DNA of 64,000 nucleotides, taken from assembly GCA_964016885.1 (NCBI GenBank), contig OZ024746.1, forward strand, positions 49,848,001-49,912,000, read 5' to 3'. A program made the position numbers and the translations under genes. The notes under the pieces were generated by a model. That model saw only the letters and a program-made list of their open reading frames with translations. It did no database searches and had not been told where the DNA came from. Source of the DNA: Eledone cirrhosa. Taxonomy: Eukaryota. Of this stretch, positions 1-64,000 are shown piece after piece (position 1 is the stretch's first letter; the number at the start of each line of letters is the position of its first letter).

Positions 1-516
1 ATTATATATGTTTACTTAATGGTATCAGTTTTAGGAAATGATATTTGTAAGAAGGAAAGCCAAATTATGTAGTTCATCAGTAGTAGAATATTAATTATAG
101 GTTAACTAAATTAAAAACAGTTTATATATTAATTTCTAAAGTGTATATTAATTAGGTTTTTAATATTTAAAGCAGAATTATGTAGTTCATCAGTAGTAGA
201 ATATTAATTATAGGTTAACTAAATTAAAAATAATTATATATGTTTACTTAATGGTATCAGTTTTAGGAAATGATATTTGTAAGAAGGAAAGCCAAATTAT
301 GTAGTTCATCAGTAGTAGAATATTAATTATAGATTAACTAAATTAAAAACAGTTTATATATTAATTTCTAAAGTGTATATTAATTAGGTTTATAATATTT
401 AAAGCAGAATTATGTAATTCATCAGTAGTAGAATATTAATTATAGGTTAACTAAATTAAAAATAATTTATATATTAATTTCTAAAGTGTATATTAATTAG
501 GTTTATAATATTTAAA
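1..516. repeat. AT-rich higher-order tandem repeat (about 232 bp = about 112 + 120 bp subunits) built partly from the 3' end of the adjacent PLE ORF
   Basis: ATTATGTAGTTCATCAGTAGTAGAATATTAATTATAGGTTAAC recurs near 65, 177, 297 and 409; ATTATATATGTTTACTTAATGG recurs at about 1 and 233; the sub-block TATATTAATTAGGTTTATAATATTTAAAG is the ORF stop region at about 489-517. Confidence 0.85.
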
Positions 517-900
517 GGTTTTTCTCAGTTTATGATTACACGATATTATTAATTCCTGTCGCTTATTTAATAGGATATCCTTAGATTTCATTATTTCGAA
601 AAGTTCTTGGGAACACAATCTACATTCATTTCTACTATTTTGATAAAGGGTGGCCCTTTTGAGCACACTCCAGGTCAGGTCATATTCTATATTCCTCTTT
701 CTATAACTATTAATTATTTCAGCTAGAGATGTTGTATTAGCTAGTGCGGCATTTTTAAAACTATGTTTGTGGGTATTAAATCTTACCTTAAAATTGTTAG
801 AGGTAGCTCCTAAATATGAATAAATAGAGTCCTTAGTGTTAACTTTACATTTATATATTATGTTATTAACAAGGCAATTTCCTTTTAATGGACAGTTTAT
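493..900 (-). mobile_element. 5'-truncated Naiad-like PLE: stop-free C-terminal GIY-YIG endonuclease frame (no upstream ATG, absent from the ORF track)
   Basis: Manual translation: NCPLKGNCLVNNIIYKCKVNTKDSIYSYLGATSNNFKVRFNTHKHSF...LTWSVLKRA...CRLCSQE...LLNKRQELIISCNHK...KPN*; homologous to the EN regions at 12.6-13.0 kb and 24.85-25.28 kb; abuts (TA)n. Confidence 0.9.
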
Positions 901-985
901 ATATATATAGTAACTATATATATATAGTAATAATAATAAATTTGAAGACTAAAATCCAAAGAGGGTTCGATAATCTGTTATTTTA

Positions 986-1016
<31 letters not shown>

Positions 1017-1018
<2 letters not shown>

Positions 1019-2942
1019 ACTCTGATACTGGTTCAGTCTGGTTCAAACTGAATTGGTCTGTCCCAGTCATTCATTGAGCAACATCGGTGAAGTTGGCACC
1101 CTTAACTCACAGTTGGGTGCGGATGCATTCATGTATATATGTGTGTGTCCGCGTGTATCTGTGTGTTTCTAAATATATTAATAACTCCCTCTGGTCGAGC
1201 AATCTTTGAAGTGTGGGGACAACTGGAAAGCTTCCATTACTCATACTTCTCGCCTTCTTCACTACCTCTTCTGCGGCCTCGATGTGAATACCCCCTCCGC
1301 CTCCGTGGTATTTTCTTCGTGGTTATAAGAGGCTTAGCTCTGTTTCTCGACCGTTGTATCGCGTGACTATCTCCCCCTCCGCCTTTTGGGATTCTTTCTC
1401 ACGTCGTGTAGACGCGTTCTTGAGACTAGTAAAATGAGGTATCCTCTTGATAAGTCGGCAGACCTCGCAAGGACTCTATATCTTTGATATATTGTTTTTG
1501 TTTATGCCACGAAACTACGTAGTCGAGGAATTTAGGAACAGTTTAGGTATGATACATTTTATTACTAATTATATCTAAATGTTTCTTCTCTCTTCATAAT
1601 GTATTTTTAACTCTGATACTGGTTCAGTCTGGTTCAAACTGAATTGGTCTGTCCCAGTCATTCATTGAGCAACATCGGTGAAGTTGGCACCCTTAACTCA
1701 CAGTTGGGTGCGGATGCATTCATGTATATATGTGTGTGTCCGCGTGTATCTGTGTGTTTCTAAATATATTAATAACTCCCTCTGGTCGAGCAATCTTTGA
1801 AGTGTGGGGACAACTGGAAAGCTTCCATTACTCATACTTCTCGCCTTCTTCACTACCTCTTCTGCGGCCTCGATGTGAATACCCCCTCCGCCTCCGTGGT
1901 ATTTTCTTCGTGGTTATAAGAGGCTTAGCTCTGTTTCTCGACCGTTGTATCGCGTGACTATCTCCCCCTCCGCCTTTTGGGATTCTTTCTCACGTCGTGT
2001 AGACGCGTTCTTGAGACTAGTAAAATGAGGTATCCTCTTGATAAGTCGGCAGACCTCGCAAGGACTCTATATCTTTGATATATTGTTTTTGTTTATGCCA
2101 CGAAACTACGTAGTCGAGGAATTTAGGAACAGTTTAGGTATGATACATTTTATTACTAATTATATCTAAATGTTTCTTCTCTCTTCATAATGTATTTTTA
2201 ACTCTGATACTGGTTCAGTCTGGTTCAAACTGAATTGGTCTGTCCCAGTCATTCATTGAGCAACATCGGTGAAGTTGGCACCCTTAACTCACAGTTGGGT
2301 GCGGATGCATTCATGTATATATGTGTGTGTCCGCGTGTATCTGTGTGTTTCTAAATATATTAATAACTCCCTCTGGTCGAGCAATCTTTGAAGTGTGGGG
2401 ACAACTGGAAAGCTTCCATTACTCATACTTCTCGCCTTCTTCACTACCTCTTCTGCGGCCTCGATGTGAATACCCCCTCCGCCTCCGTGGTATTTTCTTC
2501 GTGGTTATAAGAGGCTTAGCTCTGTTTCTCGACCGTTGTATCGCGTGACTATCTCCCCCTCCGCCTTTTGGGATTCTTTCTCACGTCGTGTAGACGCGTT
2601 CTTGAGACTAGTAAAATGAGGTATCCTCTTGATAAGTCGGCAGACCTCGCAAGGACTCTATATCTTTGATATATTGTTTTTGTTTATGCCACGAAACTAC
2701 GTAGTCGAGGAATTTAGGAACAGTTTAGGTATGATACATTTTATTACTAATTATATCTAAATGTTTCTTCTCTCTTCATAATGTATTTTTAACTCTGATA
2801 CTGGTTCAGTCTGGTTCAAACTGAATTGGTCTGTCCCAGTCATTCATTGAGCAACATCGGTGAAGTTGGCACCCTTAACTCACAGTTGGGTGCGGATGCA
2901 TTCATGTATATATGTGTGTGTCCGCGTGTATCTGTGTGTTTC

Positions 2943-2950
<8 letters not shown>
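1017..2950 (+). repeat. 591-bp tandem array, about 3.3 units that appear identical, one hammerhead per unit; retrozyme/pLTR-like
   Basis: Identical ORFs at 1139, 1730 and 2321 (period 591); a fourth partial unit ends at about 2950; (TA)n on both flanks. Confidence 0.95.
1442..1529 (+). ncRNA. Type I hammerhead ribozyme, U3-A8 core variant (copies at 2033-2120 and 2624-2711)
   Basis: Stem I UCCUC/GAGGA; core UUGAUAA; stem II GU(C)GGCA/UGCCAC with about 44-nt loop; GAAA; palindromic stem III ACUACGUAGU; GUC triplet, predicted cut after 1524. Confidence 0.8.
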
Positions 2951-2977
<27 letters not shown>

Positions 2978-2979
<2 letters not shown>

Positions 2980-3745
2980 AACAATGAGGAAGGTCCTTGT
3001 GCTGTAAGATATACTTGAAAAAGAGAAGAATACTTCACAGGTGGTTGGCATGTTTTAATAATTCAATGTTTTATAAAGAAACATATTTGAGGCGTTTCTG
3101 TTCGAATTTTGTATTTTTCTTGTAGATAACTTCTGGCCTGGGAGAATCTTGAATTTTGGTTTTTAGGGTGCTTGTTCTTCTGTTGCTCCGTTCAGTCTTC
3201 ATGTGTCTTTGATTTTGCCTATCGCTACTTTTATTGGTTCATTGATGGGGGTTGTATCTGGTTCCATTTTTACCATGTCTGTGTATAACCGGGAGTTTTG
3301 GTTTCTTTGATCACTGTTTGATGTTTATTTGTTGCGTGAGAACGTGTCATTCCTTTTTATACCTGGGATTTTTGCAGGCCCTGAGAGTTTTTTTTGTGGG
3401 AGGGGGGAGTAGCTTTTGTGTTTTATTTGTTCTTACCCACAGTTGTTTTTATATTCTTGTAGCCATAGTGTTTTCGACTTCAAAGTCTTTGTGAATTTTA
3501 ATCGCTCCCTGGTCGTATCGATATTTTACAGATCAACTAGCTTTTCACGGATGTTGCCACAGATTTCTTTTATTGATTTCTTCTCGTATATTGAATTTTT
3601 CCTGGAATTTTGCTACTTTAAGAGTAAAATATTTCCGCCTCAAAATTTCTGCAGTTTTAGATTTAACCTTATTTTTGTCTTTTCGTTTTGTTCCGATGTT
3701 ATTTCTGTAGTTCGGAACTTTCTAGGGAGAATCACGTGTTCTTAA
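2978..3745 (-). pseudogene. Decayed coding-like segment, possibly the N-terminal part of a PLE ORF
   Basis: Minus strand gives Lys/Glu-rich pieces (EHVILPRKFRTTEITSEQNEKTKIRLNLKLQKF*) with stops; abuts (TA)n; once the Helitron is removed it lies next to a hairpin and an HHR. No catalytic motif seen. Confidence 0.3.
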
Positions 3746-3756
3746 CTCTTTTCTTA

Positions 3757-4828
3757 TCTATATATATAAAACAGAGGGTGTCTGTGTGTCTGTTTCCCTA
3801 AAACTCGAAAAGTACCCAACGGTTGTTTTTCAAACTTTACACGTGTAATAAATATGACCCCGGAAGTGTTTTGAGCAAAAGAATATTTAAAATTATTCTA
3901 TCCTAGGGATCGAATTAGTGAAGTGACCAATGTCTCTACATAATGAGGTAGTGAGAGGGGAGAGAAAGAAACGGTGAGGCGAAGTGACGAAGTGGCTTTT
4001 TTCTCCTCTTCCTCCTTCTCCCATTCGTCACAGCGTTTTTCGATAGAATGTAAGTTACAAAGAGAGAAAGAGTGAGAGTGAAAGAAAGAGACAGACTACA
4101 AGAGGGGGATAGCGGGAGGGAGAGAGAGAGTGAAAGACGCTGTCTTTTGATACTGTCAAAGATACATGACGTATAACTATTAACATGTGTGCGTGTGTGT
4201 GTGTATGTGTGTGTGAGCGTTCCAATAAGAGTAAAATCTATTAACATGTGAGTGTGTGTATGTGCACATATGCGTGTGTGAGTTTGCCATATGTATGTGT
4301 CTGTATCTGTATACACGTGTATATATATATATATATCTACACGTGTATAATATAATGTATAGCTCCTTTATTGTAAGAGCTGATCCTTAATCCTGCATAG
4401 GCGGCTGTTATTTCTAGCACCGTGAATGTGGGATAGCTAGTTTTGGCCTGCCTACCCACGTGTAGTCAGACCTGCAAAATTTTTGATGTGAGATAGCCTA
4501 ATCTTACTGGATTCCTGTTGATAAGCACAGAAGATTTGGACATTTCACTCTTTTATTTCTATTCCATTTCGATTCTCTTTATTTTTCAATTCACATTCCA
4601 CCGTTGCGAAACTTATTTGGGTTTCGAGGTTCAAATTCGTCTACAGAACAGGTTTGAATTTTGAAATTTAAATATGTCCAGGAATCATGGCCGTTGCCAA
4701 TATAATCTTGTCTTTATTGACTTGTATCGAGACAGACAAATTGTATTCACTTTTATTAGTTTATTTCATTAATAGCTAACTTTGTCTGTTGCAATGTAAA
4801 CACATTTCGTGTTTATCATATACTTTAA

Positions 4829-4874
<46 letters not shown>

Positions 4875-5545
4875 ATTATTATTATATATATTTATATACA
4901 TGTCGTCTGCTTCCCTTATGAGTTAGCGATCTCTTTCTCTTTCTCTTAGTCTTTCTCTTTTTAGATAGATACATAGATATGACGTCGCGCCTTCATAATA
5001 TCTATCTGTATGCCTGACTGTCTGCATTACGTCATCATGACGCGATCAGTGTGTGTGTGTATATATATTCTTATGCCAGGGAACGTCTTCACGAACCAAA
5101 GTATCGTCTTCCTGTTTTCCAGATTGATTTTTTTAGTTTCAGAAGATCCCGTTAAGGTTGAAAGCAGCGATTCTTTGCTTAAACATTAATATGTTATTTT
5201 AATGTAGATATTCGTGTACAGATATTTTTGCATACACAAAAACAAAATATAAACAAACAAGGCCAAAGATTACATCAATTAGTCTTAGTGCATGTACTTC
5301 ATACTGCTTTTAGGTAGAATATCCCGTTAAGGGTGAAAGCAGTGATTCTTTGCTTAAACTTTAGTCTGTTATTTTAATATATATATATATATATAATTAT
5401 ATATTTATGGACAGATATGTTTGTATACACAATAACAAAATATAAACAAACGTATTTATTTCACGAGGTTCGATAAGTATATATATATATCAAATATATA
5501 AGAACCCTATAGCAAATCCCGAGCAACGCCGGGCCATTTTGCTAG
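3757..5545 (+). mobile_element. Non-autonomous Helitron (about 1.8 kb)
   Basis: 5' A|TCTATATATATAAAA; subterminal hairpin CCCGAGCAACGCCGGG at 5518-5533; 3' CTAG|T; inserted between A and T with no TSD; internal direct duplication at about 5146-5260 and 5320-5450. Confidence 0.8.
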
Positions 5546-5629
5546 TTCTATTTTATTTATTTATTTATATATAAATAAAATAGAATAAGAAAACATTACA
5601 GCAATGCAATGGGAGGAAACGTAATAGTA

Positions 5630-5669
5630 TCACTGATGATATCACAGGTGTGTGACGAAAGAACTCTGA
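5630..5669 (+). ncRNA. Minimal type I hammerhead candidate
   Basis: UCA-CUGAUGA-ua-UCACA(ggug)UGUGA-c-GAAAGaaCUC-UGA; stem I only 3 bp, CUC triplet. Confidence 0.5.
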
Positions 5670-7047
5670 GAGACTATATTTATATCTATATTTTTAACCT
5701 GTTGGTCAATCAATCACAAAAATTGATTGCCAGCTAAATTAATTATAGAAATATAAAATATACTGAAACGAAAACTAACCCAAACCAACAGTGTGTTTTA
5801 TTATATATTTCTAGCAATATTATAACAACATGACCCTCCCCAAATATAACAAGAGTTAGAAGATATTAAAAGTAAAAATAAAGCAAAAAGCACACCAACA
5901 ACTAACAAACACAAAGACAAGAACATTACCAGAAAATTATCGGTGCTTGTTTAAAAGTGGTCAATGCATTGGAACATGTCGTATCTATGTTCATTGTTTC
6001 GTGAAAGAGAACATTTCTAAAGCGGTAGCGAAATAATTTCATGCTTCTTAACTGTCTCAATTGTAGATTACAAATTTTAAAATTTTGTTCACACAAATAA
6101 CACTTCGTATCTTTGTGTTCAAACCAGAAACCATGCAGTGCATAGCCGGCATTGCTCAGTGGCGTTTATACACATAGTACTGATTTCGAGAATTGACTTA
6201 TCGTTATAGAAAATGATAAAATTTTGGTTTTCCAACTTTTGATTCTCGTAGTATTCGCCTTCGTTTCGAAGATTATAGTTTCCTTTCGATCAAGCGGGAC
6301 TTTTGTCTAATCCAGAAAGTATCTATGCTATTTCAAACTTGCGTGCAACCAGTTAATATATCGCATGACGTTAAGGATGTTTCTTCATTTCATGTATTAA
6401 ATAACGAATACTCAAGAAAAATACTCAACAAACCAACAATAATCGTGATAATTCCAGTTGCATATCAGTGAAAGGTCATCATTTTATATGTGAAGGCTAT
6501 TTTCAATCCAGTGAAAAATAAAGTACACATCCCCTTATCATTTTATTCTGGTTCACAATGGAGATTAAGCGGTGGATGAAGCAAATGCACTTTCAGAAGA
6601 ATCAAAGGAACCAAAACGGAAACTTAAAATCAAGAAACTTGAACAAACTTCAATTTTAAACACAATATTTGTAGACCTCATCATGTTCCTTCCATTCTGT
6701 AAACCACGAGTATCTTTGTTTACTTCAATGCATACACAATATCCAATAAGATAATATTGGTCTCTGTTCATAAAGACAAAGATGCAAAGAAGTACAATAT
6801 GATAGCATCAGTACTGTTTTTAACGGTTTAATCTGAGGTGGTATGGTTACTCCCATGACACCTCTCACGCCGTTGAGACTGATGAGATGAAGGGAGAAAG
6901 TCTTCCCTCGGGCAGGTGGCATGAGTCGAATGCTTACAGCAGAGTGAACTCCGTTAAAAACAACTCAAGGATCAGATGGTGGTGTTAAACTGGAAAAAAG
7001 ATTAAGTCGAATAACTATTCACAGACAGGCAGATCTCTTACAAATAA

Positions 7048-7096
7048 ATTTCACTCATAAACTTTGGTCGATCCGAGGCCTGGTAGAAGATTTGCC
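7048..7096 (-). mobile_element. Short decayed SINE-like fragment
   Basis: TTTCACTCATAAACTTTGGTCGATCCGAGGCCTGGTAGAAGA resembles, from memory, an abundant cephalopod SINE read in reverse; not verifiable here. Confidence 0.3.
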
Positions 7097-7196
7097 ACAT
7101 TTTTTGTTCACTCTCTTATCTTTCATTCAATTGTAAAAACACGTACAAGTATGCATATAAAGATTTATATTGCAATTTAAATAAAATTAACAAACC

Positions 7197-8420
<1,224 letters not shown>

Positions 8421-8423
8421 ATA

Positions 8424-8617
8424 CGTTATTCCGGGTTGAATCGGAGGTAACCACAGTAAGTAAGGTACTCAATACATAGCAGAGTATAAAAGTTTTAATA
8501 TAGATGAGATTCTACAGGACTAGAACTGTTTCATTCATTAGAAATCATCAGGAATCTGATGATTTCTAATGAATGAAACAGTTCTAGTCCTGTAGAATCT
8601 CATCTATATTAAAACTT
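8424..8617 (-). mobile_element. PLE pLTR fragment with a perfect 62-bp-arm palindrome (8490-8551 / 8556-8617)
   Basis: Arms are exact reverse complements around GAAT; flanked by (TA)n; inverted homolog at about 10295-10416 and diverged homolog at about 17430-17575. Confidence 0.8.
8507..8557 (-). ncRNA. Type I hammerhead ribozyme with canonical core
   Basis: Stem I AGAUUC/GAAUCU; CUGAUGA; short stem II uUUC(uaau)GAAu; GAAACAG(uucuaguc)CUGU-A, GUA triplet. Confidence 0.75.
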
Positions 8618-9156
8618 ATATATATATATATATATATATATATAGATATATATATATATATATATAATACTGAAACGAAGCTATCCAATAGGACCGATAC
8701 AACTTCGGTCATTTTCCCACTCAGTCAATAATTGAATTAAGTCATTATCATTAAGACACTAACCTAAGAAAAATAGCGGCTGGCTACACTTATAAGTTAA
8801 TTAGTGAGAAAAACAACTTCGTGTACGTAGAACATTTGATTTTCCGGCCCCGGACTAATGTATTAGCTTCTGCGACTGCACTTGCTAGTGGCAGTCCAAA
8901 TGGAACTACTGTGTACAGAAATTAGGTAATGCTATTAAGCATTACGTAATTGGCTAAGAGTGGCGTCCTCAGCGGAGAGTTAGCCTCTCTCGAACGGATC
9001 AGTTTTCAACACCATACTCCAAGTTTATTGAGGTCGAGTCAATGTTCCACCTATGTGTTACGATTAATAACTATATATATATATAATACTGAAACGAAGC
9101 TATCCAATAGGACCGATACATCTTCGATTGTTATAAATATATATGTTTATCCCGGT

Positions 9157-9203
9157 CTTCCTGATAATTTCTTCTGAATGAAACAGTTCTAGTCCTGTTG
9201 AAG
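9157..9203 (+). ncRNA. Hammerhead homolog of 8507-8557 with G8A core and covarying stem I
   Basis: CUUC-CUGAUAA-...-GAAACAG..CUGU-U-GAAG; stem I AUUC/GAAU is replaced by CUUC/GAAG. Confidence 0.6.
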
Positions 9204-9224
9204 CCATTTCTCTCTCTCTCTCTG

Positions 9225-9303
<79 letters not shown>

Positions 9304-9325
9304 CTCTATATATATATATATATAA

Positions 9326-10277
9326 GTTTGTATTTGTAAGCCAAAACAATGCAGGTATGGACATAGAATAAAAATGCAAATGCAAAAGATATTGTTGACA
9401 ATCTGTCTTTTACCCTAAATTTATTTAAATGTCCTTAATTTTCGAGATAATATCTCTTCTTCGGAGGGAAGTAAAGCGGTTAAACCAGTGTTCTAAATAG
9501 CTTGCCAAGTCATGCTGACAGGAAATGGTATAGAGTATCTGTTCTATTTCTAATGTCAAAAAGTTAAGGTTAGGTGGATAAAGAGTAGTCTCCCTTTAAA
9601 AGGGGTTTTGTACATGTATGTTTAAGTGTGTGGGAGAATGCGTGAAGGTGTAAGTATGTGTGTGTGTGTGAGAAGATATGTCTATACGTAAATGTGGGGG
9701 ATAGATGCTCTCTCGTGTTAGAACTGGTCTTTGTGTGTGTATGTGTGTGTGTGAGAGAGAATAAGTGGAGGTGTAAGCGTGTAGGGTGGGGGTGTAAGTA
9801 TGGGGCTAAATGCTCTATAAAGTTATAAATTGGGTGTTGAGTTCTAGTCTATTATTGATTGGTGGTTGTGTTTTGTCTATAATTAGTGCTTCCTTAATTC
9901 TAAGATTGCCGAGGTTTCTTTCCTTAGTTTCTATCCTAACTGTTATGGTTTTGTCGGTGTTTTTGCATTTCACTAGGTGTTTCTTAAATGAGGAAGCGTT
10001 AGTATTGAGGTGTTCTTTTATTCTTATGTGGAGTGGTCTGGTGGTGCTACCTATGTAGAAGTTGCTGCATTTGTCGCACTCTAGTCTGTATACGACGTAA
10101 GCCTGCTGGCATAGGTCTGTGTCGTTGATGGGGCGGTTGGCTAGCCTGCAGCGGTTGTCATGTCTGGTGGAGTGTCTTTTGGTTAGCTGTCCGCGTAGAG
10201 AAGGTCCTGACTGGGCTAGTTAGATATCTAGTCCCTCTCGTCTGATAGCTCTGCGGATGGCTGTTGTTGTTTCGTCA
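9326..10277 (-). mobile_element. 5'-truncated Penelope/Poseidon-like PLE (GIY-YIG end plus pLTR), same family as 46249-47869
   Basis: Colinear homology with about 46249-47245; encodes YVVYRLECDKCSNFYIGSTTRPLHIRIKEH; (TA)n on both sides; minimal HHR at 9433-9467 (CCGAAGA core). Confidence 0.9.
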
Positions 10278-10440
10278 TATATATATATATATAAATTTCT
10301 AATGAATGAAACAGTTCTAGTCCTGTAGAATCTCTTCTATATTAAAACTGTTATACTCTGCTATGTATTGAGTACCTTACTTACTGTGGTTACCTCCGAT
10401 TCAACCCGGAATAACGTATATATATATATATATATATATA

Positions 10441-12033
10441 TAACGAAGGAAATGTGGTAAGGAACCAGATGGACCATAACGCACCAAAGTACTCAATACT
10501 TAGGGTAATAGAGTGGGTAATAGGAACAAGTATGACCCCGACGGCAGAGCTCAAGCCGTTTCGACGGCTAATTCTGGACTAAATAAGAATTTTTAGCCTG
10601 GTAAATAAATAGCCGAACTTCTCAGGGGGTAATTCCTTATATAGGAAGATAGTAATTGTCAAAAGGATTGGTCAAAGATTTGTTGTAAAGACAGATGATT
10701 CTATCATGGCATTTAGTGGGAGGTAGGGGTATCTGAACTTGCAGGTAGAACAACGAGGGAGTGGGGGAAACCCAGTCAAGCGTTGAAAGTGAAATCTATA
10801 CAGCAGACTCTAAGAAGGTCGAAAGAAGTGTACTGGAGAAGGGGAGGGGTTGAAAGAATAGGTAAATCTAAAGGGAGTAAACAAAAAAGGCATTATAAAA
10901 ATGAGGAAATAAATATATAAAAACAATTTCTGGTTACTACTCCATCCCCACAATCACCAAATCTCTCATTGGTATTGCTAAGCTATAGAAAAGTTTAATA
11001 GGTGGAGAAAAATACGAGATTGTAGTGAAAGAAGTTTATAAAGCCGGCTTTACAGAGTGTCTAACATCACTGCTACAGTTAGTAGTAATCAGCCAATGAT
11101 AGGCTGATTACTACTAACTTACAATGACAGGTTAATAAGTTGAGAACAAGCATACTAAAATACTACTACAAAAATACTAATACGAAATATTAATTCAGAA
11201 TACTAATACATAAATACTAATACAAGAATACTAATACCAAAATACCACTAAGAAATTTAGAAATCACGGAAATGGAGCAGCAACCAGAAAGAAAACAATT
11301 TACTGTGGTCTAACACATCTGTTTTAAAAAGCGTAATATGCCAATTCTATCTTAAAATTAGGGGGTGGAGGTACTGAAGCTACAGAGGACCGATAGGCTG
11401 AATCGGGGTGGGCGAAAAGGTGAAAAAAAGACGGTATGCGTAGTACAGATCATTATCGAGGTTAAGGGTAACGTCCAGGAAGTTTACTCGGATTAGGGAC
11501 GTTTTTAGGGTTATTTTAAATCCCCAGTCGCGGAAGAAGCTGATTAATTGTTTACGGACCCGGTCTGTACTACTGGGGTTGACCCTTTGAGGATAAAGAG
11601 CCCATCATCACGGTACAATCCACCGCCGAATGCAGGAAACATTTCGGTGAGTTTAAATAGTAGAAATAATCCTATAATATTGGTGACCTCAGCCGAATCC
11701 GTCGCGCCCATACTGACGTCGAAGGGGGAATCAGGAGCTCTCTTTATTGATTTGGAGTTGTCGAAAAGTAGGACTGTCTTCCTGGCGTGGAGGATGATAT
11801 TTCTTTCCTGGTCGGTGACGGGCGTGAGTGTTTCGGCAAAGTCCAAGGCGGCCGTAAAGAGCGGTAAGTTAATTGATGCATAGTAACTCCCTATGTGAAA
11901 CTGGATGAATTTTGTGTCTCGTTTGTCCTTCATATTGCTAAGCCATGAGATTATTTCCTGAGTGTTGATCCATAGGCTAAGTCTCGCGTTTTGCTTAACT
12001 TTTGGTATAACGCGGTCTAGGATTTTTTTACTG
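10441..12033 (-). mobile_element. Naiad-like PLE, left arm of an inverted pair; RT fragment joined by an internal deletion to the 3' region/pLTR
   Basis: ORF 11544-12089 contains FDVSMGATDSAEV and GGLYRDDGL; about 10520-11435 is the reverse complement of about 13205-14100. Confidence 0.9.
10535..10630 (-). ncRNA. Type I hammerhead, CUGAGAA (G8A) core, long loop II
   Basis: Stem I ACCCC/GGGGU; stem II CGGCUA/UAGCCG closed by G-C; GAAACGGC(uugagcucu)GCCGU-C, GUC triplet; palindromic GAGCUC in loop III. Confidence 0.75.
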
Positions 12034-14096
12034 GCATTCAGCGGTGTATTGTACCGTGATGATGGGCTCCTTACCCTCAAAGGGTACAACTCCAGTAGTA
12101 CAGACCGGGTCTGTAAACAATTAATCAGCTTCTTCCGCGACTGGGGATTTAAAATAGCCCTACAAACGTCCCTAACCTGAGTAAACTTCCTGGACGTTAC
12201 CCTTAACCTCGATAATGATCTGTACTACCCATACAGGAAACCAAACGACAACCTGCATTACATCCACCGCCGGTCGAACCATCCTAGAAACATCACCAAT
12301 AACCTGGTTAAAAACATCTCCCTCCGCATATCTCATTTGTCCGCTAATGAGCAGATATTCGACGAGCATGCGCCTTATTACAACCAGGCCACCAAGCGGA
12401 GTGGCTTCCGGGAGGAAATATCCTATTATCCAGCTTCCATCAGCGGAACCAGCAGGCGACACCGTTACTACAACATAATCAACAAAAACACCACCAAACT
12501 CTCCTACAGCACCACACCTAACTTCGCACAAAACATCGTCTCCTCTAACAACAAAAGACTCAACCCCTATGGAAGAATTAACCTAGACAGCAGTGGAGAG
12601 CCGACCAGGAGGTGTAACTGTCCTGATAGATCACTTTGCCCCCTCAACAACGGATGCCGAGATCGTATTGTGATCTACCAGTGCAACGTGAGGACAGACA
12701 CCTCCAACAAAGCTGATATAGGATTAACCGCTTGTGACTTCAAGACCCGGCTCTACCTACACAGACATACTTTCCGAAACCCGGCCCGGCGTCATGCCAC
12801 TACACTTTCGGGCCACATCTGGGACCTCAAAGATAATAATATAACCTAGAATCTGACTTGGAGCTTACTGTCCAGAGCTAACTCTTACACGGGAGGACAC
12901 CGTCCGTGTAACTTATGCTCGGAGGAAACATTACAAATGTTGTTTTCGAAGGACCAACTCCTAAACAAGAAAGACGAACTGGTAACTGCATGCAAACACA
13001 GATTGCGTAGGACTTACCTCGCCCTCAAACCCCATAATGACCCCGGGGTGGGGGGGATTAGACAAGGGATGAAACACCCCACTTGCCGGTTTTATAAGGA
13101 GTAACCCCTGCTTACAAAGGTAGACGTAACTTTTTTGTCTTTTCCTCTATATTTCCTTCTTCTCCCCAACTCTTCCTAGTCCTTCCACCCCAGATACCCT
13201 TCCTTGTCTTTTTTACACCTTTTCGCCAACCCCGATGCGGCCCATCAGTCCTCTGTAACCTCAGTACCCCACCCCATTAATTTTAAGATAGAATTGGCCG
13301 ATTACGCTTTTTATAGCAGATGTGTTAGACCTCAGTAAATTGTTTTCTTTCTGGTTGCTGCTCTATTTCCGTGATTTCTAAATTTCTTAGTGGTATTTTT
13401 GTATTAGTATTCTTGTATTAGTATTTATGTATTAGTATTCTGAATTAATATTTCGTATTAGTATTTTTGTAGTAGTATTTTAGTATGCTTGTTCTCAACG
13501 TATTAACCTGTCATTGTAAGATAGCATTGGCTGATTACTACTAACTGTAGCAGTGGTGTTAGACCCCCTGTAAAGCCGGCTTTATAAAAATGTTTCACTA
13601 CAATCTCGTATTTAGTATTTTTCTCCACCTATTAAACTTTTCTATAGCTTAGCAATACCAATGAGAGATTTGGTGATTGTGGGGATGGAGTAGTAACCAG
13701 AAATTGTTTTTTATATATTTATTTCCTCATTTTTATAATGGCTTTTTGGCTTACTTCCTTTAGATTTACCTATTCTTTCAACCCCCCCCCCTTCTCCAGT
13801 ACACTTATTTCGACCTTCTATACACTATCCTTAGAATCTGCTGTATAGATTTCACTTTCAACGCTTGACTGGGTTTCCCCCACTCCCTCTTTGTTCTACC
13901 GGCAAGTTCAGCTACCCCTACCTCCCACTAAATGCCATGATAGAATCATCTGTCTTTACAACAAATTTTTGACCAATCCTTTTGACAATTACTATCTTCC
14001 CATATAAGGAATTACTCCCTGAGAAGTTCGGCTATTTATTTACCAGGCTAAAAATTCTTATTTAGTCCAGAATTAGCCGTCGGGGTCATACTTGTT

Positions 14097-14100
<4 letters not shown>
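12034..14100 (+). mobile_element. Naiad-like PLE, right arm: decayed RT C-terminus, CxCx5C linker, GIY-YIG, 3' region
   Basis: LYRDDGL, VNFLDVTLNL, PYRKPND, SNHP, CNCPDRSLCPL, IVIYQC...ADIGLT...FKTR, CNLCSEE, LLNKKDELV; premature stops; ends in (TA)n. Confidence 0.9.
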
Positions 14101-14152
<52 letters not shown>

Positions 14153-14283
14153 GACACACATGCATACATATATTTATATCCGTTTAACATTAGCGAGGCA
14201 AGAATGCGTATTCAATACCATACTAGCGATCAATCGTAACACACATTGATTCCACCTCAATAAACTCTCTCCCTCTCTCTCTG

Positions 14284-14366
<83 letters not shown>

Positions 14367-14585
14367 GTATGTATACACATATATGCACAAACATACACAC
14401 ATATTTATATGCATATATAGGCATGCGTAGTGGTTATCTTGTCGTTGAAGTGTGACAACAGGAAGTCTCAAGTTTCATGGGGCTTAGGGCCCTGAAGACG
14501 GTGGATGCAGGTTATCTGCTGGCATCAAGCACATTTGTAGTATGGATGACTCCATCCCCTGCTGTACTGTATTTATTTTGGATAA

Positions 14586-14800
14586 TTAAGAATTTATTCC
14601 TGTTATAACATTGAGACGAAGGGCTGATTTGTAGTGTCCTAGCAGGTTCCTCCAGGTGGCTCTTCTGTAGACGTTGGTATGGATATCACCTCCTTCTGTT
14701 ATTCTGAGTTGGAAGAAGTCGAACAGGAATAGAGATTCAGTATTATAGGGATCTTCTATGCTGAACAGTATGTTATAATCCACATTCGAGAACATTCCGA
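14586..14800 (-). mobile_element. Decayed Penelope/Poseidon-like RT fragment
   Basis: FSNVDYNILFSIEDP...DFFQLRITEGGDIHTNVYRR...HYKSAL aligns to FSSMDASIKFSMEHP...DFQLRVTEEGNIHTCFYKK...HFRSAL of ORF 46937-47869. Confidence 0.75.
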
Positions 14801-15365
14801 ATATTACTTATTCTGTCAGTAAACCAACGGGATTTATACTATTTATTATTATTGTTATTCTTATTAAATATTGATATTATTTGTAACAATAGTAGTATTA
14901 GTAATAATAACAACAATATTAATAATAACAACATGATAATAATGATTCTTTTGTTGTCCCGTAAAGGAGAAGGATGGCAATAATTTCCTACATTGGAAAG
15001 AGGCCATATATTTTTGAGGAAGTGTTCATAATGATGAGGAAGAATAGACATAGGAAAAAGATGAGGTTGAGGAGGAGGAGGAGGTTGAAGACGATGAGGG
15101 ACACGACGGCGACATGAAGGCAGCATAGGGTTGCATAATTTACTCTGCTTGTCTATTCAAGTAGTAGACTAACTCGGTCAAGTTTCTATCGATCAATACT
15201 TATGCAGTCCGATCAATAATATACGCGGCCAGTCTGAAAAGCGAATGAGAGTGTAGAAATAGTCTAATGGTTTTATATACCTGGTATACCTTATATTCTA
15301 TAACGGCTCTATCTTTTCAGTTATAAAATGTTTTTATTTTATATTATTTTTATTATTATTAAACT

Positions 15366-15478
15366 TTGAGACTCAGTCATTGATGTTATTTAACTGGAAA
15401 GTTTGTTCAGCCTCAAATATTCAGGACGTATCGGAGGGTTCTTGCTGTTCCCAGCAAGCATGCCTTTTGAAGTATTCC
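15366..15478 (-). mobile_element. 3' end fragment of R4/Dong-like family A
   Basis: Reverse complement of about 60348-60485 (KACLLGTARTLRYVLNI plus 3' UTR) with an internal deletion. Confidence 0.85.
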
Positions 15479-15496
15479 ATTTTATTTTTATTATTA

Positions 15497-16280
15497 GGGC
15501 GGTGGATTGGCAGTATCGGTAGAGGGTCGGACGCCATGCTTTGCAGCAAAGAGTTACGGCCCTTGCCATTCTGAGTTCAAATCCCGCCGAGGTTAACTTT
15601 GCCTTTCATCCTTACGGGGTCGATAAAATAAAGTACCAGTAATGCACTGGGATAATTGCTGGCCTTGTGCCAAAGTAGAAACAATTATTAGGGCGGTGGA
15701 TTGGCAGTATCGGTAGAGGGTCAAACACCATGCTTTCCAGCATAGATACGTCCCTTTACGATCTGAGTTCAAATCCCGCCGAGGTTGACTTTGCCTTTCA
15801 TCCTTACGGGGTCGATAAAATAAAGTACCAGTAATGCACTGGGTAATTGCTGGCCTTGTGCCAAAAGTAGAAACAATTATTATTATTCTTTGAGTCGGTG
15901 GATTGGCAGTATCGGTAGAGCGTTAGACCATGATTTGCAGCATAGAGTTACGTCCCTTTACACTCTGAGTTCAAATCCCGCTGCGGTACACTTTGCCTTT
16001 CATCCTTACGGCGTCGATAAAATAAAGTACCAGTAATGCACTGGGATAATTGCTAGCCTTGTGCCAAAAGTAGAAACAATTATTAATGTGGGTTGGCAGT
16101 ATCGGTAGAGGGTCGGATGCCATGCTTTGCAGCATAGAGGTACGGCCCTTTATGATTTGAGTTCAAATCCCGCCGAGGTTAACTTTGCCTTTCATCCTTA
16201 CGGATTCGATAAAGTAAAGCACCAGTAATGCACTGGTGTCGATTGAATCGTCTTTGCCCTCCTCCCAAATTGCTGGCCTT
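15497..16280 (+). mobile_element. Tandem array of four tRNA-derived SINE copies (starts at about 15497, 15691, 15894, 16088)
   Basis: A-box TGGCAGTATCGG, B-box GAGTTCAAATCC, conserved core CTTTGCCTTTCATCCTTACGGGGTCGATAAAATAAAGTACCAG (Meta/MESC-like domain), tail TTGCTGGCCTTGTGCC...AGAAAC(AAT)n. Confidence 0.9.
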
Positions 16281-16706
16281 GTCCCTATAGTAGAAATCAT
16301 TATTATAACTGTTGTTGTTATCCGCAATGACCATTCTAGTCTTGTAAACTATTTATGTGGAAGATTTGTACAATAAAAGGACATTGAAATATATTGAAAA
16401 CAGTCACTAGAAATAAACATTTTTACTATATACAGATGCAGACCGTTCAACGATAATATAAATTGTATGAAATAGTCTGCTTTCTTACATTTAATTGACG
16501 ACAAACCTATTAATGTTAGTTTAAGTTATAAAGAAATGAGCATCTAGAGTTAAAAGAAATTAGACTATAAAAATGGAAGCAAAGTATTACAACGATGGCA
16601 TTCTCAGGATAAAAGTAGGTGAATGTTATAAAGGTTGTCTTATTTATTGTCAGTAATATTTTATGGGAGATAATCACGGCAGCATATGTCGCTATATTTT
16701 ATATTA

Positions 16707-16901
16707 GGGTGGTGGAGTAGCAGTATCGGTCGAGGGTCGAACGACATTATTAGCAGCATAGACTTATGGCCCTTTACGTTCTGAGTTTAAATCCCGCCGA
16801 GGGAAACTTTGCCTTTCATCTTTACGGGGGGTCGATAAAATAAATAAAGTACCAGTAATGCAGTGGGATAATTGCTGGCTTTGTGCCAAAAGTATAAACA
16901 A
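16707..16901 (+). mobile_element. SINE copy, same family
   Basis: Same boxes, core and tail, more diverged. Confidence 0.85.
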
Positions 16902-16960
16902 TTATTTTATATGATTTATAATGGGTAATTAGATAAAGAAAAGTTTGTATATAAGCTTAA

Positions 16961-17120
16961 GGTGGCGAATTGGCACAGGCGTTAGGGCGTCGAATAGAAT
17001 GTTTTGCGCTATTCGGTCAGGCTCTTTACACTCTGAGTTCAAATCCCGCCGAGATCAATATTACATTTCAACATTTCGAGGTCGATAAATAAAGCACCAG
17101 TCCAGTATTGGGAGTCGAAT
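16961..17120 (+). mobile_element. Diverged SINE of a related subfamily
   Basis: GGTGGCGAATTGGCA...GAGTTCAAATCCCGCCGAG...GGTCGATAAATAAAGCACCAG. Confidence 0.75.
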
Positions 17121-17429
17121 CTCCTCTCTATCTCTTTCTCATTTATCTTTCACTCTCACGCTTTCGTTCTCTTTATATAGTGTTCAGACCTGGAGAAGGA
17201 TGGAATCCATTCTTAAAATACCAACAACACGCAGTTGTATGTCATTACAGCCCCCTACGACACCCTCAGGAGTTGAGAGCCCATATAGGCATAGGCAGGT
17301 TTGCTTTGTAACTACGTGGTTTTGAGTACGATGCCACCGTGTGCATCTTGAGCAAGTATCTTTCAATGTAGTCCCGGTTCGAGCAATATATTGTGAGTGA
17401 AATATAGCTGACGGAAACCTGTGCGGTGG

Positions 17430-17575
17430 CTTCCCGATGTATTTCGGGAAGTGACCACAATTAAAAAAGGTACTCCATACGTTAGTAGAGTATAGGTATA
17501 TTTATTTTATTATAGAAAGGATTTCTATAGGACTGATGATTTCGTATGAATGAAACAGTTCTAGTCCAGTAGAAG
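17430..17575. mobile_element. Diverged, rearranged pLTR fragment of the 8.4-kb family with an HHR remnant at 17533-17575 (+)
   Basis: AAGGTACTCCATAC motif, then CTGATGATTTCGTATGAATGAAACAGTTCTAGTCCAGTAGAAG. Confidence 0.65.
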
Positions 17576-17592
17576 TAATTTCTCAATTATAT

Positions 17593-17790
17593 ATGGCGGA
17601 CCGTTTTGACGAGCATTTGAGCGACATACACATCGGTTTGGATACTACTGTCGCGCGTCATTTTTGTTCTCCTGGTCATTCTTCCCTACATGTTTGAGTC
17701 CTGGGTGTCCTTTTACATCATGGATCACAGGTCTCGCGCACCAGGACTGAACAAAGTCTGATTCACCGCATTGGACTCAACTCACCTCCC
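17593..17790 (+). mobile_element. Neptune-like PLE GIY-YIG C-terminal remnant
   Basis: MADRFDEHLSDI...VARHFCSPGHS...VLGVLLHHG...RTRTEQSLIHRIGLNSP with one stop. Confidence 0.75.
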
Positions 17791-18079
17791 CAATTTCTCT
17801 AATACCCCGTCCATTATCACACCCCTAGATTCCTATCGCTTTCTCTTGATCATTAACATCTTCTCTTACAACTAATACAGGCCGACTATATATGCTCACT
17901 CCACTTTTCCCTTCATTGCTCTGTATACACATATACACACCCTTATATTAACATACTTTTCCTCATAGCTTCGTACTTACATGCACACACTCTTTTACTC
18001 ACATATATACACACATTTCTTCTTAGATTCGTACGGACGTATAACACACACACACACACACGCACACACATGTACACAG

Positions 18080-18197
<118 letters not shown>

Positions 18198-18339
18198 GGG
18201 GAGGAGAGTTTTCAAATTGTAATGATAATCTCAGTCAATTGAATATTTTCGACTGTCTACATTTAATAAGCGAGACTAGGCCACCTCTCTCTCTCCCTGT
18301 ATGCCCTCCTCTCTCTCTCTCTCTCGCTCTCTCTCTCGA

Positions 18340-18400
<61 letters not shown>

Positions 18401-18422
18401 CTCTCTGTCTATATATATATAT

Positions 18423-18453
<31 letters not shown>

Positions 18454-18861
18454 CATCTACAATTGTACGTGCGTGTGTGAGAGTGTATTTGTATGTGTGT
18501 AAACATAGAGCAAAATCCCCTGCTTCCCGAGGTACTGTCACTTTCCCCATTAATAATATATACAAAACAGTACTTTCTCTCCAGATATATTCCAACATCT
18601 AAATTTGATCATCCTAACTGTGCCAGCTGTTGTTAAATATGTATCACTAATGACATCTAACAAGATTGAAGTATGTCCGTTGATTTTACTAATTAACTAT
18701 CAGGTGGGATCTAAAACTTTGCCAAAACTTTCCACAATTTGGATGAATTCAATAATGCTGGAGTCATCTACCTTGTTTGTCGTTTCTAGACTTTGTACAG
18801 TACCAAAAGAAGATACTTAATGAATAGAATCTGTTTGGCTCACTATATTTCATACGTGAGA

Positions 18862-18903
<42 letters not shown>

Positions 18904-18913
18904 CGTGTGTGTG

Positions 18914-18964
<51 letters not shown>

Positions 18965-19634
18965 TTAAATTGAAACTTCAGTGTGTTTGTCACCCACCTT
19001 TCTACTTAAAACACAATTTACCACATTTATTGCGTATTTATTTCAGTATTATGACATTTTAAACTTTTAACCTTTCTACATACACGCTTACTTACTGTCT
19101 TTCTCGTTTTCCCCTTCTTTTCTTTTCTTTTCATTCTTCCTTTTTTCTTTCTTCCTCTTTTTAGAAATATTTTATATTTTTATATTTTTATATTTTCATG
19201 CCTCTCTTGTATATGTCTACTCTTCTTCCTATCTGATTGCCTACACATTTTATAAGGTCCTAACTGCTACTAGTCGTTACTCTGTTTTGATAATTTGTTG
19301 TGCACGGAGTTAAAATCTTCCACCGTATTTGAATTTGATTTTTCCGGATAGATTATTGGGAATAGCAGCTTCAAGACAAACTCCTAAACGGCAATGAAAC
19401 ATATGTAAATGCTAGAAATAAATCCTACTGTATTGTTGATCTATGCAAATCTTTATTTATATAATATATATAATGTAAATCTAGGTGAAGTAGTTAATTA
19501 ATCCATGGCTTTACGAACTTTTCAAAGAGACGATTTATCCATATGCAGTCCAATCGATGGTAGTTATGTAACTTTGTGTCATTAGCCTCGAAAAAGCACA
19601 TCCACTATACATTCTGATGCTGCCTATCCCCAGA

Positions 19635-19689
<55 letters not shown>

Positions 19690-19691
19690 CG

Positions 19692-19738
<47 letters not shown>

Positions 19739-20098
19739 TGTTTATTGTCAACTAATTTGTTATTTGTATGACAATATAAACAGTATTATAACCGAAAAGA
19801 TATTCAGCATTTCTATTTATGGTTAAAGATTCGTTGTTTGTCTTGATATAACTCCAGCTGACTAACACCCAATAAAGATCTAAAGAACTATTTTGGTTTT
19901 AGAATGACGGGTAAATAATACGCAGTATATTTTACTGAATGAAGTAAATAAATGCAGTTTTGTGTTAGAGTAATTTAAACTGTTTATTTAGACGTTAGTT
20001 CCCATCATAATATTTTCTATTCTTTTATCCACTCATCAATTTTTTCTATTTTCTATATATATCCATATCTGTCAGTACATCTCTCTCTACGATTATCT

Positions 20099-20282
20099 GG
20101 TGGATTGGCAGTATCGGTAGAGGGTCGGACGCCATGCGTTCGAGCATAGTTACGTCCCTTTACGATCTGAGTTCAAATCCCGCCGAGGTTGACTTTGCCT
20201 TTCATCCTTACGGGGTCGATAAAATAAAGTACCAGTAATGCACTGGGTAATTGTTGGCTTTGTGCCTAAAGTAGAAACAATT
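20099..20282 (+). mobile_element. SINE copy, same family as 15497
   Basis: Boxes, core and tail near-identical to the array copies. Confidence 0.9.
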
Positions 20283-20584
20283 ATCTATTTACCTCTCCCC
20301 CTCTCTGTTTCTCCTTCTGCCTCTCTTCTATCAGTGTCTCTCTTTATTAATGCTATTCCATACGATCACTTCGATGTTGCACAATATACAACTGACGTAT
20401 TTTCTAGCAATATTATTTGCTCCACAGAGGAAATGTTGATACAAAAACATATATTGGTCGTATGGAATAACATAGATATAGATATCTGATATCTACACAA
20501 TTTTTAACTATTTGACTATTACTCCCATTATCCTTTGTAATAACTGCAAAATACCTGATCAATACATGACTAATATTACAACTA

Positions 20585-20780
20585 TTATTCTGAAAATTAG
20601 ATTGTGAAAGTCTCGAAACGCTAATTGATTGACTTATTGATCTATAAACGCTATTGTTCCAAATTAAAAATAAAGAATTAATCAGGAACTATGAAAAATC
20701 TTTAATAGAAAAGATCAATCTTGAGCACTCATGTTTTCTATATCACATGTTTGAAAGAAAAGCTGTTCCCTATTTACACA
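20585..20780 (+). mobile_element. Decayed PLE pLTR plus ORF N-terminus
   Basis: Degenerate HHR-like CTGAAAATTAGATTGTGAAAGTCTCGAAACGCT followed by LLFQIKNKELIRNYEK...ITCLKEKLFPIYT; homologous to 27040-27230 (-). Confidence 0.55.
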
Positions 20781-21699
20781 AACACACATATCCACACCCA
20801 CACACATGCACGTGCACGAACACACACATACTCAAAAAGCACACATACACACATGTATATATTCTGGAAAGAAATATTAAAGCAAACGAAGAAAAAATAA
20901 GACCAACATAAAAATCTAGCGTAAATAAAACTGGGAGCTAAATCCATCAACTTAAGAAACAAATCTGTATCCCTTACTGCAATGATAGCGTATAGAAATA
21001 ATTGAGGGAATACATAAGATGGAATGCGTTTCTTTCCTGTAAAATAATGTTAAAAAAAACATTAAAAAGAAGAAAAAACTTTAGGATTCTGAAAATACTT
21101 TTAACAAAAGGCGGAGCAAAAGAAGCCAGCGACAACACCCAGAATATGAAGCAAATTGTTAAAGAAAGGAATTTGGTTTGCAGCAGCTGCGTATTTTTTA
21201 ATGGCGCCATGAAACAAAGGTAGTTATTTCAAGTATACCGAGGTATTTACAAGAAGAATACTAACAACGATAAAAACTAAACAAATGATAACAACGAACA
21301 AAGGATGCATGAAGCTATTTATTTCTTGTATTCAGGATCATTGCTGACTTCTATCTTGTAAATCATGTGTCGTATCTAATGACGGGTTAGATCTAGTTTA
21401 CTTGGAGTGATGTTTTGTCGATAGTTACATGGGTCTCAAGTAAAGACGAAAGAAAGGTTTCATGCTGTTATAAATAGCAGCCAAATCTCACTCAAATCAT
21501 ATATATCTTGTACACGCATATATTTATACATACATACTCACACACATATACATACACCCCCTCTCTCTCTCTCTATATATATATATAAATAATTGCAACA
21601 ATGACATAAACAGGTACTCAAGTTTCGTTGGGTTCTGGGATATATACATAATATAAAAAACGTACTACCTATACACTATACACACACACACACACACGC

Positions 21700-21960
<261 letters not shown>

Positions 21961-22286
21961 TGTGGCGACGTGGTTAGTCAGTCTAGTCACTACTTCTGAT
22001 CAGATCCGAGAATAGCCCTTAGAAGGACTCTTATCGCATACGGTCTGATCAGATCCGAAGATAGCCCTTAAAAGGACTGTTGTCGCATATAGCCCTTAAA
22101 AGAACTGTTGAGGATGTACAGACGAAAGCACAAGTTGAAAGGACGAAGCAAGGCGAGATGTAAATTCGATCAGCTATTTATTTTCACATGAAGCGACGAT
22201 ACGAGGTACAAGGCGTCTGTGAGTGACAAAGCGTGGCAGAGTAAAGGAACAACGATTCGCTAGCTGACTCTGCCAAATGTCGACCA
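21961..22286. other. Solo-LTR-like insert with internal about 48-bp tandem duplication
   Basis: Termini TGTGGCGAC...GTCGACCA (imperfect inverted, TG..CA); AATAAA on the minus strand at about 22177; no TSD found. Confidence 0.35.
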
Positions 22287-22526
22287 TTGCATACACTAAC
22301 TACTTCAAACTATCCCCTTGCACTATCTTCGTAAACTGCCGATGTTGTATTTTAACTTTAATTCTGTTTTAATTTTGTTTTAATATGATTTTAATTTTTG
22401 AATTTAAATTACCATGCAAAAATATTATAATGGATGTCACCCCGCTGTGCATCGATATATACGTATGTTTCTGTATGTCTCTTGTGTTGGAAAGGAGGTC
22501 ATGAATGTATACAAACATTAAATAAT

Positions 22527-22571
22527 GCTCCGAAGACTCCAAACTTCGGTTTGGACGAAACAATTGTAAGC
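22527..22571 (+). ncRNA. Minimal type I hammerhead in pLTR, CCGAAGA (U4C) core; identical copy at 26760-26804
   Basis: GCU-CCGAAGA-c-UCCAAAC(UUCG)GUUUGGA-c-GAA-ACAAUUGU-A-AGC; palindromic stem III, GUA triplet. Confidence 0.75.
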
Positions 22572-22846
22572 TAATAAATGGTTTGAACAGAACTTTGATT
22601 CATGTGATTTCTATATAACTGCTCTGTAGAACAACTGATGTTATTACATTGAGCTATTTATCTTACTGGTAATAAGGTAGTAATAAATTACTGTCTTTAA
22701 CTGTTTCGGGTTTAAAATATATATAACTATAGAAAGTTTTAGTATATACATAACCATAAATAGTATCCTTAATACTATTAACTGCTCCATACTGTTGAGC
22801 TGACATACAATAAATTACCAGTATTCTGATCAAAGACCAACTCCCT

Positions 22847-25280
22847 ATGTCAACCAAGAACATACCAATACCATCCAACAATACATATGAGAAATTATTG
22901 ATCGACAGTGTAAACTCCTTTATCAATAGAGTGAGATGGAGGACATTCCATTATGATAAAAACAAATCTAACAAGGTTAATAATACTAACAAATTCGACT
23001 CCTTCGGCCTTAAAACCTTTAGAAGCTCCCCTCACAACACACTATTAAACTCCTTTGAAAATGACTGAATAAAACTAGTTAAGAACATTAAATACAAAAA
23101 GCACCGTAATAAAAACAACACATTCTTAAACAAACTTAACACCTCTATTAATAAATTCAAAACTAGTAATAAAATTATTGTACATGCGGACAAAACTAAT
23201 AACATATACAGCCTAGATTATAATACATACAGAAACTTTATATATAATGAACTACATAAAAGCTACAAGAAAACTATTATGAAAAACTTGGAAGATATTA
23301 ATATGGAAGGCTATAATATAGTGTCCAATCTAGGACTTCAGAGACATACACAACCATATACCCCAAGCCCCCCTAGATTTCTCTGAAGGACCATAAGGAG
23401 GACTTCATTAGCAACCCCTCGATTAGACTTATCTGCCCTTCCAAGTCTGACATTGGCATTATCAGTAAGAAAATTTTAGATAAAATCATCCCACAGATTA
23501 AACACAAGATATACCTTAAACAGTGGGGAAATACGGGTGAAGTTATTGAATGGTTCAAAGATATCAAGGATAACAAGGATAAAAATGTATTCAATTTGAT
23601 ATCAATTCATACTACTCCTCTATTTCCCCTATCCTATTAAATAAGGCACTAATCATGGCCATGAACAATAGTGACCTGACTAGACCCCAGATTGATGTCA
23701 TACTTGCGGCCCGTAAAACCGTAATCACCTCTGAAGACCAATTATGGACCCGCAAGGGTACGCAAAACAACTTCGACATAACCATGGGATCTAGTGACTC
23801 GGCTCAGGTCACTGATTTGGTCGGCCTATATTTACTTAACGAAATCCATAAGGACCTTCCATACCTCAACGGTGGTTTGTACCGCGATGATGCACTTCTA
23901 CTTATAGACTATAAAAAATTCAATATAGTAAGAACTAGAAAACTATTGCACAAGACTTTCAAAAACTATAACCTTAGTATCACCATAGACAAAAAAACTA
24001 AAAACGTTAACTTCCTAGACGCCACCCTCTACCTAGACTCAAGGATATATACACCTTTCCATAAACCTAACGAAAAACTGACTTACGTAGATACCAAGTC
24101 TAACCACCCTAGATCAATATTAAACTCTATCTCTAAGGGAGTATCCAATAGAATCTCTAATCTATCCTATGACATAAACATATTTAGCAAAAACTCGCAA
24201 TATTATAATCAGGCATTAGCTAGATCAGGCCATAATATAGAGATCGAGTTCCTACCTACAAAAACACATAGCTACAACATTATTTCGTACAATATGTCCA
24301 TGAGGAAAATTAGTATAAGAATAGCAACCACACACACACTAATACGAAGGATGCCAACAAACGTAACCGGCACCACGGAAGTTACCATAATACCATAAAA
24401 AGAAACAACTCACCAGACATAAAAAACAAAAATAGAAGAAGAAATAATACATTTTTCAACCCTCCTTTCAATCTAAACGTCTCTACCAACCTACCTAAGG
24501 CTTTCGTCTCACTCCTAGATAAAAACTTCCCATCTGGCCACAAGTACCATAGCCTTTTAAACAAAAACACAATTAAAATCTCCTACTCTACTACGCCTAA
24601 CATAGCATACCACATAGCTAGTAGCAATAAAAGAAAAATTAATTCTTACTTCCAACAAACTAAATCACAACAGGCGGTAAAACCTTCAAAATAACATTAT
24701 ATCAACTAACCATGATAACAATAGTAATAGTAGTAATATCACTAGTGTAAGCAATAACGCTGGGAACGACAACCCCCATAACCATAATCCTACAGCTACC
24801 ATCCAGACATCTACACAACATAATAACAGGCAGACTAACATCCAGAATAATTGTAACTGTAGATCTAATAGAACCTGCCCTTTAGATAAAAAATGCTTAA
24901 CCAAGGATATCATATACTCATGCACCGTCAAAACTAGCAACTCTTCTGAAACCTATATAGGCTCTACTTCAAACTGCTTCAAAACCAGATACAATTCGCA
25001 CCTCCATTCTTTCAAAAAACACAGTCTCGCCAACTCCACTTCACTATCTAGCTACATACACTATCTAAAAACTAAAAATAAATCTTAAACACTTAAATGG
25101 GAAGTGATAGGTAAGGCGACATCGTACAAACCACCTAATAAATTTCGTAACCTCTGTCTACAAGAGACCCATACTACTATCTTCTCAAACCATAACCTCC
25201 TTAATAAAAAATCAGAAGTGTTCGCGTCATGCTAGCACCGCTTCCGAGACTCCTTCCAAAACTTTAAACCCAATATATAG
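22847..25280 (+). pseudogene. PLE RT plus GIY-YIG polyprotein, disrupted by stops and frameshifts
   Basis: MSTKNIPIP, ADKTNN, FDITMGSSDSAQV, GGLYRDD, VNFLD, SNHP, FFNPPF, SYSTTPN, CNCRSNRTCPL, IIYSC...YIGST...FKTR, LLNKKSE. Confidence 0.9.
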
Positions 25281-27005
25281 CAACGTCAGACTTGAACCCA
25301 TCACCACTTCTAGCAACACACCTCAAGGGCACAACTTACACCACAACTCCACACTCAATAATACACCCTATCTTAACACAATTAGTGACATCTATCTAAA
25401 ACCTTTTACCCTAGAAATATCCCCATGTACATCTAAACTTTTAGTATAATTGCATTCAATTACTTAGACTACATTATACCACTATATAATTATATGTAAA
25501 CTTTAAACACTGAATTATTTGTGCTAATATTGTTCTGTGTATGGAGTGCTATCATTGGATAAATAGAAGATTAATTTATTAACATAAAAGAGCTATATAA
25601 CCTATATGTTGAGTACAATGAATTATGTACAAGTGGTATATGAGTTATACATACATGTATGACTTGATAGACAGATTAATGACATTGTAAGTGAGAATTG
25701 CTCTTTGGTCTACCCTAGAGATATTTAACTTTGCCATGCAATCAGCCATGCGCTGACCCAGAGCTTAGCAGGGGTTATATATAGACGTGGTTCTAATAAG
25801 ACCCTGTCAGGTGCTGTTAGTGGACTACATTTCCAAAGATCATTGATATGGAGATCTGACTCTTCATGTGGAATATTCAGTTGTAGCACTCTATGATGGG
25901 GGGTAATCATCCTAATATGGATACCTTTAGTACTTTTTGATAGAGTAGACTGTAATTTAAAGATAAGATACTTAAATTTAGAAACTGTTTATAACCATAT
26001 ATATAAGGGACTCAATTGGGACACCTTTTAATGTACATTGGAATAATAAATTTAGTTATAGAAATCAGCTAGTTACCTCCCCTCACTCATTAACTCCCCT
26101 TAATCACACAGATACTTCCGGAAAATAAAACGATGTAAATTCTCGCAACAAAAACAACCTGCTCTATAAAATTGGATTAAAGTACACTGAACCGCAACAA
26201 GCTGTAATAATCTAACCTAATACATCAAACATCCAATACTGAATCATCGTTAATTATGTGAAGGACATATAATCTATATATTACGTTTCCTGGATTGTGA
26301 AAATGGTGGTGTATACAAAAACCATAACATTATTTTGCTTCTCATTTTTAATATTTCTCTGCACACAAGCTTCTTTATCATACATAAAAAAATACTTTAC
26401 CAATACAACCCCCATAATACTCTTGATTACCCGCTTAAAGTGCTTGTATTGCATATAACACCTTGCCGCACAATAATCTTATATAAATAAGACACACGTG
26501 CATGCCCCACGTGTAACTATTGCATACACTAACTACTTCAAACTATCCCCTTGCACTATCTTCGTAAACTGCGGATGTTGTATTTTAACTTTAATTCTGT
26601 TTTAATTTTGTTTTAATATAATTTTAATTTTTGAATTTAAATTGCCATGCAAAAATATTATAATGGATGTCACCCCACTGTGCATCGATATATACGTATG
26701 TTTCTGTATGTCTCTTGTGTTGGAAAGGAGGTCATGAATGTATACAAACATTAAATAATGCTCCGAAGACTCCAAACTTCGGTTTGGACGAAACAATTGT
26801 AAGCTAATAAATGGTTTGAACAGAACTTTGATTCATGTGATTTCTATATAACTGCTCTGTAGAACAACTGATGTTATTACATTGAGCTATGTATCTTACT
26901 GGTAATAAGGTAGTAATAAATTACTGTCTTTCACTGTTTAGGGTTTAAAATATATATAACTATAAAAAGTTTTAGTATATTCATAACCATAAATAGTATC
27001 CTTAA

Positions 27006-27039
<34 letters not shown>

Positions 27040-27045
<6 letters not shown>

Positions 27046-27230
27046 AACACCCATTCTTTTAGACATGTATTTTAAGGCCACTATATTCGAGTTTTAACTA
27101 TTTTAGATTGTTCTCATATTTTCCTATCAATTCCTTGCAGCTAGCTTAGAATAATAAAGTTCCTAAAGCCATAATTTAATTGAGGTTTCAAGACGTTCAC
27201 AGTTTCATCATCAGGAGTGTTGTTGGCTTA
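27040..27230 (-). mobile_element. Decayed PLE pLTR plus ORF N-terminus
   Basis: CTGATGATGAAACTGTGAACGTCTTGAAAC followed by MALGTLLF*..KELIGKYEN...TCLKE; homologous to 20585-20780. Confidence 0.5.
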
Positions 27231-27538
27231 TTTTTATTACTTCTTTTATTACAGGTAGATATATTTCATTAAATTTTATGTTGTTCCTTCTTTCTTCTGC
27301 AAAATTATAATGGCTTTCTTACCGGGATTTGAATCTTGAAGCTTAAACTTCAAACTCACATGTTTATATTGTGTGTTTATTATTTGTGCGGCAAATATCC
27401 TATTGTCTCTGCGTTTTCTTATGCTAGAGTAGGCCCGTCTATCTGTGCCATTCTCGCTACTCTCACCCACTTTTCAGAAAATTCTCTCCAACCTCACCTT
27501 CCCCTTTAAGAGGAAATTCCCCACCACCACCACCACCT

Positions 27539-27572
<34 letters not shown>

Positions 27573-27969
27573 TAATAATGATAATAATAATAATAATAAT
27601 AACAAAAATAATTTTAATAATGATAGTAATAATATTTTGTTCTATTATTGCCACTAAGGCTTTTAATAAAATGCTTTGTTTTGGGATTAAAAACGTATGA
27701 GAATTGACAAGGCAAAGTTTGTTTAATATCGAGGGGCAGGCCTGAGATATACAATAAATAATTGGATTATGTTAAAAAATAGAAATGATTCTCCACATCT
27801 GGCACAAGATCACCACAGTGAATTAAATTAGAATTTGATTAATTTTCATTTTTTTCAGATGATTTCTTTTGTGCATCAATTTATTTTACTCTTTCTTTGC
27901 TAAACCAAAGGCATTGAGTTATTCTTTCATTGAAATAAACCAAAATCAGATGACATAATTGTTTATTAT

Positions 27970-28335
27970 CTATTACTTTCGTTCATTCTTCCAGTCATTC
28001 ACCACCCAATCATCCATTCATATGTCCAGTTCATTCCTCCGTTCTTCTACCCGCTTTGTTCGTTCATTCTTACGTTCCCTAAAACACCTATCAGATCATC
28101 CTTTCATTCACACATTCGTTTAATATATGATTCAGACACCCATTCGTTGACATGATAATTCGGTCATTCATTCATTCTTTTATTTATTCACCCATTCATT
28201 TCTTACATCCCTATTTCCTTTTTCTGTCGCCCAATCATTTCTTCGTCTATTATTCATTCTTTCATCTGTTCGTCTATTCATTCATTCATTCGAATGATTG
28301 TTTATTTGGCCTTTCAGCACTATTCTATCATTCAC
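27970..28335. repeat. Degenerate (TTCA)n tract
   Basis: Recurrent CATT/TTCA units. Confidence 0.7.
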
Positions 28336-29029
28336 CAATACTTTGTGTATATTCAACGTTAGTGTAAGATGAATGGATATATAACATAACACAGCACCAA
28401 CCAAGACCATACGCTGTGATAGTTTGAAAATGAATTTACTTCAGTCGATGTGTGTAGGTTGAATTAGAGATTGTTTAGTGGCGGGAAATAGTAAACTTAA
28501 GAAGTCGTTCAAGGGTTAACCACAAATGCCAAACACCAACTGCATTTCTTATGTTTTGCTAGTAAAGGCAACTAATATTTCTCCCAACTCACCAGCTTAA
28601 TTCATAACACGAAACAAATGCAATTAGTGAACAAAATAAATACAAATGGTGAAAACATGCCATCTCCGGAGTGAGAAGTCGTCATCTAGGTACGATTATA
28701 GTATTACAGGATTCTGACTACTTTTCGCTCTGATCATATTCTGCAAACTGGGTTCTCCAAAATTGCATCCGAGCAGAGCGATGAAAAAAACCCCACATTT
28801 TCAGAGCCTCAATTGATAGAAACTCTGATGTGGTCTTTACCAGCTACTAATTATTTAGGCTCGTCTGGTACTGATCTCTCATTTCTTTTTCGTGATTAGA
28901 TACAGGCAGCTTCTTAAACATCCCTCCCTCTTTTGATCCAGCGAAGCATCCGAGAACATAACGTAGGCACGAAGGAGTTAAAACTTTCATGCGCTTGAAA
29001 TTATACTTACTAACACTAGGAAATCCCAA

Positions 29030-29410
29030 CCGAAAAGAGGTTGTATAAACTCACATCAGAAAAGGCATCAGATAAGAATAAAGTGATCATACCTTGAAAT
29101 ATGCCAACTTGCACAAACATGGAAATTAAGGAAAATCGGCCGGATATTGTTGTCAGGGACCACAAAAAAAGAAAGCGTTTCCTGATATATGTTTCGTAGA
29201 CGATAATGTATCACACAATGAAACGAAAAAACTATTGAAATATAAAGATCTAGAAAGAAAGTTAATGAGAATGTGGGGATTGAAGACAGAAACAATTATT
29301 CCTAAATAAGTGCCTCTGGAATAATTATAAATATGACAAATACGCAACAAAGATTTTCAGGACTTATACATACACATGCACAGAGGAAATACCACTTACA
29401 TAGAACATAG
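29030..29410 (+). mobile_element. Old R4/Dong-like REL-domain remnant
   Basis: EIKENRPDIVVRDHKK...KLLKYKDLE...RMWGLKTETII. Confidence 0.7.
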
Positions 29411-29414
29411 CCAA

Positions 29415-29840
29415 TGCAAAAATAGACAAGAAATTAGAACACAATAAGCCTGAGCTGGCGGTTTTTGACAATGGAAAAAGATCGTGCCTTTGACACAGGA
29501 GTACATGGAAAGGAGAGGGAGAAAATTAACCAATACCAGGATTTAAAGTAGGAATTAAAAAGTATTTGGGACTGACATGAGATCAAGGTCGTCCCGATTG
29601 TCACAAGAGCACAAGGTACTATCTCGAAGAATTTTCAAGGATGTTTAGTCCAGCCCCCTTTATTAGTCCAGCCCTTCATTAGTCCAGCCCCCTTTTTTGG
29701 AACACTTCAAAAGGCATGCTTGCTGGGAACAGCAAGAAACCTCCGATATGTCTTGAATATCTGAGGCTGCAGGTAGCGGCTTCATGTTCATTTGAACAAA
29801 CTTTCCAGTTAAATAACAACAATGATTGAGACTCCAAGAA
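29415..29840 (+). mobile_element. Decayed 3' fragment of R4/Dong-like family A
   Basis: Homologous to about 60065-60490; contains a local triplication of TTAGTCCAGCCC; ends in an (AAT)-type tail. Confidence 0.85.
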
Positions 29841-31790
29841 AATAACAATAACAATTATTATAATTATTGTTATAGGAAAGAGAAAAAGAAACAAGAATAT
29901 TAAAAACAAAACAAACAAAAAAGTTAAAATAAAAACAAAATCAAACAAACCCAACATGTGATGTGTACAGTGCAAACACTGAACTGTATTCGTGTTTGAA
30001 TTTTTATTACTCCTCACGCAGTCATTGTCACAGGATCTCTACTCGAGTTATCCTGTTTGATAGATCAAACAAGACACTGTCTACGTATCGTTGAACAGAT
30101 ACTACAGAAAATAAGAGACTAATACTATAAGAATACTCACTTAGATAAATTATCTTCTACTAAGTTCGGCAGAAAATTTCCACTTTGTAGAAATTATATA
30201 ACAAATATTTCTTTTCATTTCTATACACTTCACTTGACATTAAGAAATATTAGATTTGTGTGGTGATGAAAATATATCGAAAACATATTGTCGTCTCCTT
30301 CTACGATGAATTGTTTCTTGAAGACATTTACTTCCTCTATGAAGTGGTTGAAAAGCAGAACTATAGCAAAGTAGCTGTTAATTTCTATTAGTTTATTGAC
30401 GATTTATTCAAACTGAGAGTTAATGAATATTTCATTGCTAACTGAAAAATAACCAAGGCACTGGTGGAAGACAGTCGTTAGAGGCACAGCTAAGACTTTA
30501 TGCATGACTAGATTTGGAATTAACAGATTTCTGATAAAACCATCATCATAGTAGTGAATTATGGGGATTATGGGGAAGCCTCTATGGATTGGTTTAATCT
30601 GTTAGAACTAGCACCCAAATCTCCCTCCAATCTTAAAGATAAACAAAGATATCGTTGTCCTAGACATTCTAATTAAATAAGACGTGACGGTTATCACTTG
30701 AATGTCAGAACTGCTTAATATCGGAGGTGATTTGATATTTAACAACAATAACAAGATTTATTCAACGAGGAACTGATAGAAGTAGCAGTCCAATTTATTA
30801 CAAATCACAGGCTACTATTTAATGGAAGCACACATTAGATAATGTTACCATAAACAGTCATAAACAGATGGAATACTCACGATTGGCGTGCCTTTGATCA
30901 TAGGTCTGCTTGATTAAGAACATTTATTCACCGCAGGAGTCTTGATGTAGTCGCTCAGCTTAATAGAAATAGCAGCTAAATCTCCCTCAAACTACAACTT
31001 AACTACTTGAGAAAAGAGAAACATATTAGATAATGTAAAGCTAGATTTGCAATGGCCTTGAGAAGGATAGAATGGTAACAACTGGAACGTCTTTGATCTT
31101 AGGTTTCCCGAGTGTATTAAGCTTTAGCTGCCTAAGAGTTCATAGATACCATTCTCATGAAATACAACAGAGTTCAGTATCTGGTTATTTGGTGCCTTCA
31201 ACAGCTTCTACTTTGTTTCAAACATTTAGGTCAAGTGTCTGATATGAGTATAATTTCCTCCCTTCTCCACCTGTTTCCGAGTTCGTGAAAAAGATCATGT
31301 GTTGTTCATTTCTTCTTTTAATTTATTCATAAATTATACATTTAGCTGTAAATAGGTTGTTGTTGATCAAATCTATGACGAAAAGTGACCGAGCCATCAC
31401 CGTCTAGCCATTTTTCTGACGTCAAATCTATTGGACGTTAAACAATGTGTCATTTCTCCTTTTTTAAAACAGTGGTGTATGATTTGTGGGGAGTTTGGTT
31501 GCTGTTCCTAGCAGATAGAGCGAATGCATAGAAACTCAATGTTTCTATTGTTCACCGACGTAAGTCATTAAAGTCCTTGCAGAAAGGGCAACCGCTTCGT
31601 TTATTTGTAGTGCTAAATATTGTACAACTGCTCTCAAGAGTATAGCCAATTAGGTTACATTGGGGTAATGAATGAACCAATATTTAAATTATTATATCAT
31701 GTTTTATGCAGAGAACTTTAAAAAGCTGTTATGCATCTCGTACAATTTTATTTTTATTTCACACACACACACATTTATATATACACACAC

Positions 31791-31823
<33 letters not shown>

Positions 31824-31827
31824 ATTA

Positions 31828-34015
31828 ATACAATAACAGAGATAGTTTAAAGCTAAACTCTGACTGGTAACCATCTCACTCAACAAACATTAGGTTATAT
31901 TAAAATATAAACCCAATTTAAGTGTTTGGGGTGCTAACAATATGTATAATGTGAAAAAACCAGTTGTATTATTTTATGAGATATAATTAAATTTAAAGTA
32001 TATCTCTCTTTCCAAACAATTGTTTCATTATAAGTTTTCTACAAGTTTGGGAGAATGTTTCCAGTTTATGTAGAAGCCTAATATATATTCATGTAAGAAT
32101 ATATTTAGGTGGGCACTTATAAATCATCAGTGGAAGCCAGCTCGTTAAACATTGATATAAGAAAACAATTTCTTACCGCTGTCAAAAATCATGTCCGTAA
32201 AGTTGCTCTCTCTCACCTCGAATGACCGCCAAATTTGAAATTCCAGCAGTTTTTGACTGAGGAAGTATCATAGCGACACGAAGCGGGAAGGGGAGACAAC
32301 CCACGATCCACGAAATGAGGAAAAAAAATAATATACACGCGGGTTAATTAGTTTTTTTGAAAACATTATCAATCCAACGTGTTTAAGAACTCAATTGAAA
32401 ATAAAAAAAATAAATATATGCTTGTATAAATTACACACGCATATAGATATTTTCTTAGGCTAAATCAGAAGTTGTACCCAAATAAGAACCGCTTCTCATA
32501 ACCGCAGTAAATGCAGAAAGTTATGCTATAAAGGGCAAATGGGAATATAATTCTCCGGCCGAATTATTAAGAGTAAAATATAAAACACACGCGGGTTAAT
32601 TAGTTATTTCAAAACCAATATTAATTCCTCGTGTAAAGAACTCAATTAATAAAAGAAAATAAATACATATATGCATGTAATTATATACGTAGGCATATAT
32701 ATATATTTTCCTAGGCTAAAAAACAGAGAAGTTACAACCAAAAAAAGCCACAATATTTCACAACAGTAATAAATACGGAAAGTCAAATTCATAAGGTACC
32801 TGGAAATAAACACCTCTGGCCAATCAAGAGTAAATATTTAATACAATAACAGAGATAGTTTAAAGCTAAACTCTGACTGGTAACAATCTCACTCAACAAA
32901 CATTAGGTTATATTAAAATATAAACCCAATTTAAGTGTTTGGGGTGCTAACAATATGTATAATGTGAAAAAACCAGTTGTATTATTTTATGAGATATAAT
33001 TAAAGTTAAAGTATATCTCTCTTTCCAAACAATTGTTTCATTATAAGTTTTCTACAAGTTTGGGAGAATGTTTCCAGTTTATGTAGAAGCCTAATATATA
33101 TTCATGTAAGAATATATTTAGGTGGGCACCTATAAATCATCAGTGGAAGCCCGTTAAACATTGATATAAGAAAACAATTTCTTACCGCTGTCAAAAATCA
33201 TGTCCGTAAAGTTGCTCTCTCTCACCTCGAATGACCGCCAAATTTGAAATTCCAGCAGTTTTTGACTGAGGAAGTATCATAGCGACACGAAGCGGGAAGG
33301 GGAGACAACCCACGATCCACGAAATGAGGAAAAAAAATAATGTACACGCGGGTTAATTAGTTTTTTTGCTAACATTATCAATCCAACGTGTTTAAGAACT
33401 CAATTGAAAATAAAAAAATAAATATATGCTTGTATAAATTACACACGCATATAGATATTTTCTTAGGCTAAATCAGAAGTTGTACTCGAATAAGAACCGC
33501 TTCTCATAACCGCAGTAAATGCAGAAAGTTATGCTATAAAGGGCAAATGGGAATATAATTCTCCGGCCGAATTATTAAGAGTAAAATATAAAACACACGC
33601 GGGTTAATTAGTTATTTCAAAACCAATATTAATTCCTCGTGTAAAGAACTCAATTAATAAAAGAAAATAAATACATATATGCACAAAGAAAATAAATACA
33701 TATATACGTAGGCACATATATATATTTTCCTAGTTACAACCAAAAAAAGCCACAATATTTCACAACAGTAATAAATACGGAAAGTCAAATTCATAAGGTA
33801 CCTGGAAATAAACACCTCTGGCCAATCAAGAGTAAATATTTAATACAATAACATAGATAGTTTAAAGCTAAACTCTGACTGGTAACCATCTCACTCAACA
33901 AACATTAGGTTATATTAAAATATAAACCCAATTTAAGTGTTTGGGGTGCTAACAATATGTATAATGTGGAAAAACCAGTGGTATTATTTTATGAGATATA
34001 ATTAAAGTTAAAGTA
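31828..34015 (-). repeat. About 1.0-kb tandem array (about 2.2 units), non-coding, one hammerhead per unit
   Basis: TAATACAATAACAGAGATAGTTTAAAGCTAAACTCTGAC at about 31828, 32840 and 33841; (TA)n on both flanks; no ORF called within the array. Confidence 0.93.
32010..32135 (-). ncRNA. Type I hammerhead with canonical core and about 95-nt domain II (second copy 33023-33148)
   Basis: Stem I UUCCA/UGGAA; CUGAUGA; stem II UUAUAAGU/ACUUAUAA; GAA-ACAAUUGU-U with palindromic stem III and GUU triplet; copy 2 has an A>G change that keeps a G-U pair in stem II. Confidence 0.8.
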
Positions 34016-34032
34016 TATATATATATATATAT

Positions 34033-34845
34033 TTAAAAGAATAGAGGTGTAACACACAAGTTGTGATATATTGGTAAACGGAAAAGAAAATGCTGACAAA
34101 TTGTTCACAGTGAAAAATAGTTTAATTAGGAATAAGTGAGAATTAGTAATAGTATTTGTTAGTATTCAGTTTTGGTTTTAAGTTTTACCGGTTGCGCATT
34201 TCTAATGCTTTTCAAAAATAATTTTGAGATAGAGCGTCCGTGATGTTTGCTCTGATCTGATTAGTTTTGGGAATTCTACCTGTTTTTATGTTAAAAAAGT
34301 GGCTCCAGCCGTATTAAAATAAGTTTTGCGCCAATTCGTGTTGCAAAAATTATTGTGGTCAAAACAATTTTGATTGGTCGGTAGAGGTCATGTGAATGTT
34401 AAAAATTGATTTTGCGCCAAATGTAGGTTTGTGTCGGCTGATTGAGAAGTCACTGAGAAATAAGTCTTTCAAAACAAATATGTGTGTGTGTGTGTAGTAG
34501 TAGTAGTAAAAAGGTTCGTAGTTGTGATAATGGTCAGCAGGGATGTGTGTGCGAACCGCAGCCTGTTGATAGTTCAAATGCCTATTAAGACAAGTGTGTG
34601 TGTGTGAGTGTAGCAGAGTAATTCGTGGTAGAGGGATGGTCAGTAGGAATGTGTCTGTAAGTGTGTGGGGGATATTTTAACATGTTAAAAGATATTTTTC
34701 AGCTCTTGTCTTATACGGAGAAGTGTGTGGGTGTGTGTGTGTGTATATGTCTCTTTGTAGTAAAGAGGTTCGTTGTTGTGATAATCGTCAGCAGTGATGT
34801 GTGCGCGAACCGCAGCCTGTTGACAGTTCAAATGCCTATTAAGAA

Positions 34846-34893
<48 letters not shown>

Positions 34894-35015
34894 CAGAGTA
34901 ATTCGTGGTAGAAGGATGGTCAGTAGGAATGTGTCTGTAAGTGTGTGGGGGATATTTTAACATGTTAAAAGATATTTTTCAGCTCTTGTCTTATACGGAG
35001 AAGTGTGTGTGTGTG

Positions 35016-35048
<33 letters not shown>

Positions 35049-36134
35049 ATGTCTCTTTGTATGCTAATGTACGCGTGTGTATGTGTGTGTGTATATACAA
35101 GTGCGTGTGTGCGCATACACGTGTGTGTGTGAGAGAATGTGTGTGTGTGGGTGGGTGGACCAGTAATTATTTTTGTGGTACTGGTGAAATGGTGTAGATT
35201 ATTCGATATTTTCAGTAAAATCGATTCTCTCAATAGAACATCAAAAACCTTAATAATAAAAGGTGTGAAATGATATATAGTATTGGCATAATACCAAGGT
35301 GTGTGTGAGTGTGTCCAGATTGTACGAACTGCAAGGGGAATCCATTAGGCTTTGCCGTATTGGAATACCTGTGCACAAATATGTATCTGGAGTGTGTCCA
35401 GAAATTGTATACCTGTGCACAAATTGTATACTTGTGTACAAATTGTACACATGTATCTGGAGTGTGTCCAGATTGTACGTACTGCAAGGGGAATCCATTA
35501 GGCCTTGCACACACATACATAAACGCACACATGTATTGCACACTGATGGGCACATACATATTTGTACACAAGTATTCCAATACGGCAAGGCCTAATGGAT
35601 TCCCCTTGCAGTACGTACAATCTGGACACACTCCAGATACATATTTGTACACAGGTATACAATTTCTGGACACACTTCAGATACATGTGTACAATTTGTA
35701 CACAAGTATACAATTTGTGCACAGGTATACAATTTCTGGACACACTCCAGATACATATTTGTGCACAGGTATACAATTTCTGGACACACTCCAGATACAT
35801 ATTTGTGCACAGGTATTCCAATACGGCAAGGCCTAATGGATTCCCCTTGCAGTACGTACAATCTGGACACACTCACACACACCTTGGTATTATGCCAATA
35901 CTATATATCATTTCACACCTTTTATTATTAAGGTTTTTGATGTTCTATTGAGAGAATCGATTTTACTGAAAATATCGAATAATCTACACCATTTCACCAG
36001 TACCACAAAAATAATTACTGGTCCACCCACCCACACACACACATTCTCTCACACACACACACGCACGTGTATGCGCACACACGCACATATATATACACAC
36101 ACACATACACACGCGTACATTAACATACAAAAAG

Positions 36135-36223
<89 letters not shown>

Positions 36224-36333
36224 CTTCTCCGTATAAGACAAGAGCTGAAAAATATCTTTTAACATGTTAAAATATCCCCCACACTCTTACAGACACATTC
36301 CTACTGACCATCCTTCTACCACAAATTACTCTG

Positions 36334-36368
<35 letters not shown>

Positions 36369-36896
36369 TGTCTTAATAGGCATTTGAACTGTCAACAGGC
36401 TGTGGTACGCACACACATCCCTGCTGACCATTATCACAACTACGAACCTCTTTACTACTACTACACACACACACACACATATTTGTTTTGAAAGACTTAT
36501 TTCTCAGTGACTTCTGAATCAGCCGACACAAATCTACATTTGGCGCAAAATCAATTTTTAACATTCACATGACCTCTACCGACCAATCAAAATTGTTTTG
36601 ACCACAATAATTTTTGCAACACGAATTGGCGCAAAACTTATTTTAATACGGCTGGAGCCACTTTTTTAACATAAAAACAGGTAGAATTCCCAAAACTAAT
36701 CAGATCAGAGCAAACATCACGGACGCTCTATCTCAAAATTATTTTTGAAAAGCATTAGAAATGCGCAACCGGTAAAACTTAAGACCAAAACTGAATACTA
36801 TTACAAAATCAATACTATTACTAATTCTCACTTATTCCTAATTAAACTATTTTTCACTGTGAATAATTTGTCAGCATTTTCTTTTCCGTTTACCAG

Positions 36897-36900
<4 letters not shown>
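34033..36900. repeat. About 2.9-kb non-coding foldback element related to the 3' region of the neighbouring Neptune-like PLE
   Basis: About 34066-35490 is the reverse complement of about 35650-36898; arms are homologous to 36991-38040 and 40500-41510; centre built of short modules in both orientations; (TA)n on both flanks. Confidence 0.9.
36742..36777 (+). ncRNA. Atypical hammerhead-like motif (UUGAAAA / GCAA); also at 34183-34218 (-), 37153-37189 (-) and 41312-41348 (+)
   Basis: UUU-UUGAAAA-GCAU(uagaa)AUGC-GCA-ACCGGU-A-AAA; palindromic ACCGGU; located near the 3' end like other pLTR HHRs; weak 3-bp AU stem I. Confidence 0.5.
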
Positions 36901-41564
<4,664 letters not shown>

Positions 41565-42270
41565 TACGATCATTTTTTGTTTCAAGATTATCATTAATAT
41601 CTTTCGCTTTGTTGTTTAGCAGATAATTTTGAAGCTTATATTCGAAGCTTATCACAACAATTTTGACAGTTAATTATGAAACAAACTAGAATAATTACAT
41701 TTGCGATAAGACATCTATGACACTGTTTAACATAGTAGAATATTATTTCTTAATTTATGACACGATCTCATCAACTTCACGAAGTAATTTACAACGATCA
41801 TGTTGTTGTTGTTGTTACTTAGCCCCAGGTATTCATGATCGAGCAGGCATATAATGAAAAGTATTCCATTAATTACTGTCATGTCTTTTGAGGGGACTAC
41901 GTTATCTAACGTGTCCTGTTTGTATATAATATGGTAAGAAGTGATTTGAGGGATAATTTGTTGCTATATCTAGTAGGTAAAGTGACTACGGAGATGTTTC
42001 CTTGTTGGCTTATTCATAATCGTGTGTTAATCGTGGTAGACAGATTACTGTAAAGCATGTTCAATGCAGGAAGTGCTATAAAGTATGATTTTTGGCTGTG
42101 AAAGTCAGTGTAGATATTAAAATAGAACACGCAAAATTCGGATGTCAGAAGGAATTCAAACGTGTGTTGCTGTTGTCATTGTTACTGTGTCCTCGGTCAA
42201 CTACTTATAGGCAAAGTCGTTATAACCGTGACCACCCGTTTGTTTTTAAGCATAGTATATTCTAGACTAA

Positions 42271-42410
42271 GGCGGCGAATTGGCAGAATCACTAGAACGT
42301 CGAATAGAATTTTTAGTATTCGTTCCGGTTCTTTGCGCTCTGATTTCAAATCCTACCGAAGTCCTTTAAAGGTTGATAAATAAAGTATCATTCCAGCCTG
42401 AGGATCGTAT
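42271..42410 (+). mobile_element. Diverged SINE, subfamily of 16961
   Basis: GGCGGCGAATTGGCAGAATC...TTCAAATCCTACCGA...GGTTGATAAATAAAGTATCA. Confidence 0.7.
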
Positions 42411-42729
42411 CTTCCTCTATCGATTCATATCACTTTCTTTCGTTCTGTTTCTTCTCCGGAAGAAATCAGCTGTGTTTAGACCCGGAAAGATTGGGCTGCG
42501 CCAGATTTAAAATGTCCATGAGACGTCGCATATCAAGACGATACCCCTACGACCCCATCAAGAATATTAACGGCCCATAGATGGTTATCTTAAACTATAC
42601 TATCTAATATGTCTCTTTACTTTTAAGAGGGTGTTGTGTAATTTGAAGGACATTTGGCGGTTACTTCTAGTAGGCTCAATGACAAAATATCGGCTTTTTA
42701 AGCGTGTTAAAGAGTTATAAGGACGGCTT

Positions 42730-42991
42730 AGTTAAACCGCCTGAGAACAGGAAGGGGGCGATCTAAAGCTGCTATGGCCAGATGGGGCTACAAGACCCGC
42801 CCAACCATCTGCAAATGCGGAGAGGAGGACCATACGATGCAGCACTGCCTTGTTTGCTCTCTACTACCCAACCAGTGCAGCTTAAAAGATCTCCCAGAAT
42901 TTAATAATAATGCAAAGGACTGTGTAAGGAAATGGGAAATTGTCATATAACCACATGCTTCGAAGATACGAAAAGAAGAAGAAGTTAAACC
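42730..42991 (+). mobile_element. 5'-truncated Ingi/Vingi-like LINE 3' end with TSD
   Basis: Frame 42732-42950 reads LNRLRTGRGRSKAAMARWG...CKCGEEDHTMQHCLVC...W..*; (GAA)n tail; flanking direct repeat AGTTAAACC at 42730-42738 and 42983-42991. Confidence 0.8.
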
Positions 42992-44304
42992 AAAATATTT
43001 GAAGGATTGTAGAAAATGTCATTCAGTATATAAACATACGAAGAGAGGGTGAGTATCTCTTAGGAACGAATTCAATGCTATTTCTTTCTTGAGTTGTCAT
43101 CTTCAAACCACCCCTCCAGAAAACAACAACAATAAAACACTCCCAAAGCAAACAAATATAAAATACTGCCTTAAACACAAACTTTTCTTCTTTTACTAAG
43201 TACACTGTTGTTTATTCTCTATAGGTAGTAATGTATCATTTTAATGCCATTATTATGACTTTTGCTCTTTTCTGCTCAATACCCATTCCATGTCATGTGT
43301 AGCAATCGAAATCACTAATAATTTTGGCCGTTTTCCAGTGACTGGTCGCCATATTTATTTTTATATCATGTTTTCACATGACCGATTGTTTCATTTCCTT
43401 TTACTGTAAAATCCTATAATCTCGTAATTTATTTCTTTAGTTGTTCTTTATCCCTTATCAGATCAATAGCACCTCACAAACATTTCAACAAATACAAGTT
43501 TTCACTCAATTCATAAATCCGTTCTCGCTTGATGTACCATAGTTTATTATTTCATGATTTTCCCGTCAACCAGTTTTCCACTTTATTTTACCTCCTGTTT
43601 ATGTTGACATTACGTTGTTCCATTTACTATGTTATAATATTCTACCTTTTCTTTCTCTCCTTATCTCATTCCCCTCTCTCCTCACACACTCTCTCTGCTC
43701 CCCCACGCCTTCCTGTACTTTTTCCCTCATATATATATATGTATATATATATATATAAATAAATAAATAACTATATATATATGTGTATGCTTGTATGCAT
43801 GTATATATACACACAAACACACATATGTATCTAAGCAGTTACACATATATATAAATATATAAATGTGTATATGCTGGTATGTATGAATATATAAATGTAT
43901 GTATGTATGTATGTATGTATGTATGTATGTATGCATGTATGTATATATATATATCTGTGTGTGTGTGTGAGTGTGTGTGCATATATGCGTGCTCTTCACA
44001 CATACACCCTTCACATTTATTTTTAGACCTATCGACAATAGAGCGCCAGCTTTCTGTTCGATTTCTAAATTCGATCCAACAAAGCCTATTGTTTATATTC
44101 GAACCCCCAATACAATAAACTGTGGTTTAAGTCTACAAAAGTCGTGGTTTTATGATGTGTTTGCTGAAGTGAAATAGAGGAAACCCAAACTCGTTCTTAG
44201 TTTACACCATTTCAAATATCACCATAATCGTTGAAAACCATTTACCATACGTTACTCATTGAATCATTAAGATGTTCACACTTGAATGCTTATGATGTTA
44301 ATTC

Positions 44305-44465
44305 ACTTGCTGCTGTTGTTGCTGTGTGCTGCTGCTGCTGCTGCTGCTGGCGTTACTACTGCTGGCGTTACTACTGCTATTGCTGCTTTCGCTGCTGCTA
44401 TTACTGTTGCCGCTGTTGAGGCCTTATACTACTTCTGCTGCTTCAGCTACTGATGATGGTGATGC

Positions 44466-44497
<32 letters not shown>

Positions 44498-44522
44498 AGG
44501 AGGTGGCTACTGATTATGATGG

Positions 44523-44554
<32 letters not shown>

Positions 44555-44665
44555 AGGAGGTTGCTACTGATAATTGATAATGATGATGAGGATGATGAGG
44601 ATGATAATGATGATAATGATAGAGTTGTTTATGATAACGATGGTGATGATATAAAAGATGGTGCT
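44305..44665. repeat. (CTG)n and (GAT)n trinucleotide tracts
   Basis: Directly visible. Confidence 0.9.
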
Positions 44666-44931
44666 AATAGTTATTCACCCTTGACTGGCGAGGAAAATGT
44701 GTAGTATGTCCAATGCCTCCACCATTTTAGATATTTGAATATTCTACCGTACTACTACTGCTGCTGCAGCAGTTGATGTTCTCATTTGTTTCACCCAATT
44801 TCAGCCCTGAACGACTATACCTGTAATCAAAGTCATTCCAGATGTGACCACCCTATCTTATATTCGGCTATCGTGTATCTAGAATGTCCTAACTCTATTG
44901 CAGAATGTCCTTTTTTACGGCAGAGTGTCAT

Positions 44932-45153
44932 TTAACTCTTCCTTTACTATATTTCTGATGTCTATTTCTGACGTCTATAATTTTCAAATAATTAGCGATT
45001 TAATAGATATAACTTTTTCATAATTAAGCTGGTGTGTGAAGTATAACTTAACAAAGGTCAAGTAATAAAATTACAATGGAAAGTTTTTAGATAAATATAA
45101 ACGCTTAACAAAATCAGAGGCAGTTTCAGGCAGTTTGGTTTCAAAAGGGTTAA
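44932..45153. mobile_element. Old piggyBac-like MITE (about 214 bp)
   Basis: TTAA|CTCTT...AAGGG|TTAA termini; TIR match short and degenerate. Confidence 0.45.
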
Positions 45154-46138
45154 AGGTAATATGGCTGCAGAAATCATAAGTTGCTTTTGCAGTTTTGTTT
45201 AGCTCCAGATCAACCTTGGCTGAGGAAAGCTATGATCAAAAGAATTCTGGTTATGACGCCTAGTATCTTTTGAGGCGCTACCTTTTTATTACATTATCAA
45301 AACCGCCTCCCCGATATATTCGTATGTTGTAAACTTTATCCATTGATTGGTTCAACACTGTTTCTTTGCTCTTGTATCCCTTTAAAGGAGTACACTCTGA
45401 TTTAATTGTTTAATTGAGTATGATTTGGTCATATTAAAAAAAAAAAAAACTCTGTCTCGATCCTGGAGGCTCATAGAGCCGGTTTCCGTGGTGTTAAGCA
45501 AAAGAGAGCGGACAGGACTCCAGCTATTGCTGAGACTCACCATGCCATGTGCCTTCACTTGTAATATGCACTATGCCTTTTCTTTCATCCTATTTGAATC
45601 AATGAAATAATTACAAGTGAAGCTTTTGGCTTCGATCTATTCGACTATACTTTCACTAAAAATGTATGGTCTTCATTCAATATTTTAAACCATTTTATTT
45701 TTTGAAATTCTGGTTTGTCACTGAAGTGCCATGATTTTTATAGTTTTCGAGACTTATGAAGGAAAGATAGAAATGAAACTATGGTTCATATTCCGCTGCT
45801 ATATCATATCTAGTTATCGAATTATATTAAGATTGAGATGACGTTCCAATGCTTGCAATAGATTACTCCTCATCCAAGAGCCGGAAATAGACTTCAATTT
45901 AACACCGGATAGGTGTTGCTAGTAACAATTAGCTGTTATGTAATGATGAAAGAACAAAGCGATGTTTTTTTGGAGTCTAAGCAAAGCATCCACATTTTAC
46001 TATGATATATATATATATATACATACACACAAAAATAGAAGCTTTCGCCGTATTTTGACTAAAGATAATTTCTTTAGTCAAAATACGGTAAAAGCTTCTA
46101 TTTCTAACTCAATTTCATACTTCGTTCGCTGTCTTTCA

Positions 46139-46202
<64 letters not shown>

Positions 46203-46248
46203 GAGGAGGTTATAGTTCACTTGAAGCATTGTGTAATGAGGTATAAAC

Positions 46249-47869
46249 GTTTGAATATGTATAATAAAGCCAAAACAATGCAGGTATGGACATAGAAAAA
46301 AGAATACAATTGCAAAAGATATTGTTGACAATTCGTCTTTTACCTTAGATTTATTTAAATGTCCTTAATTTTCGAGATAATATCTCTTCTTCAGAGGGAA
46401 ATAAAGGTCTCAAACCAGCGTTCTAACTAGCTTGCCAAGCCATGCTGACAGGAAATAGTATAGAGTATCTGTTCTATCTCTAATGTCAAAGAGTTAAAAT
46501 TAGGTGGATAAAGAGTAGTCTCCCTTTAAAAGGGGTTTGTTTTGGGTTTTTTTTTATATACATGCCTGTTTAAGTGTGTGGGAGAATGCATGAAGGTGTA
46601 AGTATGTGAGTGTGTGTGTGTGAGTGTGAGAAGATAAGTCTATTCGTAAATGTGGGGGATAGGTGTTATCTGGTGTTAGAACTGGTTTTGTGTGTGTATG
46701 TGTGAGAGAGAATAAGTGGAGGTGTAAGCGTGTGTGTGTGTGCGTGTGTGTGTGTGTGGGGTGTGTGTAAATATGGGGCTAGAAGCCCTATCAGGTTATA
46801 AATTGGGTGTTGAGTTCTAGTCTATTATTGATTGGTCGTTGTGTTTTATCTATAATTAGTGCTTCCTTAATTCTAAGATTGCCGAGGTTTCTTTCCTTAG
46901 TTTCTATCCTAACTGTTATGTTTTGTCGGTGTTTTTTCATTTAACTAGGTGTTTCTTAAATGAGGAAGCGTTAGAATTGAGGTGTTCTTTTATTCTTATG
47001 TGGAGTGGTCTGGTGGTGCTACCTACGTAGAAGTTGTTGCATTTGTCACACTCTAGTCTGTATACGACGTAAGCCTGGTGGCATAGGTCTGTGTCGTTGA
47101 TGGGGCAGTTGGCTAATCTGCAGCAGTTGTCATGTCTGGTGGAGTGTCTTTTGGTTAGCTGTCCGCGTAAAGAAGGACCTGAGTGGGCCAGTTGGATATC
47201 TAGTCCCTCTCGTCTGATGGCTCTGCGGATGGCTGTTGTTGTTTCTTCACTGAAGTGTGGGAGCTTCAGGAAACAAGTGTTAGTGCCTCGGGTGTGGTGT
47301 CCTCTGTTCTTTCTGGCACGGTTTGTGGTGTATGTCGTGTATCCGTTCAGTTTGAGTACTTCCAGGAAATGTGTCGTGTGTGTGTCTCGGTCTCTAGCGT
47401 CGGTGCATTTGTTCCGAATACGTGCCAGTTCGTTCCTTATGTATCCGAACTTGGCACCGAGTGGGAGGGCCGATCTGAAATGTACGAACAGGTCCCTGCT
47501 GGCGGATTTTTTATAGAAGCAGGTGTGGATGTTGCCTTCCTCTGTTACCCTGAGTTGGAAGTCCAGTAGGGATAGGGATCCGCGGTCATCGGGGTGTTCC
47601 ATGCTGAACTTTATACTGGCGTCCATGCTGGAGAATGTTGTGTATATTTTATCTGCCTCCTCACGGGATGATGTAAGGATGAGTATGTCATCTACATATC
47701 GGGTGAAGAAGGCATGGGAATGGCAGGTGTTGAGGGCTCGGCATTCTAGCTGGTTCATGTAGGTGATGGCCAGCAAGCCCGATAGGCTGGATCCCATGGG
47801 TAATCCTGTAGTCTCTCTGTATGTGTGGTGGTGGGAGGTGAAGTACGTGTTGTCTACTGTGAAGGACAA
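46249..47869 (-). mobile_element. 5'-truncated Penelope/Poseidon-like PLE: RT plus GIY-YIG (ORF 46937-47869, frameshift near its end) plus pLTR
   Basis: GLPMGSSLS, YVDD, LLDF, VVYRLECDKCNNFYVGSTTRPLHIRIKEH; continues in another frame as LRIKEALII...INNRLE. Confidence 0.93.
46363..46397 (-). ncRNA. Ultra-minimal type I hammerhead
   Basis: CCU-CUGAAGA-a-GAGAUA(u)UAUCUC-GAA-AAUU-A-AGG; stem III is the loopless palindrome AAUU. Confidence 0.55.
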
Positions 47870-47884
47870 AAGCTGGTGTATTGG

Positions 47885-48168
47885 ATACCATCAGGGTTGC
47901 AGGTGTTATATCAGAGTTTTCCTTCTCCTAGAATTCTGCCTTAATAAAGGCTAAGGGGTCATCTCTCCCGGTGATTTTGGATGGCCATTGACTCTTAAGA
48001 GCTCCTTTGCCCTTTGACAGGTTTTGTTTTTAGTCCTGCAGGATGTCCAAAGTCACCCTCCTCATCAAGAAACCTTGGTGGGGTTGCCAGTTTAGTCGCC
48101 AACGACCCGACCATGAGACAGGTTGTACTGGGATACATGTTACCAGTAGCACCAACTGGTGACCTGAC
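47885..48168 (-). mobile_element. RTE-like LINE 5' UTR fragment (partial second copy at about 48388-48472)
   Basis: Minus strand has GGCGACTAAACTGGCAACCCCACC and CTAGGAGAAGGAAAACTCTGA, motifs recalled from RTE 5' ends; internal duplication directly visible. Confidence 0.55.
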
Positions 48169-48536
48169 ATACATATATACATACATGCATACATACATAT
48201 ACACACATATATATACGTACCTATATATACAGATTATACATACATCAATACACGCATAAATATATTGATACATACTTATACACATAATACGTGGACGTAC
48301 ATTAAATTATCAATTTCTCTATAAATGTGTCACATACAAATGGACATATATACGTATTTACATGCCTACATACATTAGTACATACATACCATCAAGTTTG
48401 CAGGTGTTATATCAGAGTTTTCCTTCTCCTAGAATTCTGCCTTGACAAAGGCTAAGGGGTCATCTCTCCCGGAGACGTATTTACATGCCTACATACATTC
48501 GTACATACATACATACATACATACATACATACATAC

Positions 48537-50892
48537 AAAACAATATGACATAGATGGGTCAATACTGGAAACAGCTCTACAGAAAATGTCAAATAGGAAA
48601 TCGCCAGGCCCAGACCTCATTACAGGATACTGGTTGAAGAATTTCACTTTCTATCGGCAAGATCTCATACGGCTGTTTACAGAAACCATTAAGGGCACAC
48701 AAGAACTGCCCAGATGGTTATCAACTGCCACTTCTCTCCTCATTCCCCAAAAGAGCCAAACCACCCTTGCTAAAAATTACCGCCCAATTGCCTGCCAAAA
48801 CATCATGTATAAATTATATACTGGGTGCCTTAACCTGTTCTTACAGGATCACTGTGCTACCAACAACATCATAACACCTGAGCAAGCTGGTGGAAAGAGG
48901 GAGGTGTGGGGTTGCATAGATCACCTACTAACTAACAAAATGATTCAGGAAAAAACAACAAAGAATCGCAGAAACATGACTGTCGTGTGGCTGGACTATC
49001 AAAAAGCATTCGATAGTGTACCTCATGGGTGGATTATTAAGGCTTTACAGTTAGCTAAAGTCCCACAACCATTGGTAGCTGCTGTTGAACGCCTGACCAA
49101 GAACTGGTACACCAATTTGATCCTTAGAGGTAAGAAGGAGCAGGTTAAGACTGATAAGATACATTACCAGAAGGGCATCTTTCAGGGTGAGAGCTTGTCA
49201 GTGCTACTCTTCGTTCTCTCACTGAATCCACTATCTTACCTACTCAGGAAACAAGGTGGACAAAGAAGTGGGCCCAGAAGTATCTCCCATCTTTTCTTTG
49301 TTGATGACCTGAAGTTGTATGGGCCAAATATCAATGACATCAAGAAACAATTGGACCTCATTACACAATTTTCAACCGACATCAAAATGAAATTTGGTGA
49401 GTCAAAGTGTGCATATTTGGCAGTAAAACGTGGAAGAGCTGTGCCCTCCTCTAGAAATCTAGAGATGAACGGCCTGACAATACAACCTCTGCAGTCAGGT
49501 GACAACTACAGATATCTTGGACAGGATGAGAATGTCAGATATGATGTACCCATAAATAAGGAGAGAACCAGAACTGAATACCTCAGAAGAGTAAAGAAAA
49601 TATGGTCATCAGAACTGTCAGCATACAACAAATACATTGCCCACAATACTTATGCTGTGCCAATTCTAACGCCAACATTTGGCCTACTGAACTGGTCATT
49701 GCAAGAACTAAGTGAGATGGATGTTAGAACTCGAAAACTTCTCAGTGTTACTGGGAACTTTAACATCAATGGTGATGTGGATAGGCTATACTTCTCACGC
49801 AAGGAAGGTGGCCGGGGTCTAAAATCAATATTAACAACATAAGAAACCCGGATAGTAACACTGAAGCAACACCTTCAACAGAGGAAAAAGGTTGGCAACC
49901 ATCTTGCCCAGGTTTATGAGCATGAAAAAAGAAATATCATTAGAATAGCGACTGATCTGGAGGAGAGATATGGAATAAAGCCTGATATAAATCTCTCACC
50001 CAGAGAAATCGGAAGATCCTATTCAATGTTCAAACAAGATTAAAAAATTGACAGAAAAATTGACAGAAAAAGTTGTGCATGGATACTTGAGGCGTAAAAC
50101 ACAGACCATAGAGGGGATAAACCACTCAAAAAGCCTGGCATGGAGTTCCGACAAGTTTATGACATCACACCTTGAGGGATATCTCTATGCAATACAGGAA
50201 CAAGAACTCCCTACCAAATATCTGCTGCACAAAAGAGGAGGGCCAGCAGCTGACAATAAATGTAGGCTATGTAAAACAAAGATCGAGGATGTAAGCCACA
50301 TTGTTGCCAGCTGCGAAAGAATGTCATCTCGCTACTAGCTCCCCATGAGACACGATGGGATAGCTAGAACCATCTGGAACGCACTTCGGAAAACAAAATT
50401 AACAACAAACGAGGAAGAATATATTGAGACAGATGGCACTAAGGAATACTGGTGGAACCTGAAAATAAAAACTGCCACCAAATTAAAGCACAACCGGCCT
50501 AATATTGTTGTTTAGGACCACACATTGAAAACGTGTTCTGTTGTGGAGATCAGCTGCCCACTTGATGTAAACGTTGTCAGAAAAATACAGGAGAAGGAGG
50601 AGTTTACAAATCCAGTATCCAAGATACACCTTTAGCTTCATACCCATCATTATTGGTGCTACGGGTTATATACCAACCCGCTTGGACCAAAGTATGACTG
50701 AACTTGGATTTGCGGACAAAAAGCGCAGCTCCCTAATTCATAGTCTACAAATGGCTGCGATAGCTGGCACCTTCAAAATTTGCAAAACATTCTTGCGATT
50801 CAAGGGATGACAATTTCTTTTCTTTTACAACCTTGCCACCAGGAAGGTGGCCAGTCAAAAAAATATACTCGAAATTAAGAGAAAGAGAAAAC
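48537..50892 (+). mobile_element. 5'-truncated R4/Dong-like non-LTR retrotransposon family C in (TACA)n, decayed
   Basis: KSPGPD, NYRPIAC, LDYQKAFDSVPH, GIFQG, FVDD, GGRGL, CRLCK...HIVASC, RHD, NRPNIVV..E; several stops; (TACA)n on both flanks. Confidence 0.92.
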
Positions 50893-51261
50893 ATACATAC
50901 ATACATACATACATATATACATACATACATATATATATATACATAGATACATACATATATATACGTACAAATACACATAGGCGGACAGGGTCTAAAGATA
51001 TTGGTTGCCAGGAAGAGACAAAGGGGCTCACACACAACTACAATACTATCATTTAATTTTTATGATGAATAAATAAATTTTTTTTAAAATCCTCTCTATT
51101 TCTGTGTATGCAATTTACCGTAAAATTGTAAAGTAAAAATACGGATTATAGAATTTATTAAAAATCTCTTACATTCTCCAATAAAAAGGATCTTGTGAAA
51201 TATACACATCCACAAAATAGCAGTAATGAGCTTCGGTTTTCACACGCTATATATATATATA

Positions 51262-51471
51262 TTAAGAGAGTAAAACAAAGAAGCCTTCAATACATCAAAA
51301 GTCTTTATTAGCCGACAATGTTTCGTCCTATTAGGGACTCATCAGGGCAATTAAAACAACAAGAAGTAATATCGGCAGATACAAGCCGGAAGCTCCGAAG
51401 AATATGGACTTTTGATGTATTGAATAAAGACTTTTGATGTATTGAAGGCTTCTTTGTTTTACTCTCTTAAT
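51262..51471. mobile_element. Small PLE pLTR foldback with about 47-bp inverted ends
   Basis: 51262-51308 is the reverse complement of 51423-51471; next to (TA)n. Confidence 0.75.
51311..51348 (-). ncRNA. Canonical minimal type I hammerhead
   Basis: GCC-CUGAUGA-GUCC(cuaaua)GGAC-GAA-ACAUUGU-C-GGC; GUC triplet. Confidence 0.85.
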
Positions 51472-51568
51472 TTTTCGGCTCTGTTTAACTACATTGAGCT
51501 ATACCTTTTACTGTCATTTCTATAATACGAAGAGGGTGTTTAACTCCAACACACTCCAGTATTTTAAC

Positions 51569-51611
<43 letters not shown>

Positions 51612-51615
<4 letters not shown>

Positions 51616-51775
51616 CAGATTCAGGACCCCGCCGGCTGAGCTCCGGTCGTTTCGACAGCTAGGTCCGAACTGGATCGGAGTCCTGACTCTTTTCATATTA
51701 CCCACTCTACTACCCAAAGTATCTAGTACTCTGGTGCGTTTTGGTCCACCTGGTATCTTACAAATTCTTTGTTAT
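51612..51775. mobile_element. Rearranged pLTR fragment related to the 10.4-kb Naiad-like family
   Basis: About 51623-51670 resembles about 10533-10580 (HHR stem III half); about 51697-51773 resembles the reverse complement of 10441-10521; (TA)n on both flanks. Confidence 0.7.
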
Positions 51776-51784
51776 ATATATATA

Positions 51785-51829
<45 letters not shown>

Positions 51830-51858
51830 CAAAGAAAGAGTGGTAAGATACCAGGTAT

Positions 51859-51931
<73 letters not shown>

Positions 51932-52170
51932 ATGTGTGTGTGTATACATGATGATGATGCTGACTGGTATAGTCAATGGAAACTATAGCCGGACACACAA
52001 CGCTAGGGATTGCGAGGCGAGCAGGGCATTGCTCAGCGGTGTCAATGCAAGGCGAACCACAGACACACAGCTGTAGCTTGCAAGGTGAGCTGTGCTTTAG
52101 CACAGCCATACCGAAGCAAGCTACCTTCTTCTACTAGACAAAACTAGAAACAAATTATTATTATTATTAT

Positions 52171-55100
52171 TACAGTTGCATTTATCTTGCTTTATGTTCA
52201 TATGAGTTATCACCAAGTCACAACCAGTGACCTCAAGAGACAACAAGGTCCGCCATGTTCAAGAAAGAACATACACACTCACACATGCATCTTTAGTGTT
52301 TAGACTTGTGATGTACTTATATTGACAGAATATTCCTTAGTATATGGGCAGTTCCCATTAGTACTATCTTTTGTATTTCTCCTATACCCGGGTTTCCTGG
52401 GATTTGCGACAAGTAATCATTAGACGCCTTAGGTATCATTCCCAGAGCGCCTACAACCACTGGTATTGTTTTAGTTCTCAATTTCCACATTTTTCTAATT
52501 TCTATCTCCAGGTCCTTATACTTGCTCAATTTTTCAAATGTTTTTATAGATACATTCTTGTCTATTGGAACGGACATATCAATTAGCAGGCATACCCTCT
52601 TTTTAAAGTCCTTCAATATTATATCAGGTCTATTTGCATCTATTTTTCTGTCTGTTTGGATGCTAAAGTTCCACAAGATTGAGATGTGATCTTTTGCAAG
52701 TATGGGAGGTGGTTGATGCTCCCACCAATTCTTTTGATGGGGCAGGTCAAAATGCTTACACATTATCCAATGTATGTATTGTGCAGCTCTGTCATGCCTG
52801 TTTAGGTATTCGGTTGGAGCTATAGGACTGCACATTGAAATTATATGGTCAATGGTCTCTGGTTGTTTTTTGCATACACGGCATAATGGGCTGCATCCAT
52901 TTTTTATTATGTTGGCTTGGTAATTTTTTGTTGGCAGACACTGATCTTGTGCTGATATAATCAGTCCTTCAGTCTCCGATTTCAGTCCAGAGATGCCAAC
53001 CATTGATGGGTTAAAGTTTTGTCAACATCAGGATTGTTAGCTCGTTCTGGGTATTTTCCATACATAGTCTTTTCTTGCCATTTCTTAGCCAGTTTCTGTA
53101 GCAGTTCTTTCTTTGCAGTTACTTTTACCTGCTTTGCTTTTTCTGTGTTTTCCATTTCAGCAGTAAATGGGACTTCTGAAATTTGTAGTCCATTACTGTA
53201 TCTTTGTCCAACTTTTGTAATGGAATATGATCTTTTGATGCTTTCGTGTTTCAAAACGAGTTTGATCATCCAATCATGTGATTCCCTTAGATATGTAGAT
53301 AATCCAATTGTTGCAGTTTTCAACGCAATGTCTAACTGGATTAACCCAGGTCCTCCTTCTTTCCTAGGGAGATATATTCTATCTGTATCTGCCTTAGGGT
53401 GATGAATTCTGTGCATGGTTAAGAATTTTCGAATTTTTGTATCGAGCCTACGGATCTCTGTGCTTGACCAGTTGATGACATTGTAACTGTAGGTTACTAC
53501 TGGTATGGCAAGCGTGTTTATGGCATCGATCCTATTCCTTGCATTCAATTTCGTTCTTAAGATTGCACTTACTCTGCGGTAACATTCCTTCCTTATCCTT
53601 TCCCTCATTGTCGAGTGCTTGATTCCGTCTCCTTCACAAACACCTAGATATTTGTAAGTTTCCTCTTGATCAAGTTCTCTTATCACATTCCCCCGATCAA
53701 GATTAATGTCTGAACTCTTCAGCAGCTTTCCTCTGGTGAACGTTGCTTTGGCGCATTTATCTAGTCCAAACTCCATTTTAATGTCATCACTGAACTGCTC
53801 CACAGTGGATTGCAATTGTTCATCATTTTTTGCAAATAATTTCAGGTCATCCATGTAGAACAAGTGATTAATGGTTTTGTCATAGACTTTATATCCATGT
53901 TTTGTTTCATTGAGCATTTTACTTAATGGTATAAGTGCGATGCAGAATAAAAGCGGTGATAAAGAGTCACCCTGAAAAATTCCACAATTAATATTAACTT
54001 CTCCAGCTTCCAGTGATTTTGTTTCACTATTCAAAAGGAGTGTCGTTTTCCATGTCTTCATACTGAATGACAAAAACCCCCTGACAGCGGGGGATATTTT
54101 GAAAATCTCTAAACATTTTTCAACCGAACTGTGTGGCAAATTATCGAATGCTTTTTTTATAATCTATCCAAGCAATTGATAGAATTTTGTTTCTATTATG
54201 ACAATCTTCCAGTATCATTTTGTTAACCAACAGCTGATCCTTACAGCTCTATGAGCCTCGTCTACACCCTTTCTGCTCAATGGGAAATAGGTCATTTGTT
54301 ATCAGGTGGTCATATGTATATTCAGTTAGGACTGATGTTAAAATGTTATACATTGTGGTCAAGCAAGTTATCGGTCTGTAATTTTGGGGATTTTTTGTCT
54401 CATCTTTCTTCGGAAGCAGGAATGTAATGTCATTAACTAGCCATGATGGTATCTTTTCTTGCTCCTTAAATATTTCATTGTAAATTTGGGCTAACAGCTC
54501 ATGAAACTCTGTGAAGGCATTTATCCAAAAATTTTGCCTCAAGGACTTCTTTATTATCTTCCCTTGGCCATTTTTCTCTCTTTTTCTTTGGATTTCTTGG
54601 TGGTGAGCATGGAGAGCCAACAGTAGGAGTATTCCGGTTAAGGAAGGTCTCCAGCTCCGAGGTGATGGGAAGGTTTGAACCATTAGCTGATTTTTCGACC
54701 CCAGTCTGGTTGCTCTCTGAGGGACGCGGCCCTTTTTTACCCGGGTGACGGCCGATCCGGTATGAGATTTTATCATTAGACATTTACTTTATTTCGTCGC
54801 GTTTTATCCTTATCCTCCAAGGGGTAATCATTTCGTGTTACCACTTCTAGAACGAGTGTCAACCAAGACTAGAGGGGTCGTTCTCCCCTAGAGACACGGC
54901 TATTCCCCGCCGGCCGCCATCCCGGTATTTCTTGGTCACGGGGTTTTCTTTTTTGTTGTTTTTTTAAATTGTTATTATCATGAGTGGTTCCTTAATGTGA
55001 GCATTGCGTGGCTTAAGAATGAAATTATTAATAATTGTTTCCACTCCAGGCACAAGGCCAGCAATTACCCAGTGCATTACAATAATATATTATACTTTTT

Positions 55101-55535
55101 GCTGAAGTTGCCTGTTATTGTTGTTGGCTATGTCGGTAGTGGTGCTGGGGCTTTTTATATTGTTGGTGGGGAAGAGGGGAGCCAGCAGTGCCATAGTTGT
55201 TGACGTTTGGCCGGTGGCCGGGTCACTAAGTCAATCTATTTATATCTTTTGCTAGCCTCTTCCTTGTCTAGTTATACCGCCACCTTCCCCTTTCTTAAGT
55301 TAACAGAGGAATAGTGGTGGTAGCAATGAAGGAGTGGTGGCGGCGGTGATGGGATAGTGGTAGCAATGATGGATGGAGTGGTGGCGGCGGTGGCGTTGTC
55401 GTTACTGAGTTTTGTTGAATAGACTGTAGTTTTATTTGATCTGTAGTATCTATGCGTTTGTGTCGCGTATGTTTAATATATGTGTTGACACATTACTTTA
55501 ATATTGGAATTAAACATGTTAAAACTTGAGACAAT
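52171..55535 (-). mobile_element. R4/Dong-like family B copy with 5' region, internal deletion at about 54535 and frameshifts
   Basis: ORFs 54499-54783, 54249-54776, 52982-54139 and 52317-53003: YRPITCL, GIFQGDSLSP, YMDD, CRVC...HIISMC, RHD, NRPDIILKD; (TTA)n on both flanks. Confidence 0.93.
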
Positions 55536-55551
55536 TTATTATTATTATTAT

Positions 55552-55956
<405 letters not shown>

Positions 55957-58900
55957 GGGAAGAAGACGCACGGAATAAGGGAAGAAGACGCACGAGGTGA
56001 CGGAGGTCATGAAATCGCTCCCGTAAGTTTTGAATTTTTAACATATTTAAACCATTTGTGAAATAACAACTCTTAGTACAAATGCTACGTAAAGCACCCG
56101 GCTTGAGCCCCAAAAAATTCGGACCCAAAATATATTGTTATAAGGCTCAAATATTCAAATATTCAACTTTGTATTGTACACTGTATATCCAAAAAAGAAA
56201 ATGGCTATAAATGGAAGAAGAACCCCCCCCCCTCCTCCTCTGTATACACTATATAGAACAGCCAAACTCACCAACACCAGAAACTAGATACACCACCCAC
56301 CCTATCACCTGTGTACACTAAACCACCACCGATCACTACGGCCATCATTACAACCATTATCCCATCACCGCCGCCACCACCCCTTCACTCCTTCACTGCT
56401 GCCACCGCTACAGCACCATCGCTACAGTAATACGGTCACATCACCGCCACCACTGTCTCGGTATCGACATCACCACCACCACTGTCTCAGTATCGCTACC
56501 GCCGCCAGTCTCCCACTTCTTCTTTTAGCTGGCTGCTGCCACCACATTATAGAATCCCTACTGCTAAAAAAGAGGAAGGCATCAAAATATATAGATAGAC
56601 TCAAAAGAAAAAAGAAAAAATAAACAACAAAAGCAGCACAGCAACAACAGTAAAAAACGAGAAAAACAGAGAAAAACAAAAACAAAAAAAGAAACCCCCA
56701 AAACGTAAAGAAAATAAGAATGAAGAGAGAGGCAGGCGGACGGACAGAGAAGAGGGGGGAAAAAGTAAAACTTAAAAAACAAAAACTAAGTCAGACATTC
56801 GAATACTACATTACAATGAAACTTATGCTTATTCATTTTTGGGGCCCTTTCTGCCCGTGTGTTTGTTTGTTTATGTGTGTCCGTATACAGCGTGGTGATA
56901 ATGCCACACAAGGGCCAAGTGGGATGGCGGATCCACAGATGGCTATGTAAACATACATTCGCCAATCCTCGATAAGAGTGTTTAAATATCGAACATAAAC
57001 AGTTCGAATAACGGTGAAATGGAGACTAGAACGTCATGTGACAGACTCTCACCCAACAGGTGCCCCCTGGCTCAGCAGCAGGAACCTGACTGTCAACGAA
57101 ATACTGCTGATGTTGGAGGAAGAAGAAGAAGGAAAGGGGCCAGAACCAACTGGACGAAAGAATTGAATAGAACTGTTATGCAATGCTACCTGAAAAGTAA
57201 CCCCAAGGAGAGGGGCTACAGGAGACGGATGCATAACATCTGGAACGAGATTGGTTTATTTAAATTAGATGAACAAAAATTGGCCGGGCAGGCTCGGGTA
57301 ATAAGAACTAATGGGTGGATAAGCGAGCTGGAACTGGAGGAACTGAGCAGAGAGAATGGCTTGGAGATGGCGGGTGTAGTATGCCAGACAAGCGAGCCGG
57401 CGGGAAATGAAGGTGAGGAGGTCCTGAGAGCGGAGGAACCACCCGAAGCAGACAATGATCTGAATACTGAGATAAATAATACCTGGAACAGAGATACGGC
57501 CACTGAGGAGATGAATGCTGACGGGCTAGGACAAGATTCGGTTGACATCCTAAATTTAGTGGTAGATGAGTTGAACAATGATAGTGGGAGACCTATGAAC
57601 CTAAGATTTGTAGACAGGAAAAAGTTAAAAGAAACAACAGCTAAGGTAAACAAAGTCATCCCATACCTTGAGGCGAGGAGTCTTCACCAGTGCAACAATA
57701 TCCTCAAAGCAACAGCAAATACGGTGAGGAAACTACTTGGTATAAAAGCGAGAGGAAACAACAGACAAGAAAGAGCAGAGCCGTGGTGGAAGAAGCGACT
57801 GAGTGGGCAAATCGGGGAAATGAGAAATGACATAGGAAAGCTTGAGTCACTACTGAATGGGACACTAAAAAACATAGGCACTAAAAATAGACTGGAAATA
57901 AAATACAAAACTAGGAGTAAAAAGCTAAATATTATCATAGAGGAATTGAAGCAACGCATTGTAGCAAAGAGTGCCAAAATCAGGCGATACGAGAACAGAG
58001 TCAGTCAGTATAAACAGAACCGCATGTTCGACAACAACCAGAAGATGCTGTTTGGACAGCTTGAGGGGAAAGAAAGAGGCACCGACTTGATCCCTGGGGC
58101 GGAACAAGCTAAAACATTCTGGAGAGGAATATGGGAGCAGGATGTTAGACACAATGCCCAGGCAGGGTGGATTGAGACAGTACAGAGGGAGATCGGTGAG
58201 CAGGCACAGCAACAGACTGATTTGAGTATCACAGTTGAAACTCTTAAGGGGCAAGCCAAAAAACTAACCAACTGGAAATCACCAGGCCCAGATGGTGTGC
58301 AGGGGTATTGGATTAAACATTTAACATCCCTCCACCCGAAGCTGACGGCCATGTTCAATGACTGCTTGGTGTCGGGTGAGGTGCCAGAGTGGTTGACAAA
58401 AGGTACCACAGTTCTGATAATGAAAGACCGAATCAAGGGTAATGATGTTACCAACTATAGACCTATCACATGTCTGCCCGTAATGTGGAAACTGTTGACG
58501 AGCATTGTGTCTGAGGAAATCTACCATCACCTCCACACAAACAACTTGTTGCCGGACGAACAGAAAGGATGCCGAAAGAAGTCACGTGGTACAAAGGACC
58601 AGTTGCTTATTGATAAGATGGTAATGGGGAATTGCAGGAGGAGACACACTGATCTTGCCATGGGATGGATAGACTACAGAAAGGCATTTGACATGGTGCC
58701 TCATTCCTGGATCACCAAAAGCCTGGAGATCTTCAGGGTGGCAGATAACATCAGAGAGTTGCTGGGCAGGAGTATGGGGTCCTGGGAGACAGAGTTGACA
58801 TCAACTGGAGTATCCTTGGGAAGCGTGAAGATCAAGAGAGGTATCTTCCAGGGAGATAGCCTGTCCCCTCTGTTGTTTGTCCTTGCCCTGATGCCCTTGA

Positions 58901-60490
58901 CCATTATGCTGCGAAAAGTGAGAGCAGGATACAAGTTGGGAAGGGGAGAGCTTACCATCAATCACCTCCTCTTCATGGACGATCTTAAGCTCTTCGGGAA
59001 AAGTGAGAAGGAGTTGGATGTGCTTGTTGACACTGTCCGTATTTTCAGCAGTGATATATGTATGCAGTTTGGTATTGGTAAATGTGGAGTCATTGTGATG
59101 AGGAGGGGTAGGTTGAGCAGAAGTAACGGGATCCAGATACCAACAGGTGAGATGATAAAGGAAATTGACTCTGAGGAAGGATACAAGTATTTGGGCGTTC
59201 TGGAGGCTGATGGCATAAAGAACAAAAAAATGAAGGAATTGTTAAGAACTGAATACATTCGGAGAGTAAGGAGCGTATTGAAGTCACATCTGAACAGCAG
59301 AAATGCCATAAGCGCAGTAAATTCCCGAGCTGTGTCTATTATTAGGTACAGTGCGGGAATTCTGAGATGGAATGTTGCTGAACAAAAAGAAATGGATAGG
59401 AAGACTAGGAAGCTATTGACTATCTACAACATGTTCCACAAGAGGAGTGATGTCGATAGACTCTACCTAAGGAGATCTGAGGGTGGAAGAGGTCTTATCA
59501 GCATAGAGGACTGTGTTCAGATGGAGAAAAACAACCTATACAAATACGTGACCTATAGTAAGGAGCCAATGCTCAGAGCTGTACTGAAGGAGGGGAGAGT
59601 AGGCCAGGGGATACCCAAGGAGGAAATAACATCAAGGAGGAAGAGCAGCCTTAAGGGAAAATCCCTTCATAGTACCTTCTTTGAGAAAACTGAATTTAGA
59701 GATCCACAGACATGGAACTGGTTGAGAAGAGGAGACCTCAAAAAGGCTACAGAAGGAATGCTAATGGCTGCGCAGGAGCAGGCCCTCAAAACGAAGTGGT
59801 TGAAGCACCATATCTACAAGGAGGAGGCTAGCCCACTGTGCAGGATCTGTGGAGAGAGAGAGAGGAGACTGTGGCTCACATTGTGTCCGAGTGTAAACAC
59901 CTAGCCCAGACCCACTATAAGGGCTGGAGACACGATGTGATGGGCAGGGTGATCCACTGGCACCTGTGCAAAGTAAACAATCTACCACATTCTGAGAAAT
60001 GGTATGAGCATAGGCCAGAGGCGGTGATGGAGAACAGTCAGGTGAAGGTGCTGTGGGATTTTAGGATACAGACGGACAAAAAACTGGAACACAATAGACC
60101 TGACCTGGTGGTTGTGGACAAAGAAAAAAGATCGTGCCTGATTGTGGATGTGGCCTGCCCGTTCGACACGAGAGTGCAAGAGAAGGAGAGGGAGAAAATT
60201 AACCGATACCAGGACCTAAAGTGGGAGGTGAAAAGGATTTGGAACTGCCATGAAGTCAAAGTGATCCCGATTGTCATAGGCGCACTGGGGACTATCTCCA
60301 AAGGTTTCCAGGGATGGTTAAAGAAAATCGGCCCCTTCACGCTTTTTGGAACGCTTCAAAAGGCATGCTTGCTTGGAACGGCAAGAACCCTCCGATACGT
60401 CCTGAATATCTGAGGCTGCAGGTAGTGGCTTGATATTCAATCCAACGGACTTTCCAGTTAACCAACATCAATGACTGAGATTCAAGGAAT
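55957..60490 (+). mobile_element. Probably full-length R4/Dong-like non-LTR retrotransposon family A between (TAA)n tracts (5' boundary inferred)
   Basis: Single long RT-REL ORF, short 3' UTR, (TAA)n tail; about 1.06-kb leader begins right after the upstream (TAA)n. Confidence 0.8.
57019..60413 (+). CDS. RT plus CCHC knuckle plus restriction-like endonuclease polyprotein, single frameshift in a (GA)n run at about 59850-59866
   Basis: 961-aa and 191-aa ORFs: WKSPGPDG, YRPITCL, IDYRKAFDMVPH, GIFQGDSLSP, FMDD, GGRGL, CRICG...HIVSEC, RHD, RPDLVVVD...D, KINRY. Confidence 0.93.
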
Positions 60491-60522
60491 AACAATAACA
60501 ATAATAATAATAATAATAATAA

Positions 60523-60860
60523 TTGGAGATAGAAATTGGAAAAATGTGGAAATTGAGAACTAAAACAATACCAGTGGTTGTAGGCGCTCTGGGAATGATA
60601 CCTAAGGGGTCTAACGATTACTTATCGCAAATCCCAGGAAACCCGTGTATAGGAGAAATACAAAAGATAGTACTAATGGGAACTGCTCATATACTAAGGA
60701 AGATTCTGTCAATATAGGTACATCACAAGTCTAAACACTAAAGATGCATGTGTCAGTATGTATGTTCTTTCTTGAACATGGCGGAACTTGTTGTCTCTTG
60801 AGGTCACTGGTTGTGACTTGGTGATAATTCGTATGAACATAAAGCAAGATAAATGCAACT

Positions 60861-60862
<2 letters not shown>
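60523..60862 (+). mobile_element. 3' fragment of family B in (TAA)n
   Basis: EIEIGKMWKL...AHILRKILSI plus 3' UTR; (TAA)n on both flanks. Confidence 0.92.
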
Positions 60863-62391
<1,529 letters not shown>

Positions 62392-62443
62392 AAGAAGAAG
62401 AAGAAGAAGAAGAAGAAGAAGAAGAAGAAGAAGAAGAAGAAGA

Positions 62444-62830
62444 AGAAGACGCACGTGGTGGTAGAAGGTCATGAAATTGCTCCCGTAAGTTTTTGATTTT
62501 TAACATATTTAAATCAATTGTGAAATAACAATTCTTAGTACAAATGATGCATAAATCACCGAATCAAGTCTCATAAAAATTCGGATCCATAATATATTGT
62601 TATATCGCTCAAATATTCAATTTTGTATTATATATTTTATATTCAAAAAAGAAAATGGTTATAAATGGAAGAAAACCCCTCTGTCTACACTATATAGAAC
62701 AGACAAATAACAGCAATTTCACCGACACCAGAAACTTGATACACCACCTACCCCATCACCCCGCTGTGTACACTAAATATAACAGCCAGATAACGGCAAT
62801 TTCACCACCACCACCACCAATCCCAGCATC
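62444..62830 (+). repeat. Diverged copy of the family A leader (about 55980-56350)
   Basis: GAAGACGCACG...GGTCATGAAAT.GCTCCCGTAAGTTTT...TTGTGAAATAACA..TCTTAGTACAAATG shared; follows (TAA)n(GAA)n. Confidence 0.8.
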
Positions 62831-62851
62831 ATAATAATAATTACTATTATT

Positions 62852-64000
62852 ATTGTCTCAAGTTTTAACAAAATGATTAATTCCAATATTAAAGTAATAT
62901 GTCAACACATATATTAAACATACGCGACACAAACGCATAGATACTACAGATCAAACAAAACTAGTCTATTCGACAAAACTCAGTAACGACAACGCCACCG
63001 CCACCACCACACCATCCATCATTGCTACCACTATCCCATCACCGCCGCCACCACTCCTTCATTGCTACCACCACTATTCCCCTGTTAACTTAAGAAAGGG
63101 GAATGTGTCGGTATCACTAGACAAGGGAGAGGCTAGCAAAAGATATAAATAGATTGACTTAGTGACCCGGCCACCGGCCAAACGTCAACAACTATGGCAC
63201 TGCTGGCTCCCCTCTTCCCCACCAACAATATAAAAAGCCCCAGCACCAACACTGACATAGCCAACAACAATAACAGGCAACTTCAGCAAAAAGTATATTA
63301 TATTATTGTAATGCACTGGGTGATTGCTGGCCTTGTGCCTGGAGTGGAGACAATTATCAATAATTTCATTCTTAAGCCACGCAATGCTCACATTAAGGAA
63401 CCACTCATGATAATAACAATTTAAAAAAACAACAAAAAAGAAAACCCCGTGACCAAGAAATACCGGAATTGCGGCCGGCGGGGAATAGCCGTGTCTCTAG
63501 GGGAGAACGACCCCTCTAGTCTTGGTTGACACTCGTTCTAGAAGTGGTAACACGAAATGATTACCCCTTGGCGGATAAGGATAAAACGCGACAAAATAAA
63601 GTAAATGTCTAATGATAAAATCTCATACCGGATCGGCCGTCACCCGGGTAAAAAAGGGCCGCGTCCCTTAGAGAGGAACCAGACTGGGATCGAAAAATCA
63701 GCTAATGGTTCAAACCTTCCCATCACCTCGGAGCTGGAGACCTCCCATAACCGGAATACTCCTACTGTTGGCCCTCCATGCTCATCACCAAGAAATCCAA
63801 AGAAAAAGAGAGAAAAATGGTCAAGGGAAGATAATAAAGAAGTCCTTGAGACTTTCTACACTGCCATGTACTACCCATCAAATACATCGAATACAGAACA
63901 GACATATATCAACTGGAAAATGAAACATCCCGAAAACAGAGGCTATATTGACAGTAACAAACTAGCCAATATACGAAGAAATATTGTAAAAAAAAGTTAC
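62852..64000 (+). mobile_element. 5' region and ORF start (ATG at 63605, open to the window end) of another family B copy
   Basis: 62852 to about 63850 is the reverse complement of about 54538-55535; MSNDKISYRIGRHPGKK...KWSREDNKEVLETFY...NKLANIRRNIVKK. Confidence 0.9.

Follow-up and report, generated by a model that had tools for sequence, protein, structure and literature searches.

The tandem array at positions 31827-34018 of the window (the whole 64,000-nucleotide stretch analysed, positions 49848001-49912000 in the 3.0-Gb genome of Eledone cirrhosa) is probably one insertion of a non-coding mobile family that carries a hammerhead ribozyme, that is, a large non-LTR retrozyme, likely copied in trans into (TA)n by a Hydra-clade Penelope-like reverse transcriptase from RNA that would be cut by the ribozyme and partly closed into 1-kb circles. 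The dispersal of the family, its fixed 3' end, its TA targets, the lack of an ORF, the conserved ribozyme structure and the positions of the 5' ends are findings of the analysis. In the relevant sections of earlier work, the role of the hammerhead in Penelope elements and the rolling-circle model of retrozymes are presented as open or hypothetical (PMC8557442, PMC4209133, PMC7229834, bioRxiv 10.64898/2026.07.22.740005). A young family of about a thousand copies, here called the 1.0-kb family after the array in the window (labels such as L205 denote individual genomic copies), offers a genomic record of precise positions, in the form of one fixed start and of stops that fall at the predicted cut or after what would be one lap, together with a candidate protein that has a near-full ORF.

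The original prediction of about 2.2 units of about 1.0 kb, lying between (TA)n tracts and free of ORFs, was borne out, as the array holds 2.17 units and its longest ATG ORF and longest stop-to-stop frame measure 48 and 63 aa. All units read on the minus strand. The fixed end of the insertion abuts a (TA)n target tract (31776-31826), and a TA-rich left flank was present in 30 of 30 loci. Unit 1 (31827-32839, 1013 bp) has at its left end the fixed RNA 3' end of the family, where reverse transcription presumably starts. Unit 2 (32840-33841, 1002 bp) carries two indels private to the window copy, a deletion of 17 bp and an insertion of 12 bp, and a partial third unit (33842-34018, 177 bp), which stops 11 nt before the third predicted ribozyme cut position, reaches a second (TA)n tract (34014-34031) at the 5'-truncated end. 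The units had been described as diverged, which holds in so far as units 1 and 2 are 95.5% identical; however, 35 of the 36 differing columns are private to the window copy and one is common to other copies, so the differences are almost all private mutations. An internal diverged duplication, also anticipated, was found at 32323-32839 (about 255 bp; copies 32323-32589 and 32575-32839, with about 70% identity). In older subfamilies (72-85% identity) the unit measures 730 bp and the copies likewise loop back to the unit start; the 1.0-kb unit derives from this older unit through the internal duplication.

The GC content of the 1.0-kb family is below 50%. Folded as a minus-strand circle, the unit reaches -237 kcal/mol, compared with -195 +/- 7 for 12 shuffles and -193 for the opposite strand. 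Contigs of three sequencing runs (kind unrecorded) showed only family-wide variation when compared with the array and have no bearing on expression. A block at 32227-32246 is 97% conserved across the older subfamilies, in which neighbouring windows reach 36-68%, and may be a promoter element. Its assignment as a possible cell-cycle promoter element is a weak lead, for TTTGAA and a reversed TGGCGG are present but lack the order and the 4-nt spacing given for CDE/CHR (PMC5716687).

When the unit was used in a DNA search, 2220 candidates were obtained, 40 of which were scored, and the best matches all began at unit position 1. The terminus motif had 1,007 exact matches genome-wide and the hammerhead motif 1,065, while the reversed control gave none in either case. 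The proposal of a dispersed, (TA)n-targeted, ribozyme-bearing non-coding repeat was correct. In all copies read, the fixed end is the 3' side of the RNA and lies in TA, 188 nt downstream of the predicted cut, and the opposite end varies, with (TA)3 within 20 nt of 100 of 124 variable ends. The expectation of copies with permuted ends was therefore not upheld, since only the 5' end varies. No LTR pattern was seen in 30 loci, and for a second initiation site (a tail) one terminus only was observed, with a search pattern blind to a distant second terminus. One copy shows an apparent template switch from the 1.0-kb family into another hammerhead family, accompanied by an inverted duplication (L218), and internal deletions of 190-420 nt occur in several copies, the loci concerned being L218:408-900, L147, L150 and L224.

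Both full units carry a type I hammerhead on the minus strand. The first (32011-32134) comprises stem I (32134-32131/32014-32011), CUGAUGA (32130-32124), domain II (32123-32027), GAAA (32026-32023) and a palindromic stem III; its predicted cut lies 3' of U17 at 32015, and it has a private 4-nt insertion within the loop-I strand. In the second (33024-33152), CUGAUGA is at 33143-33137 and GAAA at 33039-33036, with the predicted cut 3' of U17 at 33028. A canonical minus-strand hammerhead had been proposed for each full unit; type, strand and presence in both units are as proposed, but the ribozyme departs from the canonical form in its U10.1-U11.1 mismatch, its GUU cut triplet and its 3-bp palindromic stem III, and stem I has 4 bp. 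Domain II is 97 nt long, and its closing stem consists of 8 pairs and a U-U mismatch; the 79 nt inside the closing stem agree with the length first estimated for stem II, but they form two hairpins (32037-32109, minus strand), making a branched domain, and not the one nested hairpin that had been described. At the gathering score Rfam gave no match in the 64-kb window, and its failure with a branched domain II of 97 nt suggests that counts of hammerheads in Penelope repeats by descriptor searches are too low.

The 146-nt hammerhead region folds with a z of -3.0, with none of 200 shuffles as good; in the minimum-energy folds of the monomer the active ribozyme core is absent. For the covariation test 27 diverse sequences were picked from 132 distinct copies and 22 were aligned, the five left out being three truncated on the 5' side, one with a deletion and unit 1 of the window. 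In these 22 copies the hammerhead structure pairs in 94.9% of 916 cells (0 of 500 shuffles as high), five pairs have double changes (a number reached in 1 of 500 shuffles) and the covariation score was not reached in any of 500 shuffles; slid controls pair in 33-50%, and kinship among the sequences is liable to inflate these controls. The stem III palindrome is changed from AATT to GATC in 3 of the 22 copies, and the diverged copy L189 carries the canonical G10.1-C11.1 and GUC. The ribozyme is thus conserved in its structure, with its branched domain II backed by compensatory changes. A possible pseudoknot between loop I and domain II, in which GGGC at 33152-33149 could pair with GCCC at 33127-33124 of hammerhead 2, is conserved in the 22-copy alignment, where covariation for it is absent. 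Hammerheads with a short palindromic helix III are described as functioning as dimers and as cleaving weakly (PMC4209133), and 8 of 9 Xenopus retrozymes were reported to be inactive in vitro (Li et al., bioRxiv 10.64898/2026.07.22.740005).

The positions of the variable 5' ends were compared in an unbiased set of 78 insertions, taken from the first 100 terminus-motif matches listed, all on one contig (C1). Internal junctions, 11 rows of identical end and flank (some of them duplicated or inverted copies counted once), and L149 (the same insertion as L148) were removed, and seven loci (L131, L142, L185, L197, L199, L202 and L213) gave no row. In this set 61 of 78 insertions end before one unit. 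With end hazards stratified by TA microhomology and the widths of the pile-up windows set after inspection of the data, 12 of 69 insertions at risk ended at unit positions 160-188, where 2.8 were expected (p 4e-5), and none at 189-216, where 2.2 were expected. The end of one insertion (L203) falls precisely at 188, where the predicted 3' cleavage product has its first base. On the second pass, the corresponding pre-cut positions account for 5 of 26 insertions against 1.05 expected, and the window array likewise stops just short of a predicted cut. A second accumulation lies at one unit (-6 to +25), with 13 of the 46 full-unit copies pooled from all searches against 2.5 expected (p 2e-6), or 4 of 17 against 1.0 (p 0.016) in the unbiased set alone. 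Further pile-ups at 631-660 on the first pass (8 against 1.2) and at 1202-1260 on the second (9 against 1.3) are equally strong and were not predicted, which means that pile-ups can have other causes; the one at 631-660 is possibly a transcription start. Judged from these genomic end positions, the pile-up at the cut likely reflects a linear cut monomer as template and the one-unit pile-up a circular monomer.

These positions are consistent with a scheme in which a Hydra protein, for which family F described below is the best candidate, would nick (TA)n and begin to reverse-transcribe at an internal site of the RNA, 188 nt downstream of the cut. With a linear cut monomer as template, the reverse transcriptase would run off at the cut, giving ends at 160-188. 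On a circle it would pass the junction and often halt after one lap at its own start, giving one-unit ends, and continued copying might produce arrays such as that in the window. Sometimes the other DNA strand may be primed on a second RNA, the unspliced pre-tRNA-Lys(UUU), giving head-to-head fusions.

Units within the same insertion agree at a common A/T site, site 76 (alleles 106:52), with 0 of 31 pairs discordant, and the differences between units within insertions are mostly private (168, compared with 23 shared). The lack of discordance at site 76 points to one template lineage and excludes a heterogeneous multimer, or switching between different RNAs, as the origin of two units; a circle and a homogeneous linear multimer are not separated by it. 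Another explanation, which we consider unlikely but to be taken seriously, is that the same non-autonomous Penelope passenger is copied only from linear, partly uncut multimers, with no circle, and that the one-unit stops are caused by a second protein that occupies the next start site. Uncut RNA was the main substrate of the Anolis element in the in vitro work described (PMC11167929), the 631-660 pile-up might mark a start of transcription, of which a linear model makes direct use, and homogeneity within insertions also fits a homogeneous source array. However, a product of 2.17 units requires a longer source array, and no three consecutive units occur among the first 100 terminus matches listed, with just 1 of 46 full-unit copies exceeding two units. 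Repeated 5' truncation would moreover shorten arrays without a way for them to regrow, and a sister family with a 591-bp unit has dispersed, 99%-identical arrays of up to about 7 units.

That the copies are ordinary tandem pLTRs of an autonomous Penelope, whose ORF-bearing copies were missed by sampling, is in our judgment very improbable, even though the fixed 3' end, TA targeting, 5' truncation and inverted head-to-head copies (L205 and L218) are Penelope hallmarks and about 124 insertions were read of roughly 1,000-2,000. Of the flanks at 124 variable ends, 111 of them 1 kb or longer, none passes directly, with no TA run between, into a Penelope ORF of the same sense; such an ORF lies nearby in 9 of 124, each beyond a TA run, which is short in L214. 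The check for an attached PLE ORF that accompanied the original prediction therefore gave no pLTR tied to an ORF. All 46 full-unit copies stop or return to the unit start, and the older 730-bp subfamilies loop back as well. Four loci that were considered as ORF-linked copies (L118, L120, L063 and L130) proved to have inserted into, or next to, TA ends that belong to other elements. As for satellite DNA made by local unequal crossing-over and carrying a fossil ribozyme, head-to-tail units would fit it, and some retrozyme arrays were amplified locally according to a proposal of Li et al. (bioRxiv 10.64898/2026.07.22.740005), but copies across many contigs, most shorter than one unit and with one fixed end in TA, refute this reading, whose probability we put close to nil.

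Trans-copying by a Hydra-clade protein is the reading that we prefer. The genome is rich in Penelope elements: a single RT query gave 41,210 candidates, many of which have open frames of 832 aa. At its fixed end the 1.0-kb family aligns to the terminus of a family here termed F over about 55 nt (32826-32881, minus strand, in the window), scoring 54 against 14 +/- 4.3 for shuffles with 0 of 2000 as high, family F having been selected after the likeness had been noticed. In 1.6 Mb of loci the F terminus scores 42 and other endonuclease-linked termini at most 22, anything higher being the 1.0-kb family's own copies. Beyond these 55 nt there is no likeness to F (whole-region local score 56, shuffle mean 54). 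Family F is young (2740 candidates, top matches 98%) and in many loci has an RT with a C-terminal endonuclease upstream on the same strand. Its 713-aa ORF has DKT, a CxCX5C linker, CxxC and CxH in the endonuclease, as well as GIY-YIG at the C terminus, and the target is (TA)n; Pfam gave no match for this ORF, which has 444 unnamed homologues. Since DKT, CxCX5C, CxxC and CxH are given as defining the Hydra clade, for which (TA)n targeting is reported (PMC8557442), F appears by its motifs to belong to this clade. Non-autonomous relatives are described as resembling their autonomous partners at the 3' end (PMC8557442), and F is the best candidate partner protein for the 1.0-kb family. No canonical hammerhead with the palindromic stem III motif, the one form covered by the search, was tied to F termini in 10 loci. 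In L253, L254 and L231, F has a 90-nt tail and no canonical hammerhead was seen, though hammerheads are reported to be universal in Hydra elements. The window's own Penelope element (22283-27009) was rejected as the partner, with a terminus score of 14 and no significant similarity in the region.

By the features that were tested, the 1.0-kb family appears to fit the animal non-LTR retrozymes and not a new class, and these retrozymes have already been proposed to be non-autonomous Penelope derivatives (PMC7229834; bioRxiv 10.64898/2026.07.22.740005). As described in the same two sources, retrozymes share with it non-coding, low-GC, head-to-tail units, a type I hammerhead whose palindromic helix III is short, co-occurrence with Penelope and proposed circular intermediates, and the U-U mismatch at the base of helix II recalls the axolotl HHR_Amex2. 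The unit of 1002-1013 bp differs from the 150-450 bp (PMC7229834) or 51-972 bp (bioRxiv 10.64898/2026.07.22.740005) given for retrozymes; the older 730-bp unit falls inside the latter range and the young unit just above it. The branched 97-nt domain II and the dispersed, mostly sub-unit insertions with one fixed end also set the family apart, and, as far as those descriptions go, mapped ends at the cut and after one lap, as well as the pre-tRNA fusions, are peculiar to it. With Hydra-clade Penelope-like elements, as described in PMC8557442, it shares (TA)n targeting, a hammerhead near the 3' end, a fixed 3' end and 5' truncation, but it is without an ORF or a detected tail and in its body shows no relation to F. 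Non-autonomous Chlamys elements such as MRC1 (PMC8557442) likewise have head-to-tail insertions and are like their autonomous families at the 3' end only; those, however, belong to the Chlamys clade of green algae and are mostly described without canonical hammerheads.

A biochemical account exists for PAc, a Poseidon element of Anolis, whose protein in vitro initiates internally, downstream of the hammerhead, at an AT-rich target, and for which cleavage and extension of both strands by a predicted dimer are described (PMC11167929). PAc differs in being autonomous. In the in vitro experiments presented by Frangieh et al. (PMC11167929) its hammerhead was dispensable for insertion and no reads ended at the cut, whereas genomic 5' ends of the 1.0-kb family pile up at the predicted cut.

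In three sampled insertions the truncated end is joined, without TA, to an inverted, full, intron-containing tRNA-Lys(UUU), which keeps a few leader bases and whose trailer runs into TA. An intron-spanning 28-mer had 7 matches genome-wide, of which two are genes in a tRNA cluster, four are fusions and one is a solo copy. A DNA search with the tRNA (121 candidates, 40 scored, 30 loci read) gave a fifth fusion with a different source gene, and three retrocopies unfused to the family (L281, L283 and L286), none of them ending in TA. The 3' end of tRNA-Lys(UUU) followed by TA occurs at six distinct places genome-wide, and all six belong to intron-bearing precursors fused head-to-head to the 1.0-kb family, with the proviso that exact patterns detect young copies only and could miss older fusions to other families. 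The six fusions lie at six different unit positions and draw on three source genes, which rules out one chimeric master. A neighbouring intron-containing tRNA with a UAU anticodon gave no fusions in 30 loci, and in 25 loci of the 591-bp family there was no tRNA. The intron-containing tRNA-Lys(UUU) gene clusters (L222, L273-L302) have a C-U mismatch in the predicted T-stem and are interleaved with intron-containing UAU-anticodon genes.

The pre-tRNA was rejected as a primer because its 5' end faces the element, which has no complement (PBS) to the 3' end of tRNA-Lys(UUU), the sole tRNA compared. Overall pairing of the pre-tRNA with the element RNA reaches -69.4 kcal/mol, with a shuffle mean of -67.4, and so gave no sign of general complementarity. 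An 8-nt complement to the T arm in the duplicated motif, resembling HIV PAS/anti-PAS as described (PMC3675109), was set aside as a weak lead, being near chance and in a motif that varies in older subfamilies.

The geometry of the fusions suggests that a single TA break had its two DNA strands primed on two different RNAs, which would fit the Anolis protein in its activity on both strands and its predicted dimer (PMC11167929). That an unspliced tRNA-Lys is co-inserted with this family in particular points to a link, of RNA-RNA or RNP type, between the retrozyme and tRNA processing. Since RtcB circularises cut retrozyme monomers in vitro (PMC7229834), one may conjecture that the retrozyme RNA is tethered to intron-containing pre-tRNA-Lys(UUU) and so reaches the tRNA-splicing ligase that circularises its hammerhead-cut ends, and that a Hydra protein acting as a dimer reverse-transcribes the two RNAs together on both strands of a single TA cut. 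We regard this proposal as speculative and rather improbable, the tether and the role of the ligase being conjectural. If it were true, Penelope passengers that bear a tRNA could also arise through co-insertion of this kind. In the literature outside subscription journals and Repbase, no paper among those listed was a description of octopus hammerhead/Penelope repeats of this kind, of pre-tRNA with Penelope or twin priming, of a multibranch stem II or of tRNA-bearing non-autonomous Penelope elements.

The array had also been taken to indicate, together with the 591-bp array (window 1008-2946), a recurrent class of large (TA)n-targeted ribozyme repeats. The two arrays are unrelated in sequence, as had been supposed (best E 0.84, no significant similarity), and the architecture does recur, a domain II of 58-93 nt being found in several unrelated families among the loci examined, with examples in L003, L091, L147 and L150; but this is Penelope biology and no new class. 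The 591-bp array has a plus-strand hammerhead with U3-A8 replacing C3-G8, and its family is very young and dispersed (743 candidates, 40 scored), with two termini and inverted arrays. A further family (L118, L125, L264 and L114) has a hammerhead with an 81-nt domain II in its terminal repeat, and at 2 of 12 sites a GIY-YIG remnant lies about 0.9 kb upstream on the same strand.

Several other elements were seen in the window. A broken Hydra-type Penelope with two pLTRs (22283-27041), whose relatives with 832-aa open frames are abundant, carries a short hammerhead with a CCGAAGA core (U4C) and ends on its 3' side 208 nt past the predicted cut; other families, too, have CCGA cores. At 1-517 a 113/232-bp tandem repeat with a minus-strand CTGATGA in each unit directly follows a GIY-YIG fragment (493-948). 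Short hammerhead cores of other Penelope families lie at 5633, 8551/8556, 17533 and 51345, one pair being inverted. Finally, RT frames of non-LTR retrotransposons, one of 972 aa at 56986-59904, and large inverted copies lie at 52154-55425 and 56986-63850.
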